The notes under the pieces: generated by a model
What the model was told of the DNA's origin: nothing
Seen by the model: the letters and a program-made list of their open reading frames with translations, nothing else
The model's database searches: none
From: a virus
Length of the DNA stretch: 64,000 nucleotides
Reading direction: 5' to 3' (one strand)
IMG/VR virus record: IMGVR_UViG_3300032307_000731
Coordinates: 1-64,000 of that record
Program-made: the position numbers and the translations under genes
Part shown: piece after piece, positions 1-64,000 of the stretch
How the letters are laid out: each line of letters starts with the position of its first letter
Numbering within the stretch: the first letter of the stretch is position 1

Positions 1-112
1 ACCTATCAAAGGTATTATGACACGTTACGCTAAGAAAATGGTTAACAACAGATTCTACGGACGTATCACAGTTGATGGTGTTAGAACATTCGACTTAAGA
101 GAATTGAGATAA
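1..112 (+). CDS. Major capsid protein, T4 gp23-like, C-terminal fragment (5'-truncated)
   Basis: Frame 2 reads PIKGIMTRYAKKMVNNRFYGRITVDGVRTFDLRELR*, matching the gp23-family C-terminal P..G..TRY motif; followed by a strong terminator. Not in the ORF track. Confidence 0.85.
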   Translation, partial: PIKGIMTRYAKKMVNNRFYGRITVDGVRTFDLRELR

Positions 113-132
113 TCAATATCTTATGATATACC

Positions 133-167
133 AAAAAGAGGACAAATATTTGTCCTCTTTTTTTTTT
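133..167 (+). terminator. Intrinsic terminator after capsid gene
   Basis: aaaaagaggacaa-atat-ttgtcctc followed by a T10 run. Confidence 0.9.
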
Positions 168-172
168 CTAAG

Positions 173-180
173 TATTTATA
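173..180 (+). promoter_or_regulatory. Candidate late promoter TATTTATA
   Basis: Lies between the terminator and ATG 195; the same motif precedes about 16 structural or cargo genes. Confidence 0.65.
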
Positions 181-194
181 GTAAAACAATAGAA

Positions 195-1301
195 ATGATT
201 AAACAAAATTGGAATATAAATGAGGATGAAAAAAATAGAATTTTAAATCTTCATGAGAGTGCAACTAAAAGATTGTACTTATCAGAACAAGAAAACGAAG
301 AAGTAATAGATGATTCTTATTATCAAATAGTTAATACTCCACTATATTTTAAAATTAACGAAGGTTACTTATATTGTTCAGTATGGGATGATAGAAAAAA
401 TAAAGAGGCGACTCCTTGGACTTATATAGGTGGTGATTTATATAATTTTAAAGTTAATTATAAATCAGGTGAGTTAATTTCCGATAAAGGTTGGGATTTA
501 AATTTTAAAATTACTGACGATAATTGGAATGAAATTGGTGCAACTTCGTTATCCTCACAAGGTGTTAGACCTATGCAATATAATAATGTTGAATATAAAC
601 TTATTGCTATGTCACCCCCTTTCTCTGACAAAAGACTTCCACATGCACTTGACAAAACAAAAGTTGGGGCTCCAACAGTTTATACTGCGAAAATAGTAGC
701 GATGGATATAACTTTATTAAAAGGTAGGTATGAAGAATCTGAAGATGATACAATATCACCAGTAATGTATGTTAAAAAAGGTAATAAAGGAATTTTAATA
801 CAATTGTTTCCTGGGGTTAGTGCTAAATATTTTTCAAATAAACCTACACCTGAAACACCTGAAGACAGACCTGAAGATATACCATTTGAATTAAATATTG
901 AAAGTCCATTTAAATTTAATGAAACTAATTTAACAGATGAGGCTGAACAAGAATTTAAAGATTTTATCAAATCAATTAAAACTAATTATTCTGATGCTAC
1001 AGGAGATGTAGAAGTAATATCATCAGCATCTATTGATGAAGACCCTGAAGGTAAACTTAAAACAGGTCAAAAAAGAAAAGATTATAATATGGATTTATCT
1101 AAAAAAAGAGCAGAAACAATTGCTTTACTTCTTAAAAATAGTTTACCGGGAATTAAATTAAATTTTATACCTAAAGGTATTGGAGAAACTGACCAATTTG
1201 CTAAGGGTAAAAAATGGCCTGACGTAACAGATGAAAATCAAACGGCACCTAATAGAAGATTAATAATTAAACTTCCTCAAATAATGAAAAAAGGGTCTTA
1301 A
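195..1301 (+). CDS. OmpA-like (peptidoglycan-binding) domain protein with putative capsid-targeting leader
   Basis: Start moved to 195 because ATG 123 lies upstream of the terminator and MIKQNWNINEDEKNRILNLHESAT matches the 1797 paralog. C-terminal PFKFNETNL...YNMDLSKKRA...KGIGE...NRRLII fits the OmpA_C pattern. No signal peptide. Confidence 0.75.
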   Translation: MIKQNWNINEDEKNRILNLHESATKRLYLSEQENEEVIDDSYYQIVNTPLYFKINEGYLYCSVWDDRKNKEATPWTYIGGDLYNFKVNYKSGELISDKGWDLNFKITDDNWNEIGATSLSSQGVRPMQYNNVEYKLIAMSPPFSDKRLPHALDKTKVGAPTVYTAKIVAMDITLLKGRYEESEDDTISPVMYVKKGNKGILIQLFPGVSAKYFSNKPTPETPEDRPEDIPFELNIESPFKFNETNLTDEAEQEFKDFIKSIKTNYSDATGDVEVISSASIDEDPEGKLKTGQKRKDYNMDLSKKRAETIALLLKNSLPGIKLNFIPKGIGETDQFAKGKKWPDVTDENQTAPNRRLIIKLPQIMKKGS

Positions 1302-1315
1302 AGACCCTTTTTTTT
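1287..1315. terminator. Bidirectional terminator
   Basis: aaaaaagggtct-taa-agaccctttttttt between convergent genes. Confidence 0.85.
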
Positions 1316-1316
1316 A

Positions 1317-1706
1317 TTAAAATACCTTAATATTAATAATTTTACTGTCAGTATAATTATCAAAACAATAAACCATAACATATTTGTTAGGTTTTGGTAT
1401 TTTTTTTACGTGAGGAATTGATTCCATAGTGACAACACCTGTTTTCTTATCTAATGCATAAACATATGTTGTGTAAGAGTAGTTATCATGTAATTCTTGA
1501 CTTAATTCAAAATCGCCAAAAAATTTAACATAAACTAAATTAGAGATATCTAATTTGTAGGTATCCATTAATTGTTTAACTGAAATGGAATCACGTTTCC
1601 ACAAATCATTTAATTCATAATAGTTTCCCGCTTTTACGGCTTGAATTTGACCAAACGATAAATTTGAAATAAAAATAAAAAGAATGATGGTAATTAAGTT
1701 TTTCAT
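1317..1706 (-). CDS. Small exported protein (SpI signal peptide, Gln at +1)
   Basis: MKNLITIILFIFISNLSFG|Q; has its own host-type promoter. Confidence 0.75.
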   Translation of the reverse strand: MKNLITIILFIFISNLSFGQIQAVKAGNYYELNDLWKRDSISVKQLMDTYKLDISNLVYVKFFGDFELSQELHDNYSYTTYVYALDKKTGVVTMESIPHVKKIPKPNKYVMVYCFDNYTDSKIINIKVF

Positions 1707-1731
1707 ATGTGTAGATGTTTTAATATTTGTA

Positions 1732-1762
1732 CAAATATAAATATTTTTTAATTACCTACAAA
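1732..1762 (-). promoter_or_regulatory. Bacteroidota primary-sigma promoter (-33 TTTG / -7 TAnnTTTG)
   Basis: Minus strand TTTG-19 nt-TATATTTG, 25 nt upstream of ATG 1706. Confidence 0.85.
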
Positions 1763-1796
1763 ATTTTTTGGGTATATTTATTATAAAATAGTTAAA

Positions 1797-2969
1797 ATGA
1801 TTAAACAAACATGGAATATAAATGAGGATGAAAAAAATAGGATATTAAATCTTCATGAATCCGCGACAAATAGACAATACTTAACTTTAGAACAGGCTGT
1901 ACAACCAATTGTAACTAAAACAACTACATCATCCGCTAATACGGTATTTCCAACACAAAACATTGGAAATCAATTTAAATTTGGTGAATATCAATCTGAT
2001 GTTGTTAAAAATTCTATTGAGGCTTTAAAACCTAAAATTGAAGAATTTATTAAAAAAAGTGGTGGTAACGAATTTATTGTAAATATTAGTGCGGGGGAAT
2101 CAAATGTGACAAATCCAAAAGGGTTTGAAACAAAAGGAAGTTTAGCTTTGGCAAGAGCCAATTCGGTTAAACAATATTTTCAAGAAATATTTCCTGAGTT
2201 AATTGAAAACGGTACTTTAATTATTGAAGGACCTAAGGATGTTAGCCAAGTTGTTTCAGGTAAAACACCATATGATAAAACTAAAGGTGACAGTAAAAAT
2301 CCTGAATTAATTAAATTATACAAACAGGAACAATTTGTTAATTTCGATATTAAAGGAACTGGAGAGGTTAGAGATTCGGATTCCCAAAATATTTGTCAAT
2401 GGCCCGGTAGAAAAATAAACGCAGGACAAGGTGAAGAAAGGTATGATTATGTGTTAACCAATGAAAAATTATTTGGTAAAGGTGTTATAACTTTTGATAC
2501 CGGAAGTATTCCTGATAGATTAATTGTTACTAATAAAAATAATGTAATAACTCAAGACACCGGATATGTTACAACACGTGCTCATGTATATAGAAATTTT
2601 AAATGGGTTCCATTATATGTTTACCAATTAACACTTATTAATTTAAAAAATAATGTATCGGTTAGTGGTAGTAAAATTATTAAAATAACTGCCAATAGTT
2701 ATGAAGAATTATTTAAACAACTTTTAATAGACCCAACAAAAAGTTTTGGTGGAGGAAATGATGAAGTTGGAGACCCATTAGACGACCTTAAACGTTTATG
2801 TGAACAAGGTGTTAAAGAATTTGTTGTTTATACGCAACAAACAAGTCCTGTGACTTTAAATTTTAATGGACCTTCTGGAGAATCAGGACTTAAAGTTTAT
2901 TCACCAATTGGAACATATAAGATTAAAACCGGATATAGTGTTACCGCAAACTGTAATAAAACTATTTAA
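1797..2969 (+). CDS. Divergent OmpA-like domain protein with the same leader and a C-terminal beta-rich domain
   Basis: MIKQTWNINEDEKNRILNLHESAT leader; QFKFGEY...VNISAGES...LALARANSVKQYF resembles OmpA_C; TATTTAT at 1775-1781. Confidence 0.65.
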   Translation: MIKQTWNINEDEKNRILNLHESATNRQYLTLEQAVQPIVTKTTTSSANTVFPTQNIGNQFKFGEYQSDVVKNSIEALKPKIEEFIKKSGGNEFIVNISAGESNVTNPKGFETKGSLALARANSVKQYFQEIFPELIENGTLIIEGPKDVSQVVSGKTPYDKTKGDSKNPELIKLYKQEQFVNFDIKGTGEVRDSDSQNICQWPGRKINAGQGEERYDYVLTNEKLFGKGVITFDTGSIPDRLIVTNKNNVITQDTGYVTTRAHVYRNFKWVPLYVYQLTLINLKNNVSVSGSKIIKITANSYEELFKQLLIDPTKSFGGGNDEVGDPLDDLKRLCEQGVKEFVVYTQQTSPVTLNFNGPSGESGLKVYSPIGTYKIKTGYSVTANCNKTI

Positions 2970-3238
2970 TAGTTGCCAAATATATTTCTTTTTGTTGGGT
3001 TTTTTTCTGTTTGAATAACTTTGTAGGTTAATTCATCGTTTTGATAATAGGCAATTGACGTGACTCTTAAATTAGGATAATCCTCAACAATAACTGAACC
3101 AACTTTTACTTTATAGACTTTAGATAATGAATCTAATAAGACATTGATATCCTTATCGATGTCTTTTGTTTTTGGTTTAGTTTGAGAAAATGTTAATGTT
3201 CCAACAAGTAATACTAAAGTAATAAATAATTTTTTCAT
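2966..3238 (-). CDS. Small exported protein (SpI signal peptide, Gln at +1)
   Basis: MKKLFITLVLLVGTLTFS|Q; stop overlaps the partner's stop; has its own host-type promoter. Confidence 0.75.
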   Translation of the reverse strand: MKKLFITLVLLVGTLTFSQTKPKTKDIDKDINVLLDSLSKVYKVKVGSVIVEDYPNLRVTSIAYYQNDELTYKVIQTEKNPTKRNIFGNY

Positions 3239-3255
3239 AATTTATAAATTTTCTA

Positions 3256-3286
3256 CAAATATAAATAGTTTTTACTACACTGCAAA
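3256..3286 (-). promoter_or_regulatory. Bacteroidota primary-sigma promoter
   Basis: Minus strand TTTG-19 nt-TATATTTG upstream of ATG 3238. Confidence 0.85.
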
Positions 3287-3320
3287 ATTTTTTCACATAT
3301 ATTTATTCATAGATTTTAGA

Positions 3321-3378
3321 TTATTGGTCCCGAGTCATTTTGACTTTTGAGTATTCACGGACACGAAGGTATCAGTAA
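3321..3378 (+). ncRNA. Candidate structured 5' leader RNA
   Basis: GC-richer island in a ~100 nt UTR: ttattggt/atcagtaa outer stem, ccg/cgg, agtca-ttt-tgact and tga-gtat-tca hairpins. Confidence 0.4.
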
Positions 3379-3410
3379 CATAGTCATTAACTATTATAAA
3401 ATTAAGTAAA

Positions 3411-4193
3411 ATGAATTACACAACTGCGGTGAGCAAACCAAATGCTCACATCACAAAGAAAAAATCGCGTCTAAAAATCTACAACGGACACGTAGTCTTC
3501 ATGGAAGACCAAGACAATTTCGAATTCGAAATTCATAACCCAACAAGAAAAACAGTACTTTGTAAAATTAAATTGAACGGAGATTATATATCTCAAAGTG
3601 GTTTAGTTTTAAGACCGGGTGAAAGAATCTTTTTAGAGAGGTTTTTAGACACTAATAATAAATTTCAGTTCAGTACCTACTCTGTTAATAATACTTCCGA
3701 AAATCAATCGGCAATATCGTTAAACGGGGATGTTAGGGTAGAGTTCTATGATGAAAAGATTGTTCACACAAATAATCTTAATCTAAACCATTCCGGTACA
3801 TATCGTCCATGGGCGAATAATGTATTGTGTGGAAATTTAAATCACACAGGTGGGTATGTTCCAACAACATTTACAACTAATTCCTCAAGTTTGATTGGAG
3901 GTTCAAATGCATACTATACTAACACATCATCAGTTGATTTGAGTATACCTCGTACTCGTAGTAAAAAATCAATTGAAACAGGTAGAGTTGAGAAAGGTGA
4001 AAAATCTAACCAAAATTTTCAAAACTCATATGAGGAATTTAATTCTTATACTTCTCATCAGATATTGTATAAGATACAACCACTAACAACTAAAAATAAA
4101 ACATCTCAGGATATCAGACAATATTGTACTGAGTGTGGGACTAAAACAAAATCAAACTTTAAGTTTTGTCCGTCTTGTGGTAATAAATTATAA
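3411..4193 (+). CDS. Hypothetical protein with beta-sandwich-like N-terminus and C-terminal zinc ribbon
   Basis: C-terminal YCTECG...FCPSCG. Confidence 0.7.
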   Translation: MNYTTAVSKPNAHITKKKSRLKIYNGHVVFMEDQDNFEFEIHNPTRKTVLCKIKLNGDYISQSGLVLRPGERIFLERFLDTNNKFQFSTYSVNNTSENQSAISLNGDVRVEFYDEKIVHTNNLNLNHSGTYRPWANNVLCGNLNHTGGYVPTTFTTNSSSLIGGSNAYYTNTSSVDLSIPRTRSKKSIETGRVEKGEKSNQNFQNSYEEFNSYTSHQILYKIQPLTTKNKTSQDIRQYCTECGTKTKSNFKFCPSCGNKL

Positions 4194-4199
4194 AAACAG

Positions 4200-4228
4200 A
4201 AAAAGGTCCCGTGAGACCTTTTTTTTTT
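4200..4228. terminator. Bidirectional terminator
   Basis: aaaaaggtc-ccgtga-gacctttttttttt. Confidence 0.8.
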
Positions 4229-4475
4229 ATTCTGTTGTTTCGGATTCGTTGGGATTATCTGATATTACCTTATGTAATATTCTTAATGACTTTGAAACCA
4301 ATTCTGTTTCTTGCATTGTAAATAATCTAGTTTTGTGAACATAATGTAATGCTTCGGTTAAAAGGTAAAAAGATTGTGCGATTGTCATTTCATCCGTTAA
4401 TTTATCTACATCATCAGGTGAATTGTACCCCACACTATCAAATAATAATCCAATTGGTTGTCTTTCGTGTTCCAT
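4227..4475 (-). CDS. Hypothetical protein
   Basis: 82 aa ORF filling the gap and ending at the terminator. Confidence 0.6.
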   Translation of the reverse strand: MEHERQPIGLLFDSVGYNSPDDVDKLTDEMTIAQSFYLLTEALHYVHKTRLFTMQETELVSKSLRILHKVISDNPNESETTE

Positions 4476-4512
4476 TATTGTTAAATTGTATATTTATTAA
4501 TAAGTTAAATAT

Positions 4513-5199
4513 ATGAAAAAGAATAAGATTAGTGAAGCAACCGGTTCCGGAAATGCAGGTTCAATTAAAGTTCCAATAGTGTTGGCGCCCCAAATTTGGG
4601 GGAAAAATCAATTAGGTCCATTTACTGATAGTGTTTATCATTATTCAAACGCCGAATTAGCGTATGAAGAGGCCGATGGTGATTTTAAAGAATCACCACA
4701 AAAAAGAAAAGAAATTGAAGATAGAACAATAAAAACCTCAAAAATGTTAATGAAGCAAAAACAATCTTATCAGGGACAAAATGATGAGGAAGGTTCTGCA
4801 ATTAACCCCACCTTAGATGGTAAACCTATTAAAGAAGATTTATTAAGAGAGGATTTAGCGGTTTGGTTTGGTACTAAGAAAAAACCTAAGGGGTCTAAGC
4901 AACCAAAAGGTCCTTGGGTTAATATTTGTCGTAAAGTTGACGGAAAACATCCTCCATGTGGTCGGCCTGATGCGAGTCCAAAAAGTTATCCAAAATGTCG
5001 AGCAGCAGGAGTCGCGGGGAAAATGAGTGATAGTGAAAAAAAATCTGCTTGTTCACAAAAACGTAGAGAGGAAAAGAAAGACCCTAAAATTGGTAAAGGT
5101 AATAAACCAACAATGGTTAGTTATAAACCAAAAAAACCTCAAAACGAATCGTTAAGAGGTTTGATTATCAAAATAATTAAAGAACAATATAAAAATTAA
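4513..5199 (+). CDS. Putative internal head protein with basic Cys-containing module
   Basis: KISE, IKEDLLRE and IIKE sites; Lys-rich WFG...WVNIC...PCGR...YPKC module; TATTTAT at 4491-4497. Confidence 0.55.
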   Translation: MKKNKISEATGSGNAGSIKVPIVLAPQIWGKNQLGPFTDSVYHYSNAELAYEEADGDFKESPQKRKEIEDRTIKTSKMLMKQKQSYQGQNDEEGSAINPTLDGKPIKEDLLREDLAVWFGTKKKPKGSKQPKGPWVNICRKVDGKHPPCGRPDASPKSYPKCRAAGVAGKMSDSEKKSACSQKRREEKKDPKIGKGNKPTMVSYKPKKPQNESLRGLIIKIIKEQYKN

Positions 5200-5200
5200 A

Positions 5201-5611
5201 TTAGGATAGTCTTTCAAGTATTGTGGTTAACGAATGTTTAATTTGACTTTTAATCTCAGTTTCAAATTCTAATCGTAAAGATTCTACTTTATTATCAAAC
5301 ATATTGTTTAACTTATCTGAAATAATTTGAGTTAAGTTAACATCATAATTATAAATGTGGTTAGTGATGTTTATTCTATTATTGGATAAAACAATAAACA
5401 CACCTAAAGAATCGTTTTTAATATATCTTTTTTGAGACAATGGAGCAATTAAAAAAGTCGAATCCGGATGTGAAATTAATTTTCTACAAATAGCGGAAGA
5501 TTTAATTTCATTCGCATCAACAGACGACATATTCGTTCTTGATATACTTTTAAATTTTAAGTAAATTCTTAGTCCTAATCTTTTAAATAATCTTTTAAAA
5601 TATCTTCTCAT
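5201..5611 (-). CDS. Hypothetical early protein
   Basis: Start moved to MRRYFKRL (5611), downstream of a host-type promoter. Confidence 0.6.
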   Translation of the reverse strand: MRRYFKRLFKRLGLRIYLKFKSISRTNMSSVDANEIKSSAICRKLISHPDSTFLIAPLSQKRYIKNDSLGVFIVLSNNRINITNHIYNYDVNLTQIISDKLNNMFDNKVESLRLEFETEIKSQIKHSLTTILERLS

Positions 5612-5636
5612 TTGTTTAGTTTTTTTTTTAACACTA

Positions 5637-5667
5637 CAAAGATAATTATATTTTCGAGAATACCAAA
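5637..5667 (-). promoter_or_regulatory. Bacteroidota primary-sigma promoter
   Basis: Minus strand TTTG-19 nt-TATCTTTG. Confidence 0.85.
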
Positions 5668-5736
5668 ACATAATAAAAAAATAATAATTTATTTTACTTT
5701 TTACACCTTTTGGGTTATACTTATCAAAGTAAAATA

Positions 5737-5781
5737 ATGACAATGAATAACGTATATAGTTACACATTTAACGAGAAATAA
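5737..5781 (+). CDS. Candidate 14-aa leader peptide MTMNNVYSYTFNEK
   Basis: ATG with A-rich context; stop abuts a terminator-like hairpin upstream of the TonB-dependent receptor. Confidence 0.3.
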   Translation: MTMNNVYSYTFNEK

Positions 5782-5782
5782 C

Positions 5783-5818
5783 AAAAGTCCCTAGGCGAAT
5801 CGTCTTTGGGACTTTTTT
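5783..5818 (+). terminator. Terminator/attenuator hairpin in the receptor leader
   Basis: aaaagtccc-t-aggcg-aat-cgtct-tt-gggactttttt, ending 24 nt before ATG 5843. Confidence 0.65.
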
Positions 5819-5842
5819 ATTATAAACCAAAAATAAATTTAA

Positions 5843-8545
5843 ATGAAAACAAAATTTTTAGGAGCATTGCTATTAACATTAGCATTTTCGTTAGGAGCTT
5901 TCTCCCAAACAAAAGGAAAAGTAGTTGACCAATCTACAAATGAACCATTGGTCGGGGCTCATGTTCAGTTTAAAACTGAACATGCAACCACAGGTCTTGA
6001 AGGAGAATTCGAATTAAAGACCGCAAAAACTAATGATATTATTACAATATCTTTTTTAGGGTTCGGAAAGAAACAATATACTGTAAATGGTAATAACGTT
6101 TCAATTTCACTTATCCCTGAAGAAAATTCACTAGCAGAAGTTGTAGTTGTTGGTAAAGGGGTAATTGACGTTGCTCAAGGTCGTAAAACACCTATTGCAG
6201 TGTCAACCATCAAAATGGCTGAAATCCAATCTAAAATTGGTTCTAATGACATTACACAAACATTGGTTAACACACCATCAGTTTATGTTGCAGGTCAATC
6301 AGGTGGTTTTGGTGATTCAAGAATTTCGGTTCGTGGATTCCAACAAGATAACACAGCGTTCTTATTAAACGGACAACCAATTAATGGTATGGAAGATGGT
6401 AAGATGTATTGGTCGAATTGGTCAGGTATGGGAGATATCGCAAGTGCGATTCAAATCCAAAGAGGTTTAGGTTCTTCTAAACTAGCAATATCTTCAGTTG
6501 GAGGTACTGTGAACTTTATTACTAAGACTATCGATAAAAGAGAAGGTGGTTTTGTATCTACCGGTCTTGGTAATGACAATTATTTAAAAACAACAGCATC
6601 GTATAGTACAGGTCTAATGAAAAACGGATTGGCTGTTACTACAATGTTCTCACATTGGGAAGGTGATGGTTATAATGACGGGACTCAAGGACAAGGTCAA
6701 AACTATTTTATCTCATTAGGTTATAAATTAAATGACAAACATAATTTTAACTTCTTAATTACAGGTGCACCACAATGGCACAATCAAAACTTTAGTAAAA
6801 GAATTTCAGATTATTTAGGGTTCGGTAGAAAATACAACAATAACTATGGTTATTTAAACGGACAATTTTTGTCTGAAAGAGTAAACTTCTATCACAAACC
6901 GGTCGCGAATATTAACTGGGATTATAAGATTAGTGAAAAAACTAATTTATCTACAGTGTTATATGCATCTTGGGGTAGAGGTGGTGGAACCGGAAACTAT
7001 GGTGGTTCCGCTAATAAAAAATTCAAAACTGAATTAAACCCTTACACTAACCAAGTTCAAAACACATATATTGATTTTGACCAAATTTATGCAAACAATA
7101 GTAATCTTGCTAATGGTGCTGGAACATTTAATAATAGTTATTTAATTAGGTCATCAATGAATAACCATTCTTGGTATGGTGTTGTGTCTAACCTTAATAC
7201 AAAATTAAATGAAAACCTTAATTTAAATTTAGGGGTTGATTTAAGAACTTATGATGGTACACACTACAGACAAGTTAATAACTTTTTAGGTTTAACAAAC
7301 TTTACAGACTCAAGAAGATTAAGAGGAAGTAATCACCAAATGCAAGGTAGTAATGTTTTACAAACTGTAACAGAATCATTATCAACAAATCCTTGGGGCG
7401 CTTCATTTAACAATTTAAGTGAATCTCAAAGAATTGATTATGATTATAGTGAAACAATTAACTATGGTGGTATATTCGGACAATTAGAATATAGTAAAGA
7501 TGATTTCTCGGCATTCGTACAAGGGTCTTTATCAAATCAAACACACGTTAGATTTGATACGTATGATTACTTACCTGAATTTAAAGAATCTGAGAAAGTT
7601 GAAAATTTAGGATATAACCTTAAAGCTGGTGGTAGTTACTCAATTAATGACAAACACTCAGTCTATGTGAATACAGGGTTATATTCTCGTCAACCATACC
7701 ATGATAACATTTATTTGAACTTTACGAATGAAGTGAACCCATTAACATCAAATGAAAAAATATTTGGTTTAGAGGGTGGATATACATTCAAATCTAAATA
7801 TGTGAGTGGTAGTGTTAATGCTTACAGAACTTCTTGGAAAGATAGGGTTGTTTCGTCTTCAAGAGTGGTAACGTTAGCTACAGAGACAATCGGAACAACA
7901 GTGTTGACTCAAGGTGATTTAGTTTACAAATCTAATTTAGGTGTAGAACAAATTCATAATGGTATAGAATTAGATTTTATTGTAAGACCAATAAATAAAT
8001 TAGACATTAAAGGTTTTGCATCTATTGGTAATTGGGAATATAATGGTAGTTCAATAACTAGACAAACAGATGAAAATCAAAATTTATTAACAGAAACTTT
8101 AGTGGATGTTGATGGAGGTAAAGTTGGAGACGCGGCTCAAACTACTTGGGGATTAGGTGCTAAATATGAAGTATTAAGAGGTTTATCTATTGACGCTGAT
8201 TGGAGAACTTACGATGAGTTATATGCAAGCGTCGGTGCTGTTAAAGACAATTTATTATTACCAACGTATGATTTAGTTGACGCAGGTGTTTCTTATAAAT
8301 TATTATTAGGTAAAAACAAAAAAGATAATTTAACTTTTAGAGTAAATGTTAACAACGTATTTGATGAAGTTTATTTATCTGAATTATCAAGTAACATTAA
8401 AACAACTGACAATTTAAGTTCATCTAACCCATCATTAGGGACTTATCAATCAAATGGTAGAGTTTATAATGGAATTGCTGATGGTAACCAAGGGTTCTTC
8501 GGATTAGGTAGAACTTGGAACTTATCTTTACGTTACAATTTCTAA
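5843..8545 (+). CDS. TonB-dependent outer-membrane receptor, Bacteroidota type
   Basis: Signal peptide ...AFS|Q; N-terminal GKVVD...EPLVGA extension; plug motifs ISVRGF, LLNGQP, IQIQRG, GGTVNFIT; barrel ending NVNNVFD...GRTWNLSLRYNF with C-terminal Phe. Confidence 0.93.
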   Translation: MKTKFLGALLLTLAFSLGAFSQTKGKVVDQSTNEPLVGAHVQFKTEHATTGLEGEFELKTAKTNDIITISFLGFGKKQYTVNGNNVSISLIPEENSLAEVVVVGKGVIDVAQGRKTPIAVSTIKMAEIQSKIGSNDITQTLVNTPSVYVAGQSGGFGDSRISVRGFQQDNTAFLLNGQPINGMEDGKMYWSNWSGMGDIASAIQIQRGLGSSKLAISSVGGTVNFITKTIDKREGGFVSTGLGNDNYLKTTASYSTGLMKNGLAVTTMFSHWEGDGYNDGTQGQGQNYFISLGYKLNDKHNFNFLITGAPQWHNQNFSKRISDYLGFGRKYNNNYGYLNGQFLSERVNFYHKPVANINWDYKISEKTNLSTVLYASWGRGGGTGNYGGSANKKFKTELNPYTNQVQNTYIDFDQIYANNSNLANGAGTFNNSYLIRSSMNNHSWYGVVSNLNTKLNENLNLNLGVDLRTYDGTHYRQVNNFLGLTNFTDSRRLRGSNHQMQGSNVLQTVTESLSTNPWGASFNNLSESQRIDYDYSETINYGGIFGQLEYSKDDFSAFVQGSLSNQTHVRFDTYDYLPEFKESEKVENLGYNLKAGGSYSINDKHSVYVNTGLYSRQPYHDNIYLNFTNEVNPLTSNEKIFGLEGGYTFKSKYVSGSVNAYRTSWKDRVVSSSRVVTLATETIGTTVLTQGDLVYKSNLGVEQIHNGIELDFIVRPINKLDIKGFASIGNWEYNGSSITRQTDENQNLLTETLVDVDGGKVGDAAQTTWGLGAKYEVLRGLSIDADWRTYDELYASVGAVKDNLLLPTYDLVDAGVSYKLLLGKNKKDNLTFRVNVNNVFDEVYLSELSSNIKTTDNLSSSNPSLGTYQSNGRVYNGIADGNQGFFGLGRTWNLSLRYNF

Positions 8546-8566
8546 TTAGAAATTAACATATAAAAT

Positions 8567-8592
8567 AAAACCCCCAAATAATGGGGGTTTTT
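8567..8592. terminator. Bidirectional terminator
   Basis: aaaaccccca-aataa-tgggggttttt. Confidence 0.85.
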
Positions 8593-8597
8593 TATTT

Positions 8598-9281
8598 TTA
8601 ACAATATGGTGGTGAACACCTTTTTTTTCCGTCTAATCCGGGTTTAGTTCCTTTACACACTTGAACCGCATATCCATTCGCATATGCGCTAGGATACACA
8701 TCAAATTTTGATTTAGCTGCTGATTTACCTCTGGCACATAATTTAGTTCCGGTTTTCTTTTTACCCTCTGAAACTACAGGTTCACTTTGACGTTTTGCTT
8801 TATCAAGATAGTCATAAACTTTATCTCCGTACATTTGATAAATTTTCTTAATAAATTGAGCAGGACTCTTCCTAATATATCTAATAACATCATTAGGAAT
8901 ATACTGACCATATTTATCCCCAAATAAAGATTTTACTTGACGTTCTCTGTCACTTGTTGGTCTATCAGAGTCACTTGAATAATCTTGTTCATTAACATCT
9001 TCATAATCAATATATTCTTTTTTAGTTTCGTTCATTAAAAAATCGAATACTTGGTCCATATTATTTTTAGCTTCAGTTACGTGGTCATCTGCCCAATCAT
9101 GCCCCCCTTCATTAATAATTTCATCAATTTGTTGAGGGTCCATTTCTAACAATATTTCACATTGTCTTTTAATTTGTTGTAAATTACTAAAAAACATATA
9201 ATCTGCGACTTCTTGTTCTTTTAAAACTTTCTTTACGATTTTATTTAAATCGGATTCAGTTAATTTAATTATTTTTTTCAT
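8598..9281 (-). CDS. Putative internal head (poly)protein with basic C-terminal module
   Basis: MKKIIKLTESDLNKIVKKVLKE leader; internal LMNE, VNE and VVSE sites; C-terminal KLCARGK...YPSAYANGYAVQVCKG. Confidence 0.6.
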   Translation of the reverse strand: MKKIIKLTESDLNKIVKKVLKEQEVADYMFFSNLQQIKRQCEILLEMDPQQIDEIINEGGHDWADDHVTEAKNNMDQVFDFLMNETKKEYIDYEDVNEQDYSSDSDRPTSDRERQVKSLFGDKYGQYIPNDVIRYIRKSPAQFIKKIYQMYGDKVYDYLDKAKRQSEPVVSEGKKKTGTKLCARGKSAAKSKFDVYPSAYANGYAVQVCKGTKPGLDGKKRCSPPYC

Positions 9282-10783
9282 TATTTTTGATTTACAATAT
9301 TAAAGGTTAATTGTTTCTTATAAGTATCTTTTTCACCTGAAGTGTTAACTTGGATGTCAACATAATACTCATTTGGTATTTTATCTCTCATATCAAACAT
9401 GAAATAATATTCAGTTGGTGTTCTGTTAATTGGGGTCCAATCTTGAACCATAACTTCTGTAGTTCCTTCTTTAACATATACTCTGTAATACGCTGATACG
9501 TCTAATAATAGTTGTTGTCCGGTGTATGCCTTTTTAATAGTTACACCAACTTTTCTAATATCACTATTAATAATTTTTTCGTTTTGTAATATACCATAAA
9601 AATCAAATCCAAATTTTTGAGGTTCTCTTGATACTGAACCTATTTGAATTCCTGAGGTATATTCTTGAAGAACAAATTGATTTTGAACATTAGGTATGTT
9701 TTGACCATTAATAGTTAATCCTGACCAAACATCATAATACAAACAAGGTGCAGGGCTACCTGTAAACCCATTAGGTATTATAACTTCATAAACACCTTTA
9801 GTTTTTAAACAAGTTGATAACGAAGTCATCCCACTAACCGCAACACCATCTCTATCTTCAATTCTAACAAAAGGGTTTGAATCTAAATTAACTGAATCAC
9901 CATTTTGATAGACATATAAATATAATTTATTTTCTTGGTTTTTTAAAAACTGATTCCTATCGTCTTGGATTAAATCGTCATAAGTTGTTTGTAAAAATGG
10001 TTGATAAAAAGTTTGTGTATGTCTTGAAAAGAATGCGACACTATAACTATCGGTTAATCCTGATATATTTTCAAGTTGTGGTAAATATGCTAATCCCCAT
10101 CCTGTGACACCGGTAATTGTTCCGTTTAATACCCCATTAATTTCATTAGACATATCCATAGATAAATCTTCATTTCCTAATTCAAAATGTTGTTGTGCAA
10201 CAATTGTAAGACCTGAGTAATTAACTTCACCTTGATTTTTGTTATCGTATATTCCGGGTTGAGACCAATTATTAATTGTTGTTGTTTGATACCAGTTTGA
10301 TGGTCTTGTTGAGAATGCTCGAGTATCAACATAAGTTAATGGTGTTGAGGTCCCATTGGCACTTCCTTTACTAAGGTTAAAATCATTATAATCGTATCCA
10401 ACACCTTCATCCCATAATTGTGGACCTCCGGTTGTTCCCGATATTTGTGGAATTCTAAACAATATTAAATCAAAAGATGTTGCTCTTCTTCTTTCATTTG
10501 TCATGAATGTATTTAATAATTCATTATCAAATGACGAAGTGTTAGTCATCTTTAATGTGTGAGTCATTGCCGAAGTACAACCTGTTGAAATAACCCCGGA
10601 CTGAATGTTTTCTATTAGGCTCGATAAATCTAAATCAAAGATATATCTTGTGTAACCAAAGTTAGGAACTATAATATCAGAGGCACCAAAATTCAACTCA
10701 ATAACAGGGTTCCTTCCTGTATTAACGTAAGAGTTTGAACTAATGGTGTTGTTTTTATCTATGTAAGACCTTAAAATTGACAT
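9281..10783 (-). CDS. Putative virion structural protein
   Basis: Beta-rich, seven [ST]GxT motifs, late-type motif at 10797-10804, next to a baseplate-like gene. Confidence 0.55.
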   Translation of the reverse strand: MSILRSYIDKNNTISSNSYVNTGRNPVIELNFGASDIIVPNFGYTRYIFDLDLSSLIENIQSGVISTGCTSAMTHTLKMTNTSSFDNELLNTFMTNERRRATSFDLILFRIPQISGTTGGPQLWDEGVGYDYNDFNLSKGSANGTSTPLTYVDTRAFSTRPSNWYQTTTINNWSQPGIYDNKNQGEVNYSGLTIVAQQHFELGNEDLSMDMSNEINGVLNGTITGVTGWGLAYLPQLENISGLTDSYSVAFFSRHTQTFYQPFLQTTYDDLIQDDRNQFLKNQENKLYLYVYQNGDSVNLDSNPFVRIEDRDGVAVSGMTSLSTCLKTKGVYEVIIPNGFTGSPAPCLYYDVWSGLTINGQNIPNVQNQFVLQEYTSGIQIGSVSREPQKFGFDFYGILQNEKIINSDIRKVGVTIKKAYTGQQLLLDVSAYYRVYVKEGTTEVMVQDWTPINRTPTEYYFMFDMRDKIPNEYYVDIQVNTSGEKDTYKKQLTFNIVNQK

Positions 10784-10804
10784 CTATCGTTTTAATTATA
10801 AATA

Positions 10805-12313
10805 TCAATTAAGTCGAATATTTGCATTAAGTATTTTAGTATATGCATTTTGTAGTTCCTGTAGGATATTTGAAACGTTTGAACCGTCTTCAGTTATACT
10901 GACTGGTGCTAACCCAGGATATGCGTGAGTATGACTAACCAAGAATCTAACAATCAAATTAATTAACTCTAAAAGTTCTTCACCACGAACCATACTTGAA
11001 GTATTTGGAATTATTTCATTTGCAAATACATCAGAAGAAATCCCATATAATGTGTCTTTTAAATTAATTTTGTTTTTACCCGGAATTTGAGAACTATTTG
11101 AAAGTAAAAATAAAGAATCACTACCTAACGCACCATAAGTTGTCATACCAACAATTTCTCTTGATTGAGGTACGACCACTTTTACAGGTGTTAATGGAGT
11201 TGTTAAACTAACCACATCTTGACTTATAATTATACCATAACCTCCTTGGTCAGCACTATTTAATTTAGTTGCTTTGTATATTTCTGAGACATTTTTAACT
11301 TCGGTGGAATTAGTCGACTTTAACTTATTATACATTAAATTTGTTGGTCTAAAAAATATTGGGAATTTTGTACCAACAGCTGGAAATAATCTATCACCGG
11401 TAGAACTAAAATTTTTAGAATTACAAGTTTTAATAAAATCATTTATGAATTTTATTGTATCAACCTTTGATAATAATGTGAATGGTTGTGTGTAAACTAA
11501 TTTTTTTAAATTTTCATTTACAACACTACCTACTGTTAAATTTTTGGTGTTAACCGATGAATCGGGTTTTAATTGATATAAATAAACCGAACCTGTAAAT
11601 TTATTTTGAGTATTTTCAGGGTTTGATAATGTCCATTCAATTAAATAATTATTTAAAATTACCCTGTCTTTAAATTCAAAATAAGTTTTAGGTGACAAAC
11701 TTTCTTTAGTACTACTAAAACGAGTCAATTGTAAATAACCTCTCTTTTCGTTACCTGTTGGTGGTATTGTTGGTTGTAAAGTATTATCAGTAAATTTACC
11801 AGCCCTTAATAAAACCTCATCTTGTTTTACAATTAAATCGGCACTACCACGGCCTAATATTGCATTATCACCTGGTTCAGGAAAAACCCCGTTAGATATT
11901 GAATTAGCTAAACTACCATCTTTATTTTTTAAATCTTGAGGATTTTGAATTTGTAACCCTGTACCGGTATGTACATTCGCACCAAAATTAAACTCACCAT
12001 ATGATGCTCTTGGACTTGAAAAACTATTTTGTATGTAATATTGATTTTGATATTTAAAATCTCTATTTACATAAAAAACTTGAATTAACTCATTTATTTT
12101 TGGTACTTGATAAACAAAATAAGGTAATAATGTATTAAAAACTAAAGGGTCTCTTGGGGACCATGGGTCTGTTTCAGGATTCCATTTTGGGCTATCAACA
12201 CTTTTTAATATGTCTTCGTAATTATCCGTAACAATTCTTGCCCTAACTCTTCCAAGCATTAGAGGGTCTTGATTATCTAATACAATACATTGAAAAAATA
12301 TTGGTCTACTCAT
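10805..12313 (-). CDS. Baseplate hub/spike protein with gp5/Vgr-like N-terminal OB fold
   Basis: VLDNQDPLMLGRVRARI...VPKINELIQV and a C-terminal HTH (HxH) motif. Confidence 0.7.
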   Translation of the reverse strand: MSRPIFFQCIVLDNQDPLMLGRVRARIVTDNYEDILKSVDSPKWNPETDPWSPRDPLVFNTLLPYFVYQVPKINELIQVFYVNRDFKYQNQYYIQNSFSSPRASYGEFNFGANVHTGTGLQIQNPQDLKNKDGSLANSISNGVFPEPGDNAILGRGSADLIVKQDEVLLRAGKFTDNTLQPTIPPTGNEKRGYLQLTRFSSTKESLSPKTYFEFKDRVILNNYLIEWTLSNPENTQNKFTGSVYLYQLKPDSSVNTKNLTVGSVVNENLKKLVYTQPFTLLSKVDTIKFINDFIKTCNSKNFSSTGDRLFPAVGTKFPIFFRPTNLMYNKLKSTNSTEVKNVSEIYKATKLNSADQGGYGIIISQDVVSLTTPLTPVKVVVPQSREIVGMTTYGALGSDSLFLLSNSSQIPGKNKINLKDTLYGISSDVFANEIIPNTSSMVRGEELLELINLIVRFLVSHTHAYPGLAPVSITEDGSNVSNILQELQNAYTKILNANIRLN

Positions 12314-12518
12314 TGTTATTTCTTTCTTGGTATACTTTTAAAGTGTTATTGTATAATTCTTCTAATTTATCTAAATAACGAGTTGAATTAATAATGTTTT
12401 CTTTGGTACCTTCAAAATCTGAAGATAATAAATCCATAAATTCAACTAATTTTTGATTAGGTAAATTTTTAAGATTTTTTTGTTCTTTTATAATATTTTC
12501 AAATTCTTCTTTTTTCAT
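12306..12518 (-). CDS. Hypothetical protein
   Basis: 70 aa, tightly coupled to its neighbours. Confidence 0.6.
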   Translation of the reverse strand: MKKEEFENIIKEQKNLKNLPNQKLVEFMDLLSSDFEGTKENIINSTRYLDKLEELYNNTLKVYQERNNNE

Positions 12519-12520
12519 AT

Positions 12521-14650
12521 TTAATATGGTTTTCCTATTCCTGTGTATGGTGTTTTCATTACCACTTCAACTTTTTCGTTTTCAGCCCTTTCCGCACTTA
12601 CACCTCTATTTGACGCTAAATTATATATTAACATTAAATTTGGAGTACCATCAGGTAACGTTCCAGTAGGAATTCCGACCGCTTGTAAAAGTTGAATTGT
12701 GTTAATAGTTGCTCTTTCAGGTGAAAACCCTGGAAGAAAATCGGCAAATCTAACTAACGCTTCCGGTATCTCATTACGTGAAATTAATGGTTTAGGTCCA
12801 ATGTTATTTACTGCATCTAATAATGCAAGTATATTACTCATTAAAGACTTACATTTTCGATAATCATTTACTAATTGTGAGATTATTAAAACAATTCTTA
12901 TTAATTTTAAAATAATTGTATATTTTTTTAACCTATTTGATTTATTAACATCTGTAATAATAATTGAGACTAAATTCAATATATCTCTTTTTAATTCCTG
13001 AAATAATATTTTTAAAAATTCGTTATTAATTAAAGATATTGTTTGTATTGAAAATGTTCTAAATTTGTTTAAGAAATCTACCCCACTTGTAACAACATTA
13101 CTTGCACTACCACCAACTGTGTTACCGGATTGAATTACGGTATTAGCACTTGTAACATTTTGATTATACGTATATGTCGCAGCAGATTGTACCGTTGCCA
13201 TTAACGTATATAATGGTAATAACACTTTAGGTGATAAAACAGCCGATGCAACGGCCATAGGGATTTGTTTAAGAACATTTTTGTCAATGGCAACAGATGC
13301 GTTAAAATTAGAAGGTATCAATGGGTCCCATTTAGGATTTTGAGATATTGAGTCAATCATATTTGACATTGTTGCAACTTGTTGTTGAGTAGTTTGACCA
13401 CTCAACTCATCTCTAAAATTAATAAGTTGGTCAACTAATACCTGAGAATCTACGGGTAATTTTACGTTCTCACAATCCTTAAATTCCATAACACCATTTT
13501 GGACATTAGAAACTTCATTATCGATATTTCGTAAATCAACTTCAGTAAATTCAAAAAAACTATCATCAACACCATCTAATTCCGCAATTTTTGCAGTACC
13601 ACTAACATCTATTTCTTGTCTTGAGTCGAAACACAATCCTAAAATTCTTTGTGCTATTATATAGAATTTTGATTGTGATGATAACGGACCACTACCAATT
13701 TGAGAATTAATACTAACCGCACCGGACAATAGATTAATTAATCTCATCTGAATATCGGTTGAATCAACTAATTTAATTGTGCTATAATAATCAGATAAAA
13801 ACTCTCCAACATTGTTTGAGACATTCCCATTGTTATCCAATCTATCTATTAATGCAACACGATAAAAATTACCTGTTAACCCTAAATTATTAGTTGTAGT
13901 ATATTGTAAGTCAAATAAATTTCTACCGGATTTCCCTTTATATATTTGACCATTAATTTGACCAAAAGATTGATTAGAATATTGGGATTCCGTTAAAACG
14001 TATAATTGTTTATTCATTGGAAACGCTTTAGTACCACCATAAGGTCTAAAAATAGGACTTGAAGATGGTTGGTCTGTTTCATAAAAAATTTTACCAAAAG
14101 CAGTATTAGGTGATAATTTTAAACTCGAACCAAAATCAATTGATTCTATTGGGATATAAATTCCTTCACCCGCAGGTAATGTTGATAATGGTGTAATATT
14201 AGGGTTAAAATTAACCGAAAGACCTTTATAAGTTTGTTCTTGAGAACAACCTAACGCCTTTATTGTTTGTTCTTTAACAATACCGGCAATTTTTGGTTCT
14301 ATTTTTGCTGCAACTTCTAATACTTTAGCTCTAAGATATTTAGTAGTTTCAGAACCATTACCTCGTGTTTCTCCTAAAAAATCTAATAATTTGTCGGTTG
14401 AATTTGGAGGGTCTTTTAAATAACGTTTTTGTAGGTCTTTGATTTTATCAAGTTGCGTAGCTAATTGAGCGGTAGATTTAGATAATGAGTCTCCATTTGT
14501 TTTTCTTAATTGTGTTTCTGCACCAGAGACTTCTCTATATGTTTTATATGCTTTTATTCTAGCAGCAATAGATTCTTCCGAATTATTTAAATCGACCATC
14601 CCATTGCTATTTCCACCTCCACCTCCTCCGTATGATAAAGTTTGTTGCAT
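12521..14650 (-). CDS. Hypothetical protein, probably structural
   Basis: 709 aa ORF in the late-type operon with the baseplate gene. Confidence 0.55.
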   Translation of the reverse strand: MQQTLSYGGGGGGNSNGMVDLNNSEESIAARIKAYKTYREVSGAETQLRKTNGDSLSKSTAQLATQLDKIKDLQKRYLKDPPNSTDKLLDFLGETRGNGSETTKYLRAKVLEVAAKIEPKIAGIVKEQTIKALGCSQEQTYKGLSVNFNPNITPLSTLPAGEGIYIPIESIDFGSSLKLSPNTAFGKIFYETDQPSSSPIFRPYGGTKAFPMNKQLYVLTESQYSNQSFGQINGQIYKGKSGRNLFDLQYTTTNNLGLTGNFYRVALIDRLDNNGNVSNNVGEFLSDYYSTIKLVDSTDIQMRLINLLSGAVSINSQIGSGPLSSQSKFYIIAQRILGLCFDSRQEIDVSGTAKIAELDGVDDSFFEFTEVDLRNIDNEVSNVQNGVMEFKDCENVKLPVDSQVLVDQLINFRDELSGQTTQQQVATMSNMIDSISQNPKWDPLIPSNFNASVAIDKNVLKQIPMAVASAVLSPKVLLPLYTLMATVQSAATYTYNQNVTSANTVIQSGNTVGGSASNVVTSGVDFLNKFRTFSIQTISLINNEFLKILFQELKRDILNLVSIIITDVNKSNRLKKYTIILKLIRIVLIISQLVNDYRKCKSLMSNILALLDAVNNIGPKPLISRNEIPEALVRFADFLPGFSPERATINTIQLLQAVGIPTGTLPDGTPNLMLIYNLASNRGVSAERAENEKVEVVMKTPYTGIGKPY

Positions 14651-14651
14651 A

Positions 14652-15017
14652 TTATTTCATTTTATAATTTTCTAAATCATCTGAAACATCTTTGTCGATA
14701 AGATTATTTAATAAATCTTCGTCCAAATCGGCCATTGAAAATGATTCGGTATTATTATTGGATTTTTCCCAAATACTTGATTGTAATTTAGAAAGACTAA
14801 TTTTCTTTTCAACACAATCATTAACTATTTTTTGTTGTTTTTCAATTACAGGTCCAATAGTTATCATGTCAGCAGGGTCTTTCAACATTGCTAACATTTT
14901 GTTTTGGATTCTAATTGCAGTCTGTCTTTGCTCAACAAGTTCATTATAGATTTCTTGCATAAGCGATAATATAGAATCTTTGGAAAAATTAATTTCTTTT
15001 CTAGTTGGTCTTGCCAT
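14652..15017 (-). CDS. Hypothetical helical protein
   Basis: 121 aa; late-type motif at 15022-15028. Confidence 0.6.
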   Translation of the reverse strand: MARPTRKEINFSKDSILSLMQEIYNELVEQRQTAIRIQNKMLAMLKDPADMITIGPVIEKQQKIVNDCVEKKISLSKLQSSIWEKSNNNTESFSMADLDEDLLNNLIDKDVSDDLENYKMK

Positions 15018-15043
15018 GATAATAAATACCTTTTAATTAATTT

Positions 15044-15613
15044 TTATTCTTTAGTAGCTAAATACCATCCATAAGGTTCATAAATTGAAACAACTTTAAA
15101 ACCTGAATTTTTTAATAAATTTAAAGACGATTCTGTTAAATTTTTATATTTAGGATTTAACCAATCGTGAAAACTAACCGCGATTTGGTCAATTTGATTA
15201 AAGTCATCTGTATCCATACTATTCAGTAATGTATATTCAGAACCTTCAATATTTAATTTCAATATTGAAATTTTATCTATATTAAATTTTTTACAAAAAG
15301 TTTTCCAAGATAACATTTGTGATTTTTTAATTGTGTCATCGTCTGAGTGGTTATCAACAGATAATGAAATACCATCACCTGTTACCGGTAATTCACAATT
15401 AAATGGGCCTAAAAGACCTTTAAACATTTCGACACCATCAGGTATTCTTTCTTCTAAAGGGTCGATACCAATTATTCTCTTTTTCCCAATTAAAGAATGT
15501 GACCAATCCCACATATAACATCCTACATCAACAATACAACCATCATGTTCAAACGCTCTTTTATCTATCTGAGACCAACCTAATCCAGGTATTGTTTCTA
15601 TTAAATTTTTCAT
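15044..15613 (-). CDS. FkbM-family methyltransferase
   Basis: IVDVG...IGIDP; KISILKLNIEGSE...QIAVSFH. Confidence 0.75.
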   Translation of the reverse strand: MKNLIETIPGLGWSQIDKRAFEHDGCIVDVGCYMWDWSHSLIGKKRIIGIDPLEERIPDGVEMFKGLLGPFNCELPVTGDGISLSVDNHSDDDTIKKSQMLSWKTFCKKFNIDKISILKLNIEGSEYTLLNSMDTDDFNQIDQIAVSFHDWLNPKYKNLTESSLNLLKNSGFKVVSIYEPYGWYLATKE

Positions 15614-15614
15614 A

Positions 15615-16361
15615 TTAATTTTTCATTTTAATTTGTATAATTAAGTAAAGTTTTTTAAATCGTTTAATTGAACTACGAATTTCTTTAGTACTTAAATTAG
15701 TCATTTCTCTTAATGATAAAAGTATGACATTTTTATTAAATTTATTATTATCGGCACCTGAAAAAATTTCCTCATAATTACCAAATAAATCGATAAGTGC
15801 GTAACCTAGTTTTTTTTCATTTTCATTCAATGATTCCTTATCAATGAATAATTTTAATTCTTTTAAATATTCATTGATGACGACAGTTGTATCAACAATG
15901 TCGTCATCAATTCTATATATCATGTCAGGTCTTTCTTCAATACTTGCGGAAATATCTTCATAAGATACTTTTCTATTTGTTTCTTTTTGGTCTTTAATGA
16001 TTTGACCCATTAAGTAATTTTTACAAATTGTTCCAAAATACGAATATGCTTTCTTTTCTTTTGAAGGTTTGAATTTATCAACCTTAGTCATTAAAAAGGA
16101 ATGAGTATCTGTGTGGATTTCTGTGAAGTCCATATCTTTACGGTAAAGTTTGTATCGTCTAATAATAGAAGATATCATTTTATCAAGAGGACCTCTTAAA
16201 AATTCATTATAAATTTTATTTTTTTCCTCAAAAGTTTCTGCAATTAAAAAATTCCTAACCGCTAATTCTTCCTTAACATCAAAATAATTTAAATTAACTG
16301 TTTTTCGACCTCTTTTTTTAGATAAAACATCTTCTGTTGACGCAGATAGAGTATCTTGCAT
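15615..16361 (-). CDS. Phage sigma factor, T4 gp55-like (late transcription)
   Basis: NYF near the N-terminus; KVDKFKPSKEKKAYSYFGTICKNYL matches sigma region 2 (F.P......Y). Confidence 0.7.
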   Translation of the reverse strand: MQDTLSASTEDVLSKKRGRKTVNLNYFDVKEELAVRNFLIAETFEEKNKIYNEFLRGPLDKMISSIIRRYKLYRKDMDFTEIHTDTHSFLMTKVDKFKPSKEKKAYSYFGTICKNYLMGQIIKDQKETNRKVSYEDISASIEERPDMIYRIDDDIVDTTVVINEYLKELKLFIDKESLNENEKKLGYALIDLFGNYEEIFSGADNNKFNKNVILLSLREMTNLSTKEIRSSIKRFKKLYLIIQIKMKN

Positions 16362-17168
16362 TTAAACATTTTCTGATTCGTATTTTATGGTTCTATCTTC
16401 TACGAAGAAATATTCTCGTTTTGCGGTTTGAATCCAGAATTTAACTTCATCTTCCGTCATAACTGATTGACCGTATTTATAATTCCAAAAAATAGACCCT
16501 TCTCTCATGTTAGTATGTTTATATCCTAATTTAGGTATAGTCATAATTGTAACTGAGTTATAAGTTAATCTTAATAAAAATTCATAAATAAATGTTAACT
16601 TAATAGATGGTTTAAAACCTCCAAAATCTTCTATAATTTCTTTTTTAAATACTGAACCTGCAGTTTGGAAATTTTGATAGTCTTGAAGAGTGTCATTAGT
16701 TAAAATACCCATCTCTTGAGTGAAATTCGCTGCAAATGTCGCTTCATTAGTAAAACCAGCAAAAACTCCTTTTTCATCAGTTTCAACCACAACCGGTAAA
16801 AACATTTGAACTTCAGGATATGCTTTAACATATTTTGCAACATTTTTAAACCAAATTGATGAATATTCATCATCAAATTCGAATAATGAAACCCATTGAC
16901 CTTTAGCATTTTTAATACCATAGTTAACTTGTTCTGAGTAATTAGGTTCTTTATCCCAACTTAATTTAGTAACATTAAGTTTACCAAAATCGTAGGTGTC
17001 TAAATACGAAACTAACGATTCTTCATTAGTATGTACAATAACTAATTCTTCAACTTCTATTTGTTGACTAATAATTGAGGTTATTGCTTTATTAAAATAA
17101 TCTTCAAAATCTTTTGCTTTTGATGATTTAATTGGTAATATAATTGAAAGTGATAAATTATTGTCCAT
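16362..17168 (-). CDS. Glycosyltransferase family 2
   Basis: LSIILPI...VNYGIKNAKGQWVSLFEFDD; start moved to MDNN (17168). Confidence 0.8.
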   Translation of the reverse strand: MDNNLSLSIILPIKSSKAKDFEDYFNKAITSIISQQIEVEELVIVHTNEESLVSYLDTYDFGKLNVTKLSWDKEPNYSEQVNYGIKNAKGQWVSLFEFDDEYSSIWFKNVAKYVKAYPEVQMFLPVVVETDEKGVFAGFTNEATFAANFTQEMGILTNDTLQDYQNFQTAGSVFKKEIIEDFGGFKPSIKLTFIYEFLLRLTYNSVTIMTIPKLGYKHTNMREGSIFWNYKYGQSVMTEDEVKFWIQTAKREYFFVEDRTIKYESENV

Positions 17169-17169
17169 A

Positions 17170-18222
17170 TTATTCTTCTGTTTTAGTGATTTGTTGTTCA
17201 AATGCGTCTGCTCTTGTGTTTAAATAATTTTCAAATAAAGAAACAACTGTTGATTCGAATTTTTGTTTATCTGAATATTTCTCTGAGGTTTTTTTCATTT
17301 CTTCGTACACGTCAGGTTTGATATTGTCTTCTAACCAATTTTGGATAAAATCTGCTATTACATCGGCAGTTAATGTTTGGTCTGTAATCCAAATACCATT
17401 ATCTTCATTAATCCAATCAGGTACTAAATTTGGAACTTTTCCAATAACAGGAACATTACATTTCATAGATTCTAATGGGAATGTTCCAAATCCACTTTCG
17501 TTGTCAATCCACACACTCAAGAAACAATCTTTTAGTGAATTAGCAAATTCTCTTTCAGATAGACCTCTTAAATCTCTAAACGTAAACCATCTATACTGAG
17601 GAAATTTTAAATAAAATGTTTTGATTATGTTAACCGCATCACTTTGGTCTTTAGTATGAATACCAATAATTGGCATAGGTGGCAAAGATTTAGGTTCAAA
17701 TGATTCAGTAATGTAAGGTTCAACGATATCAATTGAACAATTTCTCATTACTTTTTCAATGTATTCTTTTTGTTTTCCATTTGTTGTGATACATTTCATA
17801 AATCCAAATTGTGACCAAGATTGACCTGGTTGTAATGTTTCTAACATATACGCATATGACTGAGTTAAGACAATTTTTGCACAAGGTAATTGTTTGACTT
17901 GTTCCATTACATAACCAAAAATTTCAGGTATTACAATGAAATCTTCCGGTGAAATCTCCAAATTTTGACCTTCGATAGATTTATGAGGTAATTCCATATA
18001 TTCTTCATCTAACCACGCAATTACACCTGCGTAATCTTGTTTTTCATGAAGGATAATTGGATTATATCCGTTGTCTTTTAATGTTTTTGCCATTTGATAA
18101 ATGTATCTAACAGACGCTTTGGCATTACCTTTAGTATCTTGTACTAACAAATATATTCGAGCCTCTTTGTCTCTTAGAGTTTTAATGGATTGTTTTACTT
18201 TTTCTTCTAATGAATTTTCCAT
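17170..18222 (-). CDS. GT-B fold glycosyltransferase, GT4-like
   Basis: DFIVIPE; SGFGTFPLESMKCNVPVIG. Confidence 0.75.
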   Translation of the reverse strand: MENSLEEKVKQSIKTLRDKEARIYLLVQDTKGNAKASVRYIYQMAKTLKDNGYNPIILHEKQDYAGVIAWLDEEYMELPHKSIEGQNLEISPEDFIVIPEIFGYVMEQVKQLPCAKIVLTQSYAYMLETLQPGQSWSQFGFMKCITTNGKQKEYIEKVMRNCSIDIVEPYITESFEPKSLPPMPIIGIHTKDQSDAVNIIKTFYLKFPQYRWFTFRDLRGLSEREFANSLKDCFLSVWIDNESGFGTFPLESMKCNVPVIGKVPNLVPDWINEDNGIWITDQTLTADVIADFIQNWLEDNIKPDVYEEMKKTSEKYSDKQKFESTVVSLFENYLNTRADAFEQQITKTEE

Positions 18223-18225
18223 ATT

Positions 18226-18504
18226 TTAATAGTGATTTATAAGTTTTTTATTTAATAAACTGTTAAATGCAATCCTAAACGGAATGCTTGTGTTTGATGT
18301 TTGTTTCATTCCTAAAGTCTCATCAGAGTCTTCGTGTTCGGTTAATACTGTGTCCAATAACATTTTAACCAAGTCAAACTTAATTATGTTTATTTTCATT
18401 TCAGATGTTTCACCTGACATTGACACTTCGTTGTTTGGGATTCCGATGTACTCCTCAACTAAGTCTAAGTCAACATAATAAGTTTCTCCTAATACATTAA
18501 TCAT
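18226..18504 (-). CDS. Hypothetical protein
   Basis: 92 aa, coupled within the operon. Confidence 0.6.
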   Translation of the reverse strand: MINVLGETYYVDLDLVEEYIGIPNNEVSMSGETSEMKINIIKFDLVKMLLDTVLTEHEDSDETLGMKQTSNTSIPFRIAFNSLLNKKLINHY

Positions 18505-19093
18505 AAATTTCCAATATTTTAGATTTGAGCTCTTTAATACTTGATATTGAATGCTCGACGTTAATTTCTGAGTTGTAATTGGTATTGAATTTAATTACCA
18601 ATTTATTCTCAGGATGCTCTAATAATAGTTTAGGATTCGCAGTAAGTAAAACGTCTACAGAGTCCCATAGCGAATTAATTGTTGATTCACTATAAAATTT
18701 TACTGTTTCGACCAAACATCCAAATTTAGAAATGAAAAATAAAGATGCAGGTTTAGATTTACCCATTTCATCCGAAACAATTAAAATATCGTGGTTATCT
18801 CTTATGTCAAGATAAAATTCATTAAAATCGGCCATACTCGAAATTTCAACAGAACCGGCATGACCAAATATTTCCATAGTGTGTTCTTTATATAAAAAAT
18901 TATATAATTCGTCTTCATTTTTAAATTTTAAATGATTTTCAATTTCTAAACTATTAAGGTCTGAAATTACTTGATATTCAAATTCTTCTTCAGGGTTATT
19001 AAACGGGTTTTCAATATACCATTTTTCATATTCCTGTTGTATTTTTTTTAAAGTGTCTCTCAACACCCCATTTAATTCGATTCCTATTCTCAT
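18497..19093 (-). CDS. HAD-fold 5'(3')-deoxyribonucleotidase-like protein with degenerate motif I
   Basis: MRIGIELNGVLRD versus the canonical I.IDxDGVL.D; C-terminal NTNYN. Confidence 0.6.
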   Translation of the reverse strand: MRIGIELNGVLRDTLKKIQQEYEKWYIENPFNNPEEEFEYQVISDLNSLEIENHLKFKNEDELYNFLYKEHTMEIFGHAGSVEISSMADFNEFYLDIRDNHDILIVSDEMGKSKPASLFFISKFGCLVETVKFYSESTINSLWDSVDVLLTANPKLLLEHPENKLVIKFNTNYNSEINVEHSISSIKELKSKILEIYD

Positions 19094-19836
19094 TATTTCT
19101 CTTCGTATTTTTCTAAAATTTTACTAATTAAAGGATTTCTAACAATATCTTTTTTATCCTTAAATTCAAAAATAGAAACAAAGTTATCATCTCTAAATTT
19201 TTCAATTGCGTCCCATAAACCACTATGAGTTTTATTTTTAAATTTGTCTGATTGTTCAACATCACCGGATATAAAAAATTTACTATTAAATCCTATTCGT
19301 GTTAAAAGTAATTTCATTTGACTTGGAGTTGCGTTTTGTCCTTCTTCAAATATTAATATAGAATTATCAATATTCATTCCTCTCATAAATGCTAGTGCAA
19401 ATACTTCGATGATGTCAGCGTCTTTTAATTTCTCTCTATTTTCTTTCCCGATTATTTTGTTCATTAAATAATAAGATGGGAATATATATGGGTCTAATTT
19501 CTCTTCAACATTACCGGGAAGAGAACCTAATTTTTCTTCTGCTTCAACAGCTGGTCTTACAATTATAATTTTTTCATAAGGAGTTTCAGGGTCGGATAAT
19601 AAATCAAGTGCCGCTTTCATTGTTATATAACTTTTTCCAACACCGGCGGGTCCGGAACAAATTGTGATTTCACTTTCAATTAAAGTGTCATAATATTTTT
19701 TTTGATTGGTTGTTAAAAATTTGTCTTTAGTTTTTCTTTTAATAACACTAGAAATAAAATCTTTTTTATTAATAGGTTTATGTGTTGTTTCAGGTGTGGG
19801 TGTTGGTTTAGTATTTCTTGGTTTGGATGATGCCAT
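19093..19836 (-). CDS. phoH: PhoH-family ATPase
   Basis: GPAGVGKS, RPAVEAEEKLGSLPG, AFMRG, EEGQN, GDVEQSD, VRNPLI. Confidence 0.95.
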   Translation of the reverse strand: MASSKPRNTKPTPTPETTHKPINKKDFISSVIKRKTKDKFLTTNQKKYYDTLIESEITICSGPAGVGKSYITMKAALDLLSDPETPYEKIIIVRPAVEAEEKLGSLPGNVEEKLDPYIFPSYYLMNKIIGKENREKLKDADIIEVFALAFMRGMNIDNSILIFEEGQNATPSQMKLLLTRIGFNSKFFISGDVEQSDKFKNKTHSGLWDAIEKFRDDNFVSIFEFKDKKDIVRNPLISKILEKYEEK

Positions 19837-19847
19837 TTAAAAATATT

Positions 19848-20840
19848 TTATTTAATTAATTTATAATGATTTAACCAATGTTCAATCATTTCGTCTAACA
19901 TTGTTTCAAATGTATATGTTGGTGACCACCCTGTCAATTCTCTTAATTTGTTAGAATCTCCTTTTAAGTCATTTAATTCTTCAGGTCTTAAAAATTTTTC
20001 ATCAAGTTTAACGTAGTCTTCATATTTTAAATCCAATTTAGTGAACACATAATCACATAAATCTCTAACTGAATGAGAAATTCCTGTTGAACAAATAAAG
20101 TCATTTGGTTCATCTAATTGAAGTATTTCCCACATCGCTTTAACATAATCTTTAGCATGTCCCCAATCTCTTGTTGCATCTAAATTACCTAATTTTAATT
20201 CATTACTTAATCCTAATTTTATTTTAACAGCTTCTTTACACACTTTATTAGTTACAAAATTAGTTCCTCTTCTTGGAGATTCATGATTAAATAAGATTCC
20301 ATTGGAAATAAACATGTCATATGAATTACGATAATTTCTACAAATGTGATAACTAAAAACTTTTGAACAACCATAAGGTGATACTGGATTCATAGGAGTG
20401 GTTTCTCTTTGAAATCCGTCAGAATCTATTGAATTCCCAAACATTTCAGATGAAGAGGCTTGATAGATTTTAATTTTAGGGTTAATTAATTTAACCGCCT
20501 CTAACATATTTAAAGTACCAACCCCGGTTGCATTTGCAGTATAGATTGGTTGGTCAAACGAAATTCTAACATGTGATTGAGCTGCAAGATTATAAATTTC
20601 AGTTGGATTACATTTTTGAATTACACTAATTAATGATGATAAATCAGTTAAATCCGCGTAATGTAATTTTAATTTAGAGTAAACAGAATCAAGACGTGAT
20701 GTTTGGTTTTCCGCAACCGAATTACGTTTTAAAGTACCATGTACTTCATATCCTTTTTCTAAAAGAAATTCCGCAAGATAAGAACCATCTTGACCATTTA
20801 TTCCTGTAATAAGAGCTATTTTATTTTCTTGCATTTTCAT
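19848..20840 (-). CDS. gmd: GDP-mannose 4,6-dehydratase
   Basis: ALITGINGQDGSYLAEFLL, NLAAQSHV, GILFNHESPRRG, RDWGHAKDYV. Confidence 0.97.
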   Translation of the reverse strand: MKMQENKIALITGINGQDGSYLAEFLLEKGYEVHGTLKRNSVAENQTSRLDSVYSKLKLHYADLTDLSSLISVIQKCNPTEIYNLAAQSHVRISFDQPIYTANATGVGTLNMLEAVKLINPKIKIYQASSSEMFGNSIDSDGFQRETTPMNPVSPYGCSKVFSYHICRNYRNSYDMFISNGILFNHESPRRGTNFVTNKVCKEAVKIKLGLSNELKLGNLDATRDWGHAKDYVKAMWEILQLDEPNDFICSTGISHSVRDLCDYVFTKLDLKYEDYVKLDEKFLRPEELNDLKGDSNKLRELTGWSPTYTFETMLDEMIEHWLNHYKLIK

Positions 20841-21723
20841 AATTTGTTATAAACCAATTAACGGTTTCTTTTATTCCATCTTCAATGGGTGTAAATTTAA
20901 AATCCGGTAAATATGATTTTAATTTTGAATTATCTGATGGTTTTCTAAATTGTCCGTCAGGTTTTGATGAATCAAAAATCACATTACCCTTAAAGTTAAA
21001 TTCTTTTACTAATAAATCAACTAAATCCATTATACTAATCTCTTCAGATGTACTAAATATTATTGGTTCGGATTCATTATAGTTGTCAATCGCCCATTCC
21101 GATAATTTTGCAATATCTTTTGAAAATATAAATTCTCTTAATGGTTTACCTGACCCCCACACTACAAAATCTGTTTTATTTTGTTGAGCCAAATAAAGTT
21201 TATGTATTAACATTGGCATTACATGACCATGGGTTAATGAAAAATTGTCATTAGGACCATATATGTTTGTTGGAATAACAGAGACATAATTTAACCCATA
21301 TTGTTCTCGGTATGCTCTAATTTGTATATCGGCCATTCTTTTTGCGTAGGCATAAGGATAGTTTGAATTATGAGGTTCTCCTAAATGAATTTTTGATTCA
21401 ATTAGAGGGTATTCAACATTATCAGGGAATACACATGTGGATAAAAAAGAAACTAATTTTTCAACTCCATTTTTTCTAGCACCTTCAATAACATTAGTAT
21501 TAATCATAATGTTGTCATAAAAATATTCTCCTTTGTAGTTCATGTTCCCACCAACACCACCAACCTTACCGGCACAATGAATGACATGAGTTGGTTTATG
21601 ATACTCAAACATTTTATTTGTTTCATCAGTAAGTTTTAAGTCATATTGTCTTCCAATTTTAACATCTGAGTTTATTGATGAACCAACCAAACCATTTCCT
21701 CCGGTTACTAATAATTTTTTCAT
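20821..21723 (-). CDS. fcl: GDP-L-fucose synthase
   Basis: GGNGLVG, AGKVGG, STCVFP, YAYAKR, PTNIYGPNDNF, WGSGKPLREF, KPDG. Confidence 0.95.
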   Translation of the reverse strand: MKKLLVTGGNGLVGSSINSDVKIGRQYDLKLTDETNKMFEYHKPTHVIHCAGKVGGVGGNMNYKGEYFYDNIMINTNVIEGARKNGVEKLVSFLSTCVFPDNVEYPLIESKIHLGEPHNSNYPYAYAKRMADIQIRAYREQYGLNYVSVIPTNIYGPNDNFSLTHGHVMPMLIHKLYLAQQNKTDFVVWGSGKPLREFIFSKDIAKLSEWAIDNYNESEPIIFSTSEEISIMDLVDLLVKEFNFKGNVIFDSSKPDGQFRKPSDNSKLKSYLPDFKFTPIEDGIKETVNWFITNYENARK

Positions 21724-22481
21724 ATTATATTATTTTTTATTTTATAGCATATTAATTTATTCTTTGATGTAAAACATTCAGGTTCCCAATCATAATGAAG
21801 AGGGGTCCATTCAGGGAAAACAAAAATATCACCATGCCAAAATCTTTCCCTTTGATTATAATATATGTTTTTGGAATTACTTAGTATTCCAACCCACCAA
21901 CTAAAACTGCCTTCACTTAATACTAAATTATTAAAATTTTTAGCAAAATTAATAGTTTCTGATGGAGTGTTATTATATATTTTTAAATTAAATTCTTTTG
22001 ATAAATTAATAACATTTGGATGAGTAGGTGAATCTGATGTAATATAACCACTTTTTGATGATATTTTAGTTAATGCATCTCGATAAAATTCTATCGGTAA
22101 CATTTGTCTAATACCTTCAATGTCACCAATTCTATACATAACAAAAACTTCATCTTTATTAATTTCATCATATGATAAATCAAATAAAGATTTAATCTCA
22201 TTTTTGTAATTTAACACAAAATCTTTAATTTGAAAAAAACCATCAAAAATGTAATGTCTTGGTTCTATTGTTTCGGAATTTAATAATTCTAAAAAATTAG
22301 AATCATTGACAATTAGTTTATTATCTACATGTACGGAACCATTTAATTGGGGAAATTTAAATTTACCGTCAATAACATTTGAATTTATAAATAATTTAAA
22401 TTTTTTTGCAAAAATATGAGCGGCTACATATTGAAATAAGTTATTACCTAATCTACCGTTATAATTTATAGATACTGACAT
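21720..22481 (-). CDS. Alpha-1,2-fucosyltransferase-like (GT11)
   Basis: GRLGNNLFQY, GFFQ, YRIGD (variant of HxRRGD), TSD, SFSWW. Confidence 0.8.
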   Translation of the reverse strand: MSVSINYNGRLGNNLFQYVAAHIFAKKFKLFINSNVIDGKFKFPQLNGSVHVDNKLIVNDSNFLELLNSETIEPRHYIFDGFFQIKDFVLNYKNEIKSLFDLSYDEINKDEVFVMYRIGDIEGIRQMLPIEFYRDALTKISSKSGYITSDSPTHPNVINLSKEFNLKIYNNTPSETINFAKNFNNLVLSEGSFSWWVGILSNSKNIYYNQRERFWHGDIFVFPEWTPLHYDWEPECFTSKNKLICYKIKNNII

Positions 22482-22490
22482 TGAATTATA

Positions 22491-23297
22491 TTATAATAAT
22501 TTTTTTTCAAACATTTTGATTTTATCACGCCAAAAATCAAAATACATCATCTCAGTAGAATTGTTTTTAACCTTATTTATTTCTGTTTTTATTTTTGAGT
22601 GGTCTGATAAATCATTGGCGTTGTCAACATATACAATAGGTAAATGTTTATATATTGATTCATAAACAGATTTATATTTGGAATAATCTCCAACACATAT
22701 GGGTACTTCTCCCAAATATAAAGTTTCAAAAGTCCTAATACACTCAATACCGTTACCTTCAGGTGAAATCGACCCGAGATATGATTTAGTTTTAGAAACA
22801 AAATCAGAATAAGTTAAACCGGTTTCAAAGTCAATATTTTCAGAATTTAAACAAATATCTCTAACCATTGTACGAAACCCTAAATTAGTTGAAACATTAA
22901 AATTAGCATATAACTTATTAATCTTATCTGTTGAAGGTTTAAAGATTTCATCATTTAATATGAAAGGTAATTTTCCAAAAACTTCTTTGTTAATTATTCC
23001 GTGACCTTCTCTTTTTGAGCTTGTTATATTTTCAATACCAACAGGTAATGGGGTTATAAACTCGTTATGACATAGTGAATTGTTTGCAAAGATGTGTTTA
23101 ATATTGTCCGGTTTGATTTTCAATAAAGATTCATCAAATGAATAATCACTATTACCCACAATTAATATTACATTATGATTTAATTTTGATAATTTGATAT
23201 ACTCATCAACAATAAAATCTCTTTTACAATAAAATATTGTTTCATTATTATGCAATTCAGTAAATCTATTAGGATAAATTAAATCTTCTTGTTTCAT
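22491..23297 (-). CDS. Exostosin/GT47-like glycosyltransferase
   Basis: LPVGIEN; ISPEGNGIECIRTFETLYLGEVPI. Confidence 0.6.
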   Translation of the reverse strand: MKQEDLIYPNRFTELHNNETIFYCKRDFIVDEYIKLSKLNHNVILIVGNSDYSFDESLLKIKPDNIKHIFANNSLCHNEFITPLPVGIENITSSKREGHGIINKEVFGKLPFILNDEIFKPSTDKINKLYANFNVSTNLGFRTMVRDICLNSENIDFETGLTYSDFVSKTKSYLGSISPEGNGIECIRTFETLYLGEVPICVGDYSKYKSVYESIYKHLPIVYVDNANDLSDHSKIKTEINKVKNNSTEMMYFDFWRDKIKMFEKKLL

Positions 23298-23767
23298 ATT
23301 TTTTTTACACTTTTAAATTTACAAGGGTTTCCAAAACATATTGAATTTGGAGGCATACTTTTACTAACTACCGACCCGGCACCAATTAGTGTATTTTCCC
23401 CAATTACATTACCACAAATTATGGTTGAATTTGCACTAATACTACATCCTTTTTTAAATAAAGTCGTTCTAAATCTATGTTTCCAATCATTACTAACATC
23501 AGGATAAATGTCATTAGTTGTTACAACATTAGGACCAATAAACACATTATCTTCAATAGTCACTCCTTCATAAATTAACGAATTGTTTTGGATTTTTACA
23601 TTATTACCAATAATAACATTTGGTCCAATATAAACTCCTTCTCCGATTACACAGTTCTCACCTATAATCACACCTTTACATATGTGTGAGAATGCCCATA
23701 TTTTAGTGTTTTCTCCAATCGTTTCGGTTTCAATAATTGACGTTGGGTGTATTTGTACGTTTTTCAT
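23294..23767 (-). CDS. Hexapeptide-repeat sugar acetyltransferase
   Basis: IGENTKIWAFSHI, VFIGPNVVTTND, IGAGSVV, GNP. Confidence 0.9.
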   Translation of the reverse strand: MKNVQIHPTSIIETETIGENTKIWAFSHICKGVIIGENCVIGEGVYIGPNVIIGNNVKIQNNSLIYEGVTIEDNVFIGPNVVTTNDIYPDVSNDWKHRFRTTLFKKGCSISANSTIICGNVIGENTLIGAGSVVSKSMPPNSICFGNPCKFKSVKKI

Positions 23768-23768
23768 T

Positions 23769-24557
23769 TTAAATGTATTTTGGTATATTATTAAACATTG
23801 TGTCTAAATAATTTTTATGACTTGAATATGGTCGACACGAATGACATTCAATGTAGTGGTCATTTTTTAATAAATCAACATTGTAAGGTATTTCATGGTC
23901 TCTACCACAATCAATCCTTTTTAACATTAATTCTTTAAATTGACTTAAACAATTTATTTTTTCTTTTTTTTCATAATTGTATAATACAGATGAGCTATAT
24001 CCTTCATCGGTTCCCCACGAATTTCCCCACATTGTTTTAACGTTTAAGTTTTTAATTTTTAAAATCTCAGATTCAAATGATTCTTCAAATTTATAAATTT
24101 CATTAAATACGAAACCTTTAGATATATGATAAGCGGAAGGGCTAAAACCATCCGAACTCCAATCTTTATCAGTTTCACCAAGGGTGATATATGCATCATC
24201 AATTAACATTACATAATCATTCTCATTAACATTTTCAATGATGTCTTTTAAAAAATAACTTCCCAAAGGTATTTGGTCAATACCCATTAATACACAAGTT
24301 TCATTTGGAAAAAATTTTGTATAATAAAAAAGTGCCCAAGTATATTGCCAATTACCCACACTTTGAATAGGTTTTTCAAAAAACACTTCTCCATATTCTT
24401 TTGATAGTCCTAAATTATTGAATTCATCTTCAGTTCCGAAAAACACTAATGTTGGAGTTATTCCAAATTTTTCTTTGTAAGTATATGACAATTGATTCCA
24501 AAACTCATAATAAGTTTTGTCTGTATTTGAGGTTAAAATAACTCTATCTATTTTCAT
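23769..24557 (-). CDS. Putative glycosyltransferase-like protein, tandem paralog B
   Basis: 262 aa; GIDQIPL, WGTDE and IECHS motifs; located in the glycan cluster. Confidence 0.5.
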   Translation of the reverse strand: MKIDRVILTSNTDKTYYEFWNQLSYTYKEKFGITPTLVFFGTEDEFNNLGLSKEYGEVFFEKPIQSVGNWQYTWALFYYTKFFPNETCVLMGIDQIPLGSYFLKDIIENVNENDYVMLIDDAYITLGETDKDWSSDGFSPSAYHISKGFVFNEIYKFEESFESEILKIKNLNVKTMWGNSWGTDEGYSSSVLYNYEKKEKINCLSQFKELMLKRIDCGRDHEIPYNVDLLKNDHYIECHSCRPYSSHKNYLDTMFNNIPKYI

Positions 24558-24560
24558 TTA

Positions 24561-25349
24561 TTAATTGAATTTTGGTATATTTCTAAATAGTGTATCTAAA
24601 TAATTTTTATGGTCTGAATATGGTCTACACGAATGACATTCAATATAATAGTTATTTTGTAAATGATGAAAATCGTATTGAGGTTCATATACTCTAAAAC
24701 ATTCAATTCTTCGTTTAACAAGTTCTTCAGACTTACTAAAAGACTTAATAATGTGTTTTTTTTCATAATTGTATAATACAGATGAGCTATATCCTTCATC
24801 GGTTCCCCATCCATCTCCCCACATTGTTTTAACATTTAAGTTTTTAATTTTTAAAATCTCAGATTCAAAAGAATCTTCAAATTTATAAATTTCATTAAAT
24901 ACAGAACCTTTAGATATATGATAAGCGGAAGGACTAAAACCTCCCAAACTCCAATCATATTTTGTTTGATTTGTTTTGACATAATGGTCATCAGTCAACA
25001 TTACATAATCATTCTCATTAACATTTTCAATTACATCTTTTAAGAAATAAGTTCCCAAAGGTATTTGGTCAATACCCATTAATATACAAGTTTCATTTAG
25101 AAAAAATTTTGTATAATAAAAAAGTGCCCAAGTATATTGCCAATTACTAACATCATGAACTGATTGTTCAAAAAACACTTCTCCATATTCTTTTGATAGT
25201 CCTAAATTATTGAATTCATCTTCAGTTCCGAAAAACACTAATGTTGGAGTTATTCCAAATTTTTCTTTATATGTGTACGATAATTGATTCCAAAACTCAT
25301 AATAAGTTTTGTCTGTATTTGAGGTTAAAATAACTCTATCTATTTTCAT
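24561..25349 (-). CDS. Putative glycosyltransferase-like protein, tandem paralog A
   Basis: 262 aa; first ~61 aa identical to the neighbour. Confidence 0.5.
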   Translation of the reverse strand: MKIDRVILTSNTDKTYYEFWNQLSYTYKEKFGITPTLVFFGTEDEFNNLGLSKEYGEVFFEQSVHDVSNWQYTWALFYYTKFFLNETCILMGIDQIPLGTYFLKDVIENVNENDYVMLTDDHYVKTNQTKYDWSLGGFSPSAYHISKGSVFNEIYKFEDSFESEILKIKNLNVKTMWGDGWGTDEGYSSSVLYNYEKKHIIKSFSKSEELVKRRIECFRVYEPQYDFHHLQNNYYIECHSCRPYSDHKNYLDTLFRNIPKFN

Positions 25350-25350
25350 T

Positions 25351-26022
25351 TTAATAATAATTGTATTTAATTATATCGTTTGTAAATTTGAAACTTTTGA
25401 TATTTCTTTTTAAAACAACATTTGTTAAAACACTTTGGTCGTGTCTATGGTCTGTAAATCCATCTAAATTATTTTCATTGAATTTATTAGGAGAATCAGT
25501 TAAAATTTGTTCATTTTTACAATAAAAAAACCACTCATTTAATAAATCTATATTTGAATCTGTATTTTTTAAACAAATAATACCCGCTTCAAGCTGAACA
25601 GAATTATAATATTTTTCATCATCACAATTCATAAGAGTAAAACAATCTTTCTTGGTCCAATCACCATTTTTATATCCACGATTAACAAATAAATTATCGT
25701 TCTGTGACATGTGATTATTAATAATATCAAATAAAAGTTTTTCTGGTTTATCACCAGAATCTAAATACAATAAAATTTCATCCGGTTGTAATTTTTTTAA
25801 TTCTTCAATTATTATATATGGTTTCCATAACCAATAACCAAACCCTCTATTCATTGAAAGAATTTTCTGATTTTCTTTCACAAAATCTTCAGAAAAACAT
25901 GTTTCATCTAAATTAATAAAATTATTTAATCCAAGTGATGTTAAATGTTTAATTAAATTTTCTCTACTATTCAAATATCGATTGTTTGCAAATGTCAATA
26001 TTCTAATTTTATCCAAATTCAT
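25351..26022 (-). CDS. Putative GT-A glycosyltransferase-like protein
   Basis: RGFGYWLWKPYII, LLYLDSG, HRHDQSVL. Confidence 0.55.
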   Translation of the reverse strand: MNLDKIRILTFANNRYLNSRENLIKHLTSLGLNNFINLDETCFSEDFVKENQKILSMNRGFGYWLWKPYIIIEELKKLQPDEILLYLDSGDKPEKLLFDIINNHMSQNDNLFVNRGYKNGDWTKKDCFTLMNCDDEKYYNSVQLEAGIICLKNTDSNIDLLNEWFFYCKNEQILTDSPNKFNENNLDGFTDHRHDQSVLTNVVLKRNIKSFKFTNDIIKYNYY

Positions 26023-26024
26023 CT

Positions 26025-26792
26025 TTACAATAACTTATACAATTCTTTAGCCCTTTCAGGTGGTAATGGTGATGTTCCGTGAGAATTTAATTGTACATGA
26101 ATCATTAAATTTTGTACTAAAAAAACTTTTAAATTTTTCATAAAATAATAAAAACTCAAAGACCTTTCATGGATATGTCCTGAAAAATTACTTTTAACAA
26201 TGTTATCGAGATGGTCAGCAAACCATTCAATGTAATTTTTTAACTCAGATACTTTCCAAGTGGAATTACTTGAAGAACTCCACATAGTTCTTGGATTATT
26301 ATTTTGAAGATTATTTATCATTTTAGTGATATCAAATCCTGTTTTTTCTCTAACCGAATTAATTAATTCGATACTATATTGTTCTTGTTTAATATATACA
26401 ATGTCTGAAATAATCATAGGGAAATATCCGATAAAATCGAAATCTTTTTTAATCATCTCTTTATTAATATCTACAAATTCAGGGACATAATTAATATCAT
26501 ATTCAAAAAAATTAACATAATCACTGGTTATTAAGTTGTTTTTATGTAATGCATACCATCCGGTAAATGAAGTTAACTTTGGATATTGTTCTATATTATG
26601 TTCTAAATTTCTTACAATAATTAAATTACTTAAATCTTGTATTTTATCATATGGTTTATCCCCTAAAAACACCCATTTAAAATTTTTAAAATCGTTAAAC
26701 TTATTTTTAGATATAAAATCTAATATGATTTCTTGGTCGTGAACAAAAATAAATGTGTCAATCTTTAATTCGTTTTTAATACTTGTTTCCAT
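26025..26792 (-). CDS. Putative glycosyltransferase-like protein
   Basis: FFEYD (DxD-like) and HIHER; cluster context. Confidence 0.45.
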   Translation of the reverse strand: METSIKNELKIDTFIFVHDQEIILDFISKNKFNDFKNFKWVFLGDKPYDKIQDLSNLIIVRNLEHNIEQYPKLTSFTGWYALHKNNLITSDYVNFFEYDINYVPEFVDINKEMIKKDFDFIGYFPMIISDIVYIKQEQYSIELINSVREKTGFDITKMINNLQNNNPRTMWSSSSNSTWKVSELKNYIEWFADHLDNIVKSNFSGHIHERSLSFYYFMKNLKVFLVQNLMIHVQLNSHGTSPLPPERAKELYKLL

Positions 26793-28708
26793 TTTTCTAA
26801 TATTTCGTTGTTTGTTAATGGAGACACTTCATGGTCGGTCTCTTCATTTCCGTAAAATTTAGTGTTTGTTAAATAACATTCGTCTTTAACTAAACATGCC
26901 ACTTCACCTTTTGAACTATGATAAACTCTTCCAATTGAATCATACATAGATTGTTTATCTGTTTGATAACCCGACATTTCAACACGAGGGTCATTTAATA
27001 AATCTTTAACTAAATCATTATAATAGTTTTCATCACCTATTTTACCAAATAAAATCACTTTTTCACATCCGTCTTCAAGTGCTCGTTCGATTGATTTATG
27101 AGTTTGTTTTCTATCTTCAATAGTCCCTATCACACCTGCAATTAAATCGACATTTTCTTTTTTAGTGTTTGATGTTAAAGGTTCTTTTAAATTTGGTATT
27201 ATATCATATTCACCATGATAGTCTTCATGGTATTCTCTGTGTTTTTCGTGTAAGAAAATTACTTTATCCCAATGTTGAGGGATTTTACCTACCGGAAACC
27301 ACCATTTTTCATGAGATGCTAATATTACTGTGTCAACAGGTAATCGTGTTTCAGGTCTAACCGCATGAGTTATAACTTTATCTGACGGGTCTAATTTTAA
27401 ATTAGAAATTAAATCTGATTTACATTTATCTAAATGCCAACTATGTGGTCCATAAAACGTACAATCAATACCATTTTCGTTAAATAAATTAGTTAAATTT
27501 ATTAATGCGGTTGTAGAACCACCTCTTTCCGAAAACCCAGTTAATATTTTAACTTTTTGTGTTTTAGGTTTTAACTCGTTTAATGAATTAATAATAACAT
27601 CCCCAAGGTTATTAATTGTATTATCTTTAAATGTTAAATAATTAATTATTGAGTCGTGATAAGGTATTTTATTTTCGTCTTTTATATTGAAAATTTTTGG
27701 AACAAAAGGATATAAAACTTTAATTTTATTTAAATTTTCAAAATTATCTGAAAATATTAAATCATAATTAATATTAGATATTTTATAGTATTGTCCTAAT
27801 TCGGCCTTTATTGTACCATTAGATGTTTTAATCGTAGATTTACCATCACCTAATCTAAAACCAGGTATTTCAGTGTCTTTAAATGATTTTATTCGTAATT
27901 TATTTAAAATTTTAACATTTTCTTTGTTGATGTTATTTGAAATTACAACAATTTCTTTATTAGATTTTGTTAATAATCTAAATTCCTCAATATAATCTAA
28001 GTGATTTTCAATAAAGAACAGAAGTTTTAAATCGTCATTTGAATTTAATTTTATCTTTGAAGGTAAATTATTTTTAAAATTTTCTGAAAATAATTTTCTA
28101 TTTTCATTCCATTGTTCATTTGTTTGACCAATTGACTTATGGGTTATTCGAACATTAAAAACAACACCAACTTCAACTCCTTCTAAAAAATTATTAAAAC
28201 AGAAATTTACATCATAAAAATGAAATCCTTTGACATTTTCGTCAAAAGTTTTTTTAATTCTTGTTTTATCTACACCTATAAATAAACCATCAACAATTAC
28301 TGTTTTCTGTATCTTAATACCAATATCTTCCGAATATCTTGATTCCCATTTTTTTCCATCATTTTCATGGTTTACAATCCCCACCATTTTTGAAGGGTCT
28401 TCCCACCATTGACCAGACTCAGGTAATAACGTTGTTCCCGCAACTCCTAAAATACCATAATTGGTTTTTTGAAATTGTTTTAAAATTTTTTCACCCCACT
28501 TTTTTGAATCAAAATAAATGTCATCGTGACATAATATAACAATATTATTTTTTGATTCGGATAATATTTCATTATAAGTTTGAGACAATGATTTATTTCC
28601 AGTGTTTATTTTTTCAATTACTTCAATGTTTTTTAAACCTGAACTTATTTTTAAGTATTCAATAAATTCAGGGTTATGTTTTCTTGTCGAATATCCTACT
28701 GTTATCAT
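26765..28708 (-). CDS. Multidomain glycosyltransferase (GT-A N-terminus, GT-B C-terminus)
   Basis: LCHDDIYF, GVAG, VDGLF, FHFYD; later GGSTTA, GTIEDRKQ, SKGE. Confidence 0.75.
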   Translation of the reverse strand: MITVGYSTRKHNPEFIEYLKISSGLKNIEVIEKINTGNKSLSQTYNEILSESKNNIVILCHDDIYFDSKKWGEKILKQFQKTNYGILGVAGTTLLPESGQWWEDPSKMVGIVNHENDGKKWESRYSEDIGIKIQKTVIVDGLFIGVDKTRIKKTFDENVKGFHFYDVNFCFNNFLEGVEVGVVFNVRITHKSIGQTNEQWNENRKLFSENFKNNLPSKIKLNSNDDLKLLFFIENHLDYIEEFRLLTKSNKEIVVISNNINKENVKILNKLRIKSFKDTEIPGFRLGDGKSTIKTSNGTIKAELGQYYKISNINYDLIFSDNFENLNKIKVLYPFVPKIFNIKDENKIPYHDSIINYLTFKDNTINNLGDVIINSLNELKPKTQKVKILTGFSERGGSTTALINLTNLFNENGIDCTFYGPHSWHLDKCKSDLISNLKLDPSDKVITHAVRPETRLPVDTVILASHEKWWFPVGKIPQHWDKVIFLHEKHREYHEDYHGEYDIIPNLKEPLTSNTKKENVDLIAGVIGTIEDRKQTHKSIERALEDGCEKVILFGKIGDENYYNDLVKDLLNDPRVEMSGYQTDKQSMYDSIGRVYHSSKGEVACLVKDECYLTNTKFYGNEETDHEVSPLTNNEILEKWKQVLKTN

Positions 28709-28709
28709 A

Positions 28710-29333
28710 CTATATTAATCCTGTACTACCAAATCCATTATCTCCTCTATCACCATCAGTAATATTATCAACTTTAATTAAGTTAACAAATTTTCCATTA
28801 ATTACAGGACATAAAACCGCTTGTGCAATTTTAGTTCCTTTAGGAATCGATACCGATATGTTATTTGTGTTGAAAACAATTACTTTAATTTCACCATTAT
28901 ATCCAGAATCCACAGTTCCTGGGGTGTTTAATACTGTTAACCCTTGATTGATTGCTAACCCACTTTTAGGTCTAACTTGAATTTCAAATTCTTCAGGAAT
29001 TGACAATTTAATACCGGTTGGTACTAATGCTCTACCGAAAGGTTGTAATGTAACTTCCTCTGTTGAGAATAAATCAAATCCTGAATCACTTGGATATGCG
29101 TATTCCGGGAATGTTGCGTCGTCATTAATTAATTCCACTTTAAGTGTTTTACTTTTAAATGCCAACATCATATCTTCATTCATTTCTTCGTAAGTCATAC
29201 CAATTAATTTTTCTAATTCTTCTTGATATTCATCATCGATTTCAATTTCGGCTTGCTCGTGAAGACTTTCCAATTGTTTTTGAATACTTGCCATCATTTC
29301 AGGGTCAAACCCTAATCCATCTAAATTTTGCAT
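28710..29333 (-). CDS. dut: Trimeric dUTPase with acidic N-terminal extension
   Basis: SGFDL, RPKSGL, GTVDSGYNGE, IAQ, RGDNGFGSTG. Confidence 0.93.
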   Translation of the reverse strand: MQNLDGLGFDPEMMASIQKQLESLHEQAEIEIDDEYQEELEKLIGMTYEEMNEDMMLAFKSKTLKVELINDDATFPEYAYPSDSGFDLFSTEEVTLQPFGRALVPTGIKLSIPEEFEIQVRPKSGLAINQGLTVLNTPGTVDSGYNGEIKVIVFNTNNISVSIPKGTKIAQAVLCPVINGKFVNLIKVDNITDGDRGDNGFGSTGLI

Positions 29334-30034
29334 TATACTAATTCTTTTAATTTTTTAATTACTTCTACTAACACTTCAACATCTTTCTCACAATATTCGA
29401 CAATACCTTTAATGTCTTTTTTGTCCCAAAACGATTCATGTACTTTATTTCCGGTTACTTCCATATTTTTAGAAGATTCGACCCCTAAACATACACACAT
29501 TAATTCTAATGATGCAATTGACCCATAACCACCATATTGCCAAACTTCTTTTGTATCAAGAGCTTTAATTTCCCATGGTTTTGTATCATGTCCGGGTAAA
29601 ATCTTTGGAGGTAGTAATCCGTTCATTATCATTCTTTTTGCCAAAACAGGAATATCAAAACCTTTAACATTATGACCACAAAGAAAAAAACCTAATTCAC
29701 CTGTACGATAAAGCATTTTTTGAACGTCTTTTAATAGTTCTTTTTCGTCTATGTTACTAAATGATTGCATTTTTGTTTCACCATCAGGTCCGATAAACGC
29801 AACACTTACACAAGCAATCCTTAGAAATTCAGGTACCAATGCTGCTCGGTTAACAAACATTTTTCCCGGACCTTCATCAGCGTCTTCAGGAAATCGTTTT
29901 TGAAACCAATCAAAATATTTTTCAAATTGAAATGAAAGTTCCGGTCTGTTTAAACATAATGATTCCCATGTTGGTTCAATCCCAACTGTCTCAATGTCTA
30001 AAAATAAAATTTTGTTTAATGGTATGTTTATCAT
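29333..30034 (-). CDS. DnaQ/PolB-type 3'-5' exonuclease
   Basis: FLDIET, GHNVKGFDIP, YCEKDV (DEDDy). Confidence 0.88.
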   Translation of the reverse strand: MINIPLNKILFLDIETVGIEPTWESLCLNRPELSFQFEKYFDWFQKRFPEDADEGPGKMFVNRAALVPEFLRIACVSVAFIGPDGETKMQSFSNIDEKELLKDVQKMLYRTGELGFFLCGHNVKGFDIPVLAKRMIMNGLLPPKILPGHDTKPWEIKALDTKEVWQYGGYGSIASLELMCVCLGVESSKNMEVTGNKVHESFWDKKDIKGIVEYCEKDVEVLVEVIKKLKELV

Positions 30035-31242
30035 AATATTGATTTATAAAATTCTGCCCTTGATTTTGTTACTATGTTTAAATCGTATTTATCTTTAACG
30101 GTTTCATACAATCTTTCCCCCATGTCTGTTACTAAATTAGGGTTTTTAATTAACTTTTCTATGTTTTTAGCCCAATCTGAATGATTTCTATTTTCGTCGA
30201 CTAACATTGCATTTCCATCAACAAATTCACCATTTTTTAAACAATGTTTTAAATCTAAAGTATAAGGACCGATATTAGATGCAATTAATGCTTTTTTATA
30301 AAATCCTGCCTCAATGACTTTTAATTGAGATTTCATCCTATTAAACATGTGGTTTTTAATTGGGGCCAAAGATACATCAAATTTTGAATAATTTTTAGCA
30401 TAAGAAGTTACGGGTTTTGTCCAAACTCTTAAGTAAGATTCATTAATTTCGTCTTTAAATGATTCTTGATTGTAATTTGTAAGGTATTTTTTATAATTTT
30501 CTGAAATTATTTTATAATCTTGAGTGAATATTTTTTCATATTGTGCCCAAACAGTTTCTTCAGGTCTAATGTCTCTTTTTGTGTGTTCACCTGTTTGAGA
30601 ATTAATTTCAGTTACGGAACCTCGAGTATCGAATCCGCAAAGTACGTATTGTAAATTATCTTTATACTTTATTAATTTACCAAATGACTCGTTTAATAAT
30701 TCAATGTCGTGTAAATGAGAGGAACCACCTAACCATCCAATTCGTAATCTATCTGACTCTAATGTTGGTTCTTTAAATTGAGGTTCATTTGGATTAATTG
30801 CATTTGGTATTACAAATACATTTTTATTTAGTTTTTTGATTTCATCAGCAAATAAAGTTGTTGTAGTTGTAACGTATTTTGATACTTTAAGATTTGCGGT
30901 AATTTTCTCATTAATTTTGTGAAACTTAATAATGTCGTGAATTGGGTGTTCTTTACCGGGCATCCAATAGTCATCGATATCACAAACAGTTATGATATCC
31001 ATAGCATTTAATTTTTGGATTAACTCATGAGCTTTTTCAAAATCAGACCCAATACTTCTATGGAAACTAACAATTTGGTATTGTTTCCAAAAGTTCATAT
31101 CGTCATAAGACGGGTCATAGATGATATCTATATGAAAATCATCTCCATAAAGATTTTGTAAGAAAATGTGAGGGTCAACTGACCTAAATTTACCAACTCC
31201 GGTTCTGTCCGATGGTACTACTAATACTTTTATTTTTGACAT
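30031..31242 (-). CDS. GT-B glycosyltransferase, GT4-like
   Basis: DIDDYW, VIPNAI, IGWLGGSSH, FNRMKSQLKVIEAG. Confidence 0.8.
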   Translation of the reverse strand: MSKIKVLVVPSDRTGVGKFRSVDPHIFLQNLYGDDFHIDIIYDPSYDDMNFWKQYQIVSFHRSIGSDFEKAHELIQKLNAMDIITVCDIDDYWMPGKEHPIHDIIKFHKINEKITANLKVSKYVTTTTTLFADEIKKLNKNVFVIPNAINPNEPQFKEPTLESDRLRIGWLGGSSHLHDIELLNESFGKLIKYKDNLQYVLCGFDTRGSVTEINSQTGEHTKRDIRPEETVWAQYEKIFTQDYKIISENYKKYLTNYNQESFKDEINESYLRVWTKPVTSYAKNYSKFDVSLAPIKNHMFNRMKSQLKVIEAGFYKKALIASNIGPYTLDLKHCLKNGEFVDGNAMLVDENRNHSDWAKNIEKLIKNPNLVTDMGERLYETVKDKYDLNIVTKSRAEFYKSIL

Positions 31243-31297
31243 AGTTATATTTTATATTCACTAAAATATAATAATTTATGTCATAGAAAGAAAGTCG

Positions 31298-31918
31298 TTA
31301 GGACAATTTTTTAATTTTTGTTACTTTGCCTTCAAATATGTGTTTACCAACTTTAAAACTAAATGTTTCGTTAGAATTTTCTGAACTTTCGGCAATTAAT
31401 CCGTTTTGTTTTAATGATTTAGTAACGGCCTCGTTAATCATTTTTTGAATTAACTTATAATCAATTCCGGTATTGTTAGTTGGTGGTGATTGAGTCGGAA
31501 CTGATTTTGGTTTTGCTGACTCAGGAATATAACTTCCTTCCGTATTTCCCATTAACCTTCTTGATTTCTCAATTAACTCATTTGACATAGTCATTGTAGG
31601 TGCTTGGTTTGGTTGAGAGATTGGATGTTCCATCATTAATTTTTTAATTTCATCCGGTAATTTTGAATTTTTAATTGCATCAACTGTAGGGACCCCAACT
31701 GGTTTGGTGTTTTCAACAGGTAATGATGAAAGATATGGTTGTGATGATTGTTGTGGACTTTCTTGTAGGAATTCTTGTGGTATGTTATATTTTACATTTG
31801 GCATATCGAATTGTTGAACCATTGGTTGTGATGATGAGTCCATTCTTCTTGGATTATCTGTTTGGGTCATAAGGGCTTTAGCATTTGACATTGCTAATTT
31901 TTGCATTAAATCACTCAT
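31298..31918 (-). CDS. Hypothetical protein
   Basis: IKNSKLPDEIKKLM motif; late-type motif at 31942-31948. Confidence 0.6.
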   Translation of the reverse strand: MSDLMQKLAMSNAKALMTQTDNPRRMDSSSQPMVQQFDMPNVKYNIPQEFLQESPQQSSQPYLSSLPVENTKPVGVPTVDAIKNSKLPDEIKKLMMEHPISQPNQAPTMTMSNELIEKSRRLMGNTEGSYIPESAKPKSVPTQSPPTNNTGIDYKLIQKMINEAVTKSLKQNGLIAESSENSNETFSFKVGKHIFEGKVTKIKKLS

Positions 31919-31979
31919 AAGTTTTGAATTTTAATATAATCATAAATAATATTATGATTTTGTCATCATAAGGTTAAAA

Positions 31980-32612
31980 TTATTTTTGTAATTTGTTTGT
32001 AATTGTTTGTCTTAATGTTGTTTTTTCGGAGTCGGTTAATTTATTACCTGTTTCAGATTCAATTGCAGAATATATTCGTTTAAACGCTTCTGCTGATTTA
32101 GATAAATCAAATCCTCCTTCACCATATTTTTGTGTAAATTCATTTGTTAATGAATCAATAGTTCTATCAATAATGGTGTCAGTATTTGTTTGTTGGAATT
32201 GTTGAGGTATAATAGAAGGTGTTGGTGGAGTGGCAAAGTTTGCAACTATTTCAACAGAAACCATACTTTTATCTCCATTAGGATTAAACCCAGGTCTTAT
32301 TTCTGTAAAAACGTCTGATGTGGGTAGAAAAGTGAATGTTTTATCTAATCTAAAAAGTCTCCATCCTGGTAATGGTTGTGAACCAATTGTTGCGGTGTGA
32401 GATGCCCCCTCTCTTTCCCAAGCACGAACAACACGATTACCGGCTTTACTAACTCCGACACAAACCGGCTCTATAAGTCTTTGACCTTTACCACCCGGTT
32501 CATCACCATCGTAACTAGTACCCATTACTCGTTTGTTCTTGATTGCGTCAATAACACTTTCAATAGATGCTATTTCTAATATTAAACTTTTAAGAGAGCT
32601 TTGTAATTTCAT
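31980..32612 (-). CDS. WYL-like domain protein with LILE leader
   Basis: Y.G...RLIEPVCVG...VRAW...GWRLFRLDK. Confidence 0.7.
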   Translation of the reverse strand: MKLQSSLKSLILEIASIESVIDAIKNKRVMGTSYDGDEPGGKGQRLIEPVCVGVSKAGNRVVRAWEREGASHTATIGSQPLPGWRLFRLDKTFTFLPTSDVFTEIRPGFNPNGDKSMVSVEIVANFATPPTPSIIPQQFQQTNTDTIIDRTIDSLTNEFTQKYGEGGFDLSKSAEAFKRIYSAIESETGNKLTDSEKTTLRQTITNKLQK

Positions 32613-32911
32613 TATAGTTGAAAGTTCGGGTAAGTGTTAGAAGAATTAAATTTATTTATTTTAATTTCATTTTTTCTTTCAACAATATCTGTTGATGTTC
32701 CTGCGTTTACATTATAAACATCAAGAAATGAACCTGTACCTCTACCCATAGAATCTCCATCCGCAACCGCATCTCTATTCACAGAAGAATATTCATTACC
32801 TGCTGCGTTATAATCATTCTTAGGTATTAATTTCGCTCTTTCCATATCAGCAATTGCTGTAAGAGAGTTTTCAACATTTTGGGATAAATCCACAGTAATT
32901 TCGTTTGCCAT
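32612..32911 (-). CDS. Hypothetical protein
   Basis: 99 aa, coupled to neighbours. Confidence 0.6.
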   Translation of the reverse strand: MANEITVDLSQNVENSLTAIADMERAKLIPKNDYNAAGNEYSSVNRDAVADGDSMGRGTGSFLDVYNVNAGTSTDIVERKNEIKINKFNSSNTYPNFQL

Positions 32912-32913
32912 AA

Positions 32914-33390
32914 TTATAATTTTGTCATTATTTCATTTATTCTTCGTAAACTTTCAGTAACTGCCTCATCATATCGTTCAACAGTTTTAGAATGTTCTTG
33001 AGATTTTCTTACGTTTGTAAAATCTTTTTTCTCGTGAGAGTCAATGTAAGAATTTTGCATTCCAGTATCCATTTTATTTCGTTTGGTTAAATCTCCAAAC
33101 TCTCTCATTTTTCTTAACTCATCGTTAACCCAATTTTTTATTTCAACACCACCATTTAAAATAAATGAAGGTTCAGTTTGTTTCCCTTTAAAATTGTCAA
33201 AAAAGTTTTTAATTCTTTTTAATTGTTTGTAATCAATATATGTTTTAGTTTGTAATTCTTTGTTTCTGTTAAACCCCTCAGTATTTTCATCGGCACCTTT
33301 AACCATATGAAAAGATTTTTTCATATGTTCCCTTTTATCTTTTGGGAATTCAATTTCTCCTTTGGGTGAATTATATAAATCTTTATTCAC
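32914..33390 (-). CDS. Hypothetical protein, possibly internal head
   Basis: LKRIKNFF...LNGG; C-terminal VTESLRRINEIM. Confidence 0.55.
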   Translation of the reverse strand: MNKDLYNSPKGEIEFPKDKREHMKKSFHMVKGADENTEGFNRNKELQTKTYIDYKQLKRIKNFFDNFKGKQTEPSFILNGGVEIKNWVNDELRKMREFGDLTKRNKMDTGMQNSYIDSHEKKDFTNVRKSQEHSKTVERYDEAVTESLRRINEIMTKL

Positions 33391-34189
33391 TTTTTAACAT
33401 TTTGATTAATTCTGATATTGAAATTCCTTCTTTATCTGCTTGTCTTTTTAATACAGATAAGTTTCTTTTTAACATTCTTGACACTTCAATATCTTTTTTA
33501 TTTATATCAGAAGAATCTGAATTTTTCTTTTTTGTTAACATATCTTCAACAACTTTAATTGCTTTTTGTTTTTGTATTTCAGATAATGTTTCTCTTGAAA
33601 TAAAATTAGGGTCATCATAGTATTCTGACTTCTTATCTTTTTTTCCTGTCCAATCTTTTCCTTGTTCCTTTGTTCTTTCTTTTGCCTCATCTTCATCCAT
33701 ACCTAATTCTTCAATATAATATTTATAAGTTTCAGGTCCATCCATGTCTTTAGTTTCTTTATTTCCAAAAGTTTTTGACAAATTAGTTTCTTTCATTTCA
33801 CTTTCACCAAAATAAGTTCTATAACCACGAGAAATTGGGTCGTTTGTGATTCTTGAAGCGGGAACAATTTGGTCCATTGTTTTTTCTGACCCAACTCTTG
33901 GGTCAAGGATTGGAATTGCCGAATTTGACATTGCTCCATCTGCGTTTACTAATTCTTCCAAATCAGTTTTAAGTGTTTTGGTTGATTTCTTTTTTTTGTC
34001 TTTTACGGTTTTTTCCAAATAATTTTTAACTTTCTTTCCTTTCTTTTTATCAAAGTGAATAACCTCGTCTTTTTTACGGGCTTCAGTTAAAGTTTCCTCT
34101 ACGGAGAAATATAAGGAATATTTATCCCCTTTATCTCTAATAAGAAAATAATAAGGTGATGAATAAAATTCTGTGTCTACGCTAATCAT
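33383..34189 (-). CDS. Hypothetical charged protein, possibly internal head
   Basis: LTE and LEE sites; late-type motif at 34204-34211. Confidence 0.55.
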   Translation of the reverse strand: MISVDTEFYSSPYYFLIRDKGDKYSLYFSVEETLTEARKKDEVIHFDKKKGKKVKNYLEKTVKDKKKKSTKTLKTDLEELVNADGAMSNSAIPILDPRVGSEKTMDQIVPASRITNDPISRGYRTYFGESEMKETNLSKTFGNKETKDMDGPETYKYYIEELGMDEDEAKERTKEQGKDWTGKKDKKSEYYDDPNFISRETLSEIQKQKAIKVVEDMLTKKKNSDSSDINKKDIEVSRMLKRNLSVLKRQADKEGISISELIKMLKSE

Positions 34190-34240
34190 CTATTCTTTTT
34201 AATTATAAATACTATGAAACAAGGTATTTATCAATTGTAT

Positions 34241-36340
34241 ATGGCATATCAAAACATTAATCAGTATAATTTTAGACGATGGGGTCTAAAACCGGCGAAT
34301 GAAATCACGGACATTTGTCTTGCTTCAGACGAAAAAGACTACGACCAAGAGGTTGTATTTTCACCTTTACTAATTGGGGAATTGGATGGTAATAGAATGC
34401 CATTTAAATTTGATTTTAATAGTAGTGGCACCACATTATGCCCAACAAGTGCTTGTACTTTTGATTATGACACTATCGTATCTGAAAATTATTGGAACCC
34501 TGATGATATTGACCCAAACTTTTGTCCAATCATAACTGATTTATGTGATGTTGGATTAACAGGGATTGATAATGGACTTGTTAAAAAAATGTCCGGAGAA
34601 ACAATTCAAATTAATACAGGTTTATATCTTACCCAATCCGATAAATTTAGTAGATACAAATATGATAGAAGGATGAAGATGCACCCAATTACCGGGTTCA
34701 CCACATCTGAAAATAGATTATGGGATGATAATTCATATAACTACGATTTAAATTATGTAAATGCCGGTGGTGACATTGGTTATGTTGCAAGATTAGACGG
34801 AGGATTCTTCCAAGGATTTTATAAAATACCGGGTTATGATTATCAAGTATTTCCACAAAGACCTAATTTAGGGTGGACTGCTGAATTTATGTTAAAATAT
34901 CGATGGACCGGTGATACTTCAGTTGGTCTTAATGTTCGATATCCTGAAAATAAAGGAACATTCTTTTATATGGGTGCCAGAGCGGAAAACAAATTTTATC
35001 ATTACGCTGACGGTTCTCCAAAACAAGATACAGGATATACCCGAGTAACATCAGGTTTAACTTGTATGAACACTTGTGCTTGTAATCTATTAGGTAGTAA
35101 CTCTAACGATTGTCTACCGGTTTATCAACCATCAGGTGGTACATCATACAATTGTAGTTGTGGGTGCCCTTGTAATTGTGATGTTACAGTACAATATCCG
35201 GAAACTGACCCATTATATGATGGGGTTTCAAATGCATTATCATTGAGATTAAGTGGTGACACCGGAAGTCCAAGATTATGTGTAAAAACATATAGAATCA
35301 CCGGAGGATGTGAAACAACAGGAACTTGTTTAACTGGAGTGACTTATACAACAGGAACATCCGTAACAGAATGGTGTTCAACAAGAGGAATTTTTGATGA
35401 TTGTAGTGGTACCACTTATACTAATGTTGAACATTGGGTTCAAATAGATGCCGTATTTCAACGAAATGAATGGTTTGATGCTTGTGATTTAAGTTTAAAA
35501 GGTGGGTTAGGTTTAATCACCAAAGAGGTGTATACTGCAACTACCGCAAATAATAGTATTAGTTTAATTGAACCACCTCTTACTCATGAACCGGATTATG
35601 ACCCGGCAACTACTGAAGTGGTAACATTTAATGACGCTTGGACTGCTGAAGAAAAATATCGTTTAGGTACTTTAAAATTCTATGTTAATGGTAAATTGTT
35701 TTTAGTTGCCGAGGATTTTGAAGAAATTATACCAAGATTACTTAATACCCCAAAAGAAAAACAAATTGGGGTTGGGTATAATATTTCATTAGGTGGTGGG
35801 ACACAAGGACTTCATGATAACTTAACATTTTCGGGAGGTTGTCCTGAAACAATAGATGACATTGTTTATCAACAAGACCCTGAGTGTTTAACAACTCACG
35901 ATTTAGACAATACAATTTATTCAGGTCTAACGACTCATATTAAATTGGAAGAATATTTTGGGGGTAGTTTGATTGGTGATATTAGTACATTTAGAATGTA
36001 CACTGAACCATTAAATGCATCTCAAATAAAACATAATTTTAATTTATTAAAATTTAAGTATGATTTATTAAATCCGGATTGTAAGGATTGTAGAATTGTA
36101 ATTCCAAGTAATGACCTAACTTACATTTTTATTCCGGATAATGATTTGTATTACATTTCTATACCAAGTAATGATTTATCTTATATTAATATACCTAACA
36201 ATAATTTATATTATGAATTAATTGAACCAACTCCAACACCTACCCCAACACCTACTCAAGTACCTTTAATTAACCCAATATTAATTAGTTCTAACATATA
36301 TCTTAAGGTTAGAATCGATGAATACTTACAATATAATTGA
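34241..36340 (+). CDS. Cys-rich virion protein with LamG/concanavalin-like C-terminal region
   Basis: LKFYVNGKL...GDISTFRMYTEPLNASQIKHNF; 11 [ST]GxT motifs; PT tail; start moved to MAYQN after TATTTAT at 34225-34231. Confidence 0.65.
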   Translation: MAYQNINQYNFRRWGLKPANEITDICLASDEKDYDQEVVFSPLLIGELDGNRMPFKFDFNSSGTTLCPTSACTFDYDTIVSENYWNPDDIDPNFCPIITDLCDVGLTGIDNGLVKKMSGETIQINTGLYLTQSDKFSRYKYDRRMKMHPITGFTTSENRLWDDNSYNYDLNYVNAGGDIGYVARLDGGFFQGFYKIPGYDYQVFPQRPNLGWTAEFMLKYRWTGDTSVGLNVRYPENKGTFFYMGARAENKFYHYADGSPKQDTGYTRVTSGLTCMNTCACNLLGSNSNDCLPVYQPSGGTSYNCSCGCPCNCDVTVQYPETDPLYDGVSNALSLRLSGDTGSPRLCVKTYRITGGCETTGTCLTGVTYTTGTSVTEWCSTRGIFDDCSGTTYTNVEHWVQIDAVFQRNEWFDACDLSLKGGLGLITKEVYTATTANNSISLIEPPLTHEPDYDPATTEVVTFNDAWTAEEKYRLGTLKFYVNGKLFLVAEDFEEIIPRLLNTPKEKQIGVGYNISLGGGTQGLHDNLTFSGGCPETIDDIVYQQDPECLTTHDLDNTIYSGLTTHIKLEEYFGGSLIGDISTFRMYTEPLNASQIKHNFNLLKFKYDLLNPDCKDCRIVIPSNDLTYIFIPDNDLYYISIPSNDLSYINIPNNNLYYELIEPTPTPTPTPTQVPLINPILISSNIYLKVRIDEYLQYN
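36101..36220 (+). repeat. Four degenerate 10-aa repeats IPxN(D/N)LxY
   Basis: IPSNDLTYIF IPDNDLYYIS IPSNDLSYIN IPNNNLYYEL. Confidence 0.8.
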
Positions 36341-36373
36341 AAATTATTTTCAAAATAAAAAAAATAAAATATT

Positions 36374-36955
36374 ATGATGACAGGAAAAACAATTAACGAA
36401 TTACCGGAAATTTTTGAAATAACTCAAGATGCGGAATTTGTGGTAGAACAATTAGATACAACTTACAAAATTAAAACTTTAAACATTACTTCAGGTTTTG
36501 CTAAAGGTTCTTTTTACTCAACTGAAACACAATCAATAACAGGGACAACTGAACAACCCTACCTAATGTATACAGAAGTTACAGATTTTGCTCAAGGGAT
36601 TTCAGTAGTTGACAATACTAAGTTTACTGTTGAATCGGGTGGGACCTATAATTTAATTTTTAGTGTTCAAATGGATAAATCCTCTTATGGTTCACCATCT
36701 CTTATTTCTATATGGATTAGAATAAATGGGGAAGATATTGAGTGGAGTGCAGGTGAGGTGATTACACCACCAACGGTTGTAGGGGCTAGAATTATTTTAG
36801 GTTGGAATTATCTTTATACATTGAACGCTGGTGATTATATGGAATTAGTTTGGTATTCAAATAATGCTGCTACTATAATCGAAGCTACCCCAAGAAACGA
36901 AGAACTTGGAATTCCTGCGGTACCATCAGTTGCGGTAACTATAACACAAGTATAA
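36374..36955 (+). CDS. C1q/TNF-like jelly-roll fibre or decoration protein
   Basis: KTINELP start; FTVESGGTYNLIFSVQ...LNAGDYMELVW. Confidence 0.6.
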   Translation: MMTGKTINELPEIFEITQDAEFVVEQLDTTYKIKTLNITSGFAKGSFYSTETQSITGTTEQPYLMYTEVTDFAQGISVVDNTKFTVESGGTYNLIFSVQMDKSSYGSPSLISIWIRINGEDIEWSAGEVITPPTVVGARIILGWNYLYTLNAGDYMELVWYSNNAATIIEATPRNEELGIPAVPSVAVTITQV

Positions 36956-36957
36956 TA

Positions 36958-37524
36958 ATGCCAAATTGTTATCAATATCAAATAACCAATTATAATAATA
37001 TTCAAGAAGGATATTATAGATGGACAGGTTGTACAGGAATTGTAAGTGTTTCACAAGTAAATCCTTTACAGACCGATTATGTTTGTGCTGATGAATTAGT
37101 TCAAGAAGAATATGGAGCTCCTTTAACAATAAATAATATTGGATTATGTCCATCGAACACACCAACACCTTCAATAACCCCATCGGTAACTCCTACTGTG
37201 AGTTTAACACCAACTCCGGTTACTCAAACCCCAACACCAACTAATACCGCAACACCATCAAATACGCCTCAACCAATATATGTTCAAAATTTAAGAACAG
37301 GTGGTTGGTATCAAAATGTCTGTGAATCGGTAAATTCATTTGCAAATCCTGCAAATGTCACAATATATTCAACAAAACCTTTCGGTCAACTTAATGTAGG
37401 TGACCATGTTTATGGTAATAGAATATTAACAATACCTCCGGTTAATGCTAGTTTTACAATATCGGATGGTGCAAAATTTATACAAATATCAGGAACATTA
37501 ATCATAAATGAAGGTGTTTGTTAA
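36958..37524 (+). CDS. Small mucin-like protein (Cys module, PT linker, Cys module)
   Basis: About 45 aa Thr/Pro tract between Cys-paired domains. Confidence 0.7.
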   Translation: MPNCYQYQITNYNNIQEGYYRWTGCTGIVSVSQVNPLQTDYVCADELVQEEYGAPLTINNIGLCPSNTPTPSITPSVTPTVSLTPTPVTQTPTPTNTATPSNTPQPIYVQNLRTGGWYQNVCESVNSFANPANVTIYSTKPFGQLNVGDHVYGNRILTIPPVNASFTISDGAKFIQISGTLIINEGVC

Positions 37525-37562
37525 AAAAAAAATAAAATAAGAAAAATTGAGTATTTATTAGT

Positions 37563-39572
37563 ATGGCAATCGGAATAAGAATTTTAAGTGATAATTTAAG
37601 TGGTTTAACCACAAATGTAACATTTTTACCTCAATCAGGTGGAACAATCAGTCTTGGGACCCAAGTATTCCCATTTAATTATATTTCAGACTATGTTTAT
37701 GGAACATACAATTGTTATGTGCCAACATATGGATACACTTATAGTTTAGATGTTTTAGGTCCGACTCCAACACCGACTACTACGATAACTCCAACAAATA
37801 CAAGTACTCCAACTCAAACTCCAACAAATACAAGTACTCCAACTCAAACTCCAACAAATACAAGTACTCCAACTCAAACTCCAACAAATACAAGTACTCC
37901 AACTCAAACTCCAACTTCAACAACTATTGCTAGATATATCTTTAGTATATGTCATGATGAATCAGATGTGGACAATGTTTGTAATTGTCCCGCTAATGCA
38001 ACTGTATGGACTAATAATCCCGTATTTAGTGCAAGTACGTTAATATGGTCAGACGCTTCAGGTCCTAACACAGGAAATCCTGAAGGGTGGTATGCAACTG
38101 ATAGTTTTATTTATTTTGCAAGTACTGAATGTGGACCGGGATGTACAAGTGGTGCAACACTAACTCTTGTTGGTCCATGTAGTGTTACTCCAACACCAAC
38201 TCCAACAAATACAGGAACACCAACACCAACTCCAACACAAACTCAAATTCAAATTTTGGTAACATACCTTATTGCACCTTGTTTGGGTGGTACGGCTTTA
38301 AATGTTGACTTTAATAGTGTATCTCTTCCTGTAATTGGAGGAAATTATTATTTAACATTCTCAGGAGAAACATCAGATGGGTGTTATGAAATTGTTAATA
38401 CTGAGGCCCCGGGAACTGGTTCTGATTATGTATCATCATTATCGATAGATTATGATAATTGTTCGACTTGTTTAAGTGTTGTGACAACACCTACTCCAAC
38501 ACCAACTAATACATCAACTAATACACAGACGCCAACTAATACACCTACTAATACATCAACACCTATTGTAAGTTCAACGCCAACAACAACACCGACTAAT
38601 ACAGAAACTCCAACTAATACACCGACTAATACTCCGACAAATACGGAAACTCCAACTAACACACCAACTAACACAGAAACTCCAACTAACACACCGACAA
38701 ATACGGAAACTCCAACTAATACACCAACTAACACAGAAACTCCAACTAACACACCGACAAATACGGAAACCCCAACTAATACACCAACTAATACAGGAAC
38801 ACCTGCGGAAACACCAACAAACACACCAACTAACACCGAAACTCCAACTAATACACCAACAAATACACCAACTCAAACTCAAACAGGTACCCCAACAAAT
38901 ACTCCAACAAATACACCAACTCAAACACCAACTCAAACTCAAACTCAAACTCAAACAGGTACACCAACAAATACTCCAACTAATACTCCAACTAATACAC
39001 CGACAAATACACAAACACCTACTCAAACTTCTACACCTACATCAACATTTGCATGGTATACGTATAGTTTAGGGACAGGTGCAACTTCTAATGATGCGTG
39101 TAATGCAATACCACAAACAATCTACGGAACAATTGAAGGTGGTGTAGGTCCAAACGTGGGTGAATATTTATACGAAACCGAAGGAAGACCTCTTACAGAT
39201 GCAGTGCCTGATGGATATTATTCTGACGGAACCTCATCGTATCGAGTTACAGGTGGTTTTGGACAAATTACTTCATCAGACCCATTAGGTTGTGCTGGTT
39301 TAATTACTCAAACTCCAACCTCAAGTCCAACACCAACACAGACAACACCTCTAACTCTTTACTATGACACACTACCTAATTGTGGTGCAACTAATCCATT
39401 TAATAATGTTATTTTAGATAATGACTTTTGTTCTGCAACAACAATAACATCAACAACAGTATTGCCTGATGGAACTTATTGGATAGTTGATAGTCTTCTT
39501 TCAGGTAGAAGAGATATTATTGCAAGTTCGGGTACATACACATTTAATGGTGGTTGTGTGGGTTGTGCATAA
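37563..39572 (+). CDS. Mucin-like Thr/Pro-repeat protein with Cys-bounded modules
   Basis: Long [10 protein letters not shown] arrays; TATTTAT at 37552-37558; no signal peptide. Confidence 0.8.
37788..37907 (+). repeat. Perfect 30-bp tandem repeat, four copies ([10 protein letters not shown])
   Basis: actccaacaaatacaagtactccaactcaa repeated four times. Confidence 0.95.
38480..39047 (+). repeat. Degenerate 12/30-bp coding repeats ([12 protein letters not shown])
   Basis: About 190 codons almost entirely Thr, Pro, Asn, Glu and Gln. Confidence 0.9.
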
Positions 39573-39638
39573 AATTATTTTAACATAAAAACATAAAATC
39601 AATACTATCATAGTATTTATATATAAAACAGAAATAAG

Positions 39639-48448: not shown

Positions 48449-51175
48449 ATGATTAACAGTGAAGAAATTGAGGCGTTCCTACATGGGAATGACCCGGAAG
48501 AATTTATAGTTGCCATCGAGTATGATTACCGAGACAACTGTATCTACAAAATTAAGGAGATTCCCGGAAAAGGGAAAGAAATCCGTAAAGACACTTTTAC
48601 CCCGTTCGCTTGGGTAGGTGATTTAAAAAATCTAAAATTTTATAACGACTCGAAAGCCGCTCAGAAAGAGGCGATGACCAAGTATGGGATTCTAATTGAG
48701 AAATTGGAAACTCACGGGAACGAACGTCTTGAAAAAGGTTTAACCTTTATGGTTAAATCAATGAAAGGGTACCGAGAACTTATCCAATTCTTTAGAGATG
48801 GTGGATGTGACCCATGGGGTGACAAAGCTAAGGATAAGATAACACTTCTATCTCCGGTGGAACAATACCTTGTATCCAAAGAAAAGAGATTATTTAAGGG
48901 GTTTGAAAACTATAACGAGGTTACTCGAATGGTATATGACTTGGAGACGACCGCACTTGAACCAAAGGACGGTCGTATCTTCATGATTGGAATTAAAACC
49001 AATAAAGGTTACCATAGAGTAATCGAATGTACTGATGAGAATGAAGAAAAGGGGGCAATCATTGAATTCTTCAAAGTAATCAACGAACTTAAACCATCTA
49101 TTATTGGTGGGTATAACTCAGCAAACTTTGACTGGCATTGGATATTTGAAAGAAGTAAGATATTAGGGATTGATTTAAAGAAAGTTTGTAAATCATTAAA
49201 CCCTAATCATTCATATACTCGTAAAGATGGTATGTTAAAATTGGCAAATGAGGTTGAGACTTATACTCAAACTTCTATTTGGGGATATAATGTAATTGAC
49301 ATTATCCATGCTGTTCGTAGAGCTCAAGCAATCAACTCAAGTATTAAAGCGGCGGGTTTGAAATACATTACCAAGTACATTAATGCCGAATCCCCGAGTC
49401 GTGTTTATATTGACCACTTGGATATTGGTCCGTTCTACGCGGATAAAGATGATTTTTGGTTAAACACAACTAATGGTAACTACAAGAAAGTTGGTGTTGA
49501 TGAAAAGATTGATGGTATTTGTTCAAGACGTACTGACATCTATGAAAAAATTCAGGGAGATAAGTTAGTTGAAAAGTATCTTGACGATGACTTAGATGAA
49601 ACTCTTAAAGTTGACCAAGAGTTCAACCAAGGTTCATTCTTGTTGGCGGCAATGATTCCAACAACATATGAAAGAGTTTCAACAATGGGTACCGCAACAT
49701 TATGGAAAATGTTAATGTTAGCTTGGTCTTATAAACATGGGATTGCAATTCCTGCTAAAGAGGCAAAGACTGACTTCGTAGGAGGTCTTTCAAGACTCTT
49801 AAAAGTTGGTTATAGTAAGAATGTACTAAAACTTGACTTTAGTTCCCTATACCCTTCAATTCAGTTGGTACACGATGTATTTCCTGATTGTGATGTTACA
49901 GGGGCAATGAAAGGTATGTTAACCTATTTCCGTAATACCCGTATCAAATACAAACAATTGGCTGAGGAGTTTTACGAAACGGACAGAGCAAAATCAGAAT
50001 CATATGGTAATAAACAATTACCAATTAAGATTTTCATTAACTCGATGTTCGGTGCGTTATCCGCTCCTCAGGTTTATGCTTGGGGTGATATGTATATGGG
50101 AGAACAGATTACCTGTACCGGTAGACAATATCTTCGTCAGATGATTAAGTTTTTTATGAGTAAAGGATATGTTCCTTTGGTTATGGATACTGACGGTGTC
50201 AATTTCTCTACTCCGGATGAAGCGAATGACCGAGTTTATGTTGGTCGTGGTTTGAATTGGAAAGTTAAAGAGGGTAAAGAATATTATGGACCTGAGGCGG
50301 ATGTTGCGGAATATAACGATGTCTTTATGAGAGGTGAGATGGCACTTGATACTGATGGTGTTTGGCCGTCAACCATTAACTTAGCTCGTAAAAACTATGC
50401 GGTTATGGATTCTAAAGGTAAAATTAAATTAACCGGTAATAGTATTAAGTCTAAAAAACTTCCGTTGTATATTGAGGAGTTTTTGGATAAAGGAATTAAG
50501 TTATTACTTCAGGGTGATGGGCAGGCGTTTGTTGAATATTATTATGAATACTTACAAAAGATTTATGATAAAGAGATTTCTTTAAGTAAGATTGCTCAGA
50601 GAGCGAGGGTCAAATTATCATTAGAAGATTATAAGAAACGATTGTCAACTAAAACTAAAGCTGGTAATAGTATGTCAAGGATGGCTCACATGGAATTAGC
50701 ATTACAAGAAAATTTAAAAGTTAATTTGGGGGATGTCATTATGTATGTGAATAATGGTCTTAGAGCATCTCATGGTGATGTTCAGAAAAAAGGAGAGGGG
50801 ATTCAATTAAATTGTTATATGTTGGATAAAAATATCTTGGATGATAATCCTGATTTGAAAGGTGATTATAATGTTGCAAGAGCGGTAACCACGTTTAATA
50901 AGAAATTACAACCCTTAATGGTCGTTTTCCAAGATGAAGTTAGAAATAACTTATTAGTTAATGACCCTGAAAAGAGAGGTATCTTTACTAAATCACAATG
51001 TGAATTAATAAATGGACATCCATTAGACGAAGGGTCTCAAGACAGATTACAAGAAGATGTTCTTGACGTTACAGAACAAGAATTAAAATATTGGGAAAAA
51101 CGAGGATTATCTCCTGATTATATGTACGACTTAGCCGAAGAAGGTTGGGAGGAAAAATTAAAAGTGATGGTATAA
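48449..51175 (+). CDS. DNA polymerase family B
   Basis: YDLET, GYNSANFD, LDFSSLYPSI, KIFINSMFG, MDTDG, KNY. Confidence 0.96.
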   Translation: MINSEEIEAFLHGNDPEEFIVAIEYDYRDNCIYKIKEIPGKGKEIRKDTFTPFAWVGDLKNLKFYNDSKAAQKEAMTKYGILIEKLETHGNERLEKGLTFMVKSMKGYRELIQFFRDGGCDPWGDKAKDKITLLSPVEQYLVSKEKRLFKGFENYNEVTRMVYDLETTALEPKDGRIFMIGIKTNKGYHRVIECTDENEEKGAIIEFFKVINELKPSIIGGYNSANFDWHWIFERSKILGIDLKKVCKSLNPNHSYTRKDGMLKLANEVETYTQTSIWGYNVIDIIHAVRRAQAINSSIKAAGLKYITKYINAESPSRVYIDHLDIGPFYADKDDFWLNTTNGNYKKVGVDEKIDGICSRRTDIYEKIQGDKLVEKYLDDDLDETLKVDQEFNQGSFLLAAMIPTTYERVSTMGTATLWKMLMLAWSYKHGIAIPAKEAKTDFVGGLSRLLKVGYSKNVLKLDFSSLYPSIQLVHDVFPDCDVTGAMKGMLTYFRNTRIKYKQLAEEFYETDRAKSESYGNKQLPIKIFINSMFGALSAPQVYAWGDMYMGEQITCTGRQYLRQMIKFFMSKGYVPLVMDTDGVNFSTPDEANDRVYVGRGLNWKVKEGKEYYGPEADVAEYNDVFMRGEMALDTDGVWPSTINLARKNYAVMDSKGKIKLTGNSIKSKKLPLYIEEFLDKGIKLLLQGDGQAFVEYYYEYLQKIYDKEISLSKIAQRARVKLSLEDYKKRLSTKTKAGNSMSRMAHMELALQENLKVNLGDVIMYVNNGLRASHGDVQKKGEGIQLNCYMLDKNILDDNPDLKGDYNVARAVTTFNKKLQPLMVVFQDEVRNNLLVNDPEKRGIFTKSQCELINGHPLDEGSQDRLQEDVLDVTEQELKYWEKRGLSPDYMYDLAEEGWEEKLKVMV

Positions 51176-51176
51176 A

Positions 51177-51200
51177 AAAAGTGGTCTTAGGACCACTTTT
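51177..51200. terminator. Bidirectional terminator
   Basis: aaaagtggtc-ttag-gaccactttt. Confidence 0.85.
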
Positions 51201-51205
51201 GTTTT

Positions 51206-51541
51206 TTAAGATTGTTTTAATCCATCTGAAGATAATATATACCAATTACCTGCGACATATCTAAATTCAATACATGCAAATTTGTCGGCAACTATTTCAT
51301 CATATTCTTCATCTATTTTACCGATATCTGGTTTAATTGTTAGATTTGTCATCGATTTTACTACCACATGGTCAGTTGTTTTTGAATCTAATATAATTAC
51401 TGATTGTGCGACTCCTCGTACGATAACACAACTTTCTCCTGTAGTCCTGTAGTCTAACTCAGAAACTACTGAAATTTCTGAAGTATCTATGGTTAGTCCA
51501 TTTATTATTTTTCTTGATGGTATTGATTTTACTATTGCCAT
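51206..51541 (-). CDS. Small beta-rich protein, probably structural
   Basis: Coupled to the neck gene; C-terminal GNWYILS. Confidence 0.55.
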   Translation of the reverse strand: MAIVKSIPSRKIINGLTIDTSEISVVSELDYRTTGESCVIVRGVAQSVIILDSKTTDHVVVKSMTNLTIKPDIGKIDEEYDEIVADKFACIEFRYVAGNWYILSSDGLKQS

Positions 51542-51542
51542 A

Positions 51543-52664
51543 TTATATTACGTAAATTTGTCGAGGCATTGCTCTAAATTTCATTTGTTTGTTTAAGTTT
51601 TCTGCGATTAACGCTTCTCGTTCCATTACTTTTTCAGGTCTTAATCTTGTTAACCATCCTTCGGCACCTGTAAGTTCTTCAAGTAATTTTGTTTTTTCAT
51701 CCTTTGCCTCAGTTGATAAAGATTGGTAATCCATCGTTAATTCACTATCAGGTGTTTTAAGATTTCCACTATATTTTCCTCTAACTCTTGCTAAAGTTTC
51801 TTTACAATATGCCGTAAACCATCTTCTAACCCATTGTTGTCCCGGAACGTTTAGGTCTTCCCAACTTAATTCTTCAAGTGGTACATCTGTTGGTAATTTA
51901 ATTACATCAGGATTATTTTTTAAACAATCCGCTCTATTGTCAGGTGTTACATCATAATACCAATACCAAACTGCTTTACCAACATATTGTCCATAACTTG
52001 ACCAGTTGAATCTTCCTCCCGGTGTATTGTATAAGTGAATGTTTTTCTTACCATCAGGTAAACCTGTTATTCTATATGTTAAAGAGCCACCTAAAATTCT
52101 GTTAAGAATATTTGATTCTTGTGCTCTGATTAAGTAATCGAATCCTGACATCATAAAGTAAGACCCCTGATTACCCATTTGAGCAAAACCTGCTTCACTA
52201 GCACCAAGTCCAACACCACCAAAAGGACCTGCCATACCACCTAATCCAAGATTATATGGACGGTCACTAAACCATAAAAGTTCGTTAACTTCTCTACCTG
52301 CGGGAATTTCATATGTTTGGACATTCTTCTCAAGAATAAAATAATCTTTCTTTAACACCCAAGGACCTTCAGTTTGAAGACCGACGATTTTAGAATACGA
52401 ATAACTAAACTGTTGTTCAAAATCCATGGTTCGAGTAATCAAAGCTTTTGCAACTGATTTCTCATTCATGTTTAGGTTAACTAAATTAACCCATTGACTA
52501 TCTATTAACCATTGAAGAACATATTCTTCATAGTCACCTATAGATAATTCCATTAACGAGTCCATCATTTCATCCTCAAGTTCAACACTTCTAAGTGGTG
52601 CACCTAATTGATGTTTGACTCTAGTATAAATTTTACTTCTTTCTGGTTCCGGTATAACTGCCAT
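51543..52664 (-). CDS. Neck protein, T4 gp13-like
   Basis: KHQLGAPLRSVEL; WVRRWFTAYCKETLARVRGKY; late-type motif at 52668-52675. Confidence 0.8.
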   Translation of the reverse strand: MAVIPEPERSKIYTRVKHQLGAPLRSVELEDEMMDSLMELSIGDYEEYVLQWLIDSQWVNLVNLNMNEKSVAKALITRTMDFEQQFSYSYSKIVGLQTEGPWVLKKDYFILEKNVQTYEIPAGREVNELLWFSDRPYNLGLGGMAGPFGGVGLGASEAGFAQMGNQGSYFMMSGFDYLIRAQESNILNRILGGSLTYRITGLPDGKKNIHLYNTPGGRFNWSSYGQYVGKAVWYWYYDVTPDNRADCLKNNPDVIKLPTDVPLEELSWEDLNVPGQQWVRRWFTAYCKETLARVRGKYSGNLKTPDSELTMDYQSLSTEAKDEKTKLLEELTGAEGWLTRLRPEKVMEREALIAENLNKQMKFRAMPRQIYVI

Positions 52665-52687
52665 AACTATAAATATATTGTTAAATA

Positions 52688-54220
52688 TTATTGTATATCA
52701 TATAATAAAGAATCTAATGGAAATAAAAAGTTACCATTAACAATTACAGGTTTTTTATCAAAAACTAAAACATTTTTACCTTTTTGAAAAATCATTAAAT
52801 CCGTTTTATACATTTTAACACTTGCGGTTCCCTCAAGTAAAATACCCTCATCTGTTATCTTTTTTTCTCGGAAAGGTTTAACTTGAGCGGTTTTAGTTAC
52901 ACCATCTTTGGTTATCTCTAAATCAATTCCACCAATTCCATCTCTTTTACTTCCAAGTTCACCAACAATTTCAACTTTAACACCTTTACCAAAATATCTT
53001 CTTAATATTGAAGCTGTTATCTCTTCACGTTTTGAACCCGCAGCATCCTTAACAATTAAGACCTTTAACAAGTTTTGAAATGTTGAACTCTCTCGATTAA
53101 ATATTTTAAATTTATAATAGTTAATTGCTGAAACAAATCTTGTAGCTTCTTTTTTTTGTTCTTCAATATTTTTATTTCTAAAATTAATTGGTGGTTCTTT
53201 TGTTAATTTTGTAATAACTTGATTTAAATCATTTAATAAAATACAGAATGTTGTGTAATTCGTATTTAATTTATTAATTATTGACCGACCTGGTCCTTCT
53301 AAGTCATAGACACCTGACATTTGGTTATTACTTGGATTTTGAATATAATTTTCGGAAAAAACTTCTTTCAAAATCCTATCAATACCATGCATATAAATCC
53401 ATTTAACATCTTCGTTAGTGTTAAATAAAGTTCTATAAAATTCGTTTTCAGATGATGAACACATTTCTGATTTACCTTCACTTAATATTAGTCTCATTTT
53501 TGTGGACTCTAAAAGTTTTGTTTCAGTTTTCATTTCATATAATTTGGAAACAAAATTCCAATTCACAACTTTCCAAAAGTTTGAGATATACTCATCTCTC
53601 TTATTCCTATACTTTAGATAGTAAGCGTGTTCCCATAAATCTAATCCTAATAGTGGGAATCCACCACCTTCGATAACATTCATTAGTGGGTTATCTTGGT
53701 TTGGGGTAGACATAATTTTTAAAGTATTTCTTGATGTTAAAACTAACCATACCCAACCCGAACCAAATCGTTCTTTTGCAATTTTTTCAAATTCTTTTTT
53801 AAAGGTAGGAAAACTACCATATTGTTTGGTAATTTTATTTAAAAGTTCCCCTTTAAGTTTTGTGGGTGTTGGTGATAACATATTCCAAAACAATGCGTGG
53901 TTAAATGCACCTCCGGCATTATTTCGAATTGTTTTATCAAATCGACTAATTGTTTTAATTATTTGAATTAGTTCTAAATCCCCGTATTTTTTCTTTGAAA
54001 GAGCGTCATTCAATTTATCCACGTATCCCTTGTAATGTTTGTTGTAGTGAAATTCCATTGTTTCGGGGTCAATGAATTGTTTCAAGGCTGAGTAAGAGTA
54101 AGGTAATTTTTCAATCCCTATTTTCTTCATTTCTGTAATCAACAGATTTTTTTCCTTAAGTACGTGGTTCCCAAGGATTGTTGTTTCTAATTGTTGAATT
54201 TTTTGTTCTATTTTTTTCAT
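52688..54220 (-). CDS. Fe/Mn superoxide dismutase fused to a PD-(D/E)XK-like C-terminal domain
   Basis: LPYSYSAL, HYNKH, NNAGGAFNH, FGSGWVW, NQD, DLWEHAYY; after LILSE a domain with GSKRE...GID...AQVK. Confidence 0.88.
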   Translation of the reverse strand: MKKIEQKIQQLETTILGNHVLKEKNLLITEMKKIGIEKLPYSYSALKQFIDPETMEFHYNKHYKGYVDKLNDALSKKKYGDLELIQIIKTISRFDKTIRNNAGGAFNHALFWNMLSPTPTKLKGELLNKITKQYGSFPTFKKEFEKIAKERFGSGWVWLVLTSRNTLKIMSTPNQDNPLMNVIEGGGFPLLGLDLWEHAYYLKYRNKRDEYISNFWKVVNWNFVSKLYEMKTETKLLESTKMRLILSEGKSEMCSSSENEFYRTLFNTNEDVKWIYMHGIDRILKEVFSENYIQNPSNNQMSGVYDLEGPGRSIINKLNTNYTTFCILLNDLNQVITKLTKEPPINFRNKNIEEQKKEATRFVSAINYYKFKIFNRESSTFQNLLKVLIVKDAAGSKREEITASILRRYFGKGVKVEIVGELGSKRDGIGGIDLEITKDGVTKTAQVKPFREKKITDEGILLEGTASVKMYKTDLMIFQKGKNVLVFDKKPVIVNGNFLFPLDSLLYDIQ

Positions 54221-54262
54221 ATGTTTGGATTAACCATTACATATAAATAATCAAAAAATAGT

Positions 54263-56017
54263 TTAACGACGCATTTCATTAATTCTCTTTAATATTTCTT
54301 CCGCGGCATCAGCTGTATTTTGATTATCTCCCATGACGGTGGCTATCACTTGTTTTTTATTATGTAGTATGTCGTAAATAATACCCTCAATAGTATTTTC
54401 AAAAATTGGGTAATAAACTAATACATTATTTTTTTGACCATAACGATATGCTCGGTCTTCCGCTTGTGCGTGGTCAGATGGTAAAAATGATAAATCATTA
54501 AAGATAACAGCTTCGGCGGATGTTAAAGTAATACCAACACCAGCGGCTTTAATATTACCAACAAATACTTTTACTTTTTCGTTTTCTTGAAATTGGTCCA
54601 CACTAAATTGTCTTTCAACCTTTGACATTGACCCATCAAGTTTAACCGCAGCTTTCCCAAAATGTTCTGTTATTTTATTTAATGAATCAGTAAAATTACA
54701 GAATATAATAACTTTTTTATCTTGTTCTATAATGTTCTCAGCTATCTCGATAGTTTGTGCAATTTTTTCATCGGCAATAATTTGACGAACTTTGGTCAGT
54801 TTGGTAAATTGTACCGTTAAAGATTTTGATTCTTCCGGATTTTTTTCATACCAATTATAGTAGTCACCCATTACTTCCTCGTATACTTTTGATTTTAATC
54901 TCAAATATACTGGTGTAATAATTTTGTCGGGTAAATCTAATACATTTTCTTTTAACCTTCTTAAGGTTAGACCTACGGTTCTATCTCTCAATTCTTCAAG
55001 GTTTGATGCTCCTTGAACGTTCCAAATTTTTCTTGGACCAACTTTAAATTGAAAACCGGCACAATAACGAATAACATATGCCATCCAATTCTTGGCAACA
55101 GGTGAATCAATTAAACTAAGTAAATTAAAATAATCGATTGGACGGGATGTCATTGGTGTACCGGTTAACAACCATAATCTATCAACACTCTTGGTGATGT
55201 CGTTAATAAGTTTTGTTCTTTGAGCTTGGGCATTTTTGATATAGTGTGCCTCATCAATAATAATTAAATCGAATTTGGACATTAAAATTAACGACTCATC
55301 TTTTTTCTTAGGGTCGTGAAAATTTTTAATAATATCGTAATTAACAATAACAAAATCATCTTCTGTACTAAATTGTTTTCCTTCAGATATGAATATACTT
55401 CGGTCTGAATAATTTTCTATTTCTCGTTTCCAGTTAATTTTTAAAGTTGCCGGACAAATTATTAAAATTTTCTTTGCTCCGGTTTCTAACGCGGCTATAA
55501 TAGTTGATGTGGTTTTACCAAGACCCATATCATCGGCAAGGATAAACTTTTTATTCTCAACTAATTTTTGGATTGCCTCTTTTTGATGTTCAAGAGGTGG
55601 ACGATTAGAATATTTTGAATAATCTATTACAACATCTTTAACCGAATTATCTTTAATGATTGCGGCTTTTGGTAACCAAAAGTGGTGGAATTCCTCATTC
55701 TCAAATACTTTACCCCAAATATGATACGCCTTTTCTTTATCACATAATAGTTTTTCTACCCAAACTTTTTGTGGTATTTCCGTGTATAGTTTATCGTCGG
55801 CGAGTTTTTGAGCAAAGTAGGCATCAAGTATTACCCATTTTTTTGCAACTTTGGGTTGTTTGTCATGATTATTAACAATATATTCTGATTGACTCCTTGT
55901 TGGATAAAACTTTCTGTTTAATTGAGATTTACGTTTTAATTCAATTAAATAATTATTACCCCCTTCATAAGTTTCCAATAGGGATAACGCCTTTGACTCT
56001 ATACTAGTATTTTCCAT
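54263..56017 (-). CDS. SNF2-family helicase, HARP/SMARCAL1-like
   Basis: LADDMGLGKT, DEAH, LTGTP, QAEDRAYRYGQ. Confidence 0.93.
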   Translation of the reverse strand: MENTSIESKALSLLETYEGGNNYLIELKRKSQLNRKFYPTRSQSEYIVNNHDKQPKVAKKWVILDAYFAQKLADDKLYTEIPQKVWVEKLLCDKEKAYHIWGKVFENEEFHHFWLPKAAIIKDNSVKDVVIDYSKYSNRPPLEHQKEAIQKLVENKKFILADDMGLGKTTSTIIAALETGAKKILIICPATLKINWKREIENYSDRSIFISEGKQFSTEDDFVIVNYDIIKNFHDPKKKDESLILMSKFDLIIIDEAHYIKNAQAQRTKLINDITKSVDRLWLLTGTPMTSRPIDYFNLLSLIDSPVAKNWMAYVIRYCAGFQFKVGPRKIWNVQGASNLEELRDRTVGLTLRRLKENVLDLPDKIITPVYLRLKSKVYEEVMGDYYNWYEKNPEESKSLTVQFTKLTKVRQIIADEKIAQTIEIAENIIEQDKKVIIFCNFTDSLNKITEHFGKAAVKLDGSMSKVERQFSVDQFQENEKVKVFVGNIKAAGVGITLTSAEAVIFNDLSFLPSDHAQAEDRAYRYGQKNNVLVYYPIFENTIEGIIYDILHNKKQVIATVMGDNQNTADAAEEILKRINEMRR

Positions 56018-56385
56018 TATTCAAACACACTACCATTACCATAGTTTATTAACAATTCTTCCTCTTCATTAATATCTCTTAATGCAAAATATACAAATGT
56101 TCGTTCTTCATTATTTGTGTACCAATCAACATTTGGTGTTTCAGAGTGATTGTAATATGAACCATAACCCAACACCAACGCATGTTCATCCCAATTTTCA
56201 GAACGAGGATAGCAAAATGAATAATTTGAAAAAACCGGTATTTTTTCCTTAGAATTTTGAGGAAAAGAAAGAAAAGGGCATACATCTATTACTTCACCTT
56301 TTTTTATGGTTTGTGAAGAAAAAACCCCTAAATTATGTAAGGGACTGTCTTTTAAATATATTTTAGTTGGAGGACTGATTTTCAT
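56017..56385 (-). CDS. SET-domain protein lysine methyltransferase
   Basis: LGVF, YNHSETPN, ALRDI...EELLINYG. Confidence 0.88.
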   Translation of the reverse strand: MKISPPTKIYLKDSPLHNLGVFSSQTIKKGEVIDVCPFLSFPQNSKEKIPVFSNYSFCYPRSENWDEHALVLGYGSYYNHSETPNVDWYTNNEERTFVYFALRDINEEEELLINYGNGSVFE

Positions 56386-56457
56386 ATTTCTTTAAATATA
56401 GTTAATAACCGAGTATTTATCAATATATGAAAATAACACAACAAAAACATTATTAAT

Positions 56458-56970
56458 ATGCAAAAATTAGTTCCAATAACAAGACTAGGTAAATTCTTTG
56501 GTGCTGAAGATTATGCTTTGGATATTGGTATGGGTGAAGAATGGTTATTGGGAGATATGAACTTTACCGTAATTCTTTACCGTATTGATAGATATAAAAC
56601 CAAAACGGATGATGTTTATGGTGAGGTAACGGAAGATGGTATTCAATTTATGGCACCTGTTGAATTACAAGGATTAGTTCAAGTTATGGCACCAACCTCT
56701 AAGAATTATGGAAATTCACGAGTTGAATTACAAGAACCTGGTAATATGAAATTTTCATTGTATCAAAAAACTCTTGACGATATGGGTGTTGAGATATTCC
56801 AAGGGGATTATCTTGGGTATTATGAAACTGAAGATAGAGTTAGATATTATGTTGTAAGTGATGATGGATATGTTAGGTCAGATAATAAACATACATATGG
56901 AGGATACAAACCATTCTACAGAAGTGTTGTTGCAACTTATGTAAGTGAAAACGAATTTAGAGGAATATAA
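56458..56970 (+). CDS. Head closure/neck protein, gp14-like
   Basis: TDDVYGE and GDYL motifs; position between neck and tail genes; TATTTAT at 56414-56420. Confidence 0.55.
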   Translation: MQKLVPITRLGKFFGAEDYALDIGMGEEWLLGDMNFTVILYRIDRYKTKTDDVYGEVTEDGIQFMAPVELQGLVQVMAPTSKNYGNSRVELQEPGNMKFSLYQKTLDDMGVEIFQGDYLGYYETEDRVRYYVVSDDGYVRSDNKHTYGGYKPFYRSVVATYVSENEFRGI

Positions 56971-57359
56971 TGGAATACGTAATAAAAGAGAGTAAATTAT
57001 TTAATGCCATCTATCAGTATATTAATGGGTCTTATGATTTGACTAAAATTGATTTTTTTAATCCAACCACTTGGAATGATGATGAACATGATGACAAAGA
57101 AAATCCATATATTACGGAGTTTTTCAATACAGAATATGATGGTGATTATGATGAAAATGGGATGTTATTTATTTATATTGTAAAGGAATATTATTCAGAT
57201 GAACCTTCAAGACAATCTTTTATAAATCAAACACCAATTTTAATTGTTAATGATTATGGAAAATTAGAAACAATGTTTGGTGAATATTGGAAAGACCCTT
57301 TTAAAAAATGGTTTGAAAATAAATTTGAATTACCTGTTAAAACAATTGTTGCTGATTAA
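56970..57359 (+). CDS. Acidic hypothetical protein with VIKES leader, paralog 1
   Basis: MEYVIKESKLFNAIYQY...MFGEYWKDPFKKWFENKFELPVK. Confidence 0.7.
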   Translation: MEYVIKESKLFNAIYQYINGSYDLTKIDFFNPTTWNDDEHDDKENPYITEFFNTEYDGDYDENGMLFIYIVKEYYSDEPSRQSFINQTPILIVNDYGKLETMFGEYWKDPFKKWFENKFELPVKTIVAD

Positions 57360-57760
57360 TGGAATACGTAATAACAGAGAGTAGATTATTTAATGCTATC
57401 TATCAGTATCTTGATAGTTATCTAAACCCAAACGAAATTGATTGGGTTTATGGAGTTGGTACTGATGAAGATGGTTATGAGGATATAGATAAGGATGATG
57501 AAAACTTTTTAATGTTCTTTAAAGGAGAGTGGAATGGGGAAGATGATACTGACATAGTTTTTTATTATTTTGATGTGGATTATTATGAAAATAGTCCATC
57601 AACTAAATCGTTTAGAAATCAAGCACCTATTTTAGAAGTTATGGGTAAATATGGTGAACATTTAGACACTATGTTTGATGACCATTGGGTCGAACCTATG
57701 AAAAAATGGGTTCAAGATAATTTTAAATTACCGGTTAAATCGGTATCAACACATTATTAA
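57359..57760 (+). CDS. Acidic hypothetical protein with VITES leader, paralog 2
   Basis: MEYVITESRLFNAIYQY...MFDDHWVEPMKKWVQDNFKLPVK. Confidence 0.7.
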   Translation: MEYVITESRLFNAIYQYLDSYLNPNEIDWVYGVGTDEDGYEDIDKDDENFLMFFKGEWNGEDDTDIVFYYFDVDYYENSPSTKSFRNQAPILEVMGKYGEHLDTMFDDHWVEPMKKWVQDNFKLPVKSVSTHY

Positions 57761-57762
57761 TA

Positions 57763-58296
57763 ATGAAAGTATTAGTTAAAGAATCTCAATTAAGAAGAAT
57801 ATTTGAAATTGTCACAAAAGATAAAGTAATTTGTGACGAGTGTGGTTGGTCATGGGATTTAGCTGATGGTGGTGACGACCCTTATATTTGTCATAAATGT
57901 GGTCATGATAATGAAGAAAAAAAACATATAGGTGATAGAGTTATGGTGTATTATAATCTACATAAGCATACTTTTTCAGTTACTTATGATGGTAGGGTTA
58001 TAACTCATGCTGACTATGTTAAATTAACAGATGTTGAATTTAGGGTAAGACAAGGTGGTAGAGAAAAAGTTATTAAAGAAAAAAGAAAAAATGTTCATTC
58101 GTTTGTGATTGGTACTTTAGTGGATTATTGTAAATACCCATGTGAAAACCTACCGGATGAACCGAATAATAATATTGTTACATACAACCCTTACAAATAT
58201 AATACTTATGTAATGAAGGGTACTGAAGAGCCAGTATATCGAGCAAATGAGGTCGATATGATTAATTTAAAGAATAAATTATTTATAATAAGTTAA
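57763..58296 (+). CDS. Zinc-ribbon protein with LVKESQL leader
   Basis: CDECGWSW...CHKCG followed by a VYYNLHK...KNVHSFV...YNPY domain. Confidence 0.65.
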   Translation: MKVLVKESQLRRIFEIVTKDKVICDECGWSWDLADGGDDPYICHKCGHDNEEKKHIGDRVMVYYNLHKHTFSVTYDGRVITHADYVKLTDVEFRVRQGGREKVIKEKRKNVHSFVIGTLVDYCKYPCENLPDEPNNNIVTYNPYKYNTYVMKGTEEPVYRANEVDMINLKNKLFIIS

Positions 58297-58301
58297 AAAA
58301 A

Positions 58302-60101
58302 ATGAGATTATTAAAATTCCTTAATCAAAATATATTGAATGAGGTTTCTGAAAAAGTTAAGAACCAATTATATTCAAAATTTAAAGATGATACTTCTGAT
58401 AGCCGTGAAGTTATAGTATCATATATTGATTTATTTGACCGATACAAAGATAGTTTGTCTTCTGATAAGAGAGATATTACAAAATATTCATATAATGAGT
58501 TAAAATCATTAGTGGATTCAAAACAAAATGCCAAACTAATTTCTGACATTTTTAAACAATTTAAGAAAAAAGAAAAAGGAATTGAAAATAATGTATTAAA
58601 AAAATACATTAAAAAGTTTTTGGAAATCCAATCAGAACTTCCAAAAGAGTTTCAAGATATAACCAAACTAAAATTTTTACAAGTAGTTAAACTAATTGAC
58701 AAAGCGTATTCTCAAATATTAACTAATAAGATGATTGAAAAATTTTCTGAAGAGAATCCAAATTTAACAAAAGACCAAATTGTTTTTTATCTTGACACAT
58801 ATAATGAGAATTTTGATTTAATTCCATTTGAAACAAAAGGTATTGATAAAATGTCTTTTGATGAGTTGGAACATTTGTTGGATGGGTTAGAAGGAAAAAA
58901 AGACGCTACCGACAAAAGCAAAGAAGAGGTCGGTGACATTGATTTGAAATATGACCAAAACAATTTGAAAATATTTGCACCAAAAACAAAAGACCAATGT
59001 ATTCGTTTAAAAAATGGTAGAGGTTGGTGTACTAGTCGTGAAGGTAGTGGTAATATGTATTACAATTATAGATTAGGTAGTGAAAGAACTCTTTATTATG
59101 TAATTGATGAAGACAAAAGTTTTGATGATTTAAACTTTGCAACCGTAATTCTTGTTGACCCTAATGGAAGAAAATCAATGGCAGATAAATCTAACTCGGG
59201 AAAATATGGAGGTAGTACTAATTTACCTTGGGATGAGATTGTTTCAAAAGTGCCAAAACTTAAAGGGTTAGAAAATATTTTTGTACCGGAACCTTTAACT
59301 CAACAGGAAAGAGAATTGATTAATACAGTTAAAAATGTAAGGGTTGGTGATAATCCAATGGAGTCTTTTGAAAACCCACAACAAGTAGAAATGTGGTTAG
59401 AGTATAATAGCCCAAATTTAAACGATATTCAATATTCTAATTTAACTCCGGACTTAAAGAAAAAATACATTGCGTTAGGAATGAACTTAACTTCTCCAAT
59501 GATTAAATCTTCCGAACCTGAAGTGTTAAAATATTATATTAGTAAAAAAATTGATGTAATTAAAAATAAGGACATTAGTAGTTTAACGAATGAAGAAATT
59601 TCATTATTAGAAACTCCTATGTTGAAAAAACTTAAAGAAGAGTTAAAACCAAAATTTGCAAATTCATTAACTTCTAATGGTGATAGATTAATAATTGATG
59701 ATTTTGAGAGAGGTTCTGCAGCTAAATTTATTAGATTGTATGGGTTAGAGGATTTATTTTCAAATATACCTAAAACTATTACAGAATTCCAAATTCAAAA
59801 TAAAACACAGAACGTGGTTAATATCACAATCCCTCAAGACATTGGAAGGTTTAAAGATTTGGATATGATTATGTTAGATAATTGTATAAGTTCTATACCT
59901 GATAGTGTTTGTACTTTACCAAAATTAAGATTTTTATCTTTAATTAACAATGAAAGATTAACATCCATTCCTGAATGTATTGCCAATTTACCAACGATAA
60001 TATTTCTTAATCTTAAAAATAGTAAAAATGTAGTTATACCTGAAAACATTAAACAAAGAGGTAACGACATGGGTGGCGGAATGTGGGATTTAGGAGAATA
60101 A
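58302..60101 (+). CDS. Large protein with WCTS-motif domain and C-terminal leucine-rich repeats
   Basis: ILNE leader; IPQDIGRFKDL, IPDSVCTLPKLRFLSL and IPECIANLPTIIFLNL repeats; TATTTATA at 58280-58287. Confidence 0.7.
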   Translation: MRLLKFLNQNILNEVSEKVKNQLYSKFKDDTSDSREVIVSYIDLFDRYKDSLSSDKRDITKYSYNELKSLVDSKQNAKLISDIFKQFKKKEKGIENNVLKKYIKKFLEIQSELPKEFQDITKLKFLQVVKLIDKAYSQILTNKMIEKFSEENPNLTKDQIVFYLDTYNENFDLIPFETKGIDKMSFDELEHLLDGLEGKKDATDKSKEEVGDIDLKYDQNNLKIFAPKTKDQCIRLKNGRGWCTSREGSGNMYYNYRLGSERTLYYVIDEDKSFDDLNFATVILVDPNGRKSMADKSNSGKYGGSTNLPWDEIVSKVPKLKGLENIFVPEPLTQQERELINTVKNVRVGDNPMESFENPQQVEMWLEYNSPNLNDIQYSNLTPDLKKKYIALGMNLTSPMIKSSEPEVLKYYISKKIDVIKNKDISSLTNEEISLLETPMLKKLKEELKPKFANSLTSNGDRLIIDDFERGSAAKFIRLYGLEDLFSNIPKTITEFQIQNKTQNVVNITIPQDIGRFKDLDMIMLDNCISSIPDSVCTLPKLRFLSLINNERLTSIPECIANLPTIIFLNLKNSKNVVIPENIKQRGNDMGGGMWDLGE

Positions 60102-60119
60102 TTAAAAAAAAAATAAAAA

Positions 60120-61157
60120 ATGCCATTACCAAAGAAAGTAATACCAACATTACCATTAGTACCACAGAAGACATTGTCTGCTCGTAGGGAACAATTGTTG
60201 GAGTATATCAACAAAGACGGAACTTATTTACCTAAGTCGGTATTACATGCCGATTTGGATAGAGGAATGTTGGATTTTGTTAAAAACGATTTAGAGGTTA
60301 TTACCGCAGGAAAAGTGGTTCCAATGGTGGATATTATAATTACAACACAAAACTGGACTCAATATGTTGAGACTGCCTTATTTGTTGATTTAGATTATAA
60401 CCCATCCCCGCCTTTTATCACGGTAGTTAGAAGTCCTGAAGTTAAGTTTGGTACCAATCCATCATTACAATATACAATCCCTGATAGAAAACAATTCTAC
60501 TACGCGTCTGTTCCAACTTGGAATGGAAACGAACAGGGGATGGATATTTACACAATACCTCAACCGGTTCCCGTAGATATCAATTATAGTGTGAAGATTA
60601 TTTGTAATCGTATGAGAGAACTTAATCAGTTGAATAAAGTGATTATGCAAAAGTTTTCATCAAGACAAGCTTACACATTTATTAAAGGTCAGTATGTTCC
60701 AATCGTAATGAGTAATGTTTCTGATGAATCACAAATGAGTTTGGATTCAAGAAAGTATTATGTTCAAAGTTATGACTTCACCATGTTAGGTTATTTAATA
60801 GATGAAGAAGAGTTTGAAGTTAAACCGGCAATTGCAAGGGTTACTCAACTTATGGAATTAACAGGAACAGGTAATACCAAAAGAGAAAAATACCCAAAGA
60901 ACCCGAATGAATTTTTAGAAAATTATTTATTTGTTGTGGGTAATGATAGTTTAAGTGATGTGGTTGCTTATACCGCAAATCTTTCATTTTCAAATTGGGT
61001 TAATGTAGATTCGTATGATGTCTATATTAATGGTGATTATTTTGGTACCGACGTTCAAAATATTCAAATAACAACAAATGATATTTTACGAATTGATGTT
61101 GTTAAAACTGATGATACTTTAGAGTCAACAATTCAGTTCGAAAACTTACTTGTTTAA
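60120..61157 (+). CDS. Tail completion/terminator protein, gp15-like
   Basis: PQPVPVDINYSVKI...LNQLNKVIMQKF; located upstream of the sheath. Confidence 0.6.
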   Translation: MPLPKKVIPTLPLVPQKTLSARREQLLEYINKDGTYLPKSVLHADLDRGMLDFVKNDLEVITAGKVVPMVDIIITTQNWTQYVETALFVDLDYNPSPPFITVVRSPEVKFGTNPSLQYTIPDRKQFYYASVPTWNGNEQGMDIYTIPQPVPVDINYSVKIICNRMRELNQLNKVIMQKFSSRQAYTFIKGQYVPIVMSNVSDESQMSLDSRKYYVQSYDFTMLGYLIDEEEFEVKPAIARVTQLMELTGTGNTKREKYPKNPNEFLENYLFVVGNDSLSDVVAYTANLSFSNWVNVDSYDVYINGDYFGTDVQNIQITTNDILRIDVVKTDDTLESTIQFENLLV

Positions 61158-61315
61158 TTTTCCCCATATATATCTTTCTTTTCTTTACAGGTATCTACAA
61201 TTAATTTTTCTAAAAATTTGTACATCTTTAAACCTCGTTTTTCACAATACTTTTTTAGTATCTCGTGGATGGCGGGGTCTATTTTAATATTCTTGATTTC
61301 TTTCGTCTGTTTCAT
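61154..61315 (-). CDS. 53-aa ribbon-helix-helix DNA-binding protein
   Basis: MKQTKEIKNIKIDPAIHEILKKYCEKRGLKMYKFLEKLIVDTCKEKKDIYGEN*; below the ORF-track size cutoff. Confidence 0.7.
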   Translation of the reverse strand: MKQTKEIKNIKIDPAIHEILKKYCEKRGLKMYKFLEKLIVDTCKEKKDIYGEN

Positions 61316-61435
61316 AGGTAGAAAAAAGGTAGAATTTATTCATACTCTTTATTAATAGATATTCAAAAGTAAAGTTTTTTCACATTCTATCTAATATTTA
61401 TCAATAAAATAAATCTGCAATAGAATAATTTAATA

Positions 61436-64000
61436 ATGGCAACAGCACAAGCAAATCAAAAAGTTTTCGTTTCACCAGGAGTTTATACTTCAGAAACTGA
61501 CTTATCATTCGTAGCACAAAGTGTGGGTGTTACAACCCTAGGTTTAGTTGGTGAAACTTTAAGAGGTCCAGCGTTCGAACCGGTATTCATTACAAACTAC
61601 GACGAATTCCAAGCCTTTTTCGGAGGAACAGAACCGACAAAATTCGTAAACACACAAATCCCTAAATATGAGGCTGCTTATATCGCAAAATCTTACTTAC
61701 AACAATCAAATCAATTGTTTGTTACAAGAATCTTAGGTTTATCGGGATATGATGCGGGTCCATCTTGGAGTATTAGAGTTACTGCAAATGTTGACCCAAC
61801 AACAATAATCCAAAGTCCAACAGGTGTTACATCTTGGAATAGAAGTTTTACAGGAGCCACTAGTGGTGGTACCGTTGATTTCGTTTCAGGTTCGTTCCCA
61901 TTAGCGATTCAAGCAAATTTAGATACTCAATATAGATTATCTGATGGTAGTACATCTACACTTGATGATGATTTTACCGCAAACATTTACAATGCGGTTG
62001 GGAATAATACTTTAACTGCGACAACAGCTTTCATTTATGGAGCAATTCCTGAGACAGATTATTATGATATCACTGATAACTACACAACAGTTATAAATGA
62101 ATATGGTTCTGATACTAATAACTTAGCAACTAATGATTTATCTGCATCTGAAAATGACCCATGGTTTTATGCAAACTTTAACAATTATGTTGGTAACTCT
62201 TATTCAGGTTATTCATTTGATTATAACATAAGTGCTTTAGAAGTAACAGGAGTAGGAAATTCACAAACTTTTTCGGGTACAATTTCAGGTAATTATTATA
62301 CATTTATTGGTACTGCTTACACTGAATTTAATAATATGGTTGTTGCAACACTTCGTTCAAGAGGTATTTCATTATATACTAATAGTTCATCAAGTGATAA
62401 TCACGGACAAATCTATGAAGTAAATAATGAAAACAATGTTACAATTTTAAATACTGACCAATATGCTGATATTGATAAAAATCCATTTGCGTCGTTTGGT
62501 TTATCAGGTGTTACTAAAGATGGTGATACTTTCACATTTGAAACTAACTTATCAGCAACTTCATCTAAGTTTATTACAAAAGTATTAGGTGTTGATAATT
62601 TTGGAAAATCAAGAAATGAAGTTCCTTTATTTGTTGAAGAAATTTATCCAAACTCATTAGCTTACGCTTACAATCAAGGATATATTAAAGGTATTAATCC
62701 TGAATTAATTGCATTACCTGAGGCTAGAAGTCAACAATCAAATTCAATTGCTTATAGTGTTGAAAGATATCAATCACCTAGTACACCTTATTTAGTATCA
62801 GAATTAAGAGGTAATAAAGTTTATAAATTATTCAAATTTGTTTCAATCTCTGATGGTGACGCAGCGAACACTGAGGTTAAAGTGTCGATAGCTAACTTAT
62901 CATTCAATAACATGACATTTGATGTATTAGTAAGAAATTTCTTTGATACGGATTCAAACCCAGTTGTTATTGAGAAATTTACTAATTGTAACTTGGACCC
63001 TAACTCTAACAACTTTGTCGCTAAGAAAATCGGTTCAACAAATGGGGAGTACGCATTATTATCGAAATATGTGATGATTGAAATGGCGGACGAAGCACCA
63101 ATTGACGCGATACCTTGTGGTTTTGAAGGATATATTCAAAGAGAATATGATTCGGTTACTAACCCGTCTCCATACCCTGTATTTAAAACGAAATATTTCT
63201 TCCCGGGTGAGACAATTGCTAATCCACCATTTGGAAACGCTAGTGGAAGTTCAAATTTAGTTGAATCTCCTGGTGATATTGTTAGAAGAACTTATTTAGG
63301 TTTCTCAACACAATATGGTATTGACGAATCATTCTTATCATATAAAGGAAGACAAAATCCTGCATCTTGGGTTAACTCTATAACACCTGTTGAAGGTGCT
63401 GCTTGGAACTATGTAAGTAAAGGTTTCCATATGGACTCCGGAGCAACAGTTGTAACAATTTCAAATAGTTATGACACGAGTGGTCAAACTGCTTTTGAAT
63501 GTGGTGTTGCTGACTTTAGAACAGACCCTGAAACTCAAGAGAATCCATATTACTTTATTTTCTCAAGAAAGTATACTTTATGTTTTGCTGGAGGGTTTGA
63601 TGGATGGGACATTTATAGAGAATATCGTACAAATGAAGATAGATTCCAATTAGGTCAATCAGGATTTTTAGCAGGAGCATCGGTATCAACAAGATATCCA
63701 AATGCAACGGGTGAAGGTTTATTCAAACGTATTGTAGTTGAAAATAATACTCAAGATTTTGCAAACACTGACTATTACGCTTACTTACTTGGTATATTAA
63801 CATTTGCAAATCCTGAGGCGACTAATATTAATGTATTAGCAACAGCAAGTATTGATTATGTTAATAACTCAAACTTAGTTGAGGAAACAATTGATATGGT
63901 TCAATTCCAAAGAGCGGATTCTGTTTATATTACTACAACTCCTGATTATAGAATGTATACACCGGATTCAACAAATCCACAAGACGTTATCTATTCTCAA
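61436..64000 (+). CDS. Contractile tail sheath protein (3'-truncated)
   Basis: MATAQANQKVFVSPGVYTSETDLS...GLVGETLRGPAFEPVFITNYDEFQAFFGG; same frame open at the window end (spot-checked); TATTTAT at 61395-61401; absent from the ORF track. Confidence 0.92.
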   Translation, partial: MATAQANQKVFVSPGVYTSETDLSFVAQSVGVTTLGLVGETLRGPAFEPVFITNYDEFQAFFGGTEPTKFVNTQIPKYEAAYIAKSYLQQSNQLFVTRILGLSGYDAGPSWSIRVTANVDPTTIIQSPTGVTSWNRSFTGATSGGTVDFVSGSFPLAIQANLDTQYRLSDGSTSTLDDDFTANIYNAVGNNTLTATTAFIYGAIPETDYYDITDNYTTVINEYGSDTNNLATNDLSASENDPWFYANFNNYVGNSYSGYSFDYNISALEVTGVGNSQTFSGTISGNYYTFIGTAYTEFNNMVVATLRSRGISLYTNSSSSDNHGQIYEVNNENNVTILNTDQYADIDKNPFASFGLSGVTKDGDTFTFETNLSATSSKFITKVLGVDNFGKSRNEVPLFVEEIYPNSLAYAYNQGYIKGINPELIALPEARSQQSNSIAYSVERYQSPSTPYLVSELRGNKVYKLFKFVSISDGDAANTEVKVSIANLSFNNMTFDVLVRNFFDTDSNPVVIEKFTNCNLDPNSNNFVAKKIGSTNGEYALLSKYVMIEMADEAPIDAIPCGFEGYIQREYDSVTNPSPYPVFKTKYFFPGETIANPPFGNASGSSNLVESPGDIVRRTYLGFSTQYGIDESFLSYKGRQNPASWVNSITPVEGAAWNYVSKGFHMDSGATVVTISNSYDTSGQTAFECGVADFRTDPETQENPYYFIFSRKYTLCFAGGFDGWDIYREYRTNEDRFQLGQSGFLAGASVSTRYPNATGEGLFKRIVVENNTQDFANTDYYAYLLGILTFANPEATNINVLATASIDYVNNSNLVEETIDMVQFQRADSVYITTTPDYRMYTPDSTNPQDVIYSQ

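What the first reader, a model, noticed from the sequence alone, without database searches (positions are those of the whole stretch)
195..3286. Tandem cassettes pairing a late OmpA-like cargo protein with a convergent early exported partner
Seen: the same unit occurs twice right after the capsid gene. Each has a + strand gene with TATTTAT, a 24-aa leader identical at 23 positions, an OmpA-like domain and an unrelated second domain (domain order is swapped between copies), with no signal peptide. It converges on a small - strand gene with an SpI/Gln signal peptide and a perfect TTTG-N19-TATATTTG host promoter. Established: OmpA_C domains bind peptidoglycan, and T4 internal proteins enter heads through N-terminal leaders cleaved after Glu. 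Inference: the OmpA-like proteins are packaged and ejected into the next host's periplasm, and the early exported partner neutralises the cognate protein. That would be a polymorphic effector/immunity or allele-specific superinfection-exclusion system.
Basis: partly seen in the sequence, partly recalled or inferred. Interest (0 to 1): 0.85.

Follow-up and report, generated by a model that had tools for sequence, protein, structure and literature searches.

The report
Capsid-leader OmpA proteins with exported partners
In a large T4-like Flavobacterium phage, the two genes after the capsid gene encode peptidoglycan-binding proteins that have no export signal but carry a swappable N-terminal leader resembling a capsid-packaging tag, and each sits tail-to-tail with a small exported protein on a host-type promoter that changes in step with the cargo's variable domain, which suggests an undescribed injected-protein and neutraliser (exclusion) pair.

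Summary
The window is the start of a 115-kb IMG/VR contig of a T4-like phage whose host is probably Flavobacterium.

- **Genes.** Cargo-1 (195..1301) and cargo-2 (1797..2969) follow a gp23-type capsid gene. They share a leader identical at 23 of 24 residues. Each has an OmpA-like fold and an unrelated second domain, in opposite order, and neither has a signal peptide.
- **Partners.** Each cargo converges on a small exported protein. Those two genes are the only ones of 93 in the contig with a well-placed Bacteroidetes TTTG-N19-TATATTTG promoter.
- **Leader.** It is a modular tag. Orthologues carry one of two leader types that share the core I-[ILM]-x-L-x-E followed by S, G or N. A profile of the leader finds 1,238 protein clusters, always matching at the N-terminus.
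- **Head module.** Relatives encode a gp21-type prohead protease.
- **Pairing.** All 34 loci found by searching with a partner have the matching cargo tail-to-tail where the flank allows, in two genomic contexts.
- **Co-variation.** Partner-1 tracks cargo-1's variable domain (r 0.91) and not the OmpA segment that lies between them on the DNA (r 0.39).

Packaging, cleavage, ejection and partner binding are all inferred. No toxin domain was found, so "effector/immunity" is not supported. A Spackle-like exclusion or neutralisation role fits better.

The parts
1..112 (+). 3' end of the gp23-type major capsid gene (the contig starts inside it)
   Evidence: Translation is identical to the C-terminus of the L008 610-aa protein, Pfam Gp23 E 4e-70
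133..162 (+). Terminator-like hairpin plus T-run after the capsid gene
173..179 (+). TATTTAT phage (late-type) promoter motif, 22 nt before the cargo-1 ATG
   Evidence: The motif lies at -45..-15 of 20 of 93 genes, with a peak at -21..-25, and includes the large structural genes
195..1301 (+). Cargo-1, 368 aa: leader (aa 1-31), disordered acidic linker, variable beta-rich N-domain (aa ~40-215), OmpA-like peptidoglycan-binding domain (aa 224-365)
1287..1313 (.). Hairpin flanked by an A-run and a T-run between cargo-1 and partner-1. I read it as a bidirectional terminator.
   Evidence: one search reports it on the minus strand only. The plus-strand T-run is read from the sequence.
1317..1706 (-). 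Partner-1, 129 aa, signal peptide ending ...SFG/Q (signal peptidase I type, Bacteroidetes Q-rule)
1732..1762 (-). Host sigma-A-type promoter TTTG-N19-TATATTTG of partner-1
1775..1781 (+). TATTTAT motif 22 nt before the cargo-2 ATG
1797..2969 (+). Cargo-2, 390 aa: leader (aa 1-33), linker, OmpA-like domain (aa 43-189), variable beta-sandwich C-domain (aa 195-390)
2966..3238 (-). Partner-2, 90 aa, signal peptide ending ...TFS/Q; overlaps the cargo-2 stop by 4 nt
3256..3286 (-). Host sigma-A-type promoter TTTG-N19-TATATTTG of partner-2
8598..9281 (-). Third leader-bearing gene of the window (type-2 leader MKKIIKLTESDL...VLKEQ), 227 aa; 153 aa in relatives

Best explanation
Cargo-1 and cargo-2 are late-expressed proteins of a T4-like Flavobacterium phage that are carried in the virion.

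Proposed mechanism:
- Their ~30-aa N-terminal leader has the core I-[ILM]-x-L-x-E followed by S, G or N, and a second x-E-Q site about 10 residues later. It works like the T4 capsid-targeting sequence: it docks the protein into the scaffolding core of the prohead and is then removed by the gp21-type prohead protease, which cuts after Glu.
- The mature proteins are an OmpA-like peptidoglycan-binding domain plus a variable beta-rich domain. They leave the head with the DNA and act at the peptidoglycan layer of the next host during entry.
- Each cargo gene is paired tail-to-tail with a small gene on a host sigma-A promoter. Its product is exported to the periplasm immediately after infection.
- The partner recognises the variable domain of its own cargo type. 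It neutralises that protein and/or blocks entry of superinfecting phages of the same type, as T4 Spackle does with gp5.

Shown: the gene architecture, the folds, the modularity of the leader, the conserved Glu motif, the presence of the protease in relatives, the two classes of promoter motif, and the strict co-occurrence and co-variation of cargo and partner.

Inferred: packaging, cleavage, ejection, binding of partner to cargo, and exclusion.
For: Head context:
- Relatives show the order gp21-type protease (Peptidase_S77, E 1.7e-21), scaffold-like gene, gp23 capsid gene, then the leader genes.

The leader is a module:
- Cargo-1 orthologues carry either MIKQxWNI..RILNLHES.. or MGKKIIKLTES... 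Cargo-2 orthologues carry a third N-terminal variant.
- 230 of 240 homologues have the core motif, with Glu at residue 21, 20 or 10 and a second x-E-Q site.
- The core occurs only 4 times in 39,408 residues of the contig's ORFs.
- The leader profile hits 1,238 clusters, always at the N-terminus. The 84 longest fall into 22 cargo clusters, including PG_binding_1 (E 3e-10) and a weak YkuD match.
- Six synonymous against one non-synonymous change in the first 24 codons shows selection on the peptide.
- The leader is modelled as a low-confidence helix followed by a disordered linker.
- In T4 the targeting sequence is 10 residues, cleavage follows Glu, and diverse internal proteins share only that sequence (PMC9026906, PMC3012670).

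Periplasmic logic:
- Both cargoes have the OmpA fold.
- Cargo-1 keeps an invariant D281 and R305 in the N-x-x-L-S-x-x-R-A motif. Assigning these as the ligand-binding residues is my own knowledge of OmpA_C.
- Neither has a signal peptide.

Partners:
- They are the only 2 of 93 genes with a placed host-type promoter. Six partner types in relatives have one too.
- All partner-1 and partner-2 homologue loci (18 and 16) have the matching cargo tail-to-tail where the flank allows. This includes a different genomic context near a T4-type terminase, with the other leader type.
- Partner-1 identity tracks the variable N-domain (Pearson 0.91) and not the OmpA segment that lies between them on the DNA (0.39).
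- Cassettes diverge to 38-71% identity while the flanking capsid and zinc-ribbon genes stay at 94-98%.
- Across 9 cargo types, all 3 homologous partner pairs are also homologous in the cargo variable region.
Against: - There is no direct evidence that the proteins are in virions or are cleaved.
- The leaders have no sequence similarity to the T4 targeting sequence.
- (I/L)-x-E is a short motif, and the exact cleavage site is uncertain. Some leaders have M-H-E or T-L-E at the sites.
- Neither cargo has a recognisable catalytic or toxic domain, so what needs neutralising is unclear.
- Some leader-bearing genes have no partner: the L042 type, the third gene in L074/L075, and the arrays in L083 and L086.
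- The L011-type partner lacks an exact promoter match.
- Co-variation in pair 2 does not discriminate, because the partner abuts the variable domain.
- The pairwise correlations are not phylogenetically independent.
- Cargo-2 has Glu and Arg rather than the canonical Asp and Arg, and is below the Pfam threshold.
Confidence: 0.45

Rival explanations
1. Receptor-binding protein plus an Llp/Cor-type exclusion protein. The cargo proteins are external virion adhesins whose conserved N-terminus anchors them to the particle and whose variable domain binds a host surface receptor. The small exported partner masks that same receptor from the periplasmic side, as T5 Llp does with FhuA. Cargo and partner would then co-vary because both target one receptor, not because they bind each other.
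For: - A conserved N-terminal part with a variable beta-sandwich end is typical of receptor-binding proteins.
- T5 llp lies adjacent to and downstream of pb5 and is expressed early (PMC9586334).
- Several partner types are lipoproteins with an L-x-x-C lipobox.
Against: - An OmpA-like peptidoglycan-binding domain has no target outside the outer membrane, yet cargo-1 keeps its invariant Asp and Arg.
- Other proteins with the same leader carry PG_binding_1 or a YkuD-like domain.
- The genes sit in the head module, not the tail-fibre module.
- The leader is followed by a disordered linker and carries a conserved Glu site.
- Orthologues swap leader types.
- The window's own two partners are not lipoproteins.
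Confidence: 0.18
2. Independent morons in a hypervariable slot. The small exported genes are self-contained accessory genes, for example exclusion or host-modifying factors, that happen to sit in the plastic region after the capsid gene. They co-occur with the cargo types only through physical linkage and shared descent.
For: - They have their own promoter and, for partner-1, a terminator, as morons do.
- The region is plainly a recombination hot spot.
- Some leader genes lack partners.
Against: - None of the 34 partner-seeded loci shows a partner without its cargo.
- The cargo-1/partner-1 pair moved together into an unrelated backbone.
- Partner-1 follows the distal variable domain rather than the adjacent OmpA segment, the opposite of what pure linkage predicts.
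- 10 of the 11 cargo types found after the capsid gene have a partner.
Confidence: 0.2
3. The leader is not a cleaved capsid tag. Instead it is an N-terminal helix for oligomerisation, for docking to the tail or baseplate, or for some other assembly step. The proteins would then be tail-associated cell-wall-binding components, comparable in role to T4 gp5.
For: - The type-2 leader also sits on a small conserved protein next to large genes that I took, without testing, to be baseplate-like.
- Cell-wall-acting proteins of myoviruses are usually tail-borne.
- The leader is predicted to be helical.
Against: - The position directly after the capsid gene.
- The conserved I/L-x-L-x-E core plus a second x-E-Q site, in lineages with a gp21-type protease.
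- A 10-residue type-2 leader ending in Glu parallels the T4 sequence.
- Very diverse cargo share only the leader.
Confidence: 0.12
4. Lysis accessory. These are late peptidoglycan-binding proteins and small envelope proteins that act together at lysis, in a spanin-like or holin-associated way.
For: Peptidoglycan-binding domains and small lipoproteins both occur in lysis cassettes.
Against: - The cargo has no signal peptide or transmembrane segment.
- Partner and cargo use different promoter classes and opposite strands.
- No muralytic domain was found.
- The location is in the head module.
Confidence: 0.05

Closest known systems
T4 internal proteins (IPI, IPII, IPIII, Alt) with the capsid-targeting sequence, processed by the gp21 prohead protease
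   Same: - A T4-type head module: gp21-type protease and gp23 capsid protein.
- A short N-terminal leader ending in hydrophobic-x-Glu. The type-2 leader is 10 residues, like the T4 sequence.
- Very diverse cargo share only the leader.
- The loci are hypervariable between related phages (PMC3012670, PMC9026906).
   Different: - No sequence similarity to the T4 leader.
- The type-1 leader is about 30 residues with two candidate sites.
- The cargo domains bind peptidoglycan and so point to the periplasm, whereas T4 internal proteins act in the cytoplasm.
- The genes sit directly after the capsid gene.
- Each OmpA-type cargo has a cognate exported partner, which T4 internal proteins lack.
T4 Spackle (gp61.3) and the gp5 tail lysozyme
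   Same: A small early periplasmic protein with a signal peptide that binds a virion-borne cell-wall-acting protein of incoming phages and gives superinfection exclusion (PMC7677548, PMC7650644). This is the closest functional analogue for the partner.
   Different: - Spackle and gene 5 are not adjacent.
- gp5 is an enzyme on the tail tip, not a head-packaged binding protein.
- No allelic cassette system is described for Spackle and gp5, to my knowledge.
- No homology to Spackle was tested or seen here.
T5 pb5 (receptor-binding protein) and the Llp lipoprotein; Cor of T1-like phages
   Same: A late virion gene with a small, early-expressed, exported exclusion gene adjacent and downstream (PMC9586334). 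Several partner types in relatives are lipoproteins.
   Different: - Llp acts on the host receptor, not on the phage protein.
- pb5 has no peptidoglycan-binding domain or cleavable leader.
- The window's two partners are signal-peptidase-I substrates, not lipoproteins.
Polymorphic toxin and immunity cassettes (CDI, Rhs, T6SS effectors)
   Same: A conserved N-terminal delivery part, a variable distal domain, and a small cognate gene immediately next to it. The cassette is exchanged as a unit.
   Different: - No toxin domain was detected.
- The partner is convergent and on a separate promoter.
- Delivery would be by a virion.
- In cargo-1 the variable domain is N-proximal, not C-terminal.
Ejection proteins of phiKZ-like and SPN3US-like giant phages
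   Same: Many head-internal proteins are processed after Glu by a gp21-related protease, and their propeptides contain redundant sites (PMC9026906, PMC7411985).
   Different: These belong to a different phage lineage, with no shared leader sequence. To my knowledge, no peptidoglycan-binding cargo with paired exported partners is described there.

Membership tests
OmpA_C-like peptidoglycan-binding domain (PF00691) | Score at or above the Pfam gathering threshold | tested here: met
   Cargo-1 scores 28.1 bits against a cut-off of 27.2. Cargo-2 scores only 14 bits, below threshold.
OmpA_C-like peptidoglycan-binding domain (PF00691) | OmpA-like alpha/beta fold | tested here: met
   Cargo-1: VIA Z 12.9 (8z5n, rmsd 2.4, 112 aligned) and Z 11.3 (3td3); Foldseek 4rha E 2.8e-6. 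Cargo-2: Z 9.3 (1r1m, 4b62); Foldseek 3td5 E 6.8e-5.
OmpA_C-like peptidoglycan-binding domain (PF00691) | Conserved Asp and Arg that hold the diaminopimelate moiety (N-x-x-L-S-x-x-R-A region) | tested here: inconclusive
   Cargo-1 has D281 and R305 invariant in 53 homologues, within ...YNMDLSKKRA.... Cargo-2 has E101 and R120 invariant. The residue correspondence was read from the motif, not from a structural superposition. Binding was not assayed.
T4-type capsid-targeted internal proteins | The phage has the T4-type head assembly genes (gp21-type protease, gp23 capsid protein) | tested here: met
   Peptidase_S77 E 1.7e-21 and Gp23 E 4e-70 in relative L008, directly upstream and syntenic. In the window itself only the capsid gene's end is present, because the contig starts there.
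T4-type capsid-targeted internal proteins | N-terminal propeptide ending in (L/I)-x-Glu that is removed by the prohead protease | not testable with these tools
   The motif is present and highly conserved (230 of 240). Cleavage itself needs proteomics.
T4-type capsid-targeted internal proteins | Unrelated cargo share only the leader | tested here: met
   1,238 clusters have an N-terminal leader match. 22 cargo clusters are found among the 84 long hits. Orthologues swap leader types.
T4-type capsid-targeted internal proteins | Sequence homology to the T4 leader or to T4 internal proteins | tested here: not met
   No PHROG or Pfam hit to internal proteins. tblastn of cargo-1 against 50,697 phage records found nothing. 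By eye the leaders do not resemble the T4 sequence.
T4-type capsid-targeted internal proteins | Protein present inside mature heads and ejected | not testable with these tools
   Needs virion proteomics of a cultured relative.
Spackle-like periplasmic exclusion protein | Small, early-expressed, Sec-exported protein | tested here: inconclusive
   The signal peptides were read from the sequence. The host-type promoter is unique to these two genes. Timing and export were not measured.
Spackle-like periplasmic exclusion protein | Binds a virion-borne cell-wall-acting protein of the incoming phage | not testable with these tools
   Only co-occurrence and co-variation were shown.
Polymorphic toxin/immunity system | The variable domain is a toxin or enzyme | tested here: inconclusive
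   No Pfam family other than OmpA reached its threshold in either cargo. The cargo-2 C-domain gives only generic beta-sandwich matches at Z 7-9. The cargo-1 N-domain could not be searched on its own.
T5 Llp / Cor-type exclusion lipoprotein | Lipoprotein signal (lipobox Cys) | tested here: not met
   Partner-1 and partner-2 have no lipobox Cys and end in ...G/Q and ...S/Q. Other partner types in relatives do have one.

The most novel reading that the evidence does not exclude
T4-like Flavobacterium phages run a polymorphic, virion-delivered periplasmic system. Capsid-targeted peptidoglycan-binding proteins are ejected into the cell envelope to support entry, and each allele is recognised by a co-inherited, early-secreted partner that blocks that allele. 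This would give an allele-specific superinfection-exclusion (kin-discrimination) code that diversifies by cassette exchange. It would also show that T4-type capsid targeting can deliver proteins to the periplasm, through a leader family present on more than a thousand protein clusters.
Probability: 0.33. Interest if true: 0.85.

Novelty: new variant of a known kind. Interest (0 to 1): 0.72.

Why it matters
If this reading is right, it extends the T4 capsid-targeting principle to an uncultured, environmentally abundant clade of Flavobacterium phages, with a new and easily searchable leader family of more than 1,200 clusters. That gives a sequence handle for predicting head-packaged, ejected proteins in metagenomes.

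The cargo domains point to the peptidoglycan layer as the site of action. Little is known about how large myoviruses cross the Bacteroidota envelope.

The strict pairing with fast-evolving exported partners on host promoters would be a second, modular example of Spackle-type exclusion. It would be a natural system for studying allele-specific phage-phage competition.

The leader could also serve as a packaging tag for engineering phages of Bacteroidota.

Tried and rejected
- **Nucleotide and protein searches of the 50,697 phage records.** The region and cargo-1 gave nothing. The nearest cultured capsid relatives are only about 44% identical over the C-terminal part: Flavobacterium phage immuto, Microcystis phage Mel-JY01 and Rhodothermus phage RM378. 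The annotated immuto neighbourhood shows no obvious equivalent; its proteins were not scanned for the leader.
- **The look-up of encoding contigs was closed.** Contexts therefore came only from IMG/VR loci. The metagenome contig scan was not used.
- **Partner-1.** Pfam, PHROGs and the ESM Atlas gave nothing useful. Its 70 homologue clusters all come from metagenomes and are unnamed or 'hypothetical'.
- **Structure.** The partners, the cargo-1 N-domain alone and cargo-partner complexes could therefore not be modelled. Foldseek matches of cargo-2 to ThiL/PurM-type enzymes (rmsd above 20) were rejected as spurious whole-chain alignments.
- **Missed partners.** My first partner screen missed two partners because of an overlap cut-off. 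I corrected this by reading the ORFs: L018 has a 116-aa partner and L025 a 94-aa partner.
- **Codon comparison.** The window-versus-L008 comparison has too few changes for dN/dS, and the zinc-ribbon row of that table is out of register and was ignored.
- **Type-2 leader scan.** An exact DNA-pattern scan returned 7 stretches, at least 4 of them on contigs already known to carry cargo-1 orthologues.
- **RNA-level explanation.** I rejected the idea that the shared 5' region is conserved at the RNA level, because the leader codons differ synonymously.

Full report
**Naming**

Cargo-1 is 195..1301 (+) and partner-1 is 1317..1706 (-). Cargo-2 is 1797..2969 (+) and partner-2 is 2966..3238 (-). Note that alignment id A1 holds the cargo-2 family and A2 holds the cargo-1 family.

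**What the DNA is**

- The window is bases 1-64000 of a 115,163-bp linear IMG/VR virus contig. CheckV puts it at 38% complete, and its GC content is 31.7%.
- Window 2-112 encodes a peptide identical to the C-terminus of a 610-aa protein in relative L008. That protein is a gp23-type major capsid protein (Pfam Gp23, E 4e-70).
- In 38 related IMG/VR loci the order is conserved: a 146-aa gene, a gp21-type prohead protease (Peptidase_S77, E 1.7e-21; PHROG head maturation protease, E 2e-41), a 69-aa gene, a scaffold-sized 526-aa gene, the capsid gene, and then the leader genes.
- The nearest cultured capsid relatives are distant, at about 44% identity over the C-terminal 40%. They are Flavobacterium phage immuto, Microcystis phage Mel-JY01 and Rhodothermus phage RM378.
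- A phage-borne TonB-dependent receptor gene (5843..8545) is 76-78% identical to genes of Flavobacterium MAGs. Together with the Bacteroidetes-type promoters and the Gln that follows the signal peptides (PMC5837995), this supports a Flavobacterium host.

**Check of the observation**

All elements are present as described.
- The two leaders differ at 1 of 24 residues. Six of those codons differ synonymously, so the peptide itself is under selection and the similarity is not a recent copy.
- Only these two type-1 leaders and one type-2 leader (8598..9281, -) occur in the 115 kb.
- TATTTAT lies 22 nt before both cargo ATGs. Across the contig it lies within -45..-15 of 20 of 93 genes, with a peak at -21..-25, and this includes genes of 1,676, 1,783 and 1,766 aa. 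There are only 80 copies on both strands of the whole contig. It therefore behaves as a phage promoter motif of late type.
- The perfect TTTG-N19-TATATTTG occurs twice in 64 kb against 0.08 expected.
- With the relaxed consensus TTTG-N17-21-TAnnTTTG, the partners are the only 2 of 93 genes with a correctly placed site. The other nine matches have no plausible gene start just downstream.
- A terminator-like hairpin follows the capsid gene (133-162), and another hairpin lies between cargo-1 and partner-1 (1287-1313). Cargo-1 and partner-1 are thus separate, convergent transcription units.

**The cargo proteins**

- AlphaFold models have mean pLDDT 80 and 79. Each shows a low-confidence N-terminal helix (residues 10-32), a disordered linker and two folded domains.
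- Cargo-1 has a beta-rich N-domain (about 40-215) followed by an OmpA-like domain at 224-365. Best matches are VIA Z 12.9 to 8z5n, Z 11.3 to A. baumannii OmpA 3td3, and Foldseek E 2.8e-6.
- Cargo-2 has an OmpA-like domain at 43-189 (Z 9.3; Foldseek E 7e-5). It is followed by a beta-sandwich at 195-390 that matches only generic jelly-roll, GOLD or PPC-type domains at Z 7-9.
- Cargo-1 keeps an invariant Asp281 and Arg305 in the OmpA-type motif. Cargo-2 has Glu101 and Arg120.
- Neither protein has a signal peptide, and no enzymatic or toxin domain was found.

**The leader is a module**

- Cargo-1 has more than 300 homologues. The same cargo carries either the type-1 leader (MIKQxWNI..E.RILNLHESATK..YLSEQ) or an unrelated-looking type-2 leader (MGKKIIKLTESELY..VKRVLQEQ).
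- Cargo-2 homologues carry type 1 or a third variant (MNNLFEIS..RILNLHEGATK).
- The types share a core, I-[ILM]-x-L-x-E followed by S, G or N, in 230 of 240 proteins. The Glu is at residue 21, 20 or 10. A second x-E-Q lies at residue 31/32 or 23.
- The core is rare elsewhere in the contig, at 4 occurrences in 39,408 residues.
- A profile of the 34-aa leader finds 1,238 clusters (at 50% identity) among 1.84 billion representatives, 165 of them at E <= 1e-10. In the 150 hits listed the match is at or within about 30 residues of the N-terminus.
- The 84 longest hits fall into 22 cargo clusters. Ten representatives include a PG_binding_1 domain (E 3e-10) and a weak YkuD match (E 0.0035).
- Following a lead from earlier notes, I confirmed three further small genes in the window (56970, 57359, 57763) that begin with M-x-x-V-I/L-K/T-E-S-x-L. 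Five of 93 N-termini match a related pattern, against 0.5% of internal stretches.
- T4 precedents: the capsid-targeting sequence is the first 10 residues, gp21 and its relatives cut after Glu, propeptides can hold redundant sites, and T-even internal proteins are highly diverse with only the targeting sequence conserved (PMC9026906, PMC3012670).
- Taken together, the leader is most simply read as a capsid-targeting propeptide. This is inference, because no proteomic data exist.

**The partners**

- Searching with partner-1 returned 18 loci, of which 12 carried distinct cargo-partner sequences (55-99% identity). Partner-2 returned 16 loci, about 7 distinct (61-100%).
- Wherever enough flank exists, the matching cargo lies tail-to-tail. 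Cargo-1 homologues there are 48-97% identical and cargo-2 homologues 49-98%.
- The cargo-1/partner-1 pair also occurs in a different backbone, near a T4-type terminase and a ClpB-like gene. There it has the type-2 leader.
- The second slot varies independently of the first. L050 and L052 keep cargo-1 and partner-1, but carry a 507-aa or 373-aa cargo with a different partner.
- Of 11 cargo types found after the capsid gene, 10 have a convergent exported partner of their own type. These are signal-peptidase-I type or lipoprotein, 70-129 aa. The L042 type has lost the partner together with the neighbouring zinc-ribbon gene.
- Six partner types in relatives carry host-type promoters.
- Flanking genes are 94-98% identical in the close group. 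In the same loci the cargo-1 N-domain is 38-40% identical, partner-1 65-67%, the cargo-2 C-domain 44-71% and partner-2 66-71%.
- The most telling result concerns gene order. On the DNA the OmpA-coding segment lies between the variable N-domain and partner-1. Even so, partner-1 identity follows the N-domain (Pearson 0.91, Spearman 0.80; 66 pairs from 12 loci) and not the OmpA segment (0.39, 0.37). For example, L058 has OmpA at 97%, the N-domain at 61% and the partner at 60%. Pure linkage predicts the opposite. These pairs are not phylogenetically independent, so no P-value is claimed.
- Across 9 cargo types, all three homologous partner pairs are also homologous in the cargo variable region. 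Twelve of 36 type pairs are homologous there, and the hypergeometric chance of this overlap is about 0.03.
- Leader genes outside this slot (L074/L075 third gene, L083, L086) form same-strand arrays without partners. The partner therefore belongs to the OmpA-type cargo, not to the leader.

**Interpretation**

- The best-supported model is a virion-packaged, protease-processed, ejected peptidoglycan-binding protein, whose variable domain is recognised by a cognate early periplasmic partner.
- The nearest functional precedent is T4 Spackle, an early periplasmic protein that binds the gp5 lysozyme of incoming phages (PMC7677548).
- The nearest architectural precedent is T5 pb5 with its adjacent downstream exclusion lipoprotein Llp (PMC9586334).
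- The 'toxin/immunity' wording is not supported, because no toxic domain was found.
- Rivals are set out in the Rival explanations section: a receptor-binding protein with a receptor-masking partner, linked morons, a non-cleaved docking helix, and a lysis accessory.

**Limits**

- No multimer folding was available.
- The partners and the cargo-1 N-domain were not modelled.
- All context comes from uncultured contigs.

Noticed in passing
window 5843-8545 (+): A phage-encoded TonB-dependent receptor: a signal peptide by eye, then CarbopepD_reg_2 and Plug domains, 900 aa. It is present here and in L014 but absent from the close relative L008. The best bacterial matches are Flavobacterium MAGs at 76-78% identity. 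It looks like a host-derived auxiliary gene and gives a clue to the host.
   Followed up: partly
window 8598-9281 (-): A small conserved protein with the type-2 leader (MKKIIKLTESDL...VLKEQ), next to large genes that I took, without testing, to be baseplate-like. It is 227 aa here but 152-159 aa in relatives. The extra C-terminal part matches phrog_27331 (E 1.9e-14).
   Followed up: partly
window 56970-58296 (+): Three consecutive small genes (129, 133 and 177 aa) begin MEYVIKESKL, MEYVITESRL and MKVLVKESQL. These are short N-terminal hydrophobic-x-E-S leaders that resemble the type-2 leader and could mark further capsid cargo.
   Followed up: partly
whole contig; e.g. window 173-179, 1775-1781: TATTTAT lies about 22 nt before the start codon of many genes, including the largest structural genes (20 of 93 genes; only 80 copies on both strands). 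It is a candidate late-promoter element of this phage clade, comparable in placement to the T4 late promoter TATAAATA.
   Followed up: partly
window 123-194: An upstream in-frame ATG at 123 gives a 392-aa ORF that some gene callers use, as in several database homologues. It runs through the capsid gene's terminator hairpin and precedes the TATTTAT motif, so the true start is 195.
   Followed up: yes
window 3411-4193 (+): A conserved 260-aa protein with a C-terminal zinc ribbon follows the cassettes in nearly all relatives. It forms the right-hand conserved border of the variable slot, and it is deleted together with the partner in the L042-type loci.
   Followed up: partly
L083:5415-8418, L086:293-2056, L074:2423-3927: Other phage contigs carry same-strand tandem arrays of two or three leader-bearing genes, mixing type-1 and type-2 leaders plus a further variant (MKKEILSEE...VISEQ). 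None has an exported partner.
   Followed up: partly
L011:6384-8426 (-): A ClpB-like two-AAA-domain ATPase (AAA_2, E 8e-70) is encoded in the second phage backbone that carries the cargo-1/partner-1 cassette, a few kb from a T4-type large terminase.
   Followed up: no
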